Source: an uncultured Candidatus Saccharibacteria bacterium (GTDB lineage Bacteria; Patescibacteriota; Minisyncoccia; Phycocordibacterales; UBA1550). Taken from it: a stretch of 64,000 bases of DNA. Positions within the stretch are counted from its first letter, which is position 1; each line of letters opens with the position of its first letter. The DNA lies in NCBI GenBank assembly GCA_964457625.1, contig CAYWES010000002.1:30239-94238 (forward strand), given 5' to 3'. The notes under the pieces were generated by a model, which saw nothing but the letters and a program-made list of their open reading frames with translations, made no database searches and was not told the DNA's origin. A program made the position numbers and the translations under genes. Below, in pieces: positions 1 to 64,000 of this stretch.

Positions 1-543
1 ACCGTCGCGCGCGGAGACCTCATCACCGGACAGGGAGCAAGCGCGACGTGGACACGCCTGCCAAAAGGCACGGCAAACCAAGTCCTCAGTATGGATGCGA
101 CGGCGACAGATGTGGTATGGGCAAATCCGCCGGGATATGCTCTTGATGTACAGGCGCACAACTCAGGTCAACCGCTAGATTCATCAAGGTATTTTGGACA
201 GCTTCCGAAGGTACTACAAAGTACCGCGAATATAAGCAAGGTATATATTCCCAAATCGGGGACGATTAAACGAGCCGTTATCTATTCGTACGCAACAGGC
301 ACCGTAGGAACAGCCCAAGATTGGTCGATGTACATTCGTCTTTATGATAAGACAACAGAGACACTTATTCAAGAGACACTTATTCAGACCGTAGGACTTG
401 ACACCGCAGAACGTATTTGGCAAAACGATGCTCTTAATATAGCCGTCAATGCCGGAGATTATTTTGAAATCAGATCATTTCGCGCTGCCTCAGGTACGGC
501 ATCTAACAATATTATTTTTAGCGGTTATGTGTGGATAGAATAA
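1..543 (+). CDS. Hypothetical protein, 5'-truncated by the window edge
   Basis: The frame is open from nt 1 with no upstream stop, so the gene continues left of the window. No recognisable family. Contains an in-frame 15-bp tandem duplication (ETLIQ x2). Confidence 0.4.
   Translation, partial: TVARGDLITGQGASATWTRLPKGTANQVLSMDATATDVVWANPPGYALDVQAHNSGQPLDSSRYFGQLPKVLQSTANISKVYIPKSGTIKRAVIYSYATGTVGTAQDWSMYIRLYDKTTETLIQETLIQTVGLDTAERIWQNDALNIAVNAGDYFEIRSFRAASGTASNNIIFSGYVWIE
358..387 (+). repeat. Perfect in-frame 15-bp tandem duplication (GAGACACTTATTCAA/G x2)
   Basis: gagacacttattcaa gagacacttattcag, encoding ETLIQ-ETLIQ. Confidence 0.9.
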
Positions 544-554
544 TACTATCTCCT

Positions 555-1634
555 ATGAAATATTTTTTCCCTACCCTTATCATTACCATCTCTTTGTACG
601 GCGCCACTGTTGTCTATGGCGGTATGGATGGCTTTGCTCCTCTGGAGCGATATGAACGTGGAGCACTAAATGTTCAAGATGGATGGTCGCCTATCGGCAA
701 CCCCCTCCTGGTGACTGATGAAGCCTCTGTTTCTGAGGGGGACGTTATCACCGCATATCCTGATGTGGGCGGCTGGACATATAAAGCAATTTCTCCTGAG
801 CTCTACGAAGCCGGGGTTCTCTCTGTGTCACTCCGTATTGAGGGGAACATGTTGGCGGAAGATCTCCCTATCTTTAATTTGTTTAAGGAAAACACACAAG
901 AGTCGTTCGGTATCGTGAGTTTCCGTAATATTCCTGACTATGAAACAGCGCTCACGATATCAGCAAGCATAGGATACCCAGCGGAAACGTTGGGTCCGGT
1001 AACGCAAGGCACCTGGCATACCGTGAAGATTGAATGGAAACGAGATGACTACATGCTCCGCGCATCCCTCGATGATGGCGCCTGGACGGAGTGGTTTTCT
1101 GCATCGATGGGATGGGGCGAGGACGACATCCTGACTGTCGCACTGAGCTTGCCCGACAGCGATACCTATGGAAATTTTTATATTAAGGATATCATCGTTG
1201 CCGTACCACCTTCTGAAATTATCGAAGAAGATCCATCGTCTATCGTACTCGAGACACTTTCCTCTGAAGACAGCGAGGAACAGGTATCCGGAGAATCCGC
1301 AGTGATTGAAACCCCTCCACGGAGGATCAATCGCTTTCTCCAGCGGATTATTAATCGTGAGCGACGCACGGTCACGGAAGAATCTATAGAACCTGTTCCA
1401 GGAGAACCATCTGAGCCTCTCTCCGAGGAATCTTCTGAGATACGGATTTTCTCAGAAGAAGGGGAGAGTGTTTCTGATCCTCTCGAAGAGTACGATGAAG
1501 AAATTGTCCACGAGGACGAGGATATCCTTGACGAAGATGAAAAAGAGGTCGAATCGGTCGAAGACGTCGTCCCTGTCATTTCAGACCCTCTACTAGAGGA
1601 GGAGACCGACGCGCTCGTTACCGTGGAATTTTAA
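555..1634 (+). CDS. Secreted or membrane-anchored protein with a beta-rich domain and a long acidic (E/D/S-rich) low-complexity C-terminal tail
   Basis: N-terminal hydrophobic signal/anchor (MKYFFPTLIITISLYGA). The C-terminal ~140 aa are extremely acidic. The track ORF 531 shares this frame; the ATG at 555 is preferred as the start. Confidence 0.5.
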   Translation: MKYFFPTLIITISLYGATVVYGGMDGFAPLERYERGALNVQDGWSPIGNPLLVTDEASVSEGDVITAYPDVGGWTYKAISPELYEAGVLSVSLRIEGNMLAEDLPIFNLFKENTQESFGIVSFRNIPDYETALTISASIGYPAETLGPVTQGTWHTVKIEWKRDDYMLRASLDDGAWTEWFSASMGWGEDDILTVALSLPDSDTYGNFYIKDIIVAVPPSEIIEEDPSSIVLETLSSEDSEEQVSGESAVIETPPRRINRFLQRIINRERRTVTEESIEPVPGEPSEPLSEESSEIRIFSEEGESVSDPLEEYDEEIVHEDEDILDEDEKEVESVEDVVPVISDPLLEEETDALVTVEF

Positions 1635-1637
1635 TCT

Positions 1638-2627
1638 ATGAATTATAGGTACACTTTTTCAATACGAATCGTAGGACTCATCCTCGTTGGGGGAGGACTT
1701 CTCTCCGCGCACGAACTCCTCGCCGGGACACTCTCCTGTACGGTCGCCACGTCATGCCCCTCAGGTACGGTGATGTACCGCATGGCAGATACCGACAACG
1801 CGCACGGAGAGCTCCCCGGTGAATCAAGCTACCCATACCTCGTATGTTGTACCGGGGTCGCGGGTATGGGGAATAGTTGCTCGGGTACGCATGAGACGCT
1901 CCTCAAGCTTTCGAGTCCGACAAACGCCCACGGAGAACTCTCTACGGAAAGTAATTATAGCGAAAACGCGTGCATCTCTGTCCCCGCGGGGGGAAGCGTG
2001 ACGGTAGGATATCAGACAACAAACTGCAACGGCTACGACACGACCGTAGGCTCACTCAATGATACGACCAACGCGCACCTTGGCGACGCGAACGCCTATG
2101 CCATGAAGATTTGCGCGACTGCATACACGCCTCCAGATCATACGCTTACGTTTAGTATTTCCGATAATACGATCGGCTTCGGTACCCTTTCATCAGTAGT
2201 AGCACGCTACGCGACAGGGGATACCCTCGGCGCTTCGTCTGATTCCGCTCCCGCGCACACCATATCAGTCGCAACCAACGCCGACGAAGGATACGCGCTC
2301 ATGATGACGGGGACGACACTCATCTGCGCGGAATGCGGCGACGGCACCATCGCACCGATAGGGGGTACGCCCACCGCTTCCACACCGGGGACTGATCAAT
2401 TCGGCATGCGCGTGACGGTCGCTTCGGGGACGGGGACAGTGAGCGCGCCATACCATACCGCGTCATGGGCATTTGATACAGCGGCGTTTCCTGATATGGT
2501 CGCGACAGGGGCGGGGGATAGCATCACCACCGTATACGAAGCGCGCTATATCGCCAATATTTCCGCGGCGCGCGAACATGGAACATACACGAGTGTCCTC
2601 ACGTATGTCGTAACACCGACGTTTTAA
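1638..2627 (+). CDS. Secreted surface protein, paralog A: Cys-containing NAHGEL repeats followed by the shared C-terminal domain
   Basis: Signal peptide. Three repeats containing NAHGEL/NAHLGD. The C-terminal ~150 aa (LTFSISDNTIGFGTLSSV...YVVTPTF) is paralogous to the C-terminus of ORF 2734-3801. Confidence 0.55.
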   Translation: MNYRYTFSIRIVGLILVGGGLLSAHELLAGTLSCTVATSCPSGTVMYRMADTDNAHGELPGESSYPYLVCCTGVAGMGNSCSGTHETLLKLSSPTNAHGELSTESNYSENACISVPAGGSVTVGYQTTNCNGYDTTVGSLNDTTNAHLGDANAYAMKICATAYTPPDHTLTFSISDNTIGFGTLSSVVARYATGDTLGASSDSAPAHTISVATNADEGYALMMTGTTLICAECGDGTIAPIGGTPTASTPGTDQFGMRVTVASGTGTVSAPYHTASWAFDTAAFPDMVATGAGDSITTVYEARYIANISAAREHGTYTSVLTYVVTPTF

Positions 2628-2733
2628 TACTCCGCATGTGGACAATACGCTTGTCTTTTGTGAGGAGAGTATTATAATAAAAAGATAGGTATCAAGTGCG
2701 CATTTATTTGAATAGTTAATTATTTATACCAAT

Positions 2734-3801
2734 ATGTTACAAAAAGTTCTTTCGAGTATGCGATTTGTGGGCAAAGCCACCGTTCTCGGTGTCTTTAGTA
2801 TCGTTTCGCTTGCTATGCCGTTTAGTTTTGTGAGCGCGGCATCCCTTACCAATCTTTCCAACACGATGTCGTCTGCAAAGATAAGCACCGCATCAAGTCA
2901 TGAGATTAGGTTTACGACACCGACTGGTGCATCGGATGATACCGACACCATCGTGATCACTTTTCCCGCGGACTTTGATTTCACCGGCAAGGACATTGCA
3001 AGCGTTACATTTACCCACGGTCCAGCAACAGGACTTGAAAACACCGAGGTTCTCGCGGCAGCACCATCAGCAACCGAATGGGGCGCGGTATTCTCAGGTA
3101 CTGAGGATCGCGTTCTTACACTCACCGCTCCTACGGACGGCGTCGGGGCGGCATCGCTTGACGCGAACCACAGAGTGATCATCAGCTATGATGACACCGA
3201 TTCTCTCAACCCTTCAACCCCAGGGTCATATCAAATAACCATCAACGGTACGTTTGGTGATGTAGGGTTCATTACCGTAAACATTTTGAGTGATGACCAA
3301 GTTTCTGTGAGCGCAACGGTGGATCAATCCCTCACCTTTAGCATCTCTGACAACACCATCGGCTTTGGCACCCTTTCCTCAGTAGCAGCACGCTATGCGA
3401 CAGGGGATACTACGGGCAGTGCATCAGAAGTGGAGGCGCACAACATTATCGTGGGTACCAACGCTTCAAACGGATACACCATGACACTCGCGGGTGAGAC
3501 CCTCACCTCGGGTCTCGACACCATTGACGCAATCGGTGCAGCCAACACCGCGTCTGCCACAGGGACCGAACAGTTTGGTCTCCGCATGACCGCAACGGAT
3601 GGTATAGGAGCTGTTTCCGCTCCCTATGCTGCCGCAGGATTCGCGTTTGATACCGCCTCCTTTCCTGACGAAGTAGCTTCCTCTGTCGGCGCGAGCGCAG
3701 ACACGACCTACTCCGTACGTTATCTTGCAAACATTGAATCAAACACAGAAGCAGGTGCCTACACCGCGGCTCTTACCTACGTAGCGACCGCAAACTTCTA
3801 A
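2734..3801 (+). CDS. Secreted surface protein, paralog B, carrying the shared C-terminal domain
   Basis: Signal peptide ending VSAAS. The C-terminal domain (LTFSISDNTIGFGTLSSVAARYATGDT...YVATANF) aligns with paralog A; most differences fall at synonymous positions. Confidence 0.55.
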   Translation: MLQKVLSSMRFVGKATVLGVFSIVSLAMPFSFVSAASLTNLSNTMSSAKISTASSHEIRFTTPTGASDDTDTIVITFPADFDFTGKDIASVTFTHGPATGLENTEVLAAAPSATEWGAVFSGTEDRVLTLTAPTDGVGAASLDANHRVIISYDDTDSLNPSTPGSYQITINGTFGDVGFITVNILSDDQVSVSATVDQSLTFSISDNTIGFGTLSSVAARYATGDTTGSASEVEAHNIIVGTNASNGYTMTLAGETLTSGLDTIDAIGAANTASATGTEQFGLRMTATDGIGAVSAPYAAAGFAFDTASFPDEVASSVGASADTTYSVRYLANIESNTEAGAYTAALTYVATANF

Positions 3802-3834
3802 GGTTGATTATTCATTTCGTTTCTTCTTACTCTC

Positions 3835-4815
3835 ATGAACTCTCTTCTCAAGACCTCTCTCTGGGCGATCGCTCTCTTTCTCGGGGGAGGCTTGGGTTCT
3901 GTATCGGCACTCACCATCTCTCCGGCAAAAATAGAAATCACGGGAGATCCGGGAACCACGCTTCATGGAGAGATAAAACTCTACAACGAGCAGACGGGAG
4001 CACGCACCTTCTTTGCTTCGTATGAAAACTTTGAGCCGATCGGAGAAGCGGGAACGCCGTATTTCGTGGGCGGAACAGAGGGTCTCGCGACGTGGATTGA
4101 TACGGAACGAAGTATCACCATCGCTTCGGGAGAAACACAGACAATTCCCTTCACCATCACCATTCCCACGGACGCAACTCCGGGAGGGCACTTCGGTGCA
4201 ATCTTTTGGGGAACTCAGAATCCTGAAAACAGAGGCGGGGGAGAGGTCTCTGTGGGTGCGAAACTCGGCGCACTTGTTCTCTTGAGAGTTTCGGGCGCTA
4301 TTGAGGAAAACGCGGGAATCTTGGACTTTGAAACAAAAGACAAGCAACGCTTTTTCAGTAGCCTTCCTGTGGCGTTTACCTACCGTGTAAACAATGCCGG
4401 CGGTGACCGTATCGTTCCTCGCGGAGACATACAGATCAAAAACTCTGTACGCTTTACCACGAGCAATCTTACTGCAAACAAAACCGAAGGAAACGTCCTT
4501 CCGGGAAGCGCGCGCAGGTTTGAAACCGTATGGGAATCCAAAGGAGAACACACTGAAGGAGGATTTTGGAATGGAGTGGTGCGAGAAGTACGAGATTTCC
4601 GTTTGGGCTGGTATACCGCTACCCTCGATCTTTCTTGGGGCGGAGCTCCGAATCAACGAGATACCTCTACGTACCACTTCTTCATTTTCCCATGGCATTT
4701 ACTCACGATAGTATTCTTGGGCGGTGGAGTACTCCTCTTCCTTGGAGGAAGGGGTCTCAAGAGCTATAACAAGCGCATTATTGGACGCGCACTCGCGCAA
4801 CAACAGAAACAATAG
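3835..4815 (+). CDS. Cell-surface protein with N-terminal signal peptide, beta-rich ectodomain and a C-terminal transmembrane anchor plus basic tail
   Basis: Signal peptide. The ISPAKIEITGDPG...EIKLYNE chaperone/Ig-like pattern. The C-terminal hydrophobic helix (LLTIVFLGGGVLLFLGG) is followed by KSYNKRIIGR. Confidence 0.55.
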   Translation: MNSLLKTSLWAIALFLGGGLGSVSALTISPAKIEITGDPGTTLHGEIKLYNEQTGARTFFASYENFEPIGEAGTPYFVGGTEGLATWIDTERSITIASGETQTIPFTITIPTDATPGGHFGAIFWGTQNPENRGGGEVSVGAKLGALVLLRVSGAIEENAGILDFETKDKQRFFSSLPVAFTYRVNNAGGDRIVPRGDIQIKNSVRFTTSNLTANKTEGNVLPGSARRFETVWESKGEHTEGGFWNGVVREVRDFRLGWYTATLDLSWGGAPNQRDTSTYHFFIFPWHLLTIVFLGGGVLLFLGGRGLKSYNKRIIGRALAQQQKQ

Positions 4816-4816
4816 T

Positions 4817-5863
4817 GTGGCACGCTTTTTGGCAAAGCTTGTTTTGTCGTTCCTGTGTTTCTTTATTTTTCCGATTGCCACGTCCGCGATGACAATCACG
4901 GTCTCTGCGCTTGTCCCCGGATGTGGAGATGGGATTAAAGGAGTGGGGGAGCAGTGTGATGGTACGGACTTTGGTGGTGCGTCATGCTCAACATATGGCT
5001 TTTCAGGGGGAACGATCTCGTGCAGTAGTGCGTGTACGGTGGTCACCAATGCATGTACGGCTCCTCCCGGTGGCGGAGGTGGAGGCGGTGGGGGCGGAGG
5101 AGGAGGTGGTGTAGTGTTTATCCCCTCAAGCAATGTCGTTACCACGGGCCTTGCCTTCCCGGGGGCGATTGTGAAGCTTCTCAAGGATGGTCAGCTCATG
5201 GCTACTACGGTCGCGGGGAGTGACGCGGGCTTCTCGCTCACCATCAGTAATGTCTCTACGGGTACGTATAATTTCTCGGTTGTCGCGGAAGACACGACCG
5301 GTCTCCATACGCCCATCTTCACCTTTCCGCTTTCTATCGTCTCGTCGACGACTACAAAGGTTGACGACCTCTTTCTTGCGCCCACCATCTTTCTTGATAA
5401 AACTCAAGTAAAGTACGGTGACGCGCTTATTGTGTCGGGAAAGACCGTACCCCATGCCGTAGTAACCATACAAATACAATCGCCCGCGGTCTCTACGCTG
5501 ACGATATCGTCAAATGCTCTGGGCGTATACGCGCACTCTCTCAATACGAGTCCGTTTGGACTCGGGCAACACAGTGTCGTCGTGAGCGCGACAAAAGACG
5601 AGCTCACGAGTAAGCCGTCCAGCACCAAAACATTTCTCATCGGTACGGAAAACGTGTTTGCGGATGTTCCGCAGGTCTCCTTTCTCAAAGGAGACCTCAA
5701 CAATGATGGACGGGTGAATCTCACGGACTTTTCTATTGCGGCATTTTGGTATCGAAAGCCTCTTACCGAAGCGTTTAAGGTCGTTGAATTTGAGCGCCTC
5801 AACGGTGATGGTGCCATCACGCTCGTAGACTTCAGTATTATGGCGTTTTATTGGACGGGGTAG
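4817..5863 (+). CDS. Secreted protein with a Cys-rich repeat, a poly-Gly linker, Ig-like domains and a C-terminal type-I dockerin
   Basis: GTG start immediately after the upstream stop, followed by a signal peptide (cleavage at ATSA|MT). The CGDGxxxxxEQCDG motif resembles myxococcal Cys-rich repeats. G14 linker. The C-terminus GDLNNDGRVNLTDFSI...LNGDGAITLVDFSI has a duplicated DxNxDGxVNxxD calcium-binding pattern. Confidence 0.6.
   Translation: MARFLAKLVLSFLCFFIFPIATSAMTITVSALVPGCGDGIKGVGEQCDGTDFGGASCSTYGFSGGTISCSSACTVVTNACTAPPGGGGGGGGGGGGGGVVFIPSSNVVTTGLAFPGAIVKLLKDGQLMATTVAGSDAGFSLTISNVSTGTYNFSVVAEDTTGLHTPIFTFPLSIVSSTTTKVDDLFLAPTIFLDKTQVKYGDALIVSGKTVPHAVVTIQIQSPAVSTLTISSNALGVYAHSLNTSPFGLGQHSVVVSATKDELTSKPSSTKTFLIGTENVFADVPQVSFLKGDLNNDGRVNLTDFSIAAFWYRKPLTEAFKVVEFERLNGDGAITLVDFSIMAFYWTG
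5684..5860 (+). repeat. Dockerin-coding segment, copy 1 of a dispersed direct repeat
   Basis: 177 bp aligning without gaps to 8573-8749. The 3' ~75 bp differ at a single position. Confidence 0.85.
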
Positions 5864-5884
5864 TCGTCGCGGAGTCGCGGGAGG

Positions 5885-8755
5885 ATGAACTTGTGGTATA
5901 ATATCTTCGTGAACACGATGAAAAGAAGTTTTTTGTTAATCAAACTATTCTCAATCGGATTTGTCTTTTCCCTTGCGTGGGCATTTTTTGTGTCCCCCAA
6001 CCTCTTTGCCGCGGGGGAGAGCTATACGGTGTGTCCCGTTGGTTGTGATTTTCTTACCTTAACGGACGCGCTTCTTGAGCCCGGAATCGGGGATGATACG
6101 ATTATCCTTACGGAAGACTATGTGTTTGTTGATCTTGATGAACAAGATAGCCTCAGTATCCCCGACGGTATTGCTATTGTGTGTGCTCCCGGGGCGGGGA
6201 AGCTGGGAGGAGCGACGGATACCGTGCTCATGTTTTTTGGTGGAGAGAATACTTCGTTTGAAGGATGCACGTTTGAAAATGTACAATTTGATATTTCGGG
6301 GAAATCGGGTTTCTCGTTTACGCATAATACATTTTCCCCTGACGCGCTGAGTGTCATGATACTCACCCACGCGACGGATGTGACTATTACGGACAATATT
6401 GATATTCAAAAAATCCAAATTCAGACCGCGGATGATGTGCTCATTGAAAATAATTCCTTCGCGTGTCGCTTTGAAAGTACCTGCCTTAATGCCGTCACTG
6501 CCGGGGCACCTGATCTTTCTGATGATGCGGACATCAGCAACAATCTCATCATTAGAAACAACACTATTGTTAATCACAAAAAAGACAATGGTGGTGATTG
6601 GGTGCATTTTTGGGGAGGACGAGATATTGAATTTACCGGCAATACGGTGTATTCAGCGGTGACGCTTGATGAGAATATCTATCTGACGGTCGTTACGGTG
6701 ACCGGCGCGCAGATTGAATTTCGCGACAATTTCATTATTACGCCGGAGAAAGACGGCGCGCAAACGAGCGCGACGTGGGCGTTCAATCTTCGTGTCCAGG
6801 AGTACGCCATTGATGTTCTCTTTGATCACAATACCATCCTCCATCGCAATACAATGTCGGGGGCTGATGGGAATGCGTGTTTCGGACTCTATGATCAAGG
6901 GGGCAACCCAAATCTCTCCGTTACGATAACCGCCACATACAATCTTTGTCACCAGGTGGGAACAACTCAGCGGGGGAGGGGTATTTATTTTTCTTACGAC
7001 ATAGGGAGCGTTAATCCTTCGTTGAATGATTCTTGGAATGGATTTTCAAATATTGCTACTCCAATTAGTGATGATGAGGGTATTATCACGACACTTGATG
7101 GAACTACGGTACTGCGCAACGCACTCTTGCGTCTCGAGGACCCGGACCCAAGCAACCACGGTATTCCAAACCCCGTAAGTACGTATCTTGATGTTAACGG
7201 CACCAATGATATTGGGGCGTGGAGTGGTGCTCGCGTTACAACGATTCTCGTAGACGATGGATGCGTTGTTGATTACACTACCTGCCATGGCAATGGGACA
7301 GATTTTCTTCGTCATGCTTTGCGTGATGGAGATACGGCATACCTTGCCGATGGTATATATAGCCCTGTGGTGATACAAGGGTTTGATAATATCTCTCTTG
7401 TTGGGTCTTCGGGTACGATTATTGATGCTTTGGGTGGCGGGTTTGGTTTGGTCCTTGAGAATATTTCCAATAGCTCGTTTCAAGGTATTCGCGTTGAGCA
7501 AGCATCCAGCACATCAACCACGCATACGATTACCATGCCGGGGCTCTCTATGGGAGGGACTGATTACACTGCGTTTCCCGGGTTTATTCTTTTGGGTAAC
7601 GACTGCAATGTGGACAATCTCCTCCTCCCCTCAACGCCGACTGATATATCAGGAGTCACGGGGGTTGGTACCGAGGATTTTGTACTTATGCTTATACACT
7701 TACCTCCGGGGATAGTTGACCCTGACAATGATGCCTATATCACCGCACTTGTGCGAACGAGCCTCATATCGGTCCCGGGGGATTTGACGACACTCTGCGG
7801 TATGCCAGAAAGCTTCATTGATGTATTCCTGAATCCAGGCTTTTCTCTGTCGGACGGAGTATATAATTTTAATGCTACTGATTTTACTGACGAAGGAATC
7901 ACAACAGTCGGTGGCGCTCCACTTCCTTCAATAACAACAGTCACACTCGACGGTATCGGACTCATTCTTGATAATGTAAGCAATACCACCTTTACGGATT
8001 TTGTTTCTACTGACAGTCGCAAGGGGGTAATCGTCCAAGGGGGAAGTGATGGGAATACATTTATTGATAGTGACCTCACGGGAAATACCACTGCTGATAT
8101 TCATAGTATAAGTACGGGGGATACCATATTGCATCAGACGCTTTTTACGCTCGCGAACACGCTCATTGATGATTCCGGAATCATTATTGTCTCTCAAGAC
8201 ATGCAAGTCCACGTCGAAGATTCACAGGGAGCTCCGCTTTCGGGAGCGCAGGTTACGTTTACTGACAAATCTTCCAACGTGACGGGGCCGCTCACGACCG
8301 ATGGAGCCGGGGATATTCCCATCACTTCCATTCCGCTCTACTTTTTGAATCAAGCAAACCCCACGAATCCTCTCGCTAACACCAACAATCCATATCAGGT
8401 GAGTGTGACGAAGGCTGGATATACTCCAAAGACCACGGGAGTCACCATTACCTCGGGAGTTCAGCTTCTCACGGTCGTTCTCGCTACGCAACCTTCTTCG
8501 GGTGGTACGACAACAGGGGGTGGCGGAGGGGTTTTCATTCCGGCACCGGTTGTTCCCGAACCTACGAGCTTCCTCAAAGGAGACCTCAATAATGACGGAC
8601 TTGTAAATCTCATAGACTTCTCCATCGCGGCGTTTTGGTATCGAAAATCTCTCAGTGACGCATTCAAAGTCGTGGAACTTGAACGTCTCAACGGTGATGG
8701 TGCCATCACGCTCGTAGACTTCAGTATCATGGCGTTTTATTGGACAAAGTCATAA
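5885..8755 (+). CDS. Large secreted parallel beta-helix protein with a CarboxypepD_reg-like domain and a C-terminal type-I dockerin
   Basis: N-terminal signal/anchor. Many NxS/T and IxxN repeats typical of right-handed beta-helix (PbH1) proteins. A VHVEDSQGAPLSGAQVTF...TKAGYTPK domain. Gly linker, then a dockerin nearly identical to that of 4817-5863. Confidence 0.65.
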   Translation: MNLWYNIFVNTMKRSFLLIKLFSIGFVFSLAWAFFVSPNLFAAGESYTVCPVGCDFLTLTDALLEPGIGDDTIILTEDYVFVDLDEQDSLSIPDGIAIVCAPGAGKLGGATDTVLMFFGGENTSFEGCTFENVQFDISGKSGFSFTHNTFSPDALSVMILTHATDVTITDNIDIQKIQIQTADDVLIENNSFACRFESTCLNAVTAGAPDLSDDADISNNLIIRNNTIVNHKKDNGGDWVHFWGGRDIEFTGNTVYSAVTLDENIYLTVVTVTGAQIEFRDNFIITPEKDGAQTSATWAFNLRVQEYAIDVLFDHNTILHRNTMSGADGNACFGLYDQGGNPNLSVTITATYNLCHQVGTTQRGRGIYFSYDIGSVNPSLNDSWNGFSNIATPISDDEGIITTLDGTTVLRNALLRLEDPDPSNHGIPNPVSTYLDVNGTNDIGAWSGARVTTILVDDGCVVDYTTCHGNGTDFLRHALRDGDTAYLADGIYSPVVIQGFDNISLVGSSGTIIDALGGGFGLVLENISNSSFQGIRVEQASSTSTTHTITMPGLSMGGTDYTAFPGFILLGNDCNVDNLLLPSTPTDISGVTGVGTEDFVLMLIHLPPGIVDPDNDAYITALVRTSLISVPGDLTTLCGMPESFIDVFLNPGFSLSDGVYNFNATDFTDEGITTVGGAPLPSITTVTLDGIGLILDNVSNTTFTDFVSTDSRKGVIVQGGSDGNTFIDSDLTGNTTADIHSISTGDTILHQTLFTLANTLIDDSGIIIVSQDMQVHVEDSQGAPLSGAQVTFTDKSSNVTGPLTTDGAGDIPITSIPLYFLNQANPTNPLANTNNPYQVSVTKAGYTPKTTGVTITSGVQLLTVVLATQPSSGGTTTGGGGGVFIPAPVVPEPTSFLKGDLNNDGLVNLIDFSIAAFWYRKSLSDAFKVVELERLNGDGAITLVDFSIMAFYWTKS
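8573..8749 (+). repeat. Dockerin-coding segment, copy 2 of a dispersed direct repeat
   Basis: See copy 1. About 83% identity overall, with a mosaic distribution of differences. Confidence 0.85.
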
Positions 8756-8764
8756 TGTACAACC

Positions 8765-9613
8765 ATGCGCATAATTAACACCGTATTCCTCATAGCATTT
8801 CTTTTCCCCGCATGGGCGCAGGCACTGGAGGTACGCCTTGAGACGCAGAAGGCATCTTTTCACAAAGGAGAACTCATCACGGTGGATGTATTTCTCGATG
8901 CCACGGATCCCGTAAATGTAATCTCGGCAAAACTCATATACCCGGAGAGACATCTTTCTTTGGGCGGGATCGTCGACGGAAGTTCGGCGGTTTCTCTTTG
9001 GATTGATCGACCAAAACGCACAAGCTCCGGGGAAATCTCGTTTTCCGGCATGACGCCCGGGGGGATTGAGGGGAAAGAGAACAAGGTGTTTTCTGCCACA
9101 TTTGTCGCGGATCGACCGGGAGACGTGGCGTTTGGTTTGATACAAGGGGAAGCGTTTCTTCATGATGGGCTTGGCTCCGCCCATCCTTTCGAGACGTCTC
9201 TCTCTATTTCTATCGATGCAGGAGAATCTTTGTCTCCGGAGGAAGGTACCTTCCTCGACACTATTCCTCCTGAGGATTTTTTCGTAACGCTTTCCCATGA
9301 TCCAAACCTTTTTGGAGGGAAATACTTCCTTGTGTTTACGACACAAGATAAAGAGTCAGGGATTGATCACTATAAAGTGCGTGAGGGTCGCTGGGGATTC
9401 TTCCGCACTGCGGAGAGCCCGTACCTTTTGCGCGATCAATCACCCACACATAGTATCAGCGTAAAAGCAGTAGATCGATTTGGTAATGAGCGCGTGGCGG
9501 TGTTTCATCCCGAACAGACTTCTTCATTGTGGGATGACATAAAAGGTCTTGTCGTGGTAGTATTACTAGTAAGCATAACAGGTATTATCCTATGGCGCAG
9601 ATATACAAAATAA
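8765..9613 (+). CDS. Membrane-anchored protein with a cohesin-like N-domain
   Basis: Signal peptide with AxA cleavage (AWAQA|LEV). The N-domain pattern EVRLETQKASFHKGELITVDVFLDATDPVNVISAKLIYPERHL matches a cohesin-type beta-sandwich. A second Ig/FN3-like domain, then a C-terminal TM helix and RRYTK tail. Confidence 0.5.
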   Translation: MRIINTVFLIAFLFPAWAQALEVRLETQKASFHKGELITVDVFLDATDPVNVISAKLIYPERHLSLGGIVDGSSAVSLWIDRPKRTSSGEISFSGMTPGGIEGKENKVFSATFVADRPGDVAFGLIQGEAFLHDGLGSAHPFETSLSISIDAGESLSPEEGTFLDTIPPEDFFVTLSHDPNLFGGKYFLVFTTQDKESGIDHYKVREGRWGFFRTAESPYLLRDQSPTHSISVKAVDRFGNERVAVFHPEQTSSLWDDIKGLVVVVLLVSITGIILWRRYTK

Positions 9614-9615
9614 TA

Positions 9616-10395
9616 ATGATAACGGGAGCGTTGTTCTTTGCTCCCCATGTGACGTTCGCGGCAAGCCTCTTCCTTTCTCCTGCTTCGGGAGTGCATGACG
9701 TCGGCACCACCTTTTCCGTCGTGGTTTCTGTGGGAAGTCCTTCTCAAGATATGAATGCCACATCGGGGGTCATTTCATTCCCCGTGGACGCACTTGAGGT
9801 TGTCTCGATATCTCGCACGAATTCAATCATCTCATTTTGGGTGCAAGAGCCTACTTTTTCAAACACGCAAGGTTCTATTTCTTTTGAAGGCGTCGCTCTC
9901 GATCAATCCTTCAGAGGTTCAAATGGGAGAATCTTTTCGGTAGTCTTTCGCGCAAAACAAGCAGGTACGGCAGGGGTGAGTTTCTCCTCGGGTTCGGTCT
10001 TGGCAAGTGACGGATTGGGGACGAACATTTTACAAACACTCTCTCCCGGCTCCTACGCCCTTGCGGTCCCTAAGCCACCAGTAGAACCTCCTCGCAGAGA
10101 AGAGCCAATCGTGGAGGAGCCTCTTGTAGAAACTCCAGAAGAGATTCCGGAAGAAACGCCTCCTTTGGTGGAAGAGATAGTGATTCCGGAGGAACCGGCA
10201 ATCTCAGAATACTTTATAGAACGAGCGCCTTGGTATCGTTTGGAAGTTCCCGTTTCAGTGGGTCTTCTCACGATAATCTTGCTTATCCTTCTCATCTCAA
10301 TCACCTTAAATGTCGTGTTTGGTTCCCACTACACGGCGCGAACGATTCATCATGTGAGAAAGAGACGCGTACGAACTCCGAAGAAGGACATCTAA
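9616..10395 (+). CDS. Membrane-anchored protein with a cohesin-like domain and a Pro/Glu-rich linker
   Basis: Signal peptide. LSPASGVHDVGTTFSVVVSV...ATSGVISFPVDALEVVSI closely matches a cohesin domain. A (P/E)-rich stalk, then a C-terminal TM helix and basic tail. Confidence 0.55.
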   Translation: MITGALFFAPHVTFAASLFLSPASGVHDVGTTFSVVVSVGSPSQDMNATSGVISFPVDALEVVSISRTNSIISFWVQEPTFSNTQGSISFEGVALDQSFRGSNGRIFSVVFRAKQAGTAGVSFSSGSVLASDGLGTNILQTLSPGSYALAVPKPPVEPPRREEPIVEEPLVETPEEIPEETPPLVEEIVIPEEPAISEYFIERAPWYRLEVPVSVGLLTIILLILLISITLNVVFGSHYTARTIHHVRKRRVRTPKKDI

Positions 10396-10481
10396 CTCGT
10401 TGCTGAAAAGGGGAGGGCTTCTGTCTGGACATACTTGTTCCTGCTTGGACTTTTTCCCAAAGCACCGTATACTCGGTTTAT

Positions 10482-11615
10482 ATGGCTACTTCAAAGCGCA
10501 AAAAGAACCCTCCTTTCTTTGTTACACGCCGTTTTTTGTTTGGTGCGGGGGTGTTTGGGGTTACAGTTTTTGCGGGGAGTAGTGTTCTTGATATGGGGAA
10601 GGTCACCTATGAGCGCGTGAATGGCGAACGTACGTCTGATGAGGAGGTGCTCCCAAATGTTCCGCGCTATAAATCCATTGATCCGGAGTGGTATGAAGAT
10701 CAGATGTTCTCTCTCTCAAACCTCCCTCCCATCCCCGTGGTATATGATCCTGAAACGGGAGAAGAGATTCCTCCCGCTCCTCGCGAACCGTCCCTGTGGC
10801 CGGTAACGCCTTTCGTATACCCTAATCCCGGTGCTGTCCTTCCCGAGCATCGCATTATCGCCTATTATGGAAATTTGTATTCCACCCGAATGGGAGCTCT
10901 CGGTGAATATCCCGAAGAGGAAATGAAGGCGCGACTCCTTGCCGAGGTAGAGCGATGGACCGAAGCAGATCCGGAGACTCCGGCGATTCCCGCGCTTCAT
11001 TATATTGTCACCACCGCACAGCTTGACCCGGGGGCTGATGGGAAACATCGTTTGCGCATGCCGTCGAGCCAGATTGATGAAGTTCTCCGTATGGCGGAGA
11101 GTATCGGCGCTCTCGTCTTTTTGGATATACAGGTTGGACTCTCTACGATTGAAGAAGAGCTTCCTCTCCTTGAAAAGTATCTTGCCCTCCCGCATGTGCA
11201 TTTGGGTATTGATCCTGAGTTTTCTATGAAGAGTCGCTCGCGCCCGGGGACTGAGGTTGGCACCTTTGACGCAAAAGATATGAACTTCGCGATAGCGTAC
11301 CTCTCGCGCCTTGTAGAGGAACACGCGTTGCCTCCAAAGGTTCTCGTGATTCATCGGTATACCGTGCCCATGCTTACAAACTCCGCCTCCATACAACCAA
11401 CGCCCGATGTTCAGGTGGTCATTCACATGGATGGATGGGGAGGACAGGCAAAGAAAAAAACCACCTATGAGATGGTCGTCGTCAGGGAACCGGTTCAATT
11501 TGCAGGGTTCAAGATTTTCTATAAACACGATATTCGTGATCCGGGCACCGTTCTCTTTGCGCCGGGAGATCTCCTCAAGCTTTCTCCCCGTCCCAGCTAT
11601 ATTCAATATCAATAG
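10482..11615 (+). CDS. Exported hypothetical protein with alternating beta/alpha segments, possibly a TIM-barrel glycoside-hydrolase-like fold
   Basis: N-terminal TM/signal anchor. Strand-like motifs RIIAYYGN, ALVFLDIQVG, HLGIDPEF, VLVIHRY and VVIHMDGWG. No confident family assignment. Confidence 0.45.
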   Translation: MATSKRKKNPPFFVTRRFLFGAGVFGVTVFAGSSVLDMGKVTYERVNGERTSDEEVLPNVPRYKSIDPEWYEDQMFSLSNLPPIPVVYDPETGEEIPPAPREPSLWPVTPFVYPNPGAVLPEHRIIAYYGNLYSTRMGALGEYPEEEMKARLLAEVERWTEADPETPAIPALHYIVTTAQLDPGADGKHRLRMPSSQIDEVLRMAESIGALVFLDIQVGLSTIEEELPLLEKYLALPHVHLGIDPEFSMKSRSRPGTEVGTFDAKDMNFAIAYLSRLVEEHALPPKVLVIHRYTVPMLTNSASIQPTPDVQVVIHMDGWGGQAKKKTTYEMVVVREPVQFAGFKIFYKHDIRDPGTVLFAPGDLLKLSPRPSYIQYQ

Positions 11616-11622
11616 TTAGTGT

Positions 11623-12063
11623 ATGCGCATTTATGAACTCGGTCATGTGGTGCTCTACGTTACGAATCTTAAGAGGTCTGTGCATTTTTATCGTGATGTT
11701 TTGGGGTTTAGTATGATTACTCAAACATCACATACCGCATTGTTTTCTTCGGGAAGGACACATCACGAGCTGCTTCTCATAGAAATAGGGGGTGAACCTC
11801 CCACAAATCCCCACAAGGGCCCCGGACTCTATCATATCGGGTTCAAAATTGGTGATGGTCCTGAGATGGCACGGAGTGCGTATCAAGAGCTCTCACAGCA
11901 AGGAGTCCGTATTGTAGGGACTGCCAATCATACCGTGACTCACAGTATTTACATACTTGACCCTGATAACAATGAAATCGAACTCTATGCGGATGTTTCT
12001 GATACATGGAAAGATAATCCTGAAGAAATCCTTACCCCCGCAAAATTTTTAGACTTGGAATAG
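11623..12063 (+). CDS. VOC family (glyoxalase/bleomycin-resistance/dioxygenase) protein
   Basis: HVVLYVTNLKRSVHFYRDVLGF and downstream His/Glu metal-ligand positions are typical of the VOC fold. Confidence 0.8.
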   Translation: MRIYELGHVVLYVTNLKRSVHFYRDVLGFSMITQTSHTALFSSGRTHHELLLIEIGGEPPTNPHKGPGLYHIGFKIGDGPEMARSAYQELSQQGVRIVGTANHTVTHSIYILDPDNNEIELYADVSDTWKDNPEEILTPAKFLDLE

Positions 12064-12096
12064 TGATTTTTCTCTTGAGTGCGCTATACTGAGAGT

Positions 12097-12864
12097 ATGC
12101 CTATATTTAATCTTGAAGGGAAAGTAGCTATTGTTACAGGTGCTCGCAGAGGAATGGGGCGTGCTCAGGCGCTTGCTCTCGCGGACCAGGGTGCGCGCGT
12201 CGTGGTGACGGACGTGGATCTTCGTGAATGCGAGCTTGTTGTGGAGGAAATCAAAGGGAAGGGCCATGACGCCGAGTGCTTCGTCCTTGATGTCTCTCGT
12301 CCCGATCATGTCGAAGAAGTTTTTCATGCTGTTGTTGAGAAATTTGGACGTATTGATATTCTCGTGAATAATGCCGGAGTCTTCGAACCAAAGCCCGCTC
12401 TCGAGCTTTCTGAGAACGAATGGGATCGCACGCTTGATATCAATCTCAAGGGGCAATTTCTGTGCGCTCAACAGGCAGCAAACATCATGACAAAACAAGG
12501 TGGTGGGCGTATCATCAATATCGCCTCCATCGCTTCGGGGCAGGTGGGAATCGGCTTCCCGGGAGCGGCGCACTATACCGCGTCGAAGGGTGGAGTGATT
12601 GGTCTCACGGAAACCCTCGCCCTTGAATGGGCACCTCAGGGAATCACGGTAAATGCCATCGCCCCCGGTGCCATTGATACACCAATGACTTCCGCAACCA
12701 GCAGTTCGGAAGAAGCTTTGGAACAACTATCCAAGAGGATTCCCCTCGGGCGCATGGGACGCCCCGAGGAGATTGCCGCCGCCGTAGTATTTTTTGCTTC
12801 TGACGAAGCAAGCTATGTGACCGGCGCAACGCTCGTGGTAGACGGCGGGTGGCTCGCTTCATAA
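12097..12864 (+). CDS. Short-chain dehydrogenase/reductase (FabG-like)
   Basis: TGARRGMG Rossmann motif, NNAG, the YxxxK catalytic motif (YTASK) and PGAIDTPM. Confidence 0.85.
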   Translation: MPIFNLEGKVAIVTGARRGMGRAQALALADQGARVVVTDVDLRECELVVEEIKGKGHDAECFVLDVSRPDHVEEVFHAVVEKFGRIDILVNNAGVFEPKPALELSENEWDRTLDINLKGQFLCAQQAANIMTKQGGGRIINIASIASGQVGIGFPGAAHYTASKGGVIGLTETLALEWAPQGITVNAIAPGAIDTPMTSATSSSEEALEQLSKRIPLGRMGRPEEIAAAVVFFASDEASYVTGATLVVDGGWLAS

Positions 12865-12870
12865 CACAAC

Positions 12871-13581
12871 ATGCAAACCATTATCCATCGTGAAACTGAA
12901 CGGGGTGGAGGGGATTACGGATGGCTCCGTACACGTTACAGCTTTAGTTTTGCCGATTGGAAGGATCCTTTGAGGATGAATTTTGGTGCGCTTCGCGTAC
13001 TCAATGATGATCATATTGCTCCTCACGCGGGGTTTGGAAAACATCCTCATGCGAATATGGAGATTATTACCATCGTTACGCGCGGAGCAATCACTCACGA
13101 GGACAGTATGGGGAATCGTTCTGTCCTCTCCGCGGGAGAAATACAGGTAATGTCTGCGGGGACGGGTGTTGTTCATTCCGAAGAAAATAAGGGAGATGAG
13201 CCCCTTGAACTCTTTCAGATTTGGATTGAACCACGCACGCGCAATACCACGCCCCGATACGAGGAACGAGCGTTTCCTCAGAAGACGACAAACACATTTG
13301 ATCTCCTTGTTTCCGGTGACACCAATCCGGATACGCTTTTTATTCACCAAAATGCATATATCTCTCGGGGGACATTTACCGCGGGAGCACCCTTTCGTTA
13401 TCATATTCACAATATTCACCATGGCGCGTACATCTTTGTTGTGTCGGGGAGTATTCGTATCGGAGAGACGCTTTTAAAGGCTCGGGATGCATGTGGGGTA
13501 TGGAAAGAGGAATATATCCAGGGAGAAGTCGTAGACCACGCGAGCATCCTCGTGATTGAGGTTCCCTTATTTGGGTATTGA
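12871..13581 (+). CDS. Pirin family cupin protein
   Basis: N-terminal cupin with HPHANMEIITIV and the metal-binding His/Glu residues characteristic of pirin/YhhW. Confidence 0.85.
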   Translation: MQTIIHRETERGGGDYGWLRTRYSFSFADWKDPLRMNFGALRVLNDDHIAPHAGFGKHPHANMEIITIVTRGAITHEDSMGNRSVLSAGEIQVMSAGTGVVHSEENKGDEPLELFQIWIEPRTRNTTPRYEERAFPQKTTNTFDLLVSGDTNPDTLFIHQNAYISRGTFTAGAPFRYHIHNIHHGAYIFVVSGSIRIGETLLKARDACGVWKEEYIQGEVVDHASILVIEVPLFGY

Positions 13582-13646
13582 ATAGTAAAAGATTTTCGAG
13601 TGCGTTATACTAGAGGAAGTAGCATATATGCTATAATCAAACAATC

Positions 13647-13916
13647 ATGGAACCTATACTGAAGTCAGATATCTTTTTTGTGATTGCTTCGGCTGCCACG
13701 GCGGTCGTCACGGTCATTCTTGTTATTGCGGGGTTTTATATCATCAGCGTGCTCAAGACTATTAAAGATATCATCAAGAAAGCACATCGCGTAGCCTCAT
13801 TTATTGAAGAGGACAGCGAAGGTATTCACAAACGTTTTCGTAAGACGTGGCTGTACAAAAAACTTTTCGGCAAAGTACCTTCACGCACCAAGTCAAAAGA
13901 GAACAGTACATCATAA
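13647..13916 (+). CDS. Small membrane protein (DUF948-like)
   Basis: Single N-terminal TM helix followed by a charged helical tail. -10-like TATAAT at 13634-13639. Confidence 0.4.
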   Translation: MEPILKSDIFFVIASAATAVVTVILVIAGFYIISVLKTIKDIIKKAHRVASFIEEDSEGIHKRFRKTWLYKKLFGKVPSRTKSKENSTS

Positions 13917-13943
13917 TTATTAATATATTAAGAGGGTAATTTT

Positions 13944-14348
13944 ATGAACAAGAAAACACAGAAACACAATAATAACGCGGGAAATATTGTCGCAGTTGGA
14001 GCAGGAATCGCCGCACTTTCTGCTGCCGCGTATGTTCTCTTTGGTCCGGAAGGGAAGAAAAATCGAAAAGTGATTCGAGGATGGGCGATAAAGATGAAAG
14101 GTGAAGTAATCGAGAGACTTGAAACAGCGCGAAATATTACTGAACCCGTGTACCACGATATCATTGATACCGTCGCTGAAAAATACGCTAAGGTAAAACA
14201 TATTGATACCGAAGAGCTCGCAAACGCGGTAGATGAACTTCGTAAACAGTGGAAACATATGGCGCGTGACGCAAAGCAAAAGAATAAAAAAGTTGCAAAA
14301 AAGACCTCCAAAAAGAGTGTTTCCAAGACAAAAAAGAAATCTCGATAA
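13944..14348 (+). CDS. YtxH-like membrane protein with a Lys-rich tail
   Basis: TM helix followed by GPEGKKNRKV, similar to the YtxH motif (APxSGxETR). The C-terminus is K-rich. Confidence 0.4.
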   Translation: MNKKTQKHNNNAGNIVAVGAGIAALSAAAYVLFGPEGKKNRKVIRGWAIKMKGEVIERLETARNITEPVYHDIIDTVAEKYAKVKHIDTEELANAVDELRKQWKHMARDAKQKNKKVAKKTSKKSVSKTKKKSR

Positions 14349-14359
14349 GAACTGATTTC

Positions 14360-14388
14360 TTGCAATTTTTGTTATTATAGGGTATAAT
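14360..14388 (+). promoter_or_regulatory. Sigma70-type promoter: TTGCAA, 17-nt spacer, TATAAT
   Basis: Near-consensus -35 (14360-14365) and perfect -10 (14383-14388), about 40 nt upstream of the ATG at 14428. Confidence 0.5.
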
Positions 14389-14427
14389 TAAGAGATAGAT
14401 TATTATTCAATTAATATCACTACACAT

Positions 14428-14754
14428 ATGCCCAATTTTGGATTCGAACAAGCGCCCATTCCATCGCAAAAACCTACTCAGGAGCGTAATCTTCATGGAG
14501 TAATCGAAAACTTTGACGAAATTTCTACTCAGCTCTATGTTTCAAAAGAGGGTTTCAATCGTGCCCTTGAGCGTGGAGATGTAGAATACCTCGCGGATTA
14601 TGGGAAATTACTTGCAGGATTTAAGAACGAAATAAACCTTAGATTTTCTTCTCCAAGCAAGGAGGTCTTTGATGTACGCGATGAGATTGAAGAGCGTCTC
14701 GAGAAGATTCAGGAAGTTGTGGAAAAGCAAACTCAGGATCGCCTCGCGGCGTAA
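14428..14754 (+). CDS. Hypothetical protein
   Basis: ORF preceded by a near-consensus sigma70 promoter and followed by a rho-independent terminator. Confidence 0.45.
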   Translation: MPNFGFEQAPIPSQKPTQERNLHGVIENFDEISTQLYVSKEGFNRALERGDVEYLADYGKLLAGFKNEINLRFSSPSKEVFDVRDEIEERLEKIQEVVEKQTQDRLAA

Positions 14755-14766
14755 GGTTGGTGAAAA

Positions 14767-14796
14767 GCCCGCCCCTTAAACGGGACGGGCTTTTTT
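14767..14796 (+). terminator. Rho-independent terminator
   Basis: GCCCGCCCC-loop-GGGACGGGC followed by TTTTTT. Confidence 0.7.
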
Positions 14797-14981
14797 CGTG
14801 GATTGACAAAAATAGTTTTTTAGACTATTATGACCAATGTAATTCAAACTCGAGTTTTTGCGCAGAGGATAAAGGTTTCGGTAGAGCATACTTATTCTTC
14901 CCAGGATGCAGAGGCTTGCGAAGAATTGTTATTAGTGTTCAAGAGCTCCATCTTTAGGGAAAGGAGTTTTATTCTTAATGT

Positions 14982-16265
14982 ATGCACGAAAAAAAATTTT
15001 TTAACACAGCGCTTCACGGCAAACAAACTCAAAGACGACGCGATTGGCAAGGTGGGGGAAGGAAATCAGGAGGGGCAGGATTTGGACCAAACAAACGTTC
15101 ATTTTCCAGGGGTCCTAAAAGAACGTCTCGTTCTTCTTCTCACAAAAATATCGGACCTCATATAGATGTGGCCCGCTTTATCAATAAAGCATCGGTGACC
15201 GAAGAAGCTACCGTCTATGTACCTATTCATCGGTTTTCTGACTTTGCTATTAAGGATGTCCTTAAGCGAAACATTGCAAGTAAAAACTATGAATACCCTA
15301 CGCCGATTCAAGACAAGACCATCCCTCATATCTTGAAAGGGGAGGATATTGTGGGTATTGCAAATACCGGTACGGGAAAGACCGCGGCGTTTCTTATCCC
15401 CCTCATCAACAATGTGCTCCGCGCGCCAAAAGAAAAAGTCCTCATTCTTACTCCAACACGAGAGCTCGCTCAACAGATTGACGAAGAGTTCAAAGGATTT
15501 TCAAAAGACTTTCGCATGAACTCTGTCTGTGCGGTGGGAGGTGTTCCTATCATGCGCCAGCTCCAAAGACTCCGTATTCCTCACAACTTTATTATCGGCA
15601 CACCGGGGCGTGTAAAGGATTTGATTGAACGAAAAGCACTTGATATATCAGACTTCAGAACACTTGTCCTTGATGAGGCTGACCGTATGCTTGATATGGG
15701 GTTTGTCCAGGATATGCGATTCCTTGTGAGCCTTATGCCCAAAGAGCGTCATACACTCTTTTTCTCTGCGACATTCTCACGTGAGATTGAGGCGCTCGTA
15801 CACGATTTCTTGAAAAACCCCGTGCGTGTTTCGGTAAAGACACAGGATACTTCAAAAAATGTTGATCAAGATGTCGTACGCGTTCGCCCGGGAGAGAACA
15901 AGGTTGAGGTTCTTCACGATATTCTCATTCAGCCTGAATTCAAGAAAACACTTGTTTTTGGAAGGACGAAATATGGTGTTGAAAAACTCGCCATCGAGCT
16001 GGGGAAACGAGGGTTCCGCGCGGAGTCTATCCATGGGGACAAGAATCAGCGTCAACGCGAACGTGCGCTTGATGGGTTCAAAAAGGGGAATACTTCAATC
16101 CTTGTGGCTACAGATGTTGCTGCCCGTGGGCTTGATATCAGCGGTGTAACGCATGTTGTCAATTATGACATTCCTGAAACCTATGAAGATTATATTCATC
16201 GCATAGGTCGTACAGGGCGTGCGGGAGCTCAAGGAAAGGCTCTCACCTTCATAGAGCATAGGTAA
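14982..16265 (+). CDS. DEAD-box ATP-dependent RNA helicase
   Basis: Q motif (PTPIQ), motif I (TGTGKT), PTRELA, the DEAD box, SAT and HRIGRTGRAG. Arg/Gly-rich N-terminus; the true start may lie downstream. Confidence 0.85.
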   Translation: MHEKKFFNTALHGKQTQRRRDWQGGGRKSGGAGFGPNKRSFSRGPKRTSRSSSHKNIGPHIDVARFINKASVTEEATVYVPIHRFSDFAIKDVLKRNIASKNYEYPTPIQDKTIPHILKGEDIVGIANTGTGKTAAFLIPLINNVLRAPKEKVLILTPTRELAQQIDEEFKGFSKDFRMNSVCAVGGVPIMRQLQRLRIPHNFIIGTPGRVKDLIERKALDISDFRTLVLDEADRMLDMGFVQDMRFLVSLMPKERHTLFFSATFSREIEALVHDFLKNPVRVSVKTQDTSKNVDQDVVRVRPGENKVEVLHDILIQPEFKKTLVFGRTKYGVEKLAIELGKRGFRAESIHGDKNQRQRERALDGFKKGNTSILVATDVAARGLDISGVTHVVNYDIPETYEDYIHRIGRTGRAGAQGKALTFIEHR

Positions 16266-16272
16266 GTAATAC

Positions 16273-16313
16273 AAAAAACGGGGAGGGGTGAAAATCACCC
16301 CTCCCCGTTTTTT
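16273..16313. terminator. Bidirectional rho-independent terminator between the convergent helicase and trxB genes
   Basis: A-run, then CGGGGAGGGGTG-AAAAT-CACCCCTCCCCG, then TTTTTT. Confidence 0.8.
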
Positions 16314-16321
16314 ATGTATAG

Positions 16322-17248
16322 CTACTTACCCCCGTGGAGTGTCTGGTAGATGTTTTCAATGGCGCGCACCGCATCCCCTACGGCAATGTTGTTTTGATGA
16401 TAGAGAACATTGGTACAATCTCCCGCAGCCCAGATTCCGGGGGTGGTGGTTTTTTGGGTCCAAGGGTCTATCTGTATGTTTCCGTATTCTGTCATTTCAA
16501 CAAGCTCACGTGCAAAGCTGACATTTGGAACTTGTCCGATTTCTACAAAGATTCCTCCGGTGGGGAGCTCCTTCACTTCACCGCTCGTTTTGTCACGGTA
16601 TACGATGGTATCAACCATTGCTCCTCCTCGCGCCTCGAGAAGCTCTGCGTTTTTGATGATACGCATATTGGGGTGGCTGAGAATTTTTTCTACCGTAATA
16701 GCTTCGGCACGGAAATACTCGCTTCTATGTATGAGGGTAACGCTCTTGCAGTAGGCAAGGAGCTGTGCAGCCGTTTCAAATGCTGCGTTCCCACCTCCCA
16801 CGACGACTACATCAAGATCAGAAAAGAGAGGGCCGTCACACGAAGCACAATAGGTGATACCTTTGTGTTCGTATTGCTCGGCTCCGGGGATTTCAAGCTT
16901 GCGGTGGTCGCTCCCTGACGCGATAAGTAATGCTTTTGCACTGTAGGAACCGTTGTCCGTGGTGACGGAAAACCTATCACCATCTTTTGTAATATTCAAA
17001 ACAAATTCACCCTCTTTGATATCCACATACTCATCTTTGTAGGCCTCAATGTGTGCTTTGAGATTTTTTGCAAGAGTTTCTCCCGATATGCTAATGGTTC
17101 CAATCCAGTTTTGTATGTCAGGAGACACTACAGACTGCCCGCCAAACTCTTTTGCGATAATAAGGGCTTTAAGGCGTTTGCGCGCCGCGTATACTGCAGC
17201 AGCAGATCCCGCGGGTCCGCCTCCGATGATGATAAGGTCGTATTGCAT
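16322..17248 (-). CDS. trxB: Thioredoxin reductase
   Basis: GGGPAGSAA FAD motif and the CASC redox-active disulfide. Confidence 0.85.
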   Translation of the reverse strand: MQYDLIIIGGGPAGSAAAVYAARKRLKALIIAKEFGGQSVVSPDIQNWIGTISISGETLAKNLKAHIEAYKDEYVDIKEGEFVLNITKDGDRFSVTTDNGSYSAKALLIASGSDHRKLEIPGAEQYEHKGITYCASCDGPLFSDLDVVVVGGGNAAFETAAQLLAYCKSVTLIHRSEYFRAEAITVEKILSHPNMRIIKNAELLEARGGAMVDTIVYRDKTSGEVKELPTGGIFVEIGQVPNVSFARELVEMTEYGNIQIDPWTQKTTTPGIWAAGDCTNVLYHQNNIAVGDAVRAIENIYQTLHGGK

Positions 17249-17254
17249 TGATGA

Positions 17255-18466
17255 TTATTTTTTACGTCGGAGAAATGCGGGTACTGCGCTCCAATCCTCG
17301 TCTATTTCATTCTCAAGATCAATAACAGGGATTTCTTTTGGAGAAGCATTTTTTGCGGAAGCTTCTTTTTCAGGCGCGGGAGATGAGGAGTCTGCAGTCT
17401 TTTTCTGGTCGAGAAACCCGTTGTGAATTTCTCCACGACGCTCTTCACGTGAGGGAGTCGTTGAAGAGGATTTTGTTGTTCCTGAGAAGAGACTCTTTTT
17501 TTCAGCTGGATTATTGCCAAACCCTGAGGCGATTACGGTAATCTTTACCTCGCCTTTTTTGAGCTTGTCGTCAGTTGCTGATCCAAAGATAACACGTGCT
17601 TCGGGATCAATAGCATCAGTAATAATCTTTGCTACCTCGTTGATTTCATGCATGCGAAGATCATCCCCGCCGGCGATTGAAAAGAGTACTCCCTTTGCTC
17701 CTGACATGGAGATCTCAAGGAGAGGGGAGTTTATTGCCATAAGTGCCGCTTCTTGGGCGCGGTTTTCCCCCGTTGCGGTGCCAATTCCAAGGAGTGCCGA
17801 ACCGGAATCAGAGAGGACAGAACGAATATCCGCAAAATCGACATTGATGATGCCGGGAGTTGTAATGAGGTCAGAAATACCCTCAACGGCTTGTCGGAGT
17901 ACTTCGTCGCACATAGTAAAGGCAGACTTGAAGGTCATATCTTTGTCTGCAACATTCATGACGCGATCATTAGGAACCACAATCAATGCATCAACGTGTG
18001 CGCTTAATTCTGCAAGCCCTTGGTCAGCAAGGCGACCACGATGCGCTCCTTCAAACGAGAAGGGACGGGTTACGACGCCGATGGTGAGTGCTCCCTGATC
18101 CTTTGCAACTCCCGCAACAACAGGCGCTCCTCCCGTACCGGTACCTCCTCCCATACCACAGGCAACAAAGACCATGTCAGCTCCCTTGATGACCCCCTGA
18201 ATTTCTTCTTTGGTCTCCTCTGCGGCCTTTCGTCCTATCTCCGGGTTCATTCCAGTCCCGAGTCCGCGGGTGAGATTCTTTCCGATGTGGATTTTTTTCT
18301 GTGCGAGTGAGTGGTGGAGGTCTTGCGCATCAGTATTCATGGCAATAAATTCAACGCCCTTTACTTTTGAATTCACCATGTGGTTCACGGCGTTTTTCCC
18401 TGATCCGCCTACGCCAATGACTTTGATGCGTGCGAATGCTTCTACTTCCGGTTCAATTTTTGCCAT
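17255..18466 (-). CDS. ftsZ: Cell division protein FtsZ
   Basis: GGGTGTG tubulin signature and the [11 protein letters not shown]-terminus. Confidence 0.95.
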
Positions 18467-18535
18467 ACAGAATAATAATAAAAATTCCTAGTAATATAGG
18501 AGTAAGAATAGCAAAACCACGGCAGGAATACAAAC

Positions 18536-19699
18536 CTAAGGGAGGAAGGGTTTTAGGATGTTTTTGAGGGTTTCGAAGATTGATCCAAGCGGGGAATCCT
18601 TTGGGGTTTGAGGTCTCCTGAGTCCGTAGAGACAAAGTCCATAGGCAACGAGCCAAGAAGCGTCTTTGACAGGAGGTTTCCCCTGAAGAAGGGAACCGTT
18701 GGTAATGGCAAGTGAGGGAAGTTTGAGCGCTCTTTTGGAAAGATCTTCTATGTTTTGTATTCCTGCGCCTCCACCGATAATGATGACTCCTGCAGGAAGG
18801 AGTCCATCTCTTCCTATTTTTTTAAGATACTTTTGGATAAGCTCAAAAATATCGTCGAGACGTGCTTCTATAATCTCAGTCAGTTTCTTTTTTGAAAATG
18901 TTTCTGAAGAAGCATTGAGCTTTACTTTCTCTGCTTCTTCAAGGGGGATTTTAAACCCAAGCGCAATGTCGTTAGTGATATCCGTTGATCCGATAGGGAA
19001 TACATGAATCGATATAGGAACGTCGTTTTCAAACACAACGAGAGAGACTGTTTCTGCGCCAATATCCACAAGAGCACATCCCACGCTCCGCTGTTTTTTC
19101 GTAAGAGCAATGTGTGACGCGGCAAGAGGGGAAGGAATGACTTCATCAACCTCGATACCAATCTCTTCGATACTCTTTATGATGTCGTCCAAATGATGCT
19201 CGAGACATGTCACAAAAAGCATTTTTACCGCAATAGTGGCTCCAATCAGTCCATGCGGGTCACCGAGAACTTCTTTTCCGTCGAGCTCGTAGCTTATGGG
19301 GAGGCGATGTACAATGCGCTTGTTGGAAAGGTTGGGGAGATTTTTTTCGGCGTCCTGCTCCGCGCTTCGCAACTCCTGATCAGATACTTCTCCCGAGGTA
19401 CGCGTAATGGACACTGTCCCTTTTGCGCTGAGAGATTCGAGAGATACTCCACCCAAAGAAAGAAAGGCATTCTTTATCCTTACTCCCGAGCTTTTTTCGG
19501 CATGCGTCACCGCTCCCTTGATACTCTCGAGCGCATCGGCTTTGTTGATGAGGTATCCGTGGCGGATTCCTCGTGATTCCGCATGCCCCGTACCAATAAC
19601 GCGCGGTGCGCCACCCGGTGTATGTTCTACGACGACGACGCGCGTTCGGTGAGTGCCGATATCAATACCTGTGACGATTCGTTTGATGGGAGAGCGCAT
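18536..19699 (-). CDS. ftsA: Cell division protein FtsA
   Basis: Actin-like ATPase fold (GIDIGTHRTRVVV) located immediately upstream of ftsZ. Confidence 0.9.
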   Translation of the reverse strand: MRSPIKRIVTGIDIGTHRTRVVVVEHTPGGAPRVIGTGHAESRGIRHGYLINKADALESIKGAVTHAEKSSGVRIKNAFLSLGGVSLESLSAKGTVSITRTSGEVSDQELRSAEQDAEKNLPNLSNKRIVHRLPISYELDGKEVLGDPHGLIGATIAVKMLFVTCLEHHLDDIIKSIEEIGIEVDEVIPSPLAASHIALTKKQRSVGCALVDIGAETVSLVVFENDVPISIHVFPIGSTDITNDIALGFKIPLEEAEKVKLNASSETFSKKKLTEIIEARLDDIFELIQKYLKKIGRDGLLPAGVIIIGGGAGIQNIEDLSKRALKLPSLAITNGSLLQGKPPVKDASWLVAYGLCLYGLRRPQTPKDSPLGSIFETLKNILKPFLP

Positions 19700-19778
19700 A
19701 TACTACACATATTAGCAGATAGCACCAAAAGTCAAAAGCAGAACTGTATACAATGGTCCTTTTTACCCCCGCTCTATG

Positions 19779-20156
19779 CTATATATCAAATTGAGCACGT
19801 ATCTTTTTTTCAAGGCGTTCCATCCGGGGTCCATGGTCGTAGCCCTTGAGATGCGCAAGTCCGTGGATGAATAAAAACGCAATGAAGTTTGTATATGAAC
19901 GCTCAAAGAGCGACGCATCACGTCGTGATGTTTCGAGATCAAGGAATATTTCACCGCTCGTTTCATCAAGAGGAAATGAGAGTATGTTTGTCGGTTTGTC
20001 TTTTTGACGATAGGTATGATTGAGTGTGCGTGATTTACGGGGGCTGACAATCACGAGGGAACAATCATACTCCTTTCCAAGGACGGCTTCCGCAAGACGC
20101 ACAAAAGGCAAGCGGGGAAGCTTGCCTTTTGTGGTGTTGGTTATTGAGAGAGGCAT
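19779..20156 (-). CDS. ybeY: rRNA maturation endoribonuclease YbeY
   Basis: HGLAHLKGYDH zinc-binding motif. Confidence 0.8.
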   Translation of the reverse strand: MPLSITNTTKGKLPRLPFVRLAEAVLGKEYDCSLVIVSPRKSRTLNHTYRQKDKPTNILSFPLDETSGEIFLDLETSRRDASLFERSYTNFIAFLFIHGLAHLKGYDHGPRMERLEKKIRAQFDI

Positions 20157-20167
20157 CTGATGAGATA

Positions 20168-20416
20168 CTACCTCTTTGCGCCACGAGGATTCTCCGGGAG
20201 TTTCCCCATTTTCTTGAGGTGCTCATAGTGTGCGCGCTTCTCAAGAACCACAAGGGCGCTCTTCTTCCGCTTGAAGTAAGATTCCTTGCGCTTTGCCCAA
20301 CGAAGAGAACGCACGCGGGGGATAACCCCTGATCCTTGGACGCGCTTGGTAAAGCGACGAATAAGGCTGATTGCGCTTTCGTTTTGATTTTTGGTTACTT
20401 CTACGTTTACTGACAT
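20168..20416 (-). CDS. rpsU: 30S ribosomal protein S21 (probable)
   Basis: VEVTKNQNESAISLIRRFTKR...RKESYFKRK aligns with S21 (V.V..NE..E.AL.RFKR...R.REFYEKP). The ATG at 20416 is preferred over the longer track ORF. Confidence 0.5.
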   Translation of the reverse strand: MSVNVEVTKNQNESAISLIRRFTKRVQGSGVIPRVRSLRWAKRKESYFKRKKSALVVLEKRAHYEHLKKMGKLPENPRGAKR

Positions 20417-20476
20417 AGGCGAAAGTCTACCATAGGGAATCTTTTTCTGCAAACTCTTGAATTACCTGCGGAAGCT

Positions 20477-21823
20477 CTAGCGAAGCTCCTCTTTGAGGTG
20501 TTTGACGAAGTCGGGAAGATTCGCGAGGGGGACGGTCTCTTGGGATCGTGTCGTCATGTTGCGTACGATGACGGTGTTGTCGAGCGCTTCCTTTTGTCCA
20601 AAGATGATAGTAAAGGGTGCTCCGCTCCGCTCGGCAATGGCAAGTTGTTGTGCAAGTCCGTCTTTGGAGAGTGCTTGGGCAATAGGCACGCGTGCTTTTC
20701 GGAGGATTTCAATAATACCGAGGCTCTTGAGCTTTGCTTCCATGCCAAGCTGTATGAAATATACTTTTGGCTTCTTTACGATACGAGGGTCAAGCGCTTT
20801 ATGTGATGGCGACATGATGACACGGTCGACACCGATTGCGGCACCCATCGCGGGGACGTCCTTCTTTGATCCCAGTGATCGCGCGAGGAGGTCATAGCGT
20901 CCGCCTGCAGCAAGGGTGAGGGGAGGTTCAGGGTTCTCATTATCATTGTCTGTGGGAGCAAGGTCAATAATCTCAAACACGGTACGCGTATAATAATCAA
21001 GTCCGCGCACGAGATTTTTGTTCATACGGTAGGGGATTTCCATCGCTTCAAGGTATTCGATAACCTCTTTGAAATGTGTACGGCATCCGTTGCAGAGAGA
21101 GTCGACAGGGGTCGGCGAGCCTGCCTTGGGTTCTTGGCACCGAGGGTCTTTGCAATCAAGGACGCGGAGAGGGTTTGTCTTGAGGCGTTCTTTGCAGTTG
21201 GGGCAGATTTCGTTTTGGTGTTTTTTGTAATAATTGGTGAGTTCACGAATGTAGGTGCCACGACATTCCTTGTCACCAATGCTGTTTAATTCTACGGAAA
21301 AGTTCTTAAATCCCGCTTCTTCGAGAATAAGGGTGATGGTACGAATCACTACCGCGTCAATGATTGATTTGCTACTCCCGATAACTTCGAGACCAAACTG
21401 GCGAAGCTCGCGCAAGCGTCCACGCTGAGGGTTTTCGTGACGAAAGAATGGCCCATAGTAGTAGAGCATGACCGGCTGAGGAAGTGTCTGCATGCCGTGC
21501 TCAAGGTACGCGCGCATAACTCCCGCGGTGCCTTCGGGGCGCATTGCGAGGTGGTCACCTCCTTTGGTCTTGAGCGCGTACATTTCTTTGTCGCGAATGT
21601 CGGTACCGATGCCAAGGCTCGAGGTGTAGACCGCTTCACGCTCAAGGATAGGGGTCTCAATGGGGTTGAACCCATAGTAGCGCGCCACCTCGGAAGCTTT
21701 TTCAAAAAAGCCTTGGTACGCATAGTACTCTTTGTCCATAAGATCCCTCATACCCTTGGGGCTCGCGATGTCCTCAGGTCGTAGTTTTGCACGCTCGTTC
21801 GGTGTCTTTTTTTCAGGACTCAT
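20477..21823 (-). CDS. hisS: Histidyl-tRNA synthetase
   Basis: Class II motifs (FRHENPQRGRLREFxQ) and an N-terminal PKGMRD. Start trimmed to the ATG at 21823. Confidence 0.9.
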   Translation of the reverse strand: MSPEKKTPNERAKLRPEDIASPKGMRDLMDKEYYAYQGFFEKASEVARYYGFNPIETPILEREAVYTSSLGIGTDIRDKEMYALKTKGGDHLAMRPEGTAGVMRAYLEHGMQTLPQPVMLYYYGPFFRHENPQRGRLRELRQFGLEVIGSSKSIIDAVVIRTITLILEEAGFKNFSVELNSIGDKECRGTYIRELTNYYKKHQNEICPNCKERLKTNPLRVLDCKDPRCQEPKAGSPTPVDSLCNGCRTHFKEVIEYLEAMEIPYRMNKNLVRGLDYYTRTVFEIIDLAPTDNDNENPEPPLTLAAGGRYDLLARSLGSKKDVPAMGAAIGVDRVIMSPSHKALDPRIVKKPKVYFIQLGMEAKLKSLGIIEILRKARVPIAQALSKDGLAQQLAIAERSGAPFTIIFGQKEALDNTVIVRNMTTRSQETVPLANLPDFVKHLKEELR

Positions 21824-22430
21824 AAGATGTGTACGATGTCGCTCCCGGGTGGAGATCAATCGTGGTGAAAGGGAAGAGACGGATAAATGCTTTGCCAATA
21901 ATGAAATCACGCTGTACCGGTCCCCACATGCGTGAGTCATAGCTTCCGGCACGATTGTCTCCCATCATAAAGTACTCTCCTTCAGCGAGCGTATACTCGA
22001 GCGTCTCGTGTTTGGGGAATTGTATGTACGGCTCGTCGAGGGTGAGGAGGTGTTCACCAAAAGAGTTCTTTATATCCACGATACCCTGGCCGTCAATCAC
22101 TACGGTCTCTCCGGGAAGTCCGATGACGCGCTTGATGAAATATTGCTTTGGATTCTTTGGATACTTAAACACGGCGACATCTCCACGCATGGGATTGTTT
22201 AAATGGTAAGAGAGTTCGTCAACAATCAAATACTGACCGTTTACAAATGTTGGGTTCATGGAAGCCCCTGACACAATGAAAGGTTGCGCCACGAAGAGGC
22301 GGATAGGAAGGACGACCGCGAGCGCAATCAGAATGAAGCGTAATGTCTCCCACAGCTCGGTGCGTATACTATGTCGTGGCGCAAATTTTGCGAAATATTT
22401 TTGAGCCTCTTTGAGAAAATCAGTATCCAT
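21813..22430 (-). CDS. lepB: Signal peptidase I
   Basis: SMNPT, KRVIGLPGE and GDNRAGSYDSR boxes. Confidence 0.85.
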   Translation of the reverse strand: MDTDFLKEAQKYFAKFAPRHSIRTELWETLRFILIALAVVLPIRLFVAQPFIVSGASMNPTFVNGQYLIVDELSYHLNNPMRGDVAVFKYPKNPKQYFIKRVIGLPGETVVIDGQGIVDIKNSFGEHLLTLDEPYIQFPKHETLEYTLAEGEYFMMGDNRAGSYDSRMWGPVQRDFIIGKAFIRLFPFTTIDLHPGATSYTSYES

Positions 22431-22550
22431 TGCTCTATGAAATCAATCATATGATAGAGGGGGACTTGTTGCAAAGGCTATATATGTGGTCTCTTGGTAT
22501 GTTCTCTTGTCTTTCGCGTAAGGAATAAAATCTGCTAGAATGAGAAGACT

Positions 22551-23141
22551 ATGCGATACACCATCGTGGGACTCGGAAATCCGGGAGAGGAATATGTTGA
22601 TACACGACACAATGCCGGGCGCATGGTGCTCGAAGCATTTCGTCGCGCGCACGACTTTCCCGAGTGGTCGCTCGACGCATCGCTCAAGGCGCTCGTCTCA
22701 AAAGGCGAGATAGGGAAAGATACCGTGGTGCTCGTACTTCCCGATGCGTTTATGAATCTCTCGGGGAAGAGTGTTGCCCCTCTTATGAAAACAGCAAAGG
22801 ACGCAGAGCGTACGATGGTGGTATATGACGATATTGACCTTCCTCTCGGCAGTATGAAAATCTCTTTCAATAGGAGCTCGGGCGGGCATCGAGGTCTTGA
22901 GTCAATCATCAAAGCAACAAAAACAAAAGCATTCCCACGTCTTCGTATCGGCATTTGCCCCACAACGCCAACGGGCAAACTCCGCAAACCAAAAGGAGAG
23001 AGCGCGGTGCTTGATTTTATCGTAGGTCCTTTTAAAAAACCTGAGCTTGAGATTATCAACAAGACAGCAAAAAAGGGGAGTAAGGTATTGGAGCAATTTA
23101 TTATAGAAGGGCGCGACCGCGCTACGGCTGAGGTGAACTAG
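22551..23141 (+). CDS. pth: Peptidyl-tRNA hydrolase
   Basis: GLGNPG...TRHNAG and GGHRGLES motifs. Confidence 0.9.
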   Translation: MRYTIVGLGNPGEEYVDTRHNAGRMVLEAFRRAHDFPEWSLDASLKALVSKGEIGKDTVVLVLPDAFMNLSGKSVAPLMKTAKDAERTMVVYDDIDLPLGSMKISFNRSSGGHRGLESIIKATKTKAFPRLRIGICPTTPTGKLRKPKGESAVLDFIVGPFKKPELEIINKTAKKGSKVLEQFIIEGRDRATAEVN

Positions 23142-23315
23142 TATCCTAGAAAAGATATAGTCCTTGAGCCCTGTATTTTCAATGCTTTTTCTCACTTGTG
23201 AAAGAGGGTAGACCCTTGACTTTTTTGATAAAATTTGATACAATTAGGAGAGGTGGGTTGGTCCAAGAGGATTAACCTAATTTGTTTTTTTCACAAAAAT
23301 TCGGAGAAATTAAAA

Positions 23316-23843
23316 ATGAACACACTGAAAAGTTTGTTTGTAGTACTCACACTCGCCATTTTTGCTGGGTGCAATAGCGACAGCGATGATAGAGGACCCA
23401 ACCCTTCGGGGATCTCCCCAGAGGTTGTTGCATGGTCCTATTCCCCTGCGTACGTTGCCCCGGGACCATCCTTTACCACAAGCTTCCTAGGAAGCTTGTG
23501 GGTAGAATGCATCCCCCATGGAGGACGCTGTCTCCGGGCTGACATATACTTTGGAAGTGATCATTTCCAAGGCATCTATGCCCTTGTGAATGGGCAATAC
23601 AGGCCGTTGGAAGAATCTATGCTGCGCCTGTATGAAGATGAAGACAATCTCACGCACGGCGGGGCTCTCTATATAGAGCTCTATGGGTCTAACCCAGGAA
23701 GCCCGTATGCAGGCAGTTCTTATATCTTTATGACCGATGCCTGGTTTCTTGTGAAGTCAAGATGGACAGATCATACTGAGTGGGTCCCCGCGCATCGTAT
23801 GGGGGAAGGATGCACATTAGTGACGTTCATGTGTAAGGGATAA
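23316..23843 (+). CDS. Lipoprotein, hypothetical
   Basis: Signal peptide with lipobox LAIFAG|C. SD sequence GGAGAAAT upstream of the ATG at 23316. Confidence 0.5.
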   Translation: MNTLKSLFVVLTLAIFAGCNSDSDDRGPNPSGISPEVVAWSYSPAYVAPGPSFTTSFLGSLWVECIPHGGRCLRADIYFGSDHFQGIYALVNGQYRPLEESMLRLYEDEDNLTHGGALYIELYGSNPGSPYAGSSYIFMTDAWFLVKSRWTDHTEWVPAHRMGEGCTLVTFMCKG

Positions 23844-23866
23844 TAGCCACGACGCAATGTCATGGC

Positions 23867-23900
23867 AAAAGGGCGAAACCGTACGGTTTCGCCCTTTTTT
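23867..23900. terminator. Bidirectional terminator between the lipoprotein gene and rpsA
   Basis: AAAA-GGGCGAAACC-GTAC-GGTTTCGCCC-TTTTTT. Confidence 0.8.
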
Positions 23901-23923
23901 ATTTGCCGTTATGTTTGCGAGAT

Positions 23924-25018
23924 TTATTTCTCCTCGCTGTAAGAGAGTGTCATTTTTTGCTCCTTTGCATCAAAGAATGTAATCGCAAAAGGATACGTCT
24001 TGCCGAGCTCAAGTGCCTTGCGGAGCTTGTCTTCGGTTCCAAACTCAGATACATGGACGAGACCGGCGATGCCTTCCTCAATAGATACAAGCGCGCCGTA
24101 GTGGTTGAACTTGATCACCACGCCGGTTACCTTGTCACCTTTCTTGTAGCGTGCTTCCGCACCCTTCCAAGGGTTTTCTCGGAGTGCTTTGATAGAGAGG
24201 GAAATCTTGCCCTCCTTGACCTCAATAACCTTCACGCGCACTTTCTCGCCGAGCTTAAAGAGTTTGCGTGGGTCTTCTACGAGGCCCCAGTCAATCTCAG
24301 AGATGTGCACGAGACCTTCCACACCATCATCAAGCTTCACAAAGATACCGAAGTCTACGAGTCCCGATACGGATCCCTCGAGCTCGTCACCTTGTGAGTA
24401 CTTGCCACTGATTTCGCGCTTCTCTTTTACACCCTGTTCCTTTTCAGAGAAGATGAGTTTGCCTTCTTTTGGTGAGGCAGAAATGATGGTCACCACGATG
24501 CGCTCGCCAACGAGCTTTTTCAATTCCTCAAGGATCTTGTCCTTGTCACCATCATCAATGCGAGGGTAATGCTCTTGCTTGAGCTGGGAAGCGGGAAGGA
24601 ACCCTTGGATACCCTGCCACTCCACGATGAGACCACCCTTGTTTGCATCCTTCACGAGGAGCTCAAGTGCTTGCTTTGTCTTGATAGCTTCCTCTGCTTC
24701 GCTCCAGATGATTGCTTGGCGTGCTTCCTTGAGGGAGAGCTCCACATAGCCATCTTCGTTTACGGACTCCACAACCTTTGCGGTGATGGTGTCGCCCACG
24801 TTGAGCTTCTTGATGACGTCGCGCGCGTTGATAAATTCGCGACCATAGATGATGCCGGTACCGATAGGACCAAGGTCAACATATACGGATGATTTTGCAA
24901 TTCCGAGCACGGGACCTTCGACGAGCGCGTCTACTTCAAAAGGTACTGTGATATCCGTCATGAGGTTGCCCATGAGCGAAGGATTTGCGTCTGTTGTTGT
25001 TTCTATTTCTGTATTCAT
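23924..25018 (-). CDS. rpsA: 30S ribosomal protein S1 (short, four S1 domains)
   Basis: Repeated S1 OB-fold motifs (GxV, DGLVHISE). Confidence 0.85.
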   Translation of the reverse strand: MNTEIETTTDANPSLMGNLMTDITVPFEVDALVEGPVLGIAKSSVYVDLGPIGTGIIYGREFINARDVIKKLNVGDTITAKVVESVNEDGYVELSLKEARQAIIWSEAEEAIKTKQALELLVKDANKGGLIVEWQGIQGFLPASQLKQEHYPRIDDGDKDKILEELKKLVGERIVVTIISASPKEGKLIFSEKEQGVKEKREISGKYSQGDELEGSVSGLVDFGIFVKLDDGVEGLVHISEIDWGLVEDPRKLFKLGEKVRVKVIEVKEGKISLSIKALRENPWKGAEARYKKGDKVTGVVIKFNHYGALVSIEEGIAGLVHVSEFGTEDKLRKALELGKTYPFAITFFDAKEQKMTLSYSEEK

Positions 25019-25245
25019 AAAAAATAAATCCCGTCATACCCCTTTGCGCAAAGTGCGCTCGGGGACAAGCGGGAATAGGGGTCTCGGGTCTCTCCGTAAC
25101 GGTCGTGTCGGGATCGGAGAGGGTTACCAAAACCCTGCTTGTTGTTAACAGGGTTACTCTACGGGAAAGGAGGAGAAAAGTCAATAATCTGGGCATTTCC
25201 TCACGAAGAAGCCCGGCCCCTCACTCCGCCAACCATATTCAAACC

Positions 25246-25310
25246 GCACGCATATTTTTCTGGTGAAAAATTGCTCTGCTCGCGCCGTCGCGCTCCGCAA
25301 GGCGTTTTCA
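25246..25310 (+). other. Conserved structured intergenic element, copy A (core GCACGCATATTTTTCTGgTGAAAAATTGCTCtGCTCG plus a CCGCAAGGCGTTTTCA box)
   Basis: The 37-nt core is shared with 35397-35433 (2 mismatches) and contains the hairpin ATTTTTC-loop-GAAAAAT. Lies between rpsA and ddl. Confidence 0.4.
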
Positions 25311-25388
25311 TATGGTCGGCTTCCGTGAGAGCCTTTCTTTCCGCAAACTATTTATTTGTTACCCGCTCTTAAGGTATACTGTATCAAT

Positions 25389-26354
25389 ATGAATGTATGC
25401 AGAGTCGGCGTCATGAGAGGTGGCTTGGGGAGCGAGTATTATGTCTCTTTGAAAACGGGAGAGGCTGTGCTCGCGGCACTCCCGCGTGACCGGTACGAGC
25501 CACACGATATTCTCATCACTCAAGCGGGTGAGTGGCACCTTGATGGAGCTCCGACTACTCCCGCGAGACTCGCTCAACAAGTAGACATTGTATTCAACGC
25601 GCTCCATGGAGAATTCGGCGAGGATGGCAAAGTGCAAAAGATTCTGGAGCAATTCAATATTCCCTATACGGGCTCATCAAGTCTCCCTTCGGCAATCGGT
25701 ATGAACAAAGAGCTTGCAAAGCGTCGTTTGAATGACATCAACGTGCGCGTTCCCTCCGGAGTCACGGTGTCGCGTGGGGAGGATGTAGAAGAAGTCCTCG
25801 CACGTATTGACCGCACGCTCAAGGGTCCGTATATCGTGAAGCCCCTCACGGGAGGGTCATCCCTCGGCGTGTCTTTTGCAGAGACACACAAAGACCTCAA
25901 GCGTGCTCTAGAGCAAGCGCTCGGCTATGCGGAGCAGGCGCTCGTTGAGGAATATGTGAAGGGGAGAGAAATCACGGTGGGAGTTATTGACGCTCCTGAT
26001 GGAGAGACATCGTACCTCGTGGCACCTCTTGAGATTCTCCTTCCCGAAGGTGCGGTCTTTGATTATGACAAAAAATATCGCACGCCCCATCACCCCCTGG
26101 GCCCCGCGCGTCTCCACGATGCTGAACGCCGTGCTCTTGAAGAGGCTGTCCTCGCCTCACACAAAGCACTCGATATACGGCACTATGCTCGGTATGACGT
26201 TATTCTCACGGACAAGGGGCCGGTCGTCCTTGAGGTAAACACGCTCCCGGGAATGTACGAAACGTCCCTCTTTGTGAAGTCTCTTGAACACCACGGACTC
26301 AGTCTTTCTGAGTTTCTTGACTACGTGATTGCCCTTGCATTAGAGAAAAAATAA
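25389..26354 (+). CDS. ddl: D-alanine--D-alanine ligase
   Basis: ATP-grasp fold with GEDGxxQ and EVNTLPGM motifs. A TATACT -10 lies upstream. Confidence 0.9.
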   Translation: MNVCRVGVMRGGLGSEYYVSLKTGEAVLAALPRDRYEPHDILITQAGEWHLDGAPTTPARLAQQVDIVFNALHGEFGEDGKVQKILEQFNIPYTGSSSLPSAIGMNKELAKRRLNDINVRVPSGVTVSRGEDVEEVLARIDRTLKGPYIVKPLTGGSSLGVSFAETHKDLKRALEQALGYAEQALVEEYVKGREITVGVIDAPDGETSYLVAPLEILLPEGAVFDYDKKYRTPHHPLGPARLHDAERRALEEAVLASHKALDIRHYARYDVILTDKGPVVLEVNTLPGMYETSLFVKSLEHHGLSLSEFLDYVIALALEKK

Positions 26355-26378
26355 GGTATGATAGCGAGGTGTTAATAG

Positions 26379-26455
26379 GGGCCCGTAGCTCACTTGGCTA
26401 GAGCGCCGGTTTTGCACTCCGGAGGTAAGGAGTTCGATTCTCCTCGGGTCCACCA
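26379..26455 (+). tRNA. tRNA-Ala (anticodon UGC)
   Basis: Cloverleaf folded by hand: 7-bp acceptor stem with the G3:U70 Ala identity pair, anticodon loop UUUGCAC, T-loop TTCGATT, A73, encoded CCA. Confidence 0.85.
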
Positions 26456-26456
26456 T

Positions 26457-26497
26457 GGCAGGCGACAATGCGATAGCATTGTCGCCTTTTGCCATGG
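26457..26497 (+). terminator. Long hairpin after tRNA-Ala
   Basis: GGCGACAATGC-GATA-GCATTGTCGCC-TTTT, extended by an outer CCATGGC/GCCATGG pair. Confidence 0.6.
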
Positions 26498-26678
26498 TGT
26501 GACGCCGAGGAGAATCGAAAAGCGGAGCCGGTATACAAGACGAGCAAAGCGAGTGCTTGTCGGCGAGCTGGGGTCGAAGGTACTTAGTAACCTGTGACCG
26601 ATTCTCAGTCTGTATCCCGATTCCCTCAGAAGTATCTCAGCACTACGAATCAATCCGGAAAACTGCTAAAATACCCCC

Positions 26679-27239
26679 ATGAGTGACCCGCAGGAACTTT
26701 TGGAAGTTGTGGACGAAAACGATAATGTCGTTGGTCTGGAAACTCGCGCAAAAATCCACCAAGACGGATTACTCCATCGTGAAATACATATCTGGTTTTT
26801 TACGCCGAACGGTGAAATAATTTTTCAACACCGTGCAAAGGACAAAGACACATACCCTGACAAGCTGGACGCAACGGTAGGTGGGCATGTAGAACCAGGC
26901 ATGTCGTATGAGGAAACGGCGGTGAAAGAATGCAAAGAAGAAACGGGAATAGATATTGATCTGGAAAAACTTGTTCTTGTAAAAAAGATGAGAAACACAA
27001 GTTTTGATGAGGCGACGGGGCTAACCAACAACACTATTCGCGACCAGTATGCCTATCTTTATGAACAGGCACTAGACGAACTGCAGGTGGAGGATGGCAA
27101 GGCATTAGGTTTTGAGACGTGGAGCGTTGACGCTCTTCCTCATCTCTCAGGGTCGGACAAAAATAGGTTTATCCCCCTTATTCTCGAAGAGGATATGCGA
27201 GATATTTTCAATCAAGCGCGAAAGATACTAAATGTATGA
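26679..27239 (+). CDS. Nudix hydrolase
   Basis: Nudix box GGHVEPGMSYEETAVKECKEETGI. Confidence 0.85.
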   Translation: MSDPQELLEVVDENDNVVGLETRAKIHQDGLLHREIHIWFFTPNGEIIFQHRAKDKDTYPDKLDATVGGHVEPGMSYEETAVKECKEETGIDIDLEKLVLVKKMRNTSFDEATGLTNNTIRDQYAYLYEQALDELQVEDGKALGFETWSVDALPHLSGSDKNRFIPLILEEDMRDIFNQARKILNV

Positions 27240-27712
27240 AAAAGGGATACATAACATGTGAACTAAGCGACGAAAGCAGAGAGGAAATCATGTCTTTTGT
27301 TGCAGGGCTTGATGAGTATATTATCAGCTCACCAGAAGGGAAGATACCTAAAGGATTTCACGTAACGATATTTTTTGGGATAAACCCGGAGCTCGTGGAT
27401 GAATCAGTTCTTTATGAAGAGCTTGAGAAGTTTCCTATAAAAGAAGCCTGCGTAAAATCCCTATCGTCTTTTGAATTACCCGCTTACAAATCAAGGATAT
27501 TGGTTCTCGAGCTTAAAGATGAGGAACTCAAAATAGCTCATCGAGATTTTCTTAAATTTCCACACATTGAAGATATTTATACATTAGCCTATAAGCCACA
27601 TGTTACCTTAGGGTATCTGAAAGATAATATTTCAATATCAGATATAAACTACGATGGTCCACTTGTCCTCAGTTTGGAAAAACCCACGTACAAGGTTAAG
27701 GATTTTAGTTAG
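27236..27712 (+). CDS. 2H phosphoesterase superfamily protein (LigT/ThpR-like)
   Basis: Two HxT motifs (FHVTIFF and PHVTLGY). Overlaps the Nudix gene by 4 nt (ATGA). Confidence 0.65.
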   Translation: MKKGYITCELSDESREEIMSFVAGLDEYIISSPEGKIPKGFHVTIFFGINPELVDESVLYEELEKFPIKEACVKSLSSFELPAYKSRILVLELKDEELKIAHRDFLKFPHIEDIYTLAYKPHVTLGYLKDNISISDINYDGPLVLSLEKPTYKVKDFS

Positions 27713-27736
27713 TATTTTCGTAGTCAATCCTTGGCT

Positions 27737-28198
27737 CTATTTCTCCTCACTCAACATCCCCTTCATAAACTCAATCTCCGCTTCTTGATTCAAAACAATA
27801 TTCTCACAGAGCTCTTGTATTGCTGGATTAGAAAGCGTAGCCTTTTCGCACATGAGGATTGCTCCCGCGTGGTGGGGAATCATGGATTTCAGAAATTCTC
27901 TATCGGTAATGGCAATCTGGCTCCGTATGCCAACCCAAAAGAAAATAAAGAATACAATACTCACGCCAACAAGAATGCCGTTCAGGCTTTTGCGGGGGTA
28001 CATGGTGCCCATGACGCCGAGCTCAATAAGCACCATTGCCGTCGTCATGAGACCCGCCATAAAGAATTGATTGAGATTGGGAATGACATTGGCAAATACA
28101 TCAACCATTGCATACATGAGTATGTACATGGCGGTGAAGGAGAGCGCGGTCATGAGCGCAAGACGGCGATAGGGGTGTGTATGGTGCATGATTGCCAT
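27737..28198 (-). CDS. DUF305 family membrane protein (four-helix-bundle metal-binding)
   Basis: MIPHHAGAILMC motif typical of DUF305. N-terminal TM helices. Confidence 0.7.
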   Translation of the reverse strand: MAIMHHTHPYRRLALMTALSFTAMYILMYAMVDVFANVIPNLNQFFMAGLMTTAMVLIELGVMGTMYPRKSLNGILVGVSIVFFIFFWVGIRSQIAITDREFLKSMIPHHAGAILMCEKATLSNPAIQELCENIVLNQEAEIEFMKGMLSEEK

Positions 28199-28285
28199 AT
28201 TTTACCATGTAAATTCAATATTTTCTCGGTCACTTTACACCTGCGGGCATATTTGCTAGGATGGCGGGATGGTCGGTATCGTTAT

Positions 28286-28304
28286 TAATAATGATAAAAT
28301 CATA
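28286..28304. promoter_or_regulatory. Fur-box-like AT-rich palindrome (ATGAT-AAA-ATCAT)
   Basis: AATAATGATAAAATCATAT matches the first 11 nt of the GATAATGATAATCATTATC consensus at 10/11. Lies in the divergent region between the DUF305 gene and a short transcript/YibE/F gene. A fur gene sits 1.4 kb away. Confidence 0.4.
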
Positions 28305-28438
28305 TATACCATGAACGAAGAAGAAACAACAACCCAGGCTGATGGACAGACTGTGGAGACCACAGAAGAGACTACAGAAGCTTCTGCTGAGTAATATCTT
28401 TTTGGATTTTAGAATCCAACCCCTTTAAGAAAAACTCT

Positions 28439-28469
28439 GAAACGGCTACCGTTTCGGGGTTTTTCTTTT
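28439..28469 (+). terminator. Terminator ending the short Fur-box-preceded transcript
   Basis: GAAACGG-CTA-CCGTTTC nested within AACCCC...GGGGTT, followed by TTTTTCTTTT. Confidence 0.55.
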
Positions 28470-28481
28470 ACATAGAGCCAC

Positions 28482-29657
28482 ATGATGTATACTGTTTTCA
28501 TGATACGCAGATATTTTTTATTAGGGTTTTTCGCGCTCTCTTTGTGCGTTGGATTTGGGGCGCAAACATTCGCCCAGGAGCTCGTCCCCGATACGCAGAC
28601 AACAGTAAAGGCAAAAGTATTGAGTATTGAGCGGAGTGAGACGGAGATTCTCCCGGGGCTCGGTATTCGCTCGGATTATCAGATCCTCCTTGCAGAGATT
28701 CTTGAGGGGCGTGAAAAAGGCAAGGTCATCACGCTTGAGAATAATTTTATAAAACTCAAAGAAGGGGAGGTGATCTATGTACTCCACACGCAGAGTCACT
28801 TTGACGGAGCAGAGTACTACTCCGTATCGGAGCCGTATCGTCTCCCGTGGGTTGCTTTGTTTGTCGGGCTGTTCGTCATACTCATTGTAGTTTTTGGAGG
28901 ACTGCAAGGACTTCGTGGATTGATTGCCCTTGTGGGGAGCTTCCTCTGTATTTTTTATCTCCTCATTCCCGGCATTCTTCATGGATATTCGCCTGTTCTC
29001 ATGAGTATGGGAGTTGCTTCGGTGATTGTGGTTCTCGGCTCGTATATTACGCATGGGTTTAACAGGACGACGACGAGCGCGGTCTTTGGCATGATTGCTA
29101 CCATCGGTGTCACGGGGTTTCTCGCCATGCTCGCCGTCTCGTCTTCGCGTCTCACGGGACTCACGTCTGAAGAAGCGATTTATCTCAACTTCAACACTGG
29201 AGGAGGTGTCGATTTCGTAGGGCTTCTTTTGGGAGGGATGCTCATCGGTCTTTTGGGTGTTCTCTATGACGCCGCTATCGCGCAGGCTATCGCCGTGGAG
29301 GAGCTCTACAGCATCGGTGGAAATGTCTCAAAGACGGTTGTGTATAAAAAAGCACTTCGTATCGGAAGAGAGCACATCGGCGCGCTCGTGAATACCCTCG
29401 CTCTCGCCTATGTGGGTGTCGCGCTCCCGCTCCTGCTCTTCTTTGTACATTCTTCAAGCGCGGGAATAGGGGAGGTGCTCAATAGGGAGATTTTTGCGAG
29501 TGAGATTATTCGTACCGTCATAGGAAGCATGGGGCTCGTCCTTGCGATTCCGATCACGACATTCTTTGCGGTGAAGATGCTCGCACCCAAAGAAGGCTCT
29601 AAAGGGGAACAGAAAAAAGAGAGCAATTCGCCTCATACGCATAAACATACGGCATAA
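28482..29657 (+). CDS. YibE/F family membrane protein
   Basis: Polytopic membrane protein. NVSKTVVYKKALRIGREHIG resembles the conserved YibE/F segment. Confidence 0.55.
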   Translation: MMYTVFMIRRYFLLGFFALSLCVGFGAQTFAQELVPDTQTTVKAKVLSIERSETEILPGLGIRSDYQILLAEILEGREKGKVITLENNFIKLKEGEVIYVLHTQSHFDGAEYYSVSEPYRLPWVALFVGLFVILIVVFGGLQGLRGLIALVGSFLCIFYLLIPGILHGYSPVLMSMGVASVIVVLGSYITHGFNRTTTSAVFGMIATIGVTGFLAMLAVSSSRLTGLTSEEAIYLNFNTGGGVDFVGLLLGGMLIGLLGVLYDAAIAQAIAVEELYSIGGNVSKTVVYKKALRIGREHIGALVNTLALAYVGVALPLLLFFVHSSSAGIGEVLNREIFASEIIRTVIGSMGLVLAIPITTFFAVKMLAPKEGSKGEQKKESNSPHTHKHTA

Positions 29658-29698
29658 AACACCTCTGACAGGGAGGAGGGATGTTTTCATCGGGATTC

Positions 29699-29728
29699 TT
29701 GACAAATGCAACTCAGTTGCGTTAAGAT
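29699..29728 (+). promoter_or_regulatory. Putative fur promoter with an embedded inverted repeat GCAACT-c-AGTTGC
   Basis: TTGACA at 29699-29704. The perfect 6-1-6 inverted repeat at 29708-29720 sits in the spacer. TAAGAT follows, with the ATG at 29735. Confidence 0.35.
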
Positions 29729-29734
29729 GCCCCC

Positions 29735-30157
29735 ATGACGTCTCATGTCATCGCCACGCTTCGTGAAAGGGGGTATCGCATTACTCTCGTGAGGAAGGCG
29801 CTCGTTGATTTTCTGGAGACTCAGGACGCACCCGTTGCCGTACAGGCAATCATGGAAGGGCTTGTGGCGAAAAAGCTTTCGCCCAACAAGACGACGATCT
29901 ATCGAGAGCTTGAAGTGCTTGCTCGCGAAGGATTGCTCCGAGAGGTTTCCTTTGGAGGGAATCGTCGTCTCTATGAGCTTGCGGGTGATGACCACCATCA
30001 CCATGTGGTATGTGTGCAGTGCGAGGCGGTTCAAGATATTGAGCTCTCTCACGAAGCGAGTGCACAGAAATCTCTCGTAGAAAAGAAAACATCATTTAAA
30101 ATTTTTAATCACACCATGGACTTCTTTGGGCTCTGTGGAAAGTGCCAAGCGAGATAA
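29735..30157 (+). CDS. fur: Fur family transcriptional regulator (Fur/Zur/PerR)
   Basis: Winged-helix N-domain, HHHHVVCVQC and a C-terminal CxxC. Confidence 0.85.
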   Translation: MTSHVIATLRERGYRITLVRKALVDFLETQDAPVAVQAIMEGLVAKKLSPNKTTIYRELEVLAREGLLREVSFGGNRRLYELAGDDHHHHVVCVQCEAVQDIELSHEASAQKSLVEKKTSFKIFNHTMDFFGLCGKCQAR

Positions 30158-30170
30158 TACTTGAGAACAT

Positions 30171-31001
30171 ATGATCGTAGGATTTTTAGGAAAAGGAGGA
30201 TCAGGCAAGTCGACATTGAGTTCGTTCTTTGCAAAACACGCCCATGCGAAAGGGGCTCGCGTGCTTGCGCTTGATGCTGATCACAATATGGACCTCACCT
30301 ACAACCTTCATGGCAAGGAGCTTTCTGCGTATATTGGGCAAGGGCTTCAGGATGTTCTCACTCATGCGGGAGTTACTCAGTATCGAGATGTGTTTGACCT
30401 TGAGACACCGCCCGTATTTTCTTTGAGTCCCCGCGACCCTGTGACGGAGCGCTATACGCACGATATACAGGAGGGGCTCAGCATCATGTGCGCCGGTCCT
30501 CATACGGACAACATCCTCTATGATGATGCGTGTAGTCACTCTCTCGTGACACCGCTCAAAGTCTATCTCCCGCACCTCGTTCTCAATGAGAATGAACTTG
30601 TCGTGGTGGATGAAAAAGCCGGGACAGACAGCGTGGGGACAGGAGTCACCACCGGGTTTACGCTTGCGGTGGTTGTGGCGGAGCCTACGCCTCACGGTAT
30701 CAAAGCCGCTTCTCAGATTAGTGAGCTTCTCTCATTTTATGAAACTCCGCATGTGTTTGTATTAAACAAGGTTCGTGGAGATAAGGATCGCGCGTTGTTT
30801 GAAGAAATCATGGGACGCCTTCCTGACTACGAGGCTCCGTTTGCCGAGGAGGCATCGCGTATTGATGGCGAGGTTCCTTCATTCTATGCGCAAATCTTTG
30901 ATGATATTCATGCGCGTGCAAAGGAGGTTCCCGATGCGCGCCTTGAACGCTCAAAACAAAAGATTGAGAAGAATAAAAAATTCAAAGCAGACAAAGCATA
31001 A
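30171..31001 (+). CDS. P-loop ATPase, CooC/MinD/ParA-like
   Basis: Deviant Walker A motif (GKGGSGKST). Lies 14 nt downstream of fur and is probably co-transcribed. Confidence 0.6.
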   Translation: MIVGFLGKGGSGKSTLSSFFAKHAHAKGARVLALDADHNMDLTYNLHGKELSAYIGQGLQDVLTHAGVTQYRDVFDLETPPVFSLSPRDPVTERYTHDIQEGLSIMCAGPHTDNILYDDACSHSLVTPLKVYLPHLVLNENELVVVDEKAGTDSVGTGVTTGFTLAVVVAEPTPHGIKAASQISELLSFYETPHVFVLNKVRGDKDRALFEEIMGRLPDYEAPFAEEASRIDGEVPSFYAQIFDDIHARAKEVPDARLERSKQKIEKNKKFKADKA

Positions 31002-31098
31002 TATCGCCTTGAGTCGGTAATTACGTTGCCGTTTCAAGGTGGTATTATGTGCCACACTGTTCTTTAAATGTTTATCAACAACACCCAGGAGGTGTATC

Positions 31099-31755
31099 AT
31101 GAGTTTTGGAAAACGATCCCCGCTGTACCAACCCATTCGCTACAACAGTAGAACGAAACGGATCTTCAAGGAGTTGTATCCAGCCTTGAGAGAGAAAGAA
31201 ATACGTTCTCTCTTCAAGATACTGACGGCAAATTGTTCAATAGAGACGATCCTCTTTGTGGCGATACTGGATATGGTGTCGCGCTTTCCCGGGAAGTCGA
31301 CACCTGTAATGCTTTCCGCGGTCTTGAAAACCCACGCAGGGAAGGCGCAGACACAGGACATGGAAATCCTGCATGATGTACTCGTGGAGCTTCAGATGGC
31401 GGGAGAGAATTTCCGCAATCTGCAGAATTTTCTCCGCCAGAATTATGGAGGAGAATTTGTTTTCCTGCATAGTTGTGGAGGAGATTTTATCCCTACCCAT
31501 TTAGTCGATGCCTGGTATCTTTCCCGGCGCAAGGAGCAATCCATGCGTACGAGGCTCGATTGGATGGGGAGTGTGGCAAGAGGTGTTTCTCGTGAGTTTA
31601 TTCTCACGGAGACAACGATGTCTGCCGAGGAGCTTGAAACCATTGAGCGGATTACGCTCAATGCGAAAAAAGTTCTTGGGTTGAATTCTCCTAAAGTCAC
31701 TTCTCTTCTCTCCTCGTGGACTCAGTCTCTTCCTTCGTCCATTGCCGCAAGGTAA
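31099..31755 (+). CDS. Hypothetical protein
   Basis: SD sequence AGGAGG 7 nt upstream of the ATG at 31099. No recognisable family. Confidence 0.4.
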   Translation: MSFGKRSPLYQPIRYNSRTKRIFKELYPALREKEIRSLFKILTANCSIETILFVAILDMVSRFPGKSTPVMLSAVLKTHAGKAQTQDMEILHDVLVELQMAGENFRNLQNFLRQNYGGEFVFLHSCGGDFIPTHLVDAWYLSRRKEQSMRTRLDWMGSVARGVSREFILTETTMSAEELETIERITLNAKKVLGLNSPKVTSLLSSWTQSLPSSIAAR

Positions 31756-31835
31756 TGCATTACCTTTCAAAGCCTCGCAGTATACTGCGAGGCTTTCTCT
31801 TTGATAAAGAAGCGATTGTGCGCTAGTCTATATAC

Positions 31836-32492
31836 ATGACAACACGAACAACCCACATTGCATTTTGGTCTCTGGTGCTTCTGATGATAGCGTTTGGCGC
31901 ATGGGCGTATCCGATGCTTCCCGATCAAATTGCTTCACATTGGAATATCGCGGGTGAGGCGGATGGATTTATGGGGAAGTTTTGGGGCGTCCTTCTTTTC
32001 CCCCTCATGACCGCGGGGATAGGACTTCTCTTTGCGCTCATCCCCAAGATTGATCCTTTAAAGAAAAACATCGAGGGATTTAGGAAGACATACAATATAT
32101 TTTGGTTTTCCGTCGGACTCTTTATGGCGTATATGTTCACGCTGTCACTCGTATGGAATCTCGGAACGCCGTTTGATTTCAGTCTTGCGATTATTCCCGC
32201 GTTCGCGGTCTTTTTCTACGGCATTGGCGTAATCCTCGAGCGCTCAAAGCGAAATTGGTTTATGGGTATCCGTACGCCGTGGACGCTATCAAGCGATACG
32301 GTGTGGGAAAAGACACATCTTCTTGGCGCGAAGCTTTTTAAAATAGCAGGTATCGCCTCTCTCCTCGGACTCCTCTTTGAGGGTGGGTGGCGTTTCGTTG
32401 CGCTCATGGTTCCCCTTGCGTGTGCGGCGCTCATTCCTATTATCTATTCGTACGTCCTCTACCGACGAGAGGAGACAGATAACACTCAGTAG
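31836..32492 (+). CDS. SdpI/DUF1648 family membrane protein
   Basis: LPDQIASHWNIAGEADGF matches the DUF1648 signature (P..I..HWN..GE.D..GSK). Four TM helices. Confidence 0.55.
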   Translation: MTTRTTHIAFWSLVLLMIAFGAWAYPMLPDQIASHWNIAGEADGFMGKFWGVLLFPLMTAGIGLLFALIPKIDPLKKNIEGFRKTYNIFWFSVGLFMAYMFTLSLVWNLGTPFDFSLAIIPAFAVFFYGIGVILERSKRNWFMGIRTPWTLSSDTVWEKTHLLGAKLFKIAGIASLLGLLFEGGWRFVALMVPLACAALIPIIYSYVLYRREETDNTQ

Positions 32493-32503
32493 GAACATAT
32501 CGT

Positions 32504-33226
32504 ATGCATCGGTTCTTTATCAAAGCAGAAGATGTCGTGAATGATCGAGAGTTTCGTGTCGGTTCTTCGGAGCTCCTCAATCAATGGCGCAAGGTGCTTC
32601 GTTTTGAAATCGGTGAGAGGATTATTCTCCTTGATGGGTTTGGGCGCGAGTACAAGGGAGAGATTACGGAAATCACGAATCGGGAAATCATCGGCGCGGT
32701 GCATGAATCCTCTCCGGTGGATCGTGAGTCTCGCGTGGCTATTACGCTTGCGCAAAGTCTCTTGAAGCATGCGGACAAGTTTGAATGGGTTTTGCAAAAG
32801 GGGACGGAGCTCGGTGTTGTCGCGTTTTTGCCACTCATTACCGAGCGCACCGAGCGGACACATCCACCCAAGAGAGAGCGCTTGGAAAAGATTCTCACCG
32901 AAGCATCAGAGCAGTCAGGACGCACCGTCATTCCTCAGCTCCTTGAGGGACGCACGTATGAGGAGGTCGTTTCTTCCGAACAGCTCGTGCTCATACCTCA
33001 CCCCGACGGGGAAGAGTCATTTTCCGCGTTCAAGAAAAAGATTGGAACGTGTCCGCGTGAAGTAACTGTCTGCATCGGTCCCGAAGGAGGATTTTCTCCT
33101 GAAGAAATCGCTCTTGCGCGCACACAAGGAGCGCATGTCGTATCCGTGGGAGGAAGGGTGCTTCGCTCGGAAACCGCGGGCATCGTACTCGCCACACTCC
33201 TTAATGACTGGGCGGAAGAGTTTTAA
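32504..33226 (+). CDS. rsmE: 16S rRNA (uracil1498-N3)-methyltransferase RsmE
   Basis: PUA-like N-domain and SPOUT C-domain containing GPEGGFSPEEI. Confidence 0.85.
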   Translation: MHRFFIKAEDVVNDREFRVGSSELLNQWRKVLRFEIGERIILLDGFGREYKGEITEITNREIIGAVHESSPVDRESRVAITLAQSLLKHADKFEWVLQKGTELGVVAFLPLITERTERTHPPKRERLEKILTEASEQSGRTVIPQLLEGRTYEEVVSSEQLVLIPHPDGEESFSAFKKKIGTCPREVTVCIGPEGGFSPEEIALARTQGAHVVSVGGRVLRSETAGIVLATLLNDWAEEF

Positions 33227-33242
33227 AAAATAGAGAAGGTTT

Positions 33243-34607
33243 GTGTATAATGGGCGAAGCGATATGCGTCACGATATTCACGTTTGGATTATTGTAGGAT
33301 TGGTCATTCTCGGAGGAGCGGGATTTTATGTGTTGAAGTTTCAGCAGTCGCCGACGAGCTACGCGTATACCTTTTTCACCGAGCAGGGGGAGAATGAGAA
33401 AGAGCCGTTTCAGTATGGTGAGCGCACGACACTTTCCAATCCTGATTTTTACGAAGCGACACGGCAGGAGCTGATTCAGGAGAATATTGATTTTATTGAG
33501 GCGAACCTTTCGCTCATGGTGCTGAGGGTATATCAAGAAGGAGCCGTCACGCTTGAGGTCCCTATTCTCAGCAAAGGGCGCAAAGGTTCGTGGTGGGAGA
33601 CTCCGGCAGGGCTCTACAAGGTTGAATACAAGAGCAGAGACCATGCGTCTTCGTTTAGCCCTGTTCGTACGCCGTGGAACATTCAGTTTCAGGGAAATTT
33701 CTTTATCCACGGATGGCCCTCGTATGTTTCAAACGGACAGCCCGTAGACAGCACGTTTTCCGGTGGGTGTATTCGTCTTTCCAGCGAGGATGCTCAAAAG
33801 GTATACAACCTCGCCCTCCTCGGCATGCCCGTTCTCGTCTTTGAAGAAATCTCCGACGACACATACTCATATATACCTACGGTGCCTAATCTTTCCGCAA
33901 CGCAGTATCTCGCGGCAGACCTCAAAAATAATTATGTGTTTCTTGAAAAAGATTCCACAGCCGTCCATTCGTTTTCTCTGGTTACAAAATTTCTCACTGC
34001 GCTCGTCGTCACAGATCACACCAATATTGATAAGCTCATCACCGTCCCTCCTCAAGCACTCGTGCCCACCTGGAAGCCTCGCCTCATCCCCGGAGAGCGC
34101 TACAGTATCTATCAGCTTCTTTTCCCGCTTTTGATTGAGTCCTCAAACGAATCAGCACAGACGCTCGCATATGAGATAGGGGAGGAGCGTTTTGTGAATC
34201 TCATCAATCGCAAAGCGCAGGCGATAGGAATGTCTCATGCCGTTTTCGTGGATGCGTCGGGCGTTTCTCAGGAAAACAAAGGCACGCTGGAGGATGTGTT
34301 TAATCTCTCTCAATATCTCTACAACTATCGCAAGTTTATTTTGAATTTGAGTATTAATGTCGTTGATAACGGAGCATATGAGCCTGCCCTCTGGAAAGGA
34401 CTGGAGGTCTCAACACTCAGCACCATCCCCGGGTATGTGGGCGGGGTTGCGGGAGTGACCGAGGGAGGAAAGCAAGTCGGGTTTGCTGTCGTGGAGATTT
34501 CTTTTGGGGAAGTCGTGCGTCCCATTGTGGTCATTGCTTCAGGAAGTGCGGATGTTCTCAACGACCTTCGTAATATGATTGGATACGTCAGAGGGACGTA
34601 TCGGTAA
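33243..34607 (+). CDS. L,D-transpeptidase (YkuD) domain fused to a PBP5-like D-Ala-D-Ala carboxypeptidase domain
   Basis: N-terminal TM. YkuD catalytic motif HGWPSY...GGCIRL. The C-terminal domain carries an SxN-like motif (LIESSNESAQTLAYEIG) and an SLVTK segment. Confidence 0.75.
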   Translation: MYNGRSDMRHDIHVWIIVGLVILGGAGFYVLKFQQSPTSYAYTFFTEQGENEKEPFQYGERTTLSNPDFYEATRQELIQENIDFIEANLSLMVLRVYQEGAVTLEVPILSKGRKGSWWETPAGLYKVEYKSRDHASSFSPVRTPWNIQFQGNFFIHGWPSYVSNGQPVDSTFSGGCIRLSSEDAQKVYNLALLGMPVLVFEEISDDTYSYIPTVPNLSATQYLAADLKNNYVFLEKDSTAVHSFSLVTKFLTALVVTDHTNIDKLITVPPQALVPTWKPRLIPGERYSIYQLLFPLLIESSNESAQTLAYEIGEERFVNLINRKAQAIGMSHAVFVDASGVSQENKGTLEDVFNLSQYLYNYRKFILNLSINVVDNGAYEPALWKGLEVSTLSTIPGYVGGVAGVTEGGKQVGFAVVEISFGEVVRPIVVIASGSADVLNDLRNMIGYVRGTYR

Positions 34608-34624
34608 ACGCGCAAGATAAAAAT

Positions 34625-35224
34625 ATGCAAAAGAAACGCGTCGTTATCGTGCATGGGAGGAAAAGCAATCCGGAAGATTGCTGGTTCCCGTGGCTACGGA
34701 GAGAGCTTGAGGCGAGGGGCTTTGAAGTGGTGGTACCCGCACTTCCTCAGGCTGATCATCCTATGCGCGAGGTGTGGGTGCCGGCGATTTTAGAAGCGGT
34801 GGGGAAGATTGATGAGCATACGCTCTTTGTCGGACACAGTATCGGATGCCAAGCGATTTTGCGTATCATTGAAGAGCTTCCCGAGGGGCAAACGATAGCG
34901 GGGGCGGTGTTTGTGGGAGGATTCTTTGATCACGTGACGGGGCTTCGCGACGGAATCCCTGTGAAAAAGTATTACATCTCGTGGTTTGGTGAGTCACTCA
35001 ATATTGATGCGGTACGCGCGCGTATGAAAAAAAGCGTTGCGATTTTTTCTGACAATGATCCGTTTATTCCCCTTGATAACAAAGAAGGGTATCGCGAGAA
35101 GGTCGGATCGGAAATCGTGGTGCTCCATAATATGGGGCATTTTAACAAAACCCACGACGGCATCACCGAGCTTCCCCTTGTGCTGGAAAAGGTCTTGGAG
35201 ATTGCGGAGGAGCGTGTTGCGTAA
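34625..35224 (+). CDS. Alpha/beta serine hydrolase, YdeN/RBBP9-like
   Basis: IVHGRKSNPEDCWFPWL and the GHSIG nucleophile elbow. Confidence 0.7.
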   Translation: MQKKRVVIVHGRKSNPEDCWFPWLRRELEARGFEVVVPALPQADHPMREVWVPAILEAVGKIDEHTLFVGHSIGCQAILRIIEELPEGQTIAGAVFVGGFFDHVTGLRDGIPVKKYYISWFGESLNIDAVRARMKKSVAIFSDNDPFIPLDNKEGYREKVGSEIVVLHNMGHFNKTHDGITELPLVLEKVLEIAEERVA

Positions 35225-35260
35225 ACGGCGCTTTTTTGATACCCTGTGCGTACCAAATAT

Positions 35261-35333
35261 GCCACTTTAGCTCAGTTGGTAGAGCAACGCTTTTGTAAAG
35301 CGAAGGTCCCCAGTTCAAGTCTGGGAAGTGGCT
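35261..35333 (+). tRNA. tRNA-Thr (anticodon UGU)
   Basis: Hand-folded cloverleaf: perfect 7-bp acceptor stem GCCACTT/AAGTGGC, anticodon loop UUUGUAA, T-loop TTCAAGT, no encoded CCA. Confidence 0.85.
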
Positions 35334-35377
35334 CCCGTTCGCAAAACTCCCACCAAACATCTAATCTCCGCGAGACT

Positions 35378-35475
35378 CCGCAAGGTGTTTTCAACTGCAC
35401 GCATATTTTTCTGCTGAAAAATTGCTCCGCTCGGACCAGTCGTCCTGCGACGAGGCACTTGAAAACACCTTGTCT
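35378..35475 (+). other. Conserved structured intergenic element, copy B, enclosed by a 14-bp long-range stem
   Basis: CAAGGTGTTTTCAA (35381-35394) pairs perfectly with TTGAAAACACCTTG (35459-35472). These arms enclose the shared core and internal hairpins. Lies between tRNA-Thr and the serpin promoter module. Confidence 0.4.
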
Positions 35476-35532
35476 TCGTCTCCCTGAACTACATAGGGTT
35501 ACCCTATGTAGATACCCTATGTAGAAGAAAAA

Positions 35533-35567
35533 TTGACAATCCCACGGGGGGGGGGGGGTTTTATATA
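35533..35567 (+). promoter_or_regulatory. Promoter-like module: TTGACA, 23-nt spacer containing a G13 tract, then TATATA, immediately before the serpin ATG
   Basis: TTGACA at 35533-35538, G13 at 35546-35558, TATATA at 35562-35567, ATG at 35572. Confidence 0.45.
35546..35558. repeat. G13 homopolymer tract
   Basis: Thirteen consecutive G, read directly from the sequence. Confidence 0.95.
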
Positions 35568-35571
35568 TATC

Positions 35572-36852
35572 ATGTCACAAAAATCATTTCCCTGGGCTAA
35601 ATTATTCTTGAGCATCTTTTTGGTTTTGCTTGTTGCGGTTATCGGACGAGGTCTATGGGCGTATTACAAGGTTCAGGTTGTGGTACAAGAGGCGGTGCCC
35701 ACACCTCCTCTTGTACCACCTACCGCAAGCATCCCGAGTCATATCGTGGAAGCGCATACCACCTTTGGATTTAATGTTTTGAAATCTCTTGCCTCTACAT
35801 CTGAAGACAACATCTTTATCTCGCCATCAAGTATCGCGCTCGCGCTTTCTATGCTTTATAACGGCGCACGCGGTGCTACTCAGGATGCTATGGCAAAAAC
35901 TCTCGCTCTCGAGGGAATAGATCTCAAGACCCTGAATCAGGAAAGTTTGGGACTCATTAATACGCTCAATAATCCTGAGATGGGAGTTGAGCTTGCTATT
36001 GCAAATTCAGTTTGGGCGCGTGAAGGAGTGTCGTTTGAGAAAGACTTTCTTGATGGTGTCGTTCAGTACTTCCACGCAGAGCTTGCAACTCTTGATTTTA
36101 GAAATGAGCAGGCGGCTAACACGATTAATGCATGGGTGAATAAAAACACAAAAGGAAAAATCCCTGGAATCATTCAACCGCCTATTCCCGCAGACATGAT
36201 GATGTACCTCATTAATGCTGTGTACTTCAAGGGTTCGTGGACCACTCCTTTTGATAAGGGCGATACTCGTGTTGCGCAATTTACCAACGGAGACAAAACT
36301 GTACAACAGATCCCGTTTATGTATCGCGGGGGTTTTATGCCTTATTTCGAAACAGCGGATTTTCAGAGTGTCATGTTACCATATGGGCCGTCTGGCCAAC
36401 CTCCGCTCGTGAGCATGTATGTGTTTTTGCCCAAAAAGTCACTTGCGGATTTTGTATCCACCTTGGACAAAGCCGTGTGGGACATATGGATGAATTCATA
36501 AAGAGGGGAGAGGGGTACACTCTTGTTGCCTAAATTTAAGCTCGAATACGTGACGGAGCTTCGCCCTGTCCTCGGTATTCTTGGTATGGATATTGCGTTT
36601 ACGAATGGTGCTGACTTAGGAGGTCTTGCTCAAGGACTTTCTATCAGTAGTGTGCTACACAAAACATATGTTGATGTTAACGAAGAAGGTACGGAGGCTG
36701 CTGCCGTGACGGCTGTTAGTGTCGGGGCAACGTCTGTTAATCTCGACCCGCCAAAGGAATTTTATATGAATGTGAATCAGCCATTCTTTGTTGCGATTCG
36801 TGAGAACACAACGGGAGAGATTCTATTTACGGGACTTATTCAGAAGCCGTAA
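35572..36852 (+). pseudogene. Serpin (serine protease inhibitor) with an N-terminal membrane anchor, interrupted by one in-frame TAA at 36499-36501
   Basis: Serpin hallmarks: IFISPSSIALALSMLYNGARG, the hinge/reactive-centre loop GTEAAAVTAVSVGATS and the C-terminal NQPFFVAIRE. The two track ORFs (35533-36501 and 36523-36852) share one frame and are separated only by the TAA. Confidence 0.6.
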
Positions 36853-36930
36853 TAGACCTTGAATGGTGGGGGGCTATACACAAAAAACCATGGTAGCAAT
36901 GCCGTGGTTTTTTGTGTATGATGGTCCTAC

Positions 36931-37671
36931 ATGACTAATCAAGAGAAGGTCCAAGTGGGTCACATGCACCCCATCACTCAAATGATTCGTGAAATCACGG
37001 ATTCGTTTGTTGCCATGGGATTTGAAATTGCGGATGGACCGGAAGTTGAGAGCGAGCATTATAACTTTGATGCGCTCAATGTGCCCAAAGATCACCCCGC
37101 GCGCGATATGCAAGACACGTTTTGGGTAAAAGGCGTTCCCGAGACCGTGCTTCGTACGCACACGTCCTCGATCCAAGCACGCTTTATGGAGACACACACT
37201 CCTCCTTTCAAGATTGTCGCGCCGGGAAAAGTGTATCGCTACGAAGCCACCGACGCCACGCACGAGACTCAGTTTCATCAGATTGAATGCCTTGTCGTGG
37301 GAGAGGGGATTTCTCTCGCGCATCTGAAACACACGCTTCAAGATTTTTTCAAGAGAATCTATGGGGACAAGGTTGTCGTGCGTACGCGCCCAAGCTTCTT
37401 CCCCTTTGTGGAGCCGGGGGTTGAAATAGATATCTCTTGTTCAAAATGTGATGGCGCGGGATGTGGTATGTGCAAGCACACGGGGTTTATTGAGGTAATG
37501 GGTGGAGGCATGGTGCACCCCAATGTTCTCAAGTCTGTAGGCATTGATCCGCGCAAGTACACGGGCTTTGCCTTTGGCGGAGGAATAGATCGTCTCGTCA
37601 TGCTTAAATACGGCATTGATGATGTGCGCCTTCTGTATTCTGGCGATCTTCGCTTGGTGAATCAATTTTAA
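36931..37671 (+). CDS. pheS: Phenylalanyl-tRNA synthetase alpha subunit (short form)
   Basis: Class II motifs FDALNVPKDHPARDMQDTFW and GGG...FAFGGGIDRL. Confidence 0.9.
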   Translation: MTNQEKVQVGHMHPITQMIREITDSFVAMGFEIADGPEVESEHYNFDALNVPKDHPARDMQDTFWVKGVPETVLRTHTSSIQARFMETHTPPFKIVAPGKVYRYEATDATHETQFHQIECLVVGEGISLAHLKHTLQDFFKRIYGDKVVVRTRPSFFPFVEPGVEIDISCSKCDGAGCGMCKHTGFIEVMGGGMVHPNVLKSVGIDPRKYTGFAFGGGIDRLVMLKYGIDDVRLLYSGDLRLVNQF

Positions 37672-37677
37672 TACGAC

Positions 37678-40050
37678 ATGAACATCCCCATTTCCTACAA
37701 CTGGCTCAAATCTCATTTTGAGAAAGAGATCCCTTCTCCCGAGGAGATTTCGCGTCTTTTTATGCTACACCTCTGCGAGGTTGAAGGTATGGAGAAAAAA
37801 GGGAGCGACACGATTTTTGATCTCAAGATTCTCCCTGATCGTGGGCATGATCTCCTCGCACATCGCGGGATTGCGCGCGAGGTCTCAGTGCTCGCGGGTA
37901 TCCCACTCCGCCCTCTTCCGAGCGCTCCCGATGTACGCGGTGTCACTACTCCTCTCCGCGTGACGGTAGAGGATTCTCAGAGGTGTCCGCGCTACATGGG
38001 GCGTGTTATTTCCGGTATTACGGTGGGAGAATCTCCCACATGGCTCAAAGAGCGCCTTGAGTCCGTCGGACAGCGTTCAATCAATACTATTGTTGATGTC
38101 ACAAACTTCGTCATGCTTGAGCTCGGACAGCCGATGCACGCATTTGATGGAAGCAATATTGAAAAGCGTGATGGTGCATATGAGATTGCCGTGCGCGGGG
38201 CGCAAGAAGGTGAGACCATGACTACACTTGATGGAAAAAATCTTGTCCTTACATCCGACACGCTTGTGATTGCGGATTCCGCTCGCGTGCTCGCGCTTGC
38301 GGGGATCAAAGGGGGGAAGGCGGCGGAGGTTGGGTCTTCTGCAGACACGATCATTCTTGAGTCGGCAAACTTCAATGCCGTAACCACCCGTCGTACGAGC
38401 GCGCGTGTAGGTATTCGTACTGATTCATCAAAGCGCTTTGAACATGAGCTTTCGCCCGCGCTCGCCGAGCAGGCGATGGATCTTGCAAGCGCACTCATCC
38501 TCGAGCTTTGTCCTCGTGCAGAGCTGGGGGAAGTGGTGGATGTTTGCGCTCAGTCGCCAAAGCAGTACAAGGTTGGTATTTCTCTTTCGGAGCTGAACGG
38601 GATTTTAGGCTCATCGTTTGAGAAAAAAGAAGTAGAAGACCTTCTCATGCGGATTGGTTTTGAATACACTGTCGTACCTAATCCTCTTCAATTTGTACTC
38701 GCAGAGGCACCAAAGCAAGCAGGGAAAGCATATCGCCTTGATGCAAGCGTTCTCCATGATGCGCCCGAAACATTTGATTGCTCAAGTTTGGTGGCGTACC
38801 TTTGGAAAGAAGCGGGAGTCTCCCTACCGCGCATGTCGGTGGATCAGATGGTGTTTGGAGATCCTGTCGAAGAATCAGACATGAAGCCGAGCGATTTGGT
38901 ATTTTCAAACAGTGAAGAAGGTGCGATTTTTTATGAATCACAGGAATGGATGCCCGGGACGCCCGTACCCGAAGGCATTGATCATGTGGGAATCTACCTC
39001 GGTGATGACAAAATCATTCACGCATCACGCTACAACGAACACGGCGTTGAGATACAGACTCTTTCAGGTAACCCAATCTTTAAAAAAATCGTAGGGATTC
39101 GTCGTGTCGCTCATGCTGATGAAGAGCGTTTTGTGATTACTATTCCCCTTGAGCGCCTGGACTTGCGTATCAAAGAAGATATTGCAGAGGAGATTGGTCG
39201 CGTGTACGGATTTCATAATATCCCTCCCGCACCGCTTCCTGAGCTTTCTTTTATCCCGAGCCATCTCAAGGCATACTACTACGCGGGCAAGATTCGCGAT
39301 GCACTCGTCACCGCAGGGTTCTCAGAAGTCTTTACCTATTCGTTCCAAAACACAGGCGCATTTGCCGTGGAAAATCCGATAGCAGAGGACAAGGGCTTCT
39401 TGAGAAAAGACCTCGCCACGGGAATCCGCGACGCACTCGTGATGAACGCGCGTCATGCACCCCTTCTCGCACGGGATGACATCAAGATTTTTGAAATAGG
39501 AGCCGTGTACCCCGGAGTAATGGAAGAAAAGCTCTCCTGTGCTATCGGCGTGGAGCTCACCAAGCAGGGAAAGAAAAAAACCGAGCTCACGCGTGCTGAG
39601 CTTGAGAATGCGCAAAAGATAGTGAGTGAAGTACTCGGCGTATCGTTGGATGGGGTATTTACCGAAAACACGTTTGAGTTTGAGTTCGGCGCGCTTCTCG
39701 CGAATCTGCCTGAGATACCTCCTCAGGAGAAAGGATTTGTTTCCGCAGACACGCGCTACACAAAAATCTCCGCGTATCCCTTTGTCCTCCGCGATATTGC
39801 TCTCTGGGTACCTGAGCACGTCTCAAGCGATGACATTGTGACGCTCATTCGGGAGGAGGGAAGCGAGCTCCTCAAAGTGGTGCGCCTCTTTGATGTGTTT
39901 ACCAAGGAATTCCCCGAAGGCAAAAAGACCTCCTATGCATTTAATTTGGTCTTTCAGTCACACGAAAAAACACTCTCCGATGATGAGGTAAACGCTATCA
40001 TGGAGCGCGTCACGCATCGTCTCACCGCCAAAGAATACACCGTGCGCTAA
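37678..40050 (+). CDS. pheT: Phenylalanyl-tRNA synthetase beta subunit with an inserted NlpC/P60-like domain
   Basis: B1, B3/B4, B5, B6/7 and C-terminal FDX-ACB-like regions are recognisable. Residues ~345-476 match NlpC/P60 (DCSSLVAYLW...PSDLVFS...HVGIYLGDDKIIHAS). Confidence 0.9.
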   Translation: MNIPISYNWLKSHFEKEIPSPEEISRLFMLHLCEVEGMEKKGSDTIFDLKILPDRGHDLLAHRGIAREVSVLAGIPLRPLPSAPDVRGVTTPLRVTVEDSQRCPRYMGRVISGITVGESPTWLKERLESVGQRSINTIVDVTNFVMLELGQPMHAFDGSNIEKRDGAYEIAVRGAQEGETMTTLDGKNLVLTSDTLVIADSARVLALAGIKGGKAAEVGSSADTIILESANFNAVTTRRTSARVGIRTDSSKRFEHELSPALAEQAMDLASALILELCPRAELGEVVDVCAQSPKQYKVGISLSELNGILGSSFEKKEVEDLLMRIGFEYTVVPNPLQFVLAEAPKQAGKAYRLDASVLHDAPETFDCSSLVAYLWKEAGVSLPRMSVDQMVFGDPVEESDMKPSDLVFSNSEEGAIFYESQEWMPGTPVPEGIDHVGIYLGDDKIIHASRYNEHGVEIQTLSGNPIFKKIVGIRRVAHADEERFVITIPLERLDLRIKEDIAEEIGRVYGFHNIPPAPLPELSFIPSHLKAYYYAGKIRDALVTAGFSEVFTYSFQNTGAFAVENPIAEDKGFLRKDLATGIRDALVMNARHAPLLARDDIKIFEIGAVYPGVMEEKLSCAIGVELTKQGKKKTELTRAELENAQKIVSEVLGVSLDGVFTENTFEFEFGALLANLPEIPPQEKGFVSADTRYTKISAYPFVLRDIALWVPEHVSSDDIVTLIREEGSELLKVVRLFDVFTKEFPEGKKTSYAFNLVFQSHEKTLSDDEVNAIMERVTHRLTAKEYTVR

Positions 40051-40056
40051 GTCTCT

Positions 40057-40602
40057 ATGATTATTTCTACTCCGTATTACTCTCAATATCTGGATGTGGG
40101 AGATTCTTTTTGGAAAGAGCGGACATGCGCGATTGCGTGCGCAAAGATACTCATTGAGACTGCGGGAGGAAGCGCGCCGGGGCTTGATGTGATGACGATG
40201 CGCGGGATTGAGCTTGAAGCGTATGATCCGCGGTTTGGCTGGATTCATGACGGACTCATTCGCCTTGCGGAAGAGTATGGCACGACGCTTACGCGCAAAG
40301 AATGGCGGACAAAAGAAGATGAAAAGGCGCTCAAAGAGAATCTCAATCAAGAGGGAATTGCATTTTTAATTGAAACACTCAACACAGGGCGCCCCCTCGC
40401 AATATCCACGATTCGCACCTTCACCGAGCAAGAGACATTTCATATGGTGGTCCTCGTGGGATATGAGGAAGGGATAGAGGGAATCGGGGGCTTTTACTAT
40501 CACGACCCGGATGCGCATACGCGCGAGGACGGGATGAACCGTTTTGTTGATATTCAGACCTTCAAAAACTCTTGGCGTTGTATGGCTATTTTTGCCCCAT
40601 AA
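40057..40602 (+). CDS. Peptidase C39-like (C39_2/BtrH-like papain-fold) protein
   Basis: YYSQ...C nucleophile context (TCAIACAK), the His motif HMVVLVGYEE and YYHDP. No signal peptide. Confidence 0.55.
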   Translation: MIISTPYYSQYLDVGDSFWKERTCAIACAKILIETAGGSAPGLDVMTMRGIELEAYDPRFGWIHDGLIRLAEEYGTTLTRKEWRTKEDEKALKENLNQEGIAFLIETLNTGRPLAISTIRTFTEQETFHMVVLVGYEEGIEGIGGFYYHDPDAHTREDGMNRFVDIQTFKNSWRCMAIFAP

Positions 40603-40684
40603 ACACTGTTGCAGAAGGCATTTTTATGCTATACTGGGTGCATAGCAAAGGATGCCTCATAGGGGTATTTTTGTTTACTACACA

Positions 40685-42745
40685 ATGGCGAAAAAAGCAC
40701 CCACAGGATCATACGGAGCAGAGGACATTGTCGTTCTCGAAGGGCTTGAGCCGGTGCGCAAGCGCCCGGGTATGTATATTGGATCTACGGGTCCCGAGGG
40801 TCTCCACCACCTCATTTGGGAAATCTTTGACAACTCGCGTGACGAGGCGATGAACGGTCACGCAAACCACATTGAGGTTGCGCTCCTTCCGGGAAATCGC
40901 GTACGTATCGTTGATAATGGTCGCGGTATTCCCGTGGGCATTCACCCAAAGACAAAAGTCTCTGCGCTTGAGACAATCATGACCACCCTCCATGCCGGAG
41001 GAAAGTTTGAAGGCGCAAACTACAAAGTCTCCGGCGGTCTCCATGGAGTGGGTGCGTCCGTGGTAAACGCGCTCTCTGTCGCGACCAAGGTAGAAGTACA
41101 CCAAGACGGCTCGGTGCATATGCAGGAGTACGAGCGTGGCAAGAGAAAGTCCGCGGTGAAGGTTGTCGGCAAGACGAAATTTCGCGGAACTATTGTGACG
41201 TTTGAGCCGGACGAACTCATTTTCAAAGAGATGGGGTGGAGCTGGAATCAGATTGTGAGCCACCTTCGTCAGCAGGCGTACTTGGTAAAGGCGCTCCGCA
41301 TCACGGTGATTGACGCGCGCGAGTACACCGGGAAGCTCAATCTTGAAAACGAGGCATACCTCGGTACCTTTGGACTTGAAGTCCCTTCTATGTCATTTTA
41401 CTTTGACGGAGGACTTGTCTCCCTCATTCGTTTTTATAATCAATACCAAAAGCCCGTTCACAAGAATATTTGCCATATTGATAAAGAAGTGGACGAGGTA
41501 CAGGTGGAAGTCGCGATTCAATATATTGACGACATCGCGTCTCGCGAGCTTGCTTTTGCAAACAACACTTACAACGCCGAAGGAGGTACGCACGTCACGG
41601 GATTTCGTACCGCGCTTACGCGCAAGCTCAATGACTACGGACGCAAAAACGGCTTCATCAAGGAAAATGACGAAAACTTCACCGCAGACGATGTACGCGA
41701 AGGTCTCACCGCCGCAATCTCCGTCAAAATGCGTGAGATTCAGTTTGAAGGGCAGACAAAAGGCAAGCTCGGAAGCGTGGAAGCGCGTGGTGCTGTTGAA
41801 AAGGCGTTTGGTGAAGCGCTCGGACTCTTTCTTGAAGAAAATCCTGACGACGCACGCGCGATTATCAACAAAGTAGTCCTCGCGCTCCGTGCGCGCAAGG
41901 CGGCAAAGGCGGCAAAGGAGTCCGTCCTCCGCAAGGGCGCCCTCGAGGGGCTCACCCTTCCTGGTAAGCTTGCTGACTGTCAGACTTCAAAAGCGGAAGA
42001 ATCTGAAATCTTTATCGTAGAGGGAGATTCCGCGGGTGGTTCTTCAAAGCAGGGTCGTGATCGTCGCACACAGGCGATCCTTCCGCTCAAGGGTAAAATC
42101 CTCAATGTAGAGCGCGCCCGTCTGGACAAAATGCTCGCGTCTGCCGAGATTCGTTCGCTGGTCATTGCCATGGGGTGTGGTATCGGTGATGTGTTTGATG
42201 TTGAGAAGCTTCGCTATCACAAGATTATCATCGCGACCGATGCCGACGTCGACGGAGCGCATATTCGCACGCTCATTTTGACGCTCTTGTATCGCTATTT
42301 CCGTCCCGTCATTGAAGGCGGATATGTATATATCGCACAGCCTCCTCTGTACAAGATTACCTACAACAAGCAAGTACACTACGCGTACTCCGACGAGGAG
42401 CGTGACAAGACGTATCTCACGCTGGGCTTCAAGCAGGAAGATTTTGCAAACGTAGATACCGCGGAAGCGGAAAACCAAGAAGGTGCGGGCGAAGAAGCGG
42501 AGGAAGAGGTCGTCGCAAAGAAAAAGAAACTCCCTTCAACCCAGCGCTACAAGGGTCTCGGTGAAATGAACCCCGAAGAGCTCTGGGAGACGACGATGGA
42601 TCCAAAGACGCGCGTCTTGAAGCAGGTGACTATTGAGGATGCGGTGGACGCGGACCGCGCCATCAACGTGCTCATGGGTGAGGATGTTGCGTCGCGCAAG
42701 TCCTTTATTCAGTCCAATGCCAAAATGGCAAATATTGATGTATAA
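40685..42745 (+). CDS. gyrB: DNA gyrase subunit B
   Basis: GHKL ATPase motifs (HHLIWEIFDNSRDEA, GGLHGVGASVVNALS), the TOPRIM EGDSAGGS, and C-terminal PLxGK and QRYKGLGEM. Confidence 0.9.
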   Translation: MAKKAPTGSYGAEDIVVLEGLEPVRKRPGMYIGSTGPEGLHHLIWEIFDNSRDEAMNGHANHIEVALLPGNRVRIVDNGRGIPVGIHPKTKVSALETIMTTLHAGGKFEGANYKVSGGLHGVGASVVNALSVATKVEVHQDGSVHMQEYERGKRKSAVKVVGKTKFRGTIVTFEPDELIFKEMGWSWNQIVSHLRQQAYLVKALRITVIDAREYTGKLNLENEAYLGTFGLEVPSMSFYFDGGLVSLIRFYNQYQKPVHKNICHIDKEVDEVQVEVAIQYIDDIASRELAFANNTYNAEGGTHVTGFRTALTRKLNDYGRKNGFIKENDENFTADDVREGLTAAISVKMREIQFEGQTKGKLGSVEARGAVEKAFGEALGLFLEENPDDARAIINKVVLALRARKAAKAAKESVLRKGALEGLTLPGKLADCQTSKAEESEIFIVEGDSAGGSSKQGRDRRTQAILPLKGKILNVERARLDKMLASAEIRSLVIAMGCGIGDVFDVEKLRYHKIIIATDADVDGAHIRTLILTLLYRYFRPVIEGGYVYIAQPPLYKITYNKQVHYAYSDEERDKTYLTLGFKQEDFANVDTAEAENQEGAGEEAEEEVVAKKKKLPSTQRYKGLGEMNPEELWETTMDPKTRVLKQVTIEDAVDADRAINVLMGEDVASRKSFIQSNAKMANIDV

Positions 42746-42783
42746 AGGGAGAGAAGGTATACTAAAGAAGGCCACAAACGCTT

Positions 42784-42933
42784 ATGGAAAGAATCAAGAA
42801 CGTAGTATGGAATAAGAAGAGCAAAGTTGTTATCGCGCTCATTGTGGTTGTTCTTGCTATCTATGGAGGATTTATGTGGAACAAAAAATCAGCGCAAGCA
42901 CCTGAGACGGAAGCACCTTTCTCGGTAGAGTAG
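42784..42933 (+). CDS. Small single-TM protein (49 aa), putative
   Basis: ATG ORF below the track threshold with one hydrophobic helix (VVIALIVVVLAIYGGF). Located between gyrB and the next gene. Confidence 0.3.
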   Translation: MERIKNVVWNKKSKVVIALIVVVLAIYGGFMWNKKSAQAPETEAPFSVE

Positions 42934-42982
42934 GTGAGTCGTGCGACAAAGATTATCGGGAGACGTAACTTTTAGTAATAAT

Positions 42983-43219
42983 ATGAGAATCATTGGTATT
43001 GTATTTCTTGCCGTAGGTATTATTTCACTTTTGGTGAACTACGGTATTGTAAGCCCCGCAACATGGGCAATCGTATGGCCTATCGCTTTGATCGTCGCGG
43101 GTATCGTCATCCTCACCAAGGCGTATCACCGCTCAGGATGCGGATGTGGCGTCTGTGGTATCGGCGGAAAAAAGAAGCATGTGTGCGCTACGGGGGACTG
43201 CAAGGATTGCGGTAAATAA
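42983..43219 (+). CDS. Small membrane protein with a Cys-rich C-terminal tail
   Basis: Two TM helices, then CGCGVCGIGGKKKHVCATGDCKDCGK. Followed by a strong terminator. Confidence 0.45.
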   Translation: MRIIGIVFLAVGIISLLVNYGIVSPATWAIVWPIALIVAGIVILTKAYHRSGCGCGVCGIGGKKKHVCATGDCKDCGK

Positions 43220-43252
43220 GATCCTTTTTTAGCATCAGTACATGATGTACGG

Positions 43253-43290
43253 AAAGCGGGCGAGACCGAAGGTCTCGCCCGCTTTCTCTT
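43253..43290 (+). terminator. Rho-independent terminator
   Basis: AAAGCGGGCGAGACC-GAA-GGTCTCGCCCGCTTT (15-bp perfect stem) followed by a T-rich run. Confidence 0.8.
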
Positions 43291-43299
43291 TCCCCCATA

Positions 43300-43331
43300 T
43301 TGACATTCGTATGGGGGGGGGGGGCTATGAT
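43300..43331 (+). promoter_or_regulatory. Promoter-like module: TTGACA, 20-nt spacer containing a G12 tract, then TATGAT, immediately before the membrane-protein ATG
   Basis: TTGACA at 43300-43305, G12 at 43313-43324, TATGAT at 43326-43331, ATG at 43338. Same architecture and flanks (ATTGACAnTCnnAnG-Gn) as the module at 35533. Confidence 0.45.
43313..43324. repeat. G12 homopolymer tract
   Basis: Twelve consecutive G, read directly from the sequence. Confidence 0.95.
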
Positions 43332-43337
43332 GTTAGG

Positions 43338-44159
43338 ATGAATGAACAAAAAGTTGAAAAGGGCGGTAGTAAGGACTTAGCGTGGTTAATGTTGGTTATT
43401 TTTTCTTTGATTGCTGCTTCTCGTGCGCTTGATTTCGAACTATCTCACCCATTAGTTGTCCCTTCTGGGCTTTCTTTTATGGGGCACTCAACGGTTTTCA
43501 TTGTTTTATCTCTTGTTCTTGCTCTTATTTTTTATTCAGTACCGAGGAAATTATTTAGTAAAAGCAAGGTATCCTTGTTTGATTATAATACAATTGTCGT
43601 TGCCTGTATTTTCTTGGTGCTATTATCTCTAGCCCAGTCGCAACCTTCATATAAACAACAATATCGTGGGAGTAGCCTAAATCAAACTCACTCGGAGCGA
43701 ATAGTTTCAGAAGATGTATATCGCAGTGACCAATATGGGTTTGAAATTAAATTTCCTAAAAATTGGGAAGTTCACACTGATACTAGGTATCCAGGGATAG
43801 AAGCTTTTTCTCCAGATACCACCACAAGCATACGCATAGCATCTGTGGATTTTTCTCATGAGGATATTTCTTCCATAAAAGACCTGGGACCGGTGAGCTT
43901 TGTATCAAGAATGATTGCTGCAACCATAGAAGAAGAAGGATCTAGTAATGTTAGAATCATTAATTATGGAGAAAGGAAAGTTAATGACGCACCAGCTTAC
44001 TGGACAGAAGTTTCTTTTTATGGCGGAACACTACTCGCTTACTCTATTTATGAAAAAAATAAATTTTACCAAATTGTTGGTTCCGTAACTCAAGGTGGGA
44101 GGTATGAAGACATAAAAAAGGATTTTGTGGACGTATTCTCAACTTTCCGTGTTCTTTAG
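43338..44159 (+). CDS. Membrane protein with a C-terminal extracytoplasmic domain, hypothetical
   Basis: Three predicted TM helices. AT-rich coding sequence. A G12 tract and a TTGACA element lie immediately upstream. Confidence 0.5.
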   Translation: MNEQKVEKGGSKDLAWLMLVIFSLIAASRALDFELSHPLVVPSGLSFMGHSTVFIVLSLVLALIFYSVPRKLFSKSKVSLFDYNTIVVACIFLVLLSLAQSQPSYKQQYRGSSLNQTHSERIVSEDVYRSDQYGFEIKFPKNWEVHTDTRYPGIEAFSPDTTTSIRIASVDFSHEDISSIKDLGPVSFVSRMIAATIEEEGSSNVRIINYGERKVNDAPAYWTEVSFYGGTLLAYSIYEKNKFYQIVGSVTQGGRYEDIKKDFVDVFSTFRVL

Positions 44160-44173
44160 ATAACGCCGACATT

Positions 44174-44728
44174 ATGAGAAACATCTGTGACGTTGAGAGT
44201 GAGATTATCGACCAAATACTAATTAGCGAGACTTGTTTTGATGTTTGTAAGGAGATTCCTATATTAAGTGGAAGAGGAAGTGACTTTTTACCATTTTACT
44301 ATAATCTGAGCCTTTCTAAGGGGATTCTCTTGCTCAACAGCTTATTGGTTACACCAAGAGATGACGAACTATCTATAAGATATTTCCTGAATCTCTATAA
44401 GCAAACACATCCAGCTAAGGATTTAAAAGAGATTGAGGCGAAGATAGATACTCTCAGGCTCTCTTTTAAGACTATGTATCCAGTGTCGCTAAGACATAAG
44501 ATGGTCGCCCATCTTGATGACAAGTTTAAACATGGAGATTTTACATGTGCATATCTTGTCCCTGAATCTCTTGAAAAATTTAGAGAAATTACAAAGGATC
44601 TAAAAGAGGTTATTTTTACTATTACAAATTTTTCTATAGATTATCCTCATCACGCGAATATAATGAGACAAACGAAAATTATAGTTGAGCAAATTCTAAA
44701 GGAATCTGAAGAGCGACTTTCGCTATAA
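44174..44728 (+). CDS. Hypothetical alpha-helical protein with a possible HEPN-like Rx5H motif
   Basis: AT-rich ORF containing RHKMVAH. No confident family. Confidence 0.4.
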   Translation: MRNICDVESEIIDQILISETCFDVCKEIPILSGRGSDFLPFYYNLSLSKGILLLNSLLVTPRDDELSIRYFLNLYKQTHPAKDLKEIEAKIDTLRLSFKTMYPVSLRHKMVAHLDDKFKHGDFTCAYLVPESLEKFREITKDLKEVIFTITNFSIDYPHHANIMRQTKIIVEQILKESEERLSL

Positions 44729-44731
44729 GGG

Positions 44732-46492
44732 TTACCAAACCGCCTTCTCTTTGATGTCGCGGAGTGTTCCGTTGATGAAATCCGCGAGGGGGTGCGTTTC
44801 GCCTTTTTCAAAACCACGACATTCTGCGGTCACCGTCCCTGCTTCAGCTTCTTTGTCCCCAAGCACGAGTACATACGGCACTTTTGCTGTCTTTGCGACA
44901 CGGATGCGTTTGCCGAGGCTGTCGTTTGAGGCATTGAGTTCTACGCGTATGCCGACTGCAAGGAGTTCATCGCGTACTTTTTCTGCATACGCATTGTGCG
45001 CTTCGGCGACAGGGAGTACGACGACCTGCGTGGGCACGAGCCAGAGGGGGAAGTTCCCCGCAAGGTGCTCGATCAGAGTAGACATAAAGCGCTCAATAGA
45101 GCCCATAATCGCGCAGTGTACCATCACGATAGTTTCTTTTTCTCCTTTTTCATTCGTACACACAAGTCCGAAGTTTTGTGGTTGATTGAAGTCAAGCTGA
45201 ATGGTTGCGACCTGGAGCGTGCGCCCGAGAGAATCTTTTGCAATGAAGTCAATTTTTGGTCCATACATTGCGGCTTCGCCTTTGCCATCAATGTAGTCGG
45301 TGATACCGCGCTTCTTCATGAGAGAGAGGAGTGCGGTCTCAGCCTTTTCCCAGACGTCTTTCGTCCCGAGGTAAGTTTCAAAGTTTTCAGGATCGTGGCG
45401 CGAAAAACGAATCTGCATTTCGCCGAAGTTGAATGTTTTATAAAACGTATCAATGATGTCCCAGATAGCAAAGACTTCTTCCTCAATCTGATTTTCACGA
45501 CAAAAGACGTGCGCGTCATCCTGAGTGATGGAGAGTACGCGGGAAAGGCCCGAGAGCTCGCCTGATTGTTCGTCGCGGTATACCATCGTCGTCTCGCAGT
45601 AGCGCTGAGGCATATCGCGGTAGCTTCTCGGCTCCGCGTCAAAAATCTGCGTATGGTGAGGGCAGTTCATGGGCTTCATCGCGTACTCGTGTTTTTCACG
45701 CGTGGTGATTCTAAAGAGTTCGTCGGCAAACTTTTTCCAGTGCCCTGATGTTTCGTAGAGAGCCTTTTTGGTGATATGAGGGATGGTCACCTTTTGGTAC
45801 CCTCGCACGCGACGGAGCTCCCACACATAATCATTGAGTGCTTCGCGGATGAAGGTGCCTTTTGGTGTCCAGAGGGGAAGCCCTGAACCCACAAGCTCTG
45901 AAAATACAAAGAGCCCGAGTTCCTTTCCGATTTTTCTGTGGTCGCGCTTCTTTGCTTCTTCTTGCTGTTTCTCGTACGCGGTGAGTTCCTCGGGGGTTTC
46001 AAACGCGAGTCCGTAGATACGGGTGAGCATGGGATTCTTTTCATCTCCGCGCCAGTAGGCGCCCGCGGTATGGGTAATCTTAAACGCATCAGTGTTGATG
46101 TCTTTTGTCGTGTCTACATGACCGCCTTTGCAGAGATCGGTAAAGGTGCCGAGCGTGTAGAGGGTGAGTGTCTTTGCTTCTTCTGCGAATTCATTGAGAA
46201 GCTCAAGCTTGTAAGGCTGGTCGGTGAAAAGTCCGCGCGCTTCCTCGGGCGATACCTCGCGCCCCTCCATGGCGAGTCCTTTGCCGACGATCTTTTTCAT
46301 CGCTTTTTGGAAATCTTTGAGGTCGTCGGGAGTAGGGGTGTAGCCTTTTGAAAATTCAAAGTCGTAGTAAAAGCCGTTATCAATCACCGGTCCGATACCA
46401 AGCTTCGCGCCGGGGTCTTTTTCAAGGACGACGGTTGCAAGGACGTGCGCCAAGGTGTGGCGGATATTGTGGAGCTTTGAGGTCTCAGTCAT
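44732..46492 (-). CDS. thrS: Threonyl-tRNA synthetase (lacks the N-terminal TGS extension)
   Basis: Class II core, anticodon-binding domain and the HRKIGKELGLF motif. Confidence 0.9.
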   Translation of the reverse strand: MTETSKLHNIRHTLAHVLATVVLEKDPGAKLGIGPVIDNGFYYDFEFSKGYTPTPDDLKDFQKAMKKIVGKGLAMEGREVSPEEARGLFTDQPYKLELLNEFAEEAKTLTLYTLGTFTDLCKGGHVDTTKDINTDAFKITHTAGAYWRGDEKNPMLTRIYGLAFETPEELTAYEKQQEEAKKRDHRKIGKELGLFVFSELVGSGLPLWTPKGTFIREALNDYVWELRRVRGYQKVTIPHITKKALYETSGHWKKFADELFRITTREKHEYAMKPMNCPHHTQIFDAEPRSYRDMPQRYCETTMVYRDEQSGELSGLSRVLSITQDDAHVFCRENQIEEEVFAIWDIIDTFYKTFNFGEMQIRFSRHDPENFETYLGTKDVWEKAETALLSLMKKRGITDYIDGKGEAAMYGPKIDFIAKDSLGRTLQVATIQLDFNQPQNFGLVCTNEKGEKETIVMVHCAIMGSIERFMSTLIEHLAGNFPLWLVPTQVVVLPVAEAHNAYAEKVRDELLAVGIRVELNASNDSLGKRIRVAKTAKVPYVLVLGDKEAEAGTVTAECRGFEKGETHPLADFINGTLRDIKEKAVW

Positions 46493-46645
46493 AATCCACC
46501 TATTCTATCATTTCCCTGTTATTTTGAAAGGGGATTGTAGGGAGTTTGTAGATTGACAATTCGTGTTAAAGATGATACAACCGCAAAAGATAAACAAGGC
46601 ATTTTGCCAACCGCATGCTGACGGTTTTCAGTAGAGGATTTTGAA

Positions 46646-46912
46646 ATGATACATTTACGTTTGGAGCGCATGTTTACACTCATGATCCCTTTGTGGTTTC
46701 GGGTTGTGGCCAGTGTGATTGCTGTACTCCTGATTCACCTTGCTGCTTGGCAGTATGTTAAAACAATAGACGTGGACATTATTCCTACGTTCGTGTATGG
46801 GCTCGTTATAGCTGTCCACTGTATACAAAGCTTGGTTTTCTTCTGTGAAGACGAAATTAGAACAGAAAAGAAATGGAACCCAAAGTTCCAGACCCAAGAA
46901 AAGGAAGAATAA
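46646..46912 (+). CDS. Small membrane protein, hypothetical
   Basis: Two hydrophobic helices. Followed by a hairpin terminator. Confidence 0.4.
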   Translation: MIHLRLERMFTLMIPLWFRVVASVIAVLLIHLAAWQYVKTIDVDIIPTFVYGLVIAVHCIQSLVFFCEDEIRTEKKWNPKFQTQEKEE

Positions 46913-46946
46913 ATTCTTTCACACCTGCGGAGGGTTACCCTCCGTG

Positions 46947-46979
46947 ACACCCTCGCAACAACGTTGCGAGGGTGTTTTT
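46947..46979. terminator. Bidirectional terminator between the small membrane gene and dnaE
   Basis: ACACCCTCGCAAC-AAC-GTTGCGAGGGTGT followed by TTTTT. Preceded by a second hairpin GGAGGG-TTA-CCCTCC. Confidence 0.75.
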
Positions 46980-46989
46980 ATGTATGGAG

Positions 46990-49900
46990 CTATTCCAGCT
47001 CCTTCACGCGCTCGACGATGATGCTCTTTTCACCATTGCGTTCGGAGATTTTGCCTTTGATTTTGACACAGCGGTCGGTTGTCTCAAAGAGTTCTTTGTG
47101 GGCAAAAAGGACTTCGGGGAAGAGGACGAGCTCTATGGTACCGGTCATGTCTGTGAGCTTCACAAATGCCATTTTGCCACCCTTTTTCGTGAGAATAGCG
47201 CGGATGTCTTCCGTGATTCCTGCCGCGACGACGACGGTCCCATCCGTGAGTGCGCGGACGCTTTCTATGGTCGAGCCGATGGTAGCAAGCTTGTCTTGAT
47301 ATTGCTCAAGGGGATGTCCTGAGACATAGAGACCGAGGAGTTCTTTTTCCCACGCGAGGTATTCACGCTGAGGGACGGGAGGGACGGGCTTGAGGCGGAG
47401 CGTGGGGACAGTGGAGGTATCTGCCATCATGCCAAAGAGCGAGGGTTGTCCCGATTGTTCTCCCACCTGCGCTTTGTGATAGACCAAAAATTCTTCAACA
47501 TTCCCAAAGAGATCTCCACGCTCACCAAAATCATCCATGGCGCCACTTTTGATAAGGGCTTCAAGAGATTTCTTGTTGAGATTTTTATGTTGGATGCGTT
47601 CGAGGAATTCGGCGATGGATTTGAATTTCCCTTGTTCGCGACGATTTGTCACGATGGCATCCGCGATATCGGTGCCGAGATTTTTAATCGTGTGGAGTCC
47701 AAAGCGAATTTCTTTTTGATCTCCCGCGTCGATGATGGTGAAGTCCGCCGCGCTCATGTTTACGTTTGGAGGGAGGATGGGGATATTCATGCGCTTTGAG
47801 TCAGCGATGATTTCCGCGATCTTTTCCGTATCACCCGATTCTGCTGAGAGAATCGCGGTCATATACTCCGTCGGATAGTTTGCCTTCATATAGGCGGTCT
47901 GGTATGCCACGCGTCCGTAGCTCGCGGAATGAGCTTTGTTGAACCCATATGCCGCAAAGGGCTCAATCCATTCCCAGATTTCTTTTGCCTTCTTTTCGTT
48001 CCAGCCGGTATGCTTTACACATCCGGAAATAAACTTTTCTTTTTGTGCCTGCATTTCGGCAGGGATTTTTTTGCCCACCGCTTTTCGAAATTTATCCACC
48101 TCACCCCACGTGTATCCCGCGAGCTCGTGCGCCATGATGAGAAGGTCGTCCTGATAGACGAGGATACCGTACGTTTGTTTGAGGATAGGCTCAAGGACCG
48201 GGTCGAGATATGAAATGAGGCTCGGGTTGTGCTTGCGCGCAATATAGTCGGGGATAAACTGCATCGGTCCCGGGCGATAGAGAGCAACCATCGCGTTGAT
48301 ATCGTGAATCGTCGTGGGGCGAAGCTCTTTCAAATAGCGGGTCATGCCGGCACCATTGAGCTGAAAGAGTCCCATGGTCTCGCCACGCGTGAGCATTGCA
48401 TACGTCTTTTCGTCATCAAGAGGAATCTCGTCAATATCAATATTGACACCATATCGCTCTTTCACAAGCTTCATGGAGTTTGCGAGGATGGTGAGGTTGC
48501 GGATTCCGAGAAAATCAAACTTTGTAAGTCCCACGCCGTCTTCTCCCACGGAGTACATGTCATACTGAGTAATCACTTTACCCCCACGAGGATCAAGCTG
48601 TGTCGGCGCGAAATCAATGAGCGGTCCCGGAGAAATCACCACACCTGCGGCATGTACGGAGATGTGACGCACACATCCTTCAAGGCGTTTTGCGAGGTCA
48701 ATGATTTCTTTTGAGGTCGCATCGTTTTTATACAAATCAGCAAGCTCGGGGACGGTCGCGAGCGCGGTGTCGATCGTCATGGGGAAGCCTTGAGACCCTT
48801 CGGGAATGAGACGAGAAAGTCTGTCACCTACGGTATAGGGGTGTCCCAGCGCGCGTGCCACATCACGCACCGATCCTCGTGCCATCATGGTACCGAAAGT
48901 ACCAATCTGAGCCACATGGTCGGTGCCGTATTTACTTTTTGCGTATTCGAGCACCTCTTCACGGCGATCATCGGCAAAGTCCATATCAATATCGGGTGCT
49001 GAGGGGCGATCAGGGTTTAGGAAGCGCTCAAAGGGAATGTTGTATTCAAGAGGGTTCAACTTGGTGATGTTGAGCACGTATGTCGTCATGGAGCCTGCCA
49101 CCGAACCACGAATGTTGGTGAGAATGCCGTTTTCGTGCGCAAAGCGGATGAGGTCTTCTACCACGAGAAAGTACGCAGCGTAGCCCTTAAACGCAATAAC
49201 CCCAAGCTCATAATCCAAACGCTCCTGCGCCTTTTCGTCCCCCGAAAGCCCACGCTTTTCAAGCCCCGCATATGAGAGTCGCTTGAGCGCTTCGTCAGGG
49301 GTTTCTCCTTGAGTAAGGGGGAATGTAGGAAAAAGGAATTTCCCGAGCGTGAGCTCAATATTGCATTGGTCGGCTATCTTTTGCGTATTGGTAATGGCTT
49401 CAGGGATGTCCGCAAAAAGCTCCTGCGCTTCTTCGGTATCAATAAAGTGAGCCTCACATTCAAATTTCAATTGCTTGCCGTCTTCCTTGCCTGTTTGAAT
49501 GTTGAGCAAGGTGTTGTGCGCGAGACGGTCTTCGCGATGAAGATAGTGCGAATCTTGGGTGCCCGCGAGAGGTATGTCGAGTTCTTTTGCGAGTTTGATG
49601 AGCATGTTTTCCACCTCAGTGTGGCCCTCAATCTCAGGCTTGCGCATGATTTCAATGAAATAGTTTTCTTTCCCAAAAATTTCCCGATACTCGAGCGCTA
49701 TTGCTTTGCCCGCGTCGTATCCTTGTTTGTGGAGCGCACGCGAAAGTTCACCTCCAAAGCATCCGGAGAGGCAGATGATACCCTCGGCATAGGTACGCAA
49801 GAGTTCTTTGTCCATGCGAGGCTTGTAGTAGTAGCCTTCAAGGTTTGCAAGCGTGACGAGCTTTACGAGGTTGCGATATCCTTGGTCGTTTTTTGCGAGA

Positions 49901-50184
49901 AGGGTGAGGTGAAAGCGCTCATTGTCGATGCCGGGGCGTTTGTCGTGGCGCGATCCCGCGGTGACGTATGCTTCCACACCGAGAATAGGTTTGATCCCCG
50001 CGTTGGTGCATGTCTTATAAAAATCAATCGCGCCGTACATGTTGCCGTGGTCGGTGAGGCCGATGGCATTCATGCCGTAGCTTTTTGCAAGGTCAACCAT
50101 CTCGGAGACCTTTGAGAGACCATCAAGAAGGGAGTAGTGGGAGTGGGTGTGGAGGTGTATGAATTGAGGTTTTTCTGTCGGCAT
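46990..50184 (-). CDS. dnaE: DNA polymerase III alpha subunit
   Basis: PHP domain (HLHTHSHYSLLDG), polymerase core and an OB domain. Start set at the ATG at 50184. Confidence 0.9.
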   Translation of the reverse strand: MPTEKPQFIHLHTHSHYSLLDGLSKVSEMVDLAKSYGMNAIGLTDHGNMYGAIDFYKTCTNAGIKPILGVEAYVTAGSRHDKRPGIDNERFHLTLLAKNDQGYRNLVKLVTLANLEGYYYKPRMDKELLRTYAEGIICLSGCFGGELSRALHKQGYDAGKAIALEYREIFGKENYFIEIMRKPEIEGHTEVENMLIKLAKELDIPLAGTQDSHYLHREDRLAHNTLLNIQTGKEDGKQLKFECEAHFIDTEEAQELFADIPEAITNTQKIADQCNIELTLGKFLFPTFPLTQGETPDEALKRLSYAGLEKRGLSGDEKAQERLDYELGVIAFKGYAAYFLVVEDLIRFAHENGILTNIRGSVAGSMTTYVLNITKLNPLEYNIPFERFLNPDRPSAPDIDMDFADDRREEVLEYAKSKYGTDHVAQIGTFGTMMARGSVRDVARALGHPYTVGDRLSRLIPEGSQGFPMTIDTALATVPELADLYKNDATSKEIIDLAKRLEGCVRHISVHAAGVVISPGPLIDFAPTQLDPRGGKVITQYDMYSVGEDGVGLTKFDFLGIRNLTILANSMKLVKERYGVNIDIDEIPLDDEKTYAMLTRGETMGLFQLNGAGMTRYLKELRPTTIHDINAMVALYRPGPMQFIPDYIARKHNPSLISYLDPVLEPILKQTYGILVYQDDLLIMAHELAGYTWGEVDKFRKAVGKKIPAEMQAQKEKFISGCVKHTGWNEKKAKEIWEWIEPFAAYGFNKAHSASYGRVAYQTAYMKANYPTEYMTAILSAESGDTEKIAEIIADSKRMNIPILPPNVNMSAADFTIIDAGDQKEIRFGLHTIKNLGTDIADAIVTNRREQGKFKSIAEFLERIQHKNLNKKSLEALIKSGAMDDFGERGDLFGNVEEFLVYHKAQVGEQSGQPSLFGMMADTSTVPTLRLKPVPPVPQREYLAWEKELLGLYVSGHPLEQYQDKLATIGSTIESVRALTDGTVVVAAGITEDIRAILTKKGGKMAFVKLTDMTGTIELVLFPEVLFAHKELFETTDRCVKIKGKISERNGEKSIIVERVKELE

Positions 50185-50247
50185 AGGGTGAGTATAACAG
50201 ATTTGAAAATGCCTCGCGATGGAGACTTTTGGTATACTAAATATCTC

Positions 50248-50874
50248 ATGAAATCCTCTCGCGCAAAGACACGTCATATTGTGGGTATTGATGAAGTAGG
50301 GCGTGGACCTATTGCGGGGGAGGTCGCCGTGGGCGCCGTGCTTCTCTATGCGGAATATCTCTCCGAGCTCCAGATATTATTTCCTGAAGTCAAAGACTCA
50401 AAAAAGCTTTCTCCAAAGGTGCGCGAAGAATGGTTTTTGAGGATAAAAGAAGCCCGCACAAAAGGGTACCTTGAAATCGCGGTCACCACCGTTCCTCCCT
50501 CAGTCATTGATAAGAAGGGGATTGTGTATGCCATTCGCACCGCGCTTGATGCGTCACTTGAGAAGGTGCGCTCTGTGAGTGGGCATGCTCCCAACAATCT
50601 CCATGTCCTCTTGGATGGAGGGCTCAAAGCCCCACAGATTTATCCCCATCAAGAAACAATCATCAAAGGCGACGAGAAAGAGCTCGCCATAGCGCTTGCG
50701 TCAGTCGCGGCAAAAGTCTATCGCGACAAACGAATGACCGCCTTGGGCAAAAAATTTCCCGCATATGGCTTTGAAGATCACAAAGGGTATGGTACCCGCG
50801 CACACTACCAGGCAATCAAAGATTACGGACTGTGTCCTCACCATAGAAAAAGCTTTCTCAAAAATCTTGCATAA
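50248..50874 (+). CDS. rnhB: Ribonuclease HII
   Basis: GIDEVGRGP motif containing the catalytic Asp/Glu residues. A TATACT -10 lies immediately upstream. Confidence 0.85.
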   Translation: MKSSRAKTRHIVGIDEVGRGPIAGEVAVGAVLLYAEYLSELQILFPEVKDSKKLSPKVREEWFLRIKEARTKGYLEIAVTTVPPSVIDKKGIVYAIRTALDASLEKVRSVSGHAPNNLHVLLDGGLKAPQIYPHQETIIKGDEKELAIALASVAAKVYRDKRMTALGKKFPAYGFEDHKGYGTRAHYQAIKDYGLCPHHRKSFLKNLA

Positions 50875-50963
50875 TAGACGATATATGGTATAGTGGTCTG
50901 CGGAGAGGCGTTGTTCTTTGTGAAAACAACTCAAAATATAAAACTATAAGGGGAGAAATTCAT

Positions 50964-51299
50964 ATGCGTTTTAACGACGAGATTTATATTGCTGCACATG
51001 AGCATCTTGAGGAAGATGGTTCTTTCAAAAGGGAGTGCTTACTTTGTTTGGAAAAAGAAGCAGGAAAGTTTAGGCTGTACGAGATAAAGAAGAAAGAGCT
51101 CGAGCCTGAGCCCAAACACAAATATAAATATAAAAAAATGAACCCCCCTCAGAGTGAAGTTATCTTTTTGAGAGAGTTCAGAGAGAAGGAACTTGAAGAA
51201 AGTATCTCTAAAGGAGAAATTTCTGTTGAGGGACGAAAGTATGTATCCCCAGGGATGCATCATTTTCGGAAACTTTTTCGACGAAAGATTTTCGCTTAG
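50964..51299 (+). CDS. Hypothetical protein (AT-rich, Lys-rich)
   Basis: ORF followed by a strong terminator. No recognisable family. Confidence 0.4.
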   Translation: MRFNDEIYIAAHEHLEEDGSFKRECLLCLEKEAGKFRLYEIKKKELEPEPKHKYKYKKMNPPQSEVIFLREFREKELEESISKGEISVEGRKYVSPGMHHFRKLFRRKIFA

Positions 51300-51337
51300 C
51301 TATAAGCGGAGACCCTGGCCAGCCAGCTGGGGAAAAA

Positions 51338-51378
51338 GGGCGGTAACGTTTCAGACGTTACCGCCCTTGATTTTTTTT
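51338..51378 (+). terminator. Rho-independent terminator
   Basis: GGGCGGTAACGT-TTCAG-ACGTTACCGCCC, then TTGA and TTTTTTTT. Confidence 0.8.
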
Positions 51379-51404
51379 ATACCTTCTGATACACTCTTCC
51401 TATT

Positions 51405-51623
51405 ATGGTAGTACGCATGAGACATACGCGGGCACACACCGCAAACCGCCGTTCCCACCACGCGCTCAAGGGGACACGCCTTTCTACGTGTGCAAAGTGT
51501 TCAGCACTTCACACACGTCATCAGGTCTGCACGAGTTGTGGCACCTATCGCGGACGCACGATTTTAAAGGTGGCAAAACAGATTAGCAGAACAGAGAGTC
51601 GTGCTACGAAGAAAACGGCATAG
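51405..51623 (+). CDS. rpmF: 50S ribosomal protein L32
   Basis: RRSHHAL and CxxC...C..CG.YRGR zinc-ribbon pattern. Confidence 0.75.
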   Translation: MVVRMRHTRAHTANRRSHHALKGTRLSTCAKCSALHTRHQVCTSCGTYRGRTILKVAKQISRTESRATKKTA

Positions 51624-51688
51624 GGAACCTACTGCCGTTTTCCTTTTGTGGGGGCTTTCGTTAATGTACATTTAAAATATTATTTACC

Positions 51689-52591
51689 ATGGCAAATAGA
51701 CACCTTTCCCGAAGTATCGTCATGCAGACTCTCTACGAATGGGATTTTCGCGGAGGAAATCTGACATCACTTGAGGTAGAGCAGGCGCTCGCGCGCAATG
51801 TTCAAGAATTTGCTCCAGGGTCAAATGATATGTCTTTTATGCGCCCTCTCCTCCTCGGCATCATTGAGAAGCGCCCAAAGCTTGATACCATTATTGAAAA
51901 GGCAGCCCCTGATTGGCCACTTGAAAAGATTGCGCTCGTTGACCGAAACATTCTCCGCGTAGGGTTGTATGAACTTCTCTTTGAGGATCGCGCGGTGGTA
52001 CCCGCAAAAGTTGCCATCAACGAAGCGATTGAACTCGCGAAAACATACGGAGGAGAGACGAGCGGTAAGTTTGTAAACGGAGTGCTCGGTGCGGTCTACA
52101 AGGAGCTCGGTGAGCCCGGTAAAGAAGAGACGAGCAAAAAGAAACACAAGGAAGTCATTGACCCTAAAACTCTCCCGCTCGAGCGCCTTGGGGGAGCGGT
52201 AGTCTTTGCGCGGGCGGACGAGGAAGTATACCTCGCGCTCGTGCATGATATCTTTGGTCACTGGACCCTTTCCAAAGGACACTTTCAAGAGGGGGAAGAG
52301 GATAAAGATGCTATCGTGCGCATCGTGGCTGAGGAGATAGGATTGCCGGTAAAGCCTCTGGATCTTTTGGGAGAGAATGAATACGTGGCGTCACATCCCG
52401 AAAAGGGAAAGCTTCGCAAGCATGTGAGCTATTTCCTCGCCGAGGCTCCGTATCAGGAGGTGGAGCTTCTCAAAAAAGGAGGTCTCGATGATGTGCGCTG
52501 GTTTAGGCTCGCGGACATTCTTGACCTCAAAATGTATGACGACATGGTACCCGTCATTACGAAAGCCGTAAATATATTGCTCAAAAAATAA
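51689..52591 (+). CDS. nusB: Transcription antitermination factor NusB fused to a C-terminal Nudix-like domain
   Basis: NusB motifs (QTLYEWDF, DRNILRVGLYELLF) in residues 1-150. The C-terminal ~140 aa carry a Nudix-box-like GHWTLSKGHFQEGEEDKDAIVRIVAEEIGL. Confidence 0.75.
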   Translation: MANRHLSRSIVMQTLYEWDFRGGNLTSLEVEQALARNVQEFAPGSNDMSFMRPLLLGIIEKRPKLDTIIEKAAPDWPLEKIALVDRNILRVGLYELLFEDRAVVPAKVAINEAIELAKTYGGETSGKFVNGVLGAVYKELGEPGKEETSKKKHKEVIDPKTLPLERLGGAVVFARADEEVYLALVHDIFGHWTLSKGHFQEGEEDKDAIVRIVAEEIGLPVKPLDLLGENEYVASHPEKGKLRKHVSYFLAEAPYQEVELLKKGGLDDVRWFRLADILDLKMYDDMVPVITKAVNILLKK

Positions 52592-52604
52592 TTATTTAGA
52601 TAGT

Positions 52605-53309
52605 ATGGATTTGTTTGCTCCCTTTGAAGAAAAAATCGGATTCGTATTCAACGATAAAAAAGTACTTCGCGAGGCATTCACGCACCGCTCGTATATCAAT
52701 GAATCCCATGAACGAGGACTTGCGCACAATGAGCGCTTGGAGTTTTTGGGTGATGCGGTCGTAGAACTTGTGGTAACGGATTTTCTCTACGAAAAATATC
52801 CTCACGCTGATGAAGGACTCCTCACAAGCTATCGTGCGGCACTGGTAAACGCGGTCACGCTCGGGAATCTCGGCATTGAGCTCGGCATGGATGACTACCT
52901 CCTCCTCTCAAAGGGTGAGGCAAAAGACAAAGGTACTAAAGCCCGGGAGATTATTATCGCGAATGCGTTTGAGGCGCTCGTGGGGGCACTCTACCTTGAT
53001 CAGGGGTATGATGCGGCATATGGATTTTTGAAAAAGTTTCTCTTTGGGAAGACAGATGAAATTGTAAAAAAAGGACTGTGGCGCGACGCAAAAAGTTTTT
53101 TCCAAGAGCAAGCACAGGATTACGCGGGCATCACACCCTCATACCGTATTCTCCGTGAAGTCGGACCTGATCATAACAAAGAGTTTGTGTCAGGAGTATT
53201 CCTGGATGAAGAGCTTGTCGCCGAGGGGTCGGGCATGTCAAAACAAGAAGCCGAACAACACGCCGCGCGCAAAGCCCTCGAGGCAAAAGGCTGGGAAGAG
53301 AAGAAATAG
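52605..53309 (+). CDS. rnc: Ribonuclease III
   Basis: ERLEFLGDAVVEL signature and a C-terminal dsRBD. Confidence 0.9.
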   Translation: MDLFAPFEEKIGFVFNDKKVLREAFTHRSYINESHERGLAHNERLEFLGDAVVELVVTDFLYEKYPHADEGLLTSYRAALVNAVTLGNLGIELGMDDYLLLSKGEAKDKGTKAREIIIANAFEALVGALYLDQGYDAAYGFLKKFLFGKTDEIVKKGLWRDAKSFFQEQAQDYAGITPSYRILREVGPDHNKEFVSGVFLDEELVAEGSGMSKQEAEQHAARKALEAKGWEEKK

Positions 53310-53404
53310 TTTCATTGACAATACAATTTATGTATGCTTTTGTGTACGTAGAGCTACCCGTTTGGTGATAGCGTTCATTTTTACATAATCAGGAGGAAAG
53401 GATT

Positions 53405-53596
53405 ATGAAACTTTTGCTTTCTTGTTTCGTCTTTGCGTTAATGGTGGTTTCCGTGGTGCTTGCCTACCACACCCTTTCTCATATCGTACAGTCCTACCGA
53501 ACCCCACAACTAGAATGGTACGATTTTGTTGGGATTGTGGGAACCCCTTTCTTCTTTGCGTTATGGGTGTGGATCGAAGTACACTCATCTCTATAA
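53405..53596 (+). CDS. Small membrane protein (63 aa)
   Basis: Strong SD (AGGAGGAAAGG) upstream, two hydrophobic helices, and its own terminator. Confidence 0.4.
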   Translation: MKLLLSCFVFALMVVSVVLAYHTLSHIVQSYRTPQLEWYDFVGIVGTPFFFALWVWIEVHSSL

Positions 53597-53611
53597 CTAG
53601 GGGAGACCCAA

Positions 53612-53640
53612 AAACACCGAACCTTTGGTCGGTGTTTTTT
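53612..53640 (+). terminator. Rho-independent terminator
   Basis: AAACACCGAACC-TTTG-GTCGGTGTTT followed by TTT. Confidence 0.6.
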
Positions 53641-53713
53641 CTTTGATATGTATGCTAATCTGTCTGTAGAGTCGTTAACAGTGTTCATTGTCCACACATG
53701 AGGAGAAATAGTT

Positions 53714-53911
53714 ATGAACGTTTTTCTTTTTTCGTTTTTTGTACTTATAATCTTTTTAACCACGGTGATTGTCTACCGTTTCGCGGAAGCTGATGATGCT
53801 GCTGCTGACGATGAGGGCAAAAAGGGGTTACTAAACTTTTCCCTCGTCCTTATCTATGTAGCCCTGCTTCTCGTCTTTATCTTTTTCGCGGTATCCGCTT
53901 TAAATAGATAG
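53714..53911 (+). CDS. Small membrane protein (65 aa) with an acidic loop
   Basis: SD GAGGAGAAA upstream, two hydrophobic helices flanking EADDAAADDEGKKG, and its own terminator. Confidence 0.4.
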   Translation: MNVFLFSFFVLIIFLTTVIVYRFAEADDAAADDEGKKGLLNFSLVLIYVALLLVFIFFAVSALNR

Positions 53912-53945
53912 CGACTCCCTGATACTATAAGGAACACAGTCTCTT

Positions 53946-53985
53946 AAAAACACCGCAACGTTCGTTGCGGTGTTTTTCTTTTTAT
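53946..53985 (+). terminator. Rho-independent terminator
   Basis: AAAAACACCGCAACG-TT-CGTTGCGGTGTTTTT followed by CTTTTT. Confidence 0.7.
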
Positions 53986-54019
53986 TGCCACCGTACTTGT
54001 GGTACAATTTACTCAAAGA

Positions 54020-56263
54020 ATGCGCGTCAAAGCTCTCGAAATTTCAGGGTTTAAATCATTTGCTCGCAAGAGCTCTTTTGAGTTTGGGGCGCAGGTTTCG
54101 GCTATTGTGGGCCCCAATGGCTCGGGAAAATCAAACGTCGCCGAGGCACTCCGCTTTGTGCTCGGGGAGCAGTCGCTCAAGTCCATGCGTGGCAAGCGCA
54201 CCGAGGATCTCATCTGGAACGGATCAAAGAGCGTAGAGCGTCAAAATCGCGCGCGCGTGACGATTACCTTTGATAATAGTGACCATACGTTTCCGATTGA
54301 CTACGGAGAGGTCTCCATCGCGCGCGAGATTCACCGCGATGCCTCAAGTGAGTATTTTATCAACGACTCGCCGGTGCGCTTGAAAGATGTCATTGAGCTC
54401 CTCGCCACGGTGCACATCGGCGCATCGGGGCACCACATCATTTCTCAGGGTGAAGCGGATCGTATTTTAAACGCGACACCAAAGGATCGTCGCGCGATGA
54501 TAGAAGACGCGCTTGGTCTCAAAGTATATCACTGGAAAATCTCCGAGAGTGAAAAGAAGCTCGCAAAGACCGAAGAAAATATGCGCCAGACGGAGTCTCT
54601 CCGCCGTGAGATTGCTCCGCACATCAAGTTTTTGAAAAAGCAGGTGGAGAAGATTGAGCAGGCACGAAGTATCCGTGACGAGCTCCTCGGACTCTATCAT
54701 GAATATCTGAAACGCGAAGAGTGGTATATCACGACTGCGCGCGAAACATTTCGCGTAGAGCAAGATGTTTTGGAGCGAGATTTGGCAGTCACCGAAGAAG
54801 AGCTCGCGCAGGCGCTTTCACAGCGAGGCGCGCGTGCGGAGGAGAGTCCCGAGGGAGCGGAGCTTCTCCGTGTACGCGGGGAGCTCGGTACGATGCGTCG
54901 TGAGCGTGATGAGCTGGGGCGCAAGATTGGGCGCCTGGAGGGAATGATAGAGTCCGAGGAGCGTCGCCTTCAAACCCCACGAGAAACCGCCGAGAGGATG
55001 ATTTCCGCGCGCACCAGTGAGTCCCTCGCCCAAGAGATATATGATGAGCTCGGCGCTATTGAGACGAGCGAGGATCGTATTCATATACGAGCGGTTGTGC
55101 AAAAGCTCCGCGACCGCGTGAACCACTTTCTTGAGATGCTCCGTGGTGGAGGAGGGGGTATGGAAGAAGAGCGCCACGCGCGGGAGGCAGAGCTTTTGGG
55201 CTACAAAGGGGAGCGTGATAATCTCCTTGCTTCGCAGACAGGCATAGACGCATCCCTTGAGCGTCTTGATATTCGCGTGCGTGAGCTTGAACAGATTTTG
55301 GAATCAAAGCGCGCTGAGACGAGCGATGCCGAAAGGAGATCCTTTGAGCTTCGCTCAAAAAAGCAGGAGCTCACGCTTCGCCTCGGTATGCTCAAAGATC
55401 GCACAGAGCACCTTGCTCGTGAAGAGACGGCATTTCAGGAGGAGCTTCGTGAGGGAAGTATCCTTGTGGGGCGCGTGATTTTGGACTACACGGGATTTAC
55501 CTTTGATGAGGAGAGCGCGCGCGGAGAATCTCGTGATGTACAAGAAGATCGTCGCAAAAAGATTGAGCGCTTAAAGATTCGCCTTGAGGACATCGTGGGT
55601 GGTGGCTCAGGTGAGGATACGATGCGTGAATACGAGGAGACAGTCGCACGTGATGCATTTTTGGAAAAAGAGCTTGAGGATCTGCGCCAGTCTTCCGAGA
55701 GTCTCCGTGCCCTCATCCGTGACCTTGAGGAAACACTCAATACGCAATTCAAAGACGGCATTACAAAAATCAACAAACAGTTTAGTGAGTTTTTCGCACT
55801 TATGTTTGGCGGTGGCTCGGCAACACTTCAGGTGACCCTTGAGAAAAAGCGCAAAAAGTCAGACCTTGACATTGAGGATGCGCCTCCTGATGACGAAGAA
55901 GAAGGTGAGGAGGGGATTGAAGTTGCCGTGTCGCTCCCGCACAAAAAGATTCGCGGACTCCAAATGCTCTCGGGCGGTGAGCGCGCGCTGACCTCTATCG
56001 CGCTCCTCTTTGCGATTTCCCAGGTGAATCCACCTCCATTCCTCGTCCTTGATGAGACCGATGCCGCGCTTGACGAGGCAAACTCAAGGAAGTACGGCGA
56101 TATGATTGAAAATCTCGCAAAGTACTCTCAGCTCATCGTCATCACGCACAACCGCGAGACCATGTCCCGCGCGGGCATTATCTACGGTGTCACCATGGGC
56201 TCCGATGCAATCTCCAAGCTTCTCTCTATCAAGTTTGAAGAAGCAGCGCAGTTGGCGAAATAA
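54020..56263 (+). CDS. smc: SMC-like chromosome segregation ATPase (short, ~747 aa)
   Basis: Walker A motif GPNGSGKSN, long coiled-coil, ABC signature LSGGERALTS and Walker B LVLDETDAALD. Confidence 0.7.
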   Translation: MRVKALEISGFKSFARKSSFEFGAQVSAIVGPNGSGKSNVAEALRFVLGEQSLKSMRGKRTEDLIWNGSKSVERQNRARVTITFDNSDHTFPIDYGEVSIAREIHRDASSEYFINDSPVRLKDVIELLATVHIGASGHHIISQGEADRILNATPKDRRAMIEDALGLKVYHWKISESEKKLAKTEENMRQTESLRREIAPHIKFLKKQVEKIEQARSIRDELLGLYHEYLKREEWYITTARETFRVEQDVLERDLAVTEEELAQALSQRGARAEESPEGAELLRVRGELGTMRRERDELGRKIGRLEGMIESEERRLQTPRETAERMISARTSESLAQEIYDELGAIETSEDRIHIRAVVQKLRDRVNHFLEMLRGGGGGMEEERHAREAELLGYKGERDNLLASQTGIDASLERLDIRVRELEQILESKRAETSDAERRSFELRSKKQELTLRLGMLKDRTEHLAREETAFQEELREGSILVGRVILDYTGFTFDEESARGESRDVQEDRRKKIERLKIRLEDIVGGGSGEDTMREYEETVARDAFLEKELEDLRQSSESLRALIRDLEETLNTQFKDGITKINKQFSEFFALMFGGGSATLQVTLEKKRKKSDLDIEDAPPDDEEEGEEGIEVAVSLPHKKIRGLQMLSGGERALTSIALLFAISQVNPPPFLVLDETDAALDEANSRKYGDMIENLAKYSQLIVITHNRETMSRAGIIYGVTMGSDAISKLLSIKFEEAAQLAK

Positions 56264-56300
56264 TACGCTTTGTTTGATTACCGCATGGGGAGGTGGTATT

Positions 56301-56801
56301 ATGCAAACATATATGTCTTTGTTAACATTATTGTTTTTTTGCACCGCATTAACTAACTATCATTTTTACAAAAATGGCCTATTTAATTCATTTAGGGGGA
56401 ATTTGCCCCCGATATATGCTGCTGGGAAAGGTCCACTCATAGTTTGGACATGGAAGATAATACTTTTTGTTTCTGATATTTTCTTTGCTAATATAATGTT
56501 AGCAGTCTTTCATTTATTTATAATTCAAGTTGTTGTAAAATTCTTCGCACTTAAAAGTGCGATAAATGAACAAGGCGACATTTATTACGTCCTCAGTGGT
56601 CGTAGGATTATCAAAGATGTAGCAGCAACAAAACAAGATATAGACAATCAGCTAGACAAAGTTCAAAAAAAAGAGGTTGAACGTGAATCAAGAGATCTTA
56701 TAAAGGGTCAAATTTTTGGCACTTTTGGAAGTGGAATTTTTGAAGAACGTCATAGTATGTTATTCAATTTTCTTTTTGGAAAAAGAAAATTTTGGCACTA
56801 A
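56301..56801 (+). CDS. Membrane protein, hypothetical (AT-rich)
   Basis: SD GGAGGTGG before the ATG at 56301, then multiple hydrophobic helices. The track ORF 56106 extends upstream into the smc 3' end. Confidence 0.4.
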   Translation: MQTYMSLLTLLFFCTALTNYHFYKNGLFNSFRGNLPPIYAAGKGPLIVWTWKIILFVSDIFFANIMLAVFHLFIIQVVVKFFALKSAINEQGDIYYVLSGRRIIKDVAATKQDIDNQLDKVQKKEVERESRDLIKGQIFGTFGSGIFEERHSMLFNFLFGKRKFWH

Positions 56802-56871
56802 GTAAAGTGGGAAGGTGCTGTGCGAAATAAAATGTGTTTAGAATAACGAGACACTAAACTTCCTGTTGTTT

Positions 56872-57582
56872 TTATGTTAAATAATGCTCAAGCGTATAAA
56901 TCCAGTCTTCTTCGTCGGCTGGATTTTGTTTTTTCTGATCCAGAAGCCACTTGAGGTATCCTGCGTCTGTCTTTGCGACGTCGGCGATGGGTTTATCAAG
57001 ATATTTGCCAAAGTTAAAGGTGCGTATGAGTGAGGGACGCGCGGAGACCGCGAGCATCTCGGCGAGCGCCTTTTCCTCATCACCCATTTCCTGTATCATC
57101 TTTGCTCTGAGGCGCTCAAAAAGTGCTTCAAGGATTTTCACATCACCAAGGGCGTCATGCGCCTGGGCTTCAATATCAATATCAAGATAGTAGCGGAGGA
57201 ACTGGAGGTTGTAGCGAGGAATCACGCCTTCTTTATCCAAGTGGCGAGCAAGGCGGAGGGTGCAGATGAATTTGGGAATCTCAATACCTTCTTTTTTAAA
57301 CATTCCGATATCAAACTTTGCATTGTGGGCTACGGGGATGACTTCACCGCCCTCAAAGAGCGCCTTAATCGTCGCGTAATCTTTGCTCTCGCGAAAGGCA
57401 GGCTTGTCCGCAATCATGCGATTGGTGATGTGGTGCACGGCGCTCGCTTCCGGAGGAATGGGGGATTCCGGCTTGTAGAGCTCAGAGAATTCTGTGTCAC
57501 CGAGCTTGTAGGCGATTTGGCAGAGGAAATCAGTTTCCTTGTTGCCGGTGGTTTCGGTATCAAAAAAAAGAAAATGAGACAT
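56872..57582 (-). CDS. DEDDh 3'-5' exonuclease (DnaQ-like) with a C-terminal extension
   Basis: Exo I (FFDTETTG), Exo II (HNAKFDIGMF) and Exo III (HDALGDV) motifs. Confidence 0.75.
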   Translation of the reverse strand: MSHFLFFDTETTGNKETDFLCQIAYKLGDTEFSELYKPESPIPPEASAVHHITNRMIADKPAFRESKDYATIKALFEGGEVIPVAHNAKFDIGMFKKEGIEIPKFICTLRLARHLDKEGVIPRYNLQFLRYYLDIDIEAQAHDALGDVKILEALFERLRAKMIQEMGDEEKALAEMLAVSARPSLIRTFNFGKYLDKPIADVAKTDAGYLKWLLDQKKQNPADEEDWIYTLEHYLT

Positions 57583-57618
57583 GAGATAAGTATACAAGAA
57601 AGTCGTACGTTTGTAAGC

Positions 57619-59604
57619 CTAATTCACCAGCGCGTAATCAATGCTCTTTTTCCCCAGATCTACCGCTTTGACATTGAAGGTGACTTTGTCACCCAGGGTG
57701 AAGGTCTTTTTCGTTTGTTTGCCGATGACGCGATAGTGATCTTTTTCAAAGATAAAGAAGTCGTTGCCAAGCTCAGAAATGCGCACGAGTCCTTCGCACT
57801 TGGTCTCGTCTTCTTCTACAAAGATTCCCCACTCGGTGACGCCTGAGACGACACCTGTGAATGTTTGTCCGATGCGCTCGCTCATGTATTCGGCTTGTTT
57901 AAATTTGATAGATGCGCGCTCCGCGTCGGCGGCGAGCTTCTCCATTTCGGATGAATGCGCGGTGAGTTTGCGGTATTCTTCCATTTCGCGCGTGGAGACT
58001 TCTTCGCCCTTGAGATAATGCGCGAGGAGGCGATGCACCATCACGTCAGGATAGCGACGAATAGGGGAGGTGAAATGCGTGTAGTGCTCATACGCGAGAC
58101 CATAGTGACCGATGTTTTTTGTCGTGTAGGTCGCCTTTGCCATGGTGCGGACGGTCGCGGTCTGAATCATCGGCTCCTCGGGCTTGCCTTTGATTTGCAT
58201 GAGGAGCTTGTTGATAGCGTGCTGGGGGACGCGTCCGTCTTGGACGGGAAGCTTGTAGCCGAGGCGGGCGAGAAATGTCGCAAGTGCGCTCAGACGCTCG
58301 GGCTTTGGCTCATCATGTACGCGATAGACAAAGAGATTCTCATTGTCTTCGTCCGCTTTTTCGTTTTTGCCAAGCTTTCCGCTCACAAACTCAGCAACTT
58401 TTTTGTTTGCAAGGAGCATGAATTGCTCAATGAGCTTGTTGGTATCTTGAATCTGCTTGCGGTAGACGCCGATAGGCTTTTTGTTTTCATCTAAAATAAA
58501 CTTTACTTCATCATGGGAAAAGCTGATTGCTCCCGCGGATTTATCTTGCGCGCTCATCTTTTTTGCAAGCGTATCAAGGGTGAGGAGCTCCGCGTGATAG
58601 AGCCCTTCTCCTTTGTCTAAAATTTCCTGAGCCTCTTCGTACGTAAAGCGCTTGTTTGAGTGAATCACCGTGCGACCAAACCATTCGGTGAGGGGGTGTA
58701 CGGGGGTCGCGGTATCGGAAAAAGCTTCAGACGAAAAGGTAAACACCGCGGAAAAGGTGAGCTTGTCTTCTTTTTCATTGAGTGAGCAGAGGTCATTGCT
58801 GAGGACTTCGGGGAACATGGGAATCACGCGGTCTACGAGATAAATAGACGTCGCACGCGCACGCGCTTCTTCGTCAATGGGAGTATGTGGCGTGACATAC
58901 GCGGATACATCGGCAATATGCACGCCGATTTCAATCGTGCCATCGGGGAGCGTCTGCACGGAAAGCGCGTCGTCAAAGTCTTTGGCATCAGCAGGGTCAA
59001 TGGTGAAGGTGGTCGCTTCACGCATATCACGGCGAAGTGGGATTTCACGAGAGAGGAGATTTGGCGCGCCGGCCTTGATAGTGTGCGCTTCTCGTTCAAT
59101 GTCTTCAGGGAGATCAGGTACAAGCCCTCGGTCCAAGACGATGGCGCGGATTTCCGTTTCGTTGTCGCCGGCATCACCGATGATTTCCACGATTTCTCCC
59201 GTGGGATTTTTCTTAGGATCAGTCCATTCCGTGATACGCACGAGAGCTTTTTTACCATCAATATCTTTTGCGTCTGATGAGAGGATTAAAATATCCATGT
59301 ACACACGCGTGTCTTGAGGAATGAGGTAATATACACTGCCGTCACGCTCGAGGGTTCCTACAAATGCTTCCTTTGCGCGCTCAAGGACTTCAACAATTTC
59401 TCCTGTTTGTTGCGTGTTGGGGATACGGGCATGAAGTCTCACCCGTACACGGTCGCCGGGAAGCGCGGTATTGAGAAATCCTTGCTCAATGCGTATCGTC
59501 TCTTCGCGGGGAGTTTCTTCGGTGGGGCTCACAAAACCGAGTCCTTTTCCGGTCGTCATAATAGTCCCCTCGAGTACGGTGGGGGAGGTGTGTTGGTCGT
59601 TCAT
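57619..59604 (-). CDS. rnr: Ribonuclease R
   Basis: Cold-shock-like N-terminus, RNB domain (DFDDALSV) and a C-terminal S1 domain. Start set at the ATG at 59604. Confidence 0.9.
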   Translation of the reverse strand: MNDQHTSPTVLEGTIMTTGKGLGFVSPTEETPREETIRIEQGFLNTALPGDRVRVRLHARIPNTQQTGEIVEVLERAKEAFVGTLERDGSVYYLIPQDTRVYMDILILSSDAKDIDGKKALVRITEWTDPKKNPTGEIVEIIGDAGDNETEIRAIVLDRGLVPDLPEDIEREAHTIKAGAPNLLSREIPLRRDMREATTFTIDPADAKDFDDALSVQTLPDGTIEIGVHIADVSAYVTPHTPIDEEARARATSIYLVDRVIPMFPEVLSNDLCSLNEKEDKLTFSAVFTFSSEAFSDTATPVHPLTEWFGRTVIHSNKRFTYEEAQEILDKGEGLYHAELLTLDTLAKKMSAQDKSAGAISFSHDEVKFILDENKKPIGVYRKQIQDTNKLIEQFMLLANKKVAEFVSGKLGKNEKADEDNENLFVYRVHDEPKPERLSALATFLARLGYKLPVQDGRVPQHAINKLLMQIKGKPEEPMIQTATVRTMAKATYTTKNIGHYGLAYEHYTHFTSPIRRYPDVMVHRLLAHYLKGEEVSTREMEEYRKLTAHSSEMEKLAADAERASIKFKQAEYMSERIGQTFTGVVSGVTEWGIFVEEDETKCEGLVRISELGNDFFIFEKDHYRVIGKQTKKTFTLGDKVTFNVKAVDLGKKSIDYALVN

Positions 59605-59672
59605 ATATTTTCTCAGAGTAGCACAAAGGCACTCACTTGACCATTTTCGTGTCTTTTGGTAGGATGCTTTGC

Positions 59673-60071
59673 ATGTTAGCAATTAGATTACAGCGTGTAG
59701 GACGCAAGAATGACCCATCATTCCGCGTCATCGTTACTGATTCAAAGTGGAAGCCAAAGACGGGGAAATTCCTCGAGATTTTGGGTTCATATGATGCTCG
59801 CAAGGGAGAGCCGGTCATTAATGCTGACCGCACCAAGCACTGGCTCTCTGTGGGCGCACAAGCATCGGGGACCGTACACAATATCCTCGTTGACCTCAAG
59901 CTCGTCGAGGGAAAGAAAGTGAACGTTCTCGGCAAAAAGACACCAATCGTAAAAGAAGAAGCTCCCGTAGCAGCTCCTGCTGAAAGTGCTCCCGCTGATG
60001 CTCCGGCACCTGCAGAAGCTCCCGCAGAAGCAGCGCCTGTTGCACCTGAGGCAGAGACTCAGACAGCGTAG
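59673..60071 (+). CDS. rpsP: 30S ribosomal protein S16 with an Ala/Pro-rich C-terminal tail
   Basis: MLAIRLQRVGRKNDPSFRVIVTDSK...GSYD matches the S16 N-terminus. Confidence 0.85.
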   Translation: MLAIRLQRVGRKNDPSFRVIVTDSKWKPKTGKFLEILGSYDARKGEPVINADRTKHWLSVGAQASGTVHNILVDLKLVEGKKVNVLGKKTPIVKEEAPVAAPAESAPADAPAPAEAPAEAAPVAPEAETQTA

Positions 60072-60178
60072 TTCGTTAGATTTTGTCGGTCAAGGTTTGC
60101 TCCTCCGGAGCACCTTGCATACCACACCATAGTTTCTTTCCTTATTTACCCAGATGACTGTTAAGATATAAGACTGAT

Positions 60179-60496
60179 ATGACCAACCAGGAACCAGATG
60201 TAGTATTTCTCGAATTTGTTATTAAGGCACTCGTCGATCATCCTGACGATGTGCGCGTACATCGTGTGATTGATGAGATGGGCGTTTTGATTACCCTCGA
60301 TGTCAATCCTCATGATATGGGGAAAGTTATCGGTCGTGATGGCAATACTGCCAAGGCAATCCGCACCCTCCTCCGTGTGGTAGGTATGAAAAACAACGCG
60401 CGCGTAAATCTCAAGATAAACGAGCCCGACGGTGTAGAACAATCTTCTGCTCCAACAAAAACTCCTGAAGAGGTGGCAGAGACCATCGCCTCATAA
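60179..60496 (+). CDS. KH-domain RNA-binding protein (YlqC/UPF0109-like)
   Basis: VIGRDGNTAKAIRTLL GXXG KH motif. Located in the conserved rpsP-KH-trmD neighbourhood. Confidence 0.75.
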   Translation: MTNQEPDVVFLEFVIKALVDHPDDVRVHRVIDEMGVLITLDVNPHDMGKVIGRDGNTAKAIRTLLRVVGMKNNARVNLKINEPDGVEQSSAPTKTPEEVAETIAS

Positions 60497-60506
60497 AGTA
60501 ATCAAC

Positions 60507-60538
60507 AAAAACTCGGAGACGCTCGTTTCCGAGTTTTT
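60507..60538 (+). terminator. Rho-independent terminator
   Basis: ACTCGGAGACG-CTC-GTTTCCGAGT followed by TTTT. Confidence 0.6.
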
Positions 60539-60550
60539 GTTTCTCTAACA

Positions 60551-61210
60551 ATGATTCGTTTTCATATCATCACACTCTTTCCTGACGTAGTACGCGCATA
60601 CTGTGATGCGTCTATCCTTGGGCGTGCTCAGGAAGCGGGTCATATTGAGGTTTCGTATGTGAATCCTCGCGACTTTTCACGCGACCGTCATCAGAAGGTG
60701 GATGATCGTCCATATGGTGGTGGCCCCGGTATGGTTATGAGTCCTGATCCGCTCGTGCGCGCACTTGAATCTGTCACAAAGCGCATAGCCCGCAGGAAAC
60801 AATCAAAGACGAAAGTTATCCTCTTCGCGCCCGGGGGGATGCTCTTTACAAATACTTCTGCAAAAAGTCTCACAGGACGCTACACGGATATCATCCTTAT
60901 TGCGGGACGCTACGAGGGGATTGATGCACGCGTGAAAAAGATTTTTAAGGCGCAGGAGATGAGTGTGGGAAATTTTGTCCTGACAGGTGGGGAAGTGCCG
61001 GCAATGATTGTCGTTGACGCTTGTGCCCGGCAGATTCCCGGAGTCTTGGGAACACATGAGTCTCTGGAAGAGGAACGGACAGCATCGCCGGAAATGTATA
61101 CACGCCCTGAAGTATATGAATACAAGGGGAAGAAATATCGTGTTCCCAAGATTCTCACCAAAGGGAATCACAAAGAGATTGAAGCGTGGCGCGCAAAAAA
61201 GAAAAAATAA
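60551..61210 (+). CDS. trmD: tRNA (guanine37-N1)-methyltransferase
   Basis: FHIITLFPD SPOUT N-terminus and GGGPGMV. Confidence 0.9.
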   Translation: MIRFHIITLFPDVVRAYCDASILGRAQEAGHIEVSYVNPRDFSRDRHQKVDDRPYGGGPGMVMSPDPLVRALESVTKRIARRKQSKTKVILFAPGGMLFTNTSAKSLTGRYTDIILIAGRYEGIDARVKKIFKAQEMSVGNFVLTGGEVPAMIVVDACARQIPGVLGTHESLEEERTASPEMYTRPEVYEYKGKKYRVPKILTKGNHKEIEAWRAKKKK

Positions 61211-61316
61211 TATTCAATTACATTGAATTCCTCAAAGAATATACTCGGAAGAGTTCTCTCGTAAAACCCTTTTATTTTTTCAAACTTTTTGGTAGAATGC
61301 GGGGACTTTTTTATTT

Positions 61317-62066
61317 ATGGCTATAGCAGATCATGGTATTCATATCGCCCTCTCGGCGGAGCGTCTTGGCACCTTTGCCGGTGTCCCCATCACCAATACT
61401 TTGGTGATGAGCTTTGTGGTTATGGCGCTCCTAGGTATTTTGACCTATGCGGTACGCGCGCGCCTCGCGCTCGTCCCCGGACGCCTTCAAACGACCGTTG
61501 AAGTTGTTTTCACCACCGCTCTTGATTACATGACGGAGACGCTTGGGGATGCAAAGCTTGCACGGAAGGTGTTTCCGCTTATCGTAACCATTTTCCTCTT
61601 TGTGTTTGTGGCAAATGTCATCGAGTTTACTCCGGGTATTGGGAGTGTGGGAGTCCACACTTCTGAAGGGGAGTTTGCCCCCCTCCTGCGCTCCCTCAAT
61701 ACTGACTTAAATGTAACCATCGCGCTCTCGCTCATTGCCTTTCTTGCTATTGAGATTATCGGTGTTGCGACGATAGGATTCTTGAAATATGGGAAGAAAT
61801 TTGTTAACCTTACCTCGGCTTTAGGTTTTTTGGTAGGAATTATCGAACTTTTTTCCGAAGTTGCGCGGTTGGTCTCTTTTTCTTTCCGTCTTTTTGGAAA
61901 TATTTTCGCGGGGGAAGTCTTGGTGCACGTTATCCAGTATTTCGTGCCCATTGTGCTCCCGGTTCCTATCATGGCGTTTGAAGTGTTTATTGGGCTTATC
62001 CAGGCGATAATTTTCGCCCTCCTAACGCTCTTCTTTATAAAGATCGCGATTACGGAACCGCATTAA
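61317..62066 (+). CDS. atpB: ATP synthase F0 subunit a
   Basis: Conserved FRLFGNIFAGE Arg-containing helix. Polytopic membrane protein. Confidence 0.85.
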   Translation: MAIADHGIHIALSAERLGTFAGVPITNTLVMSFVVMALLGILTYAVRARLALVPGRLQTTVEVVFTTALDYMTETLGDAKLARKVFPLIVTIFLFVFVANVIEFTPGIGSVGVHTSEGEFAPLLRSLNTDLNVTIALSLIAFLAIEIIGVATIGFLKYGKKFVNLTSALGFLVGIIELFSEVARLVSFSFRLFGNIFAGEVLVHVIQYFVPIVLPVPIMAFEVFIGLIQAIIFALLTLFFIKIAITEPH

Positions 62067-62100
62067 TAATTTAACCACGCGCATCTTGGTGCGCGTTTAG

Positions 62101-62340
<240 letters not shown>

Positions 62341-62364
62341 TAGCAAAAACCTCCTCGTCTCTTT

Positions 62365-62808
62365 ATGGAACAAGTCATTGCCGTCTTTGGTATTAACTGG
62401 AAACTCCTCCTTATCCAGGCGGTAAACTTTCTCTTGCTCCTTGTTCTTCTCCATCATTTTCTCTATCGTCCTGTTCTCAAGATGATTGATACGCGCAAGC
62501 GTATGATTGAGGATTCTGTACGAAAAGCCGAACTCATAGAAGAAGACGCGGAGAAGGCTGAAGAAGATCGCAATGCTCTCCTCGGCAAGGCGACGCGGGA
62601 GGGTGACGCACTCGTTGAGGCTGCGCGTGCACGCGCCCTTGAAGAAGAGCAAGCGCTCGTCAAAGAGGCTCAACGCAAGGCATCACATCTTGTGCTTGAG
62701 GCGGAGCGCCGAGCACTCCGGGGGAAGGAAGAAATACTCAAAGAGACAGAGCGTGAGGTCGCGCGCGCCGCAGTACTCGCAGCGGAAAAGATTCTCCTCA
62801 AGAAATAA
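62365..62808 (+). CDS. atpF: ATP synthase F0 subunit b
   Basis: N-terminal TM helix followed by a long charged coiled-coil (AEEDRNALL...). Confidence 0.8.
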   Translation: MEQVIAVFGINWKLLLIQAVNFLLLLVLLHHFLYRPVLKMIDTRKRMIEDSVRKAELIEEDAEKAEEDRNALLGKATREGDALVEAARARALEEEQALVKEAQRKASHLVLEAERRALRGKEEILKETEREVARAAVLAAEKILLKK

Positions 62809-62818
62809 TCATAAGAAT

Positions 62819-63217
62819 ATGAAAGCACGCTGGTATGCCGAAGCGCTCTTGCGCGCTCTCGAAGGAAAATCAAAAAAAGAAGAGGAGCGTATCGTTGCAA
62901 ATTTTTACCGAGTAGTACGCGCGCGCGGACACGAGAAGCTCCTTCCTCGTATCCCTCGTGAGCTTGAGGCCTCCTTGTCTCAAAAAGCAAAGGATGAAAC
63001 GGTAACACTCGTCACCGCGGACGTAAAAAGTTTTTCAAAATGGAGTCACGCCTGCGACCACTATGAGCACGAAGGGATTCTTCCCTCAGGACAAACGCCT
63101 AAACACATCGTAGATAAAGGGATTATCGGAGGATACCAAATACGAAGCAACCGACTCCTCATCGACGCAAGTTATAAACGATCTCTCCTCAACCTGTATC
63201 GCACTATTACCAAATAA
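62819..63217 (+). CDS. atpH: ATP synthase F1 subunit delta (OSCP)
   Basis: ATG at 62819, in frame within the longer track ORF. Positioned between atpF and atpA. OSCP-like helical N-terminus. Confidence 0.7.
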   Translation: MKARWYAEALLRALEGKSKKEEERIVANFYRVVRARGHEKLLPRIPRELEASLSQKAKDETVTLVTADVKSFSKWSHACDHYEHEGILPSGQTPKHIVDKGIIGGYQIRSNRLLIDASYKRSLLNLYRTITK

Positions 63218-63232
63218 GTCAAAATCACTTCC

Positions 63233-64000
63233 ATGAACAGCATCCTCATCGAAAAAATCAAGAAAGAAATCGAAGCATTAAACACGAGTACGACCGTTGA
63301 GCGTATTGGCACGGTGGTTGCTTCGGGTGACGGTATTGCCGAGATTGAGGGCCTTGATGATGCGCGCATGGCGGAGATGGTTGTCTTTGAGGATGATGCG
63401 AAAGGGTCTCTTGAGGATGCGCTTGACCACGCTCCTATTGTGGGATTTGTCCTCAACCTTGAGGAGAATTTTGTAAAAGCGGTTTTGCTTTCCGGAGCAG
63501 ATCGCGTGCATGAGGGGATGACCGTGAAAGCATTGGGAAAGACGCTCTCTATCCCTGTTTCCAAAGAAATGATTGGTCGCGTGGTAAACGCGCTCGGAGA
63601 GCCTATTGACGGCAAAGGCGCACTCCCCGAAGAAGACAGACTCCCTGTGGAGCGTATTGCGTTTGGTGTGATTGATCGTTCGGGAGTTGATACTCCTCTC
63701 CATACAGGGATTAAGGCGATTGACTCTATGATTCCCGTTGGTCGTGGACAACGCGAGCTTATCATTGGAGACCGTGGTACCGGCAAGACATCTATTGCAC
63801 TCGACACGATTTTAAATCAGGTTAGTGAACCCGAAGAAACCCGTCCTATTTGTATCTATGTTGCGATTGGTCAAAAAGAATCAAAAATCGCACGTATCGT
63901 TGCTGAGCTCACCGAGCGTGGAGCGATGGATTATTCTGTCGTTGTGGTCGCGGGAGCTTCGGAGCCTGCCGCGATGCAATATCTCGCGCCGTTTACGGGG
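63233..64000 (+). CDS. atpA: ATP synthase F1 subunit alpha (3'-truncated by the window edge)
   Basis: N-terminal beta-barrel and Walker A GDRGTGKT. The ORF runs off the window end. Confidence 0.9.
   Translation, partial: MNSILIEKIKKEIEALNTSTTVERIGTVVASGDGIAEIEGLDDARMAEMVVFEDDAKGSLEDALDHAPIVGFVLNLEENFVKAVLLSGADRVHEGMTVKALGKTLSIPVSKEMIGRVVNALGEPIDGKGALPEEDRLPVERIAFGVIDRSGVDTPLHTGIKAIDSMIPVGRGQRELIIGDRGTGKTSIALDTILNQVSEPEETRPICIYVAIGQKESKIARIVAELTERGAMDYSVVVVAGASEPAAMQYLAPFTG

Follow-up and report, generated by a model that had tools for sequence, protein, structure and literature searches.

The window (the whole 64,000-nucleotide stretch analysed) contains a pheT gene for a phenylalanyl-tRNA synthetase (PheRS) beta subunit in which an NlpC/P60 cysteine peptidase domain, complete and apparently active as judged from its residues, stands in place of the hairpin turn of the B5 (winged-helix-like) domain. 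The combination of B5 and the NlpC/P60 domain within it forms a self-contained unit, separable from aminoacylation and called the module below. It is evolutionarily tied to the gene of a small leaderless C39-like peptidase lying directly downstream, a neighbour that the original prediction had mentioned only in passing and that turns out to be the evolutionary partner of the insert. We tentatively favour the interpretation that the two enzymes form a leaderless cytoplasmic peptidase pair on PheRS whose substrates would be gamma-D-glutamyl-type (muropeptide-like) peptides and not aminoacyl-tRNA, an assignment by analogy to which we give somewhat less than an even chance.

The gene pheS (36931 to 37671, + strand like all features described here) encodes a PheRS alpha subunit of 246 residues matched by Pfam tRNA-synt_2d over residues 4 to 246 (329.9 bits). 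The product is the catalytic core alone, devoid of the N-terminal coiled coil, and its ORF leaves no room for an upstream extension. pheT starts 7 nt after the end of pheS and is a single uninterrupted ORF (37678 to 40050) for a 790-residue protein, in which all the motifs quoted in the original prediction are found. The product scores 432.3 bits against TIGR00472 pheT_bact (equivalog cutoff 402.65) and has Pfam matches to B3_4, B5, tRNA_synthFbeta and FDX-ACB. Its AF2 model (pLDDT 91.2) finds bacterial PheRS beta chains in Foldseek with E ~1e-46. The B3/B4 editing domain spans 37984 to 38511 (residues 103-278; Pfam B3_4 203 bits). It is followed by the N-terminal half of B5 at 38566 to 38676 (residues 297-333), which aligns with insert-less relatives and with E. 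coli PheT up to residue ~440. The C-terminal half of B5 lies at 39124 to 39222 (residues 483-515), aligning with E. coli residues 444 onward, and the catalytic-like module and the FDX-ACB anticodon-binding domain occupy 39235 to 40032 (Pfam tRNA_synthFbeta at residues 520-617, FDX-ACB at 698-785).

In this genome, that of a Yonathbacteria-like member of the Paceibacteria (Patescibacteria), pheT thus encodes a reduced but otherwise normal-looking beta subunit. It shares with the bacterial PheT of T. thermophilus (1pys/2iy5) and E. coli (3pco) the B3/B4 editing residues, B5, the catalytic-like module, FDX-ACB and an adjoining pheS. Unlike these heterotetrameric enzymes, the PheS of the window lacks the coiled-coil arm and its PheT lacks the B2 (EMAP/OB-fold) domain: the counterpart of its residue 43 is residue 154 of the E. 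coli protein, and the Pfam search gives no match to the tRNA_bind profile in PheT. Since B2 is likewise missing in insert-less relatives, its absence is a trait of the lineage not related to the insert. The other difference is that B5, a helix-turn-helix 'DNA-binding-like' domain with no catalytic role assigned (PMC3275996), is broken by an enzyme domain of 149 residues.

Alignment with insert-less relatives was used to set the boundaries of the insert, which runs from 38677 to 39123 (residues 334-482). The location predicted originally, 38710-39105, holds, whereas the edges are slightly wider in the ortholog alignment. The Pfam B5 match is split, with only profile positions 32-67 recognised at residues 477-512, right after the insert. 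The junctions read ...RIGFEYTVV[PNPLQ...RRVAHADE]ERFVITIP... in the window against RLGFTYTY-EGQSFVVGIP in relatives; the insertion site corresponds to E. coli PheT residues ~440-445. The split profile and this alignment bear out the claim of an insertion internal to B5. The insert is missing from the PheT of E. coli and of T. thermophilus, in agreement with the view of the arrangement as a non-standard PheT architecture. Literature searches on PheRS/NlpC in Patescibacteria, aminoacyl-tRNA synthetase architecture in CPR bacteria and cytoplasmic NlpC proteins of Parcubacteria returned no description of it.

The NLPC_P60 profile (PF00877, cutoff 23 bits) matches residues 363-476 of full-length PheT with 59.7 bits and the segment 38710-39105 taken alone with 66.9 bits (E 1.7e-18), and so the similarity proposed from motifs holds in the HMM search. 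The insert also matches 27 NlpC/P60 chains of the PDB at E <= 1e-3, 7cfl_A with E 2.7e-13. Its predicted structure, with pLDDT blocks of 91-98, has a papain-like alpha+beta fold; in the full-length PheT model, whose prediction had been suggested as a check, it superposes on autolysin 7cfl_B (TM 0.91, rmsd 1.6 Å), and 9ubf_A follows with TM 0.86. The P60-family motifs PY..G, DCS, PR..Q, GDL.F and HVGIY.G..IHA are present. Cys368 (38779-38781) is placed by the model in helix 368-378 and is followed by His436 (38983-38985) and His448 (39019-39021), all three codons having been checked in the sequence. This is the non-permuted order Cys...His...His, and the triad, described from the outset as intact, is invariant in 90/90 embedded sequences. 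A conserved lineage-specific loop (38908 to 38976, residues 411-433, IxYESxEWMxGTKVPxG) precedes directly the strand of the catalytic His. Its residues Glu420 and Glu423 are each kept in 89/90 sequences, pairwise alignments show that it is missing from 7cfl and 4xcm, and the AF2 model folds it as a beta-hairpin (E418-420, E429-434). We infer a role of this loop in substrate binding.

The insert-bearing architecture recurs in at least 100 diverged protein clusters (50% identity), which stem from many different samples and sources. Searches gave 111 clusters at E <= 1e-30, and 105 of the best 150 clusters are full PheT proteins with the insert. All come from Paceibacteria (Yonath-, Campbell-, Kaiser-, Zambryski-, Nomurabacteria, Minisyncoccia). 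At NCBI, some of these essential proteins are named 'beta subunit-related protein', 'C40 family peptidase' or 'hypothetical protein'. Mean pairwise identity is 0.558 for the insert and 0.518 for the host PheT, and the distances of the two are strongly correlated (Mantel r = 0.84, 0/999 permutations as high). This is an old insert that evolves in step with PheT and under constraint at least equal to that on the rest of the protein. Synonymous sites are saturated at the 45-67% protein identity of these sequences. Presence of the insert flips among close relatives with other PheT features unchanged, and bootstrapped neighbour-joining trees require at least 3 state changes in 98/100 replicates. 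Close relatives without the insert have a normal hairpin in B5, always of ancestral length; because they lack the insert and keep the native-length hairpin, it is dispensable for aminoacylation. The state changes may represent clean deletions or exchanges of alleles.

The module also exists as a stand-alone protein of ~220 residues and, in 16 clusters, fused to a C39-like domain with both catalytic sets intact. Free and fused forms begin directly with B5 sequence, NlpC/P60 being always accompanied by B5, and the Cys-His-His triad is present in 16/16 fusions and in 45/48 stand-alone forms. The stand-alone or fusion genes at the three loci L091, L092 and L093 have no adjoining pheS-like gene. 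The neighbours of the stand-alone gene at L093 are Peptidase_S11, Glycos_transf_4, VanW/PG_binding_4, DUF218 and Peptidase_M23. At L019, the free module lies directly beside a single-chain enzyme made of a PheS core and FDX-ACB, without the B3/B4 editing domain. Life as an independent protein and fusion to a C39-like protein fit the idea of a moonlighting module raised originally.

The next gene (40057 to 40602) encodes a leaderless papain-fold cysteine peptidase of 181 residues that is C39-like, as had been noted (Pfam Peptidase_C39_2 33.6 bits, cutoff 24). Its family is confined to Patescibacteria records; Gln10, Cys24 and His129 never vary in it, and Asp150/152 reach at least 90% conservation. 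The protein is modelled with a pLDDT of 96.1. Its nearest folds include the double-glycine leader peptidases ComA and LahT, PCAT1 and the UFM1-specific protease UfSP1, all generic clan-CA matches (TM 0.55-0.65) that are uninformative as a guide to the substrate. Fold and Gln/Cys/His/Asp residues are shared with Peptidase_C39_2/C39-like clan-CA peptidases such as B. anthracis 3erv, ComA, LahT and the phytochelatin-synthase-like Alr0975. The partner differs from them in being a free protein of ~180 residues, not fused to an ABC transporter and tied to an NlpC/P60 module.

The C39-like gene is directly downstream at 13 module-bearing loci and at 0/11 insert-less loci (Fisher p = 6e-4, treating loci as independent and ignoring kinship). 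The same holds within the clade of the window, where the gene follows at 4/4 loci carrying the module and at 0/6 lacking it, a comparison that includes L087, where pheT adjoins gyrB. A stop/start overlap of the two genes at L019 adds to the evidence for coupling, and both L019 and L091 keep the pair without pheT. At eight assessable loci with the insert, a C39-like gene is missing from the neighbourhood; either pairing is not compulsory or these genomes encode the partner elsewhere. Physical linkage of the C39-like gene with pheT also means that recombination replacing an allele could carry both states over at once.

In the reading that we favour, PheRS would serve only as carrier or scaffold of a cytoplasmic module made of the two thiol hydrolases. 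The NlpC/P60 domain would most likely cut the gamma-D-glutamyl-type isopeptide bond in small free peptides derived from peptidoglycan, with the C39-like enzyme making the next or the previous cut. The outcome would be the salvage of amino acids for a wall-building cell with little biosynthetic capacity. The best functional analogy is YkfC of B. cereus/B. subtilis and Chlamydia trachomatis, a leaderless cytosolic NlpC/P60 enzyme of muropeptide recycling with a Cys-His-His triad and a pair of SH3b domains, of which SH3b1 contributes the S2 pocket that receives the free L-Ala end (PMC9928106). No leader is found in the C39-like family, nor in PheT and the free or fused modules, a leaderless cytosolic state shared with YkfC, and Chlamydia too is a bacterium of reduced genome. 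YkfC differs as a free protein with no link to an aminoacyl-tRNA synthetase and no C39-like partner. In addition, Pfam finds no SH3b, LysM or PG-binding domain in PheT or the module, and the acidic loop with Glu420 and Glu423 beside the catalytic His may replace the SH3b-borne S2 site of YkfC. A muropeptide substrate is proposed from family resemblance, by the analogies that the P60-family motifs and the leaderless YkfC precedent offer. The closest solved relatives of the insert are DL-endopeptidases and autolysins, which provides a link to peptidoglycan, as do the neighbours of the stand-alone gene at L093 and a YkuD + Peptidase_S11 wall enzyme encoded in the window. Phe is not a component of peptidoglycan, which leaves the choice of PheRS as carrier without explanation.

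An editing- or deacylase-like role, put forward originally, would make the NlpC/P60 domain a hydrolase of ester or amide bonds in mischarged, D-aminoacyl, N-acyl or peptidyl tRNAPhe, with action in cis for the PheRS-borne domain and in trans for the free form. In favour of this role, the host of the domain is a subunit of a tRNA synthetase, esters are within reach of thiol hydrolases, and the free module beside the editing-less single-chain PheRS of L019 is placed as a trans-editing factor might be. However, in 66 sequences, some with the insert and some without, H154 (E. coli His265) and E228 (Glu334) never vary and T248 (Thr354) is at least 90% kept, which leaves no editing gap to fill and rules out replacement of the editing site by the insert. 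E. coli Ala356 corresponds to Ser250 in the PheT of the window. The insert resembles only C40 families and NlpC/P60 structures, with no similarity to the editing/deacylase families B3/B4, YbaK/INS, AlaX or DTD. Among close relatives it may be present or absent, with no other change in PheT. The module also survives away from PheT in genes that do not neighbour pheS, and a tRNA-directed function offers no place for the tight link with a C39-like peptidase. We consider such a function quite improbable. The CP1 editing domains of LeuRS, IleRS and ValRS and INS of ProRS have aminoacyl-tRNA as their substrate and occur in nearly all members of their families. They resemble the insert as hydrolytic domains nested at a surface loop of a synthetase polypeptide, whereas the domain found here belongs to a peptidase superfamily, occurs in one bacterial class, varies among close relatives and exists also as a free protein. 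A sensor or regulatory appendage, which would bind a small ligand, derived from the wall or of other origin, perhaps with slow turnover, or dock the C39-like protein, and tune PheRS activity or localisation so as to couple translation to the state of the envelope, appears distinctly unlikely. Inactive NlpC/P60 binding proteins are known, NCBIfam NlpC_inact_RipD is among the weak matches, and retention of B5 in free and fused forms suggests that its surface matters. This retention is also explained trivially, since the two B5 halves hold the ends of the inserted domain together; moreover, invariance of the triad across embedded and fused forms and its presence in nearly all free ones argue for catalysis, and the common free-standing forms have no PheT to regulate.

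The pair could instead process ribosomally made proteins or peptides and not those of the wall, for example by removing leader peptides or de-conjugating a small protein modifier. The folds nearest to the C39-like enzyme, the leaderless cytoplasmic nature of both proteins and a docking on a translation enzyme that could bring them near nascent products make this conceivable. We nonetheless regard it as unlikely: those fold matches are weak and generic, no ABC exporter or double-glycine precursor gene is fused to or neighbours the pair at any locus examined, as bacteriocin processing by C39 peptidases would entail, and the motifs and nearest structures of the insert are those of DL-endopeptidases acting on gamma-D-Glu bonds. 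These P60-type C40 enzymes (Acd24020 7cfl of C. difficile, 4xcm of T. thermophilus, MepS/Spr of E. coli, CwlO of B. subtilis, RipA/B of M. tuberculosis) share fold, catalytic order and motifs with the insert, but they are exported and usually have SH3b, LysM or coiled-coil targeting parts, whereas the domain of the window is leaderless, lies inside a cytoplasmic synthetase and has the extra conserved acidic loop of ~14 residues. Patescibacteria are episymbionts that attack host envelopes, and the nearest relatives being secreted autolysins, PheRS or a fragment released from it might act as an extracellular peptidoglycan hydrolase, for example against the wall of the host bacterium. This is very improbable for an essential cytoplasmic enzyme, given that neither PheT nor the free modules, fusions and C39-like partner have a signal peptide, lipobox or wall-binding domain and that ordinary exported wall enzymes are encoded separately in the window. 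Enzymes of the LRAT type, in the NlpC/P60 superfamily, form an acyl-Cys thioester as they work. The module might, in analogy to them, be a thiol acyl-transferase in which Cys368 takes up the phenylalanyl group of Phe-AMP or Phe-tRNAPhe, both produced only a few nanometres off, or a peptide acyl group, passing it to an amine acceptor such as the stem peptide of a wall precursor, with the C39-like enzyme as second catalytic step; we hold this for a long shot. A chimeric assembly, a mis-called gene, an intein or a mobile-element insertion has nothing in its favour except the oddity of the architecture and is close to inconceivable. The ORF is uninterrupted, a public contig of 98.6 kb encodes an identical protein, and an assembly or gene-calling artefact is ruled out by the recurrence of the architecture in over 100 diverged clusters. 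An intein is rejected: there is no Hint match, and the insert runs from Pro334 to Asp-Glu482, then Glu483, without a Cys/Ser/Thr +1 nucleophile and without His-Asn. A mobile insertion is likewise rejected for want of meaningful flanking repeats, the sole pair near the boundaries being an imperfect 11-mer, 466 nt apart and out of frame. The GC content of the insert is close to that of its flanks.

Aminoacyl-tRNA synthetases are among the most conserved proteins, and an extra domain on one of them usually points to new biology, be it editing, signalling or the assembly of complexes. Here, a stripped-down PheRS, without alpha coiled coil and B2, gained a complete cysteine peptidase and kept it across much of a major CPR class. 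A dedicated partner enzyme goes with this peptidase, and both persist even where the synthetase subunit has been replaced. Together they form a compact uncharacterised two-enzyme system of small soluble proteins with clear active-site mutants, for which a genetic muropeptide-cleavage assay exists. Were the acyl-transferase activity true, Patescibacteria would have a previously unknown ribosome-independent, synthetase-coupled system of peptide-bond formation or peptide editing. If salvage of wall peptides is true, the module would give insight into the amino-acid and cell-wall pools of ultra-small episymbionts with minimal biosynthesis, and PheRS would be a rare case of a housekeeping enzyme carrying an unrelated catalytic domain.

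The genes pheS (36931-37671), pheT (37678-40050), a 181-aa ORF (40057-40602) and gyrB (40652-42745) lie in this order on the forward strand. Pfam assigns to the 790-aa PheT a B3_4 domain (aa 103-278), an NLPC_P60 domain (aa 363-476; 59.7 bits, gathering cutoff 23), the second half alone of B5 (aa 477-512, profile positions 32-67), and further a catalytic-like module and an FDX-ACB domain. All peptides quoted in the original prediction are found in the pheT ORF. The segment that it had recognized as NlpC/P60 reaches by itself 66.9 bits (E 1.7e-18) with the Pfam profile and gives NCBIfam matches to C40-type peptidase families only, and the entire PheT still exceeds the NCBIfam pheT_bact equivalog cutoff (432.3 versus 402.65 bits). 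The NlpC/P60 domain of this PheT is thus real and far above chance.

Alignment with insert-less relatives (RLGFTYTY-EGQSFVVGIP versus RIGFEYTVV[PNPLQ...RRVAHADE]ERFVITIP in the window) delimits the insert to aa 334-482 (nt 38677-39123), in place of the B5 β-hairpin turn, so the domain is internal to B5 as first proposed. Its flanks align to residues ~438-440 and 444-446 of E. coli PheT (3pco_B). The beta subunit has two helix-turn-helix "DNA-binding-like" domains, one of them B5, to which no catalytic role has been assigned (PMC3275996). An intein or mobile element was rejected, since Hint gives no match, the insert is bounded by Pro334 and Glu482 | Glu483, only trivial repeats flank it and its composition is ordinary. 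An artefact or intein as the explanation of the insert is refuted, its probability being practically nil. An imperfect 11-nt direct repeat near both boundaries (CTCATGCGGAT at 38644-38654, CTCATGCTGAT at 39110-39120) is judged to be due to chance since its 466-nt spacing is out of frame.

From 66 homologues, AlphaFold2 gives a confident model of the window PheT (pLDDT 91.2 on average, and 91-98 in the blocks that span the insert). In Foldseek the body of the model finds matches among bacterial PheRS beta chains (E ~1e-46), and the insert superimposes on 7cfl_B, from the catalytic domain of the C. difficile autolysin Acd24020 (TM 0.91, rmsd 1.6 Å, 31% identity). By profile, triad order and fold the insert is a bona fide member of the NlpC/P60 (C40) family. 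Its closest solved proteins by sequence are P60-type wall endopeptidases (7cfl, 8v3w, 4xcm, RipA/B, MepS, CwlO), from which it differs by an extra conserved segment (aa ~411-433, IxYESxEWMxGTKVPxG) directly N-terminal of the catalytic His strand. The Cys-His-His triad, described as apparently intact in the original prediction, is invariant (Cys368, His436, His448) in 90/90 insert-bearing PheT sequences. Tyr352, Asp367, Gly380, Pro384, Arg385, Asp389, Asp406, Phe409, Glu420, Glu423, Gly433, Gly438, Phe468, Gly473 and Arg476 each recur in 88 or more of these sequences. This conservation points to an apparently active enzyme domain.

The best 120 matches of a search covering 5.8 billion proteins comprise these 90 sequences, 45-67% identical overall, and 30 PheT without insert. 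Among 1.84 billion cluster representatives scanned exhaustively, 111 clusters match at E <= 1e-30; full-length PheT carrying the insert makes up 105 of the best 150 clusters. In species-representative genomes the full junction is found only in Paceibacteria-type Patescibacteria (Paceibacterota, Campbell-, Kaiser-, Zambryski- and Nomurabacteria, Minisyncoccia). The next matches there (loci L022-L046) are mostly conventional NlpC/P60 genes, free-standing, in Firmicutes and Actinobacteria (27-38% identity), followed by matches limited to the B5 end of pheT. The nearest named relatives of the window PheT are Candidatus Yonathbacteria, and an identical copy lies on a 98.6-kb public contig. At 0.558, the mean pairwise identity of the insert exceeds that of the remaining PheT (0.518) and is similar to that of the editing domain (0.614). 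Insert distances follow those of the host protein (Mantel r = 0.84; 0/999 permutations as high), consistent with vertical co-inheritance over a long time and with purifying selection. Three further matches (P0121, P0150, P0239), at 30-36% identity, are made of 4-9 tandem NlpC/P60 domains (nine repeats, 707 bits, in the 1183-aa P0121), a striking but unrelated architecture.

The insert is separable from aminoacylation. Close relatives with flanks 55-66% identical lack it and have a native-length hairpin. In a tree from non-insert columns they are interleaved with insert-bearing sequences, requiring at least 3 state changes in 98/100 bootstrap replicates. Hairpin length is the same in all insert-less relatives, distant Paceibacteria and E. 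coli, which makes allele exchange through recombination no less plausible than clean deletion occurring repeatedly. The host is a genuine bacterial PheT, of the reduced type seen in this lineage: the 246-aa PheS has no N-terminal coiled-coil tRNA-binding arm and PheT has no B2 OB-fold domain, its aa 43 aligning to E. coli residue 154 (37678-37980). Relatives with and without insert share this reduction (PheS of 242-287 aa).

Outside PheT, "B5 N-half + NlpC/P60 + B5 C-half" forms a complete protein of its own, about 200-240 aa long and leaderless, in ~40 clusters (90% identity), with a Cys-His-His (45/48) or Cys-His-Gln (3/48) triad. In L019, a locus of a Minisyncoccia MAG, a single-chain PheS-core + FDX-ACB protein (382 aa; L019:4833-5981, JBAQOA010000030) holds the pheS/pheT position, followed by the free module, a C39-like gene whose start overlaps the module stop, and gyrB. 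The domains of this protein are arranged as in monomeric PheRS of mitochondria, and it scores below the NCBIfam cutoffs of the "PheS-related mystery ligase SrmL" (251 versus 300 bits) and pheS_mito (238 versus 258 bits). A monomeric form may stand in place of heterotetrameric PheRS in some Patescibacteria.

The 181-aa ORF 3' of pheT, which the original prediction had taken for a second papain-fold protein, indeed matches Peptidase_C39_2 (Pfam, 33.6 bits) and is modelled as a clan-CA papain fold (pLDDT 96.1). Its nearest folds are generic (3erv, ComA, LahT peptidases, Alr0975, PeiR; TM 0.55-0.65). The family (~170-200 aa) has named records in Patescibacteria only; its proteins begin right at the conserved PYYSQ motif, leader absent, with Gln10, Cys24 and His129 invariant and Asp150/152 at least 90% conserved. 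In 13 loci a family HMM places the gene directly behind the one that bears the module; it does not detect it 3' of pheT in 11/11 distinct insert-less loci, nor nearby in 8 assessable insert-bearing loci (Fisher p = 6e-4, not phylogenetically corrected). In the window's own clade it accompanies 4/4 insert-bearing and 0/6 insert-less pheT; L087 keeps the pheS-pheT-gyrB synteny with both insert and C39-like gene missing. The two are physically linked, and recombination could have co-transferred both states. The pair is retained without pheT in L019 and L091, and in 16 clusters B5::NlpC/P60 and the C39-like domain are fused into a single polypeptide. These proteins are 391-399 aa long and share 39-73% identity with P0176, used as query; one comes from a 534-kb contig, and all 16 retain Cys-His-His and Gln-Cys-His-Asp. 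Since the two lie side by side, are missing together, are kept as a pair and occur fused, a functional partnership is the most economical reading. In the insert-less loci L081-L085, devoid of the C39-like gene, its slot in the pheT-gyrB gap often holds envelope-related genes (Glycos_transf_4 of MraY/WecA type, asparagine-synthase-like amidotransferase). At the two relocated loci, a gene for a CAP-domain protein (PF00188) may be a third associated gene; it stands one gene upstream of the fusion at L092 (L092:3081-4016) and directly upstream of the stand-alone form at L093 (L093:3992-4909).

Editing residues H154 (E. coli His265) and E228 (Glu334) are invariant, and T248 (Thr354) is at least 90% conserved, in sequences with and without insert. 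Judging from these B3/B4 residues, the insert is no substitute for PheT editing, which disfavours the editing-like or deacylase-like role initially suggested. A tRNA-directed deacylase acting in cis or trans is attractive in L019, where the single-chain PheRS has no B3/B4, but the editing site is intact elsewhere, the insert resembles no editing family, free and fused genes at L091-L093 lie away from any pheS and the C39 partner is left unexplained; we hold it to be decidedly improbable. Nested hydrolytic domains of synthetases (CP1, INS) act on aminoacyl-tRNA, whereas the insert belongs to a peptidase superfamily.

Processing of proteins or peptides by the pair finds an echo in the weak resemblance of the partner's fold to leader peptidases and UfSP1, but precursor or exporter genes were not found beside the pair, making this unlikely. 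A sensor or regulatory appendage seems quite unlikely, given that the triad is strictly conserved and free forms are abundant. An exported autolysin, for which no export signal was found, is very improbable, and a synthetase-coupled thiol acyl-transfer system appears equally improbable.

The window also encodes a serpin, a family uncommon in bacteria, split into 35533-36501 and 36523-36852 (Pfam Serpin profile positions 2-251 and 265-370), either an interrupted gene or pseudogene or a sequencing error, and a NusB-NUDIX fusion (51689-52591; NusB aa 7-138, NUDIX aa 171-290). A small ORF (27236-27712) adjoining a NUDIX gene (26679-27239) matches anti-CBASS Acb1 (29.5 bits, cutoff 27), a phage counter-defence family, here in a cellular genome. 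About 2.3 kb upstream of pheS, 33243-34607 encodes an unusual fusion of wall-remodelling activities, a YkuD L,D-transpeptidase with a Peptidase_S11 D-Ala-D-Ala carboxypeptidase; since the window encodes this enzyme the organism probably makes peptidoglycan.

Carried by PheRS beta on a surface hairpin, the insert is a P60-type cysteine hydrolase whose active site is conserved; it is leaderless and hence cytoplasmic, and is genetically coupled to a second leaderless cysteine peptidase. The pair would act on small peptides with non-ribosomal linkages, the likeliest substrates being, by analogy, wall-derived stem peptides with a gamma-D-Glu bond, because the insert has the family motifs of DL-endopeptidases and its nearest relatives belong to them, the stand-alone gene of L093 sits among Peptidase_S11, Glycos_transf_4, VanW/PG_binding_4, DUF218 and Peptidase_M23 genes, and the YkuD + Peptidase_S11 enzyme suggests that the organism makes peptidoglycan. 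YkfC-type cytosolic recycling peptidases would come closest in working, but one of their defining features, the SH3b-borne S2 site, is absent from the insert; this and the unexplained choice of PheRS as carrier count against such a reading of the pair. In the literature searched, neither an NlpC/P60 domain in PheRS, in line with the non-standard architecture originally claimed, nor an NlpC/P60-C39 pair in Patescibacteria was found described; public records bear automatic labels only (e.g., "phenylalanine--tRNA ligase beta subunit-related protein", "C40 family peptidase", "hypothetical protein"). The component folds are known; the domain architecture and the two-gene module are new. Architecture and separability are much firmer than the overall reading, and a specific muropeptide substrate would be weaker than it. 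We tentatively privilege, at somewhat less than even chances, a cytoplasmic two-peptidase pair acting on small non-ribosomal peptides, for which PheRS would be a mere carrier.

Follow-up and report, generated by a model that had tools for sequence, protein, structure and literature searches.

Phase variation that depends on simple repeats is characteristic of pathogens adapted to their hosts. At some loci the repeat is a homopolymer in a promoter, where a change in its length alters the spacing of promoter elements and turns surface proteins on or off; examples are the poly-C tracts of fim2 and fim3 in Bordetella pertussis and the poly-A tract of vlp in Mycoplasma hyorhinis. The closest described systems use G. 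A poly-G tract lies between the -10 and the -35 of Neisseria meningitidis porA, and in Treponema pallidum tp0126 a poly-G tract likewise separates the -35 from the -10, with transcription being best at a 17-nt spacing (PMC7864442). T. pallidum also carries poly-G tracts of at least 8 residues in the promoters of putative surface-protein genes, and variation of their length within isolates was measured (PMC7864442). Here we describe two G homopolymers, each placed behind a -35 hexamer and upstream of a start codon, in a window of 64,000 nucleotides (the whole stretch of DNA that was analysed) from an uncultured Candidatus Saccharibacteria bacterium. Bacteria of the candidate phyla radiation (CPR) are tiny, mostly uncultivated episymbionts whose surface variation and defence are poorly known, and our literature searches found no work that connects phase variation with Patescibacteria or the CPR.

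Anatomy of the poly-G promoters

The first promoter to be considered lies at 43299-43340 of the forward strand and reads A-TTGACA-ttcgtat-GGGGGGGGGGGG-c-TATGAT-gttagg-ATG. A perfect consensus -35 hexamer (TTGACA, 43300-43305), one of 16 TTGACA within the 64 kb, is followed by a 20-nt spacer (43306-43325), most of which is a G12 homopolymeric tract (43313-43324) that is also G12 in the Logan assembly; the -10 hexamer (TATGAT, 43326-43331) then lies 6 nt upstream of the ATG at 43338, which is a leaderless geometry. The original prediction had described TTGACA-G12-TATGAT with a 20-nt spacer before this ATG, and this is borne out by the sequence. Upstream, a GC-rich hairpin with a perfect 17-bp stem (43251-43287, forward strand; inverted repeat I1) is predicted to be the terminator of a LiaF-TM-like gene. 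Its fold energy is -33.7 kcal/mol (z = -6.4), and an equally good fold was obtained in 0 of 200 shuffles. The -35 hexamer stands 12 nt 3′ of this hairpin, and the order at the 5′ side of the islet is terminator, promoter and leaderless gene. Thus placed, the poly-G tract lies between the hexamers of what looks like a genuine sigma-70-type promoter, directly upstream of the first gene of the islet (gene 1). The LiaF-TM-like gene (42941-43219) encodes a membrane protein of 92 aa with a cysteine-rich C-terminal tail, CGCGVCGIGGKKKHVCATGDCKDCGK, which is possibly metal-binding. A G-quadruplex reading of the tracts was set aside, since a stable intramolecular G4 of three tetrads would need a longer run than G12-13.

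To our knowledge, no promoter rules for CPR bacteria have been determined by experiment. Ordinary promoters in this genome have spacers of 17-18 nt, as illustrated by the promoter of a fur-like gene at 29699 (TTGACA-N18-TAAGAT-N6-ATG) and by those at 31836 (TTGATA-N17-TAGTCT-N6-ATG) and 14803 (TTGACA-N17-TATTAT). Among the 32 gene calls accompanying the Logan contigs, TANNNT was found exactly 6 nt 5′ of the ATG in five (26679, 28269, 29735, 31836 and 43338), against a background of 5.4% of all ATGs with TANNNT at gaps of 5-8 combined. This geometry suggests that leaderless mRNAs are frequent in the host CPR genome. Judged by these conventions, the islet promoter has the form of a regular promoter of its host, except for the 20-nt, mostly-G spacer; a tract of G9-G10 would bring it to 17-18 nt. 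The N6 distance is likewise seen in another Patescibacteria MAG, where a serpin homologue is preceded by TATATT-N6-ATG (L128, 2985-3003).

The sister module, upstream of a serpin gene, occupies 35532-35574 of the forward strand and reads A-TTGACA(35533-35538)-atcccac-G13(35546-35558)-ttttatatatatc-ATG(35572). Both sites have the same geometry, namely TTGACA, 7 nt, a G tract, 13 nt and ATG, and the spacers of the poly-G promoters are 19-21 nt long. At the serpin site the -10 is a degenerate TTTTAT in the NCBI version, whereas the Logan version has G12 and then TATTAT. This arrangement was compared with chance. A shuffled window is expected to contain 0.07 G10 runs, and every match observed in the actual sequence falls in the two tracts; the pattern ATTGACANTCNNANG8 is seen twice against 0.00 expected, which upholds the earlier claim that this is not a chance G run. 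The hexamer TTGACA is strongly depleted in the window (16 against 37 ± 6.5 in shuffles), as expected if a functional -35 is avoided elsewhere, and 2 of the 16 stand exactly 7 nt 5′ of the window's only two long G tracts. No further long G tract was found in the 64-kb window and 8.4 kb of the Logan contig L129. Over these ~72 kb, G/C run lengths are bimodal, with runs being either at most 6 or 12-13 long and none between, which speaks against the long runs being simply the tail end of mutational noise. The two-tract arrangement is real and non-random.

As at porA and tp0126, a homopolymer of about 8 residues or more lies between -35 and -10, a change of a few units would, by geometry, carry the spacer across 17 ± 1 nt, and the genes downstream are accessory ones with predicted surface, host-interaction or defence functions. 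The likeness to porA is that the G homopolymer is the spacer and its length sets the distance between -35 and -10; porA, too, encodes a surface protein. Unlike porA, the present locus belongs to a CPR phylum, has a leaderless geometry and is assembled in a state 3 nt above the optimum, and its switching is a prediction. It resembles tp0126 in having poly-G between -35 and -10, and Treponema MAGs are prominent among the matches listed in the genome scan described below. In tprE/G/J/L, in contrast, the tract lies just 5′ of the transcription start site and is not strictly a spacer. The Treponema genes further differ in having leaders and ribosome-binding sites, and for them both the variation of the tract and its influence on expression have been measured. 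With fim2/fim3 and vlp there is no sequence relationship; those tracts are of other nucleotides, and the Bordetella promoters have a BvgA activator site.

The genes behind the promoters and their setting

Gene 1 (43338-44159, forward strand) encodes a membrane protein of 273 aa. A profile search and a structure model indicate three TM helices near its N terminus and a domain of the PsbP family at its C terminus. Hydrophobic helices span residues 10-36, 43-67 and 80-100 in the low-confidence model, and a short basic tail precedes TM1 in the 273-aa form. The PsbP domain (PF01789) scored 34.8 bits against a cut-off of 23.5, with residues 128-272 matching positions 6-155 of the 155 in the profile. 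The model has a pLDDT of 43, too poor for confirmation of the fold, because the protein has no homologues; a search of 5.8 billion proteins returned no relatives, the only match being the protein itself. With three helices in that low-confidence model and PF01789 above its threshold, the prediction of a 3-TM protein with an extracytoplasmic domain downstream of the promoter was supported.

Gene 2 (44174-44728, forward strand) encodes a protein of 184 aa that is all-helical in its AlphaFold model (pLDDT 88); a family search assigned it to a small family of 24 representatives. Residues R107 and H113, which form an Rx5H motif, are invariant in 14 family members. Weak matches to HEPN_AbiU2 (PF18734) were obtained for 6 of these 14 relatives (best E = 0.0013), while gene 2 itself had no match in Pfam or PADLOC and a Foldseek search of its fold against PDB and BFVD returned nothing significant. 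Gene 2 is thus possibly an HEPN/AbiU2-like protein, which would make it an RNase toxin or an abortive-infection protein; since neither the fold nor the profile searches gave confirmation, "HEPN-like" is to be taken as a lead only.

The two genes are probably co-transcribed. The stop codon of gene 2 lies 3 nt from that of the convergent thrS (44726-44734, TAA-ggg-TTA), with no terminator between them. The GC content is 0.35-0.37 over 43500-44750 and ~0.50 in the flanks, so that the much lower GC of both islet genes relative to their neighbours, noted at the outset, is confirmed. In two syntenic relatives (L125 and L126) the gene order pheS-pheT-C39 peptidase-gyrB-[gap]-thrS-dnaE-rnhB is kept, and the gap between gyrB and thrS contains unrelated genes in one and is empty in the other. 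Similarly, the serpin slot, 5′ of pheS and beside tRNA-Thr, is variable among the syntenic relatives. No G/C run of 7 or more was found in L125 or L126, and no poly-G was found in two serpin homologues (L127 and L128). The islet and serpin proteins were found only in one 98.6-kb NCBI contig and in the Logan run SRR16797977, and the exact flanks of the two sites had no match in JGI metagenomes. Judging from this synteny, the poly-G-driven genes are lineage-specific accessory genes, and we infer that the islet of two genes was horizontally acquired. Within the conserved block, PheT (37678-40050) has an inserted NlpC/P60 (C40 peptidase) domain at residues 363-476, which is kept in dozens of homologues from Yonathbacteria, Paceibacterota and Campbellbacteria and is absent from other close relatives (~640 aa); the best named relatives of this PheT are proteins of "Candidatus Yonathbacteria", Paceibacterota and Patescibacteria, at 61-67% identity. 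A mobile-element reading of the islet was also tried. The sole candidate, an imperfect 13-nt direct repeat at 43279-43291 and 44740-44752 (CCGCTTTCTCTTT and CCGCCTTCTCTTT) on either side of the promoter and islet, was rejected as probably due to chance, because it is one of 15 similar repeat families at chance level within 2.2 kb and its second copy falls inside the coding sequence of thrS.

The gene behind the sister module (35572-36855, forward strand) encodes, by profile search, a serpin with an N-terminal membrane anchor, whose best named relatives are proteins of Patescibacteria and Uhrbacteria with 55-60% identity. The matches of PheT and the serpin place the host in the Patescibacteria (CPR), within the Parcubacteria/Paceibacterota lineage near "Candidatus Yonathbacteria", and no close relative has been sequenced. 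An in-frame TAA at 36499-36501 (codon 310) is present in both assemblies, after which the frame continues unchanged to 36855; with this codon in the NCBI as well as the Logan assembly, the serpin gene looks like a nonsense pseudogene or a split gene. Both poly-G promoters precede genes that are AT-rich or accessory, with predicted products that face outwards and are membrane-anchored or extracytoplasmic.

The surroundings of the serpin promoter have features of their own. Just 5′ of its -35, an operator-like site (35489-35524) consists of a perfect palindrome, CTACATAGGGT-t-ACCCTATGTAG, and then a third half-site, ACCCTATGTAG; this is possibly a regulator binding site, and no counterpart of the palindrome was found at the islet promoter. 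Further upstream, just 3′ of tRNA-Thr (35261-35335), an 18-nt inverted repeat with 94% complementarity (35381-35398 and 35455-35472) has arms 56 nt apart. The Logan contig L124 stops at 35425 within this repeat, and the Logan contigs used here lack the following 120 nt, as far as the serpin tract. The region 35381-35472 may be a variable junction.

Tract length and the same layout in other genomes

As a proxy for tract length, the Logan assembly of SRR16797977 was compared with the NCBI assembly. The islet tract is G12 in both, whereas the serpin tract is G13 in NCBI and G12 in Logan. The Logan contig L123, which spans 35546-43334, from the serpin tract to just beyond the second tract, differs from the window at two places only, namely G12 for G13 at the serpin site and T35560A; with the latter change the sequence after the tract becomes TATTAT, which makes a good -10 at a spacing of 19 nt. 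A second contig, L001, spans 43314-44734, which is almost exactly the islet, and begins within the second tract; the next contig starts from 44708. Across the 31 kb from 25287 to 56492, the contig ends known are at the two tracts and the right edge of the islet only, and the 120-nt unassembled gap precedes the serpin tract. These observations are a hint of tract-length variation; they are not proof, because Illumina homopolymer errors at low coverage would give the same picture.

The layout TTGACA-N7-G11 was then searched for in 185,579 GTDB species genomes. At least 120 sites were found, with 110 usable (TTGACA-N7-G≥11) among the matches listed. In 53 of these 110, TANNNT directly follows the tract; at offsets of 1-24 in the same 110 sites, the background count of TANNNT is 1-14, with a median of 3. 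The matches listed come from Treponema, Clostridia, Bacilli, Streptococcus, Planctomycetota, Chloroflexota, Saccharibacteria, Nomurabacteria, Paceibacterota and others, their assembled spacers are mostly 18-20 nt, and the next gene in the Patescibacteria and Treponema examples among them encodes mostly a signal-peptide protein or a lipoprotein. More than one site per MAG was seen in several of the Treponema and gut Clostridia or Bacilli MAGs listed (for example, L082, L083 and L031 belong to one MAG, and L122 has two identical copies). Since about half of the sites listed have a -10 directly after the tract, long G tracts 5′ of genes are usually promoter spacers, not artefacts. It follows for MAG annotation that open reading frames called through long G tracts, such as a 305-aa call at the present locus, are likely to be over-extended. 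The breadth of the TTGACA-N7-Gn-TANNNT layout points to a widespread convergent design and not to a cassette copied within the host genome.

A candidate switch and its alternatives

Based on these results we favour, with moderate confidence, the view that the element is a sigma-70-type promoter with a spacer that is largely a hypermutable G run, which makes it a candidate for a phase-variable switch that controls a leaderless operon of accessory genes. Slipped-strand mispairing at replication would add or remove Gs, and the changed number of Gs would shift the distance between TTGACA and TATGAT and hence the binding of RNA polymerase. The assembled G12 state, with its 20-nt spacer, would be weak or off, and G9-G10, at 17-18 nt, would be on. 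Transcription would start at or beside the A of the ATG at 43338 and would give a leaderless mRNA over the two-gene islet. We infer that tract length varies in the population and that this variation affects expression.

The main rival is that we are looking at decay and not at switching. On this account the G run grew by slippage under weak selection in the promoter of acquired genes and the promoter is now inactive, an outcome that we regard as unlikely, if deserving of weight. With G12-13 both promoters are 2-4 nt too long and may simply be dead; their 19-21-nt spacers fall outside the 17-18 nt of the normal promoters here. The serpin behind the first tract has its in-frame TAA in both assemblies and, in the NCBI version, a degenerate -10, and gene 1 is an orphan without relatives. 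Against this, at two independent tracts exactly 7 nt separate a perfect -35 from the Gs and 13 nt the Gs from an ATG, and runs of 7-11 are missing from the 72 kb, which would be hard to obtain via neutral slippage. Furthermore, the same layout with an intact -10 recurs in dozens of genomes, and the reading frames of genes 1 and 2 are both intact.

An intragenic frameshift switch, which we consider improbable, would place the tract inside the coding sequence. The real gene would then be the 305-aa reading frame from the ATG at 43242, as in the NCBI annotation, with G12 encoding GGGG; indeed, no stop codon interrupts the frame between 43242 and the gene, across the tract, and P0001, the protein in the database, has the 305 aa. 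However, the extension crosses the -33.7 kcal/mol hairpin, which starts 9 nt after the ATG at 43242, as well as a perfect -35 and a -10 hexamer, and it lacks a promoter and an SD of its own. In the 273-aa form, by contrast, a short basic tail leads into TM1, the TATGAT-N6-ATG geometry matches that of four other genes, and at the serpin copy the tract and the ATG are likewise 13 nt apart. Because the start at 43242 precedes the terminator hairpin and the promoter hexamers, the 305-aa call is best taken as an over-extension and the tract is probably untranslated.

A duplicated or mobile promoter cassette, copied to two places, is very improbable. This was close to the original prediction, which had seen two copies of one designed cassette with closely matching flanks. 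The two sites do have an identical geometry, and the A before TTGACA and a TC..A in the 7-nt spacers are common to both. In a pairwise alignment, though, agreement within the 7-nt spacers is limited to 3 bases, and outside ATTGACA..Gn there is no homology; nor did a repeat search around the sites find flanking repeats common to both. Of the claimed match between flanks, the A before TTGACA stands, and the remainder does not. What the sites have in common is their functional elements, the flanks and spacer letters being unrelated, and the notion of a single copied cassette is not sustained. Because over 50 unrelated genomes, drawn from many phyla, show the same TTGACA-N7-Gn-TANNNT layout, the resemblance of the copies is attributed to convergence. 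Finally, a sequencing or assembly artefact, such as poly-G from two-colour chemistry, is scarcely credible: poly-G artefacts do occur in public assemblies (one locus of the scan, L078, ends in G97) and Logan contigs end at the tracts, but both tracts are internal with unique sequence on either side, are present in two independent assemblies and are placed with base precision within the promoter geometry.

Returning to the phase-variable promoter that we favour, we tentatively consider a wider possibility, which we put forward as speculation. In CPR episymbionts, homopolymer-spacer promoters may serve as stochastic switches for acquired surface or defence modules. The islet described here might then be a phase-variable abortive-infection or host-interaction unit, composed of a PsbP-like membrane protein and an HEPN-type RNase and expressed from a leaderless mRNA, and the design might be pan-bacterial, convergent and far commoner than in the pathogens studied. 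If this is true, a slippage switch on accessory surface and defence genes would offer a concrete, testable handle on variation in CPR bacteria.
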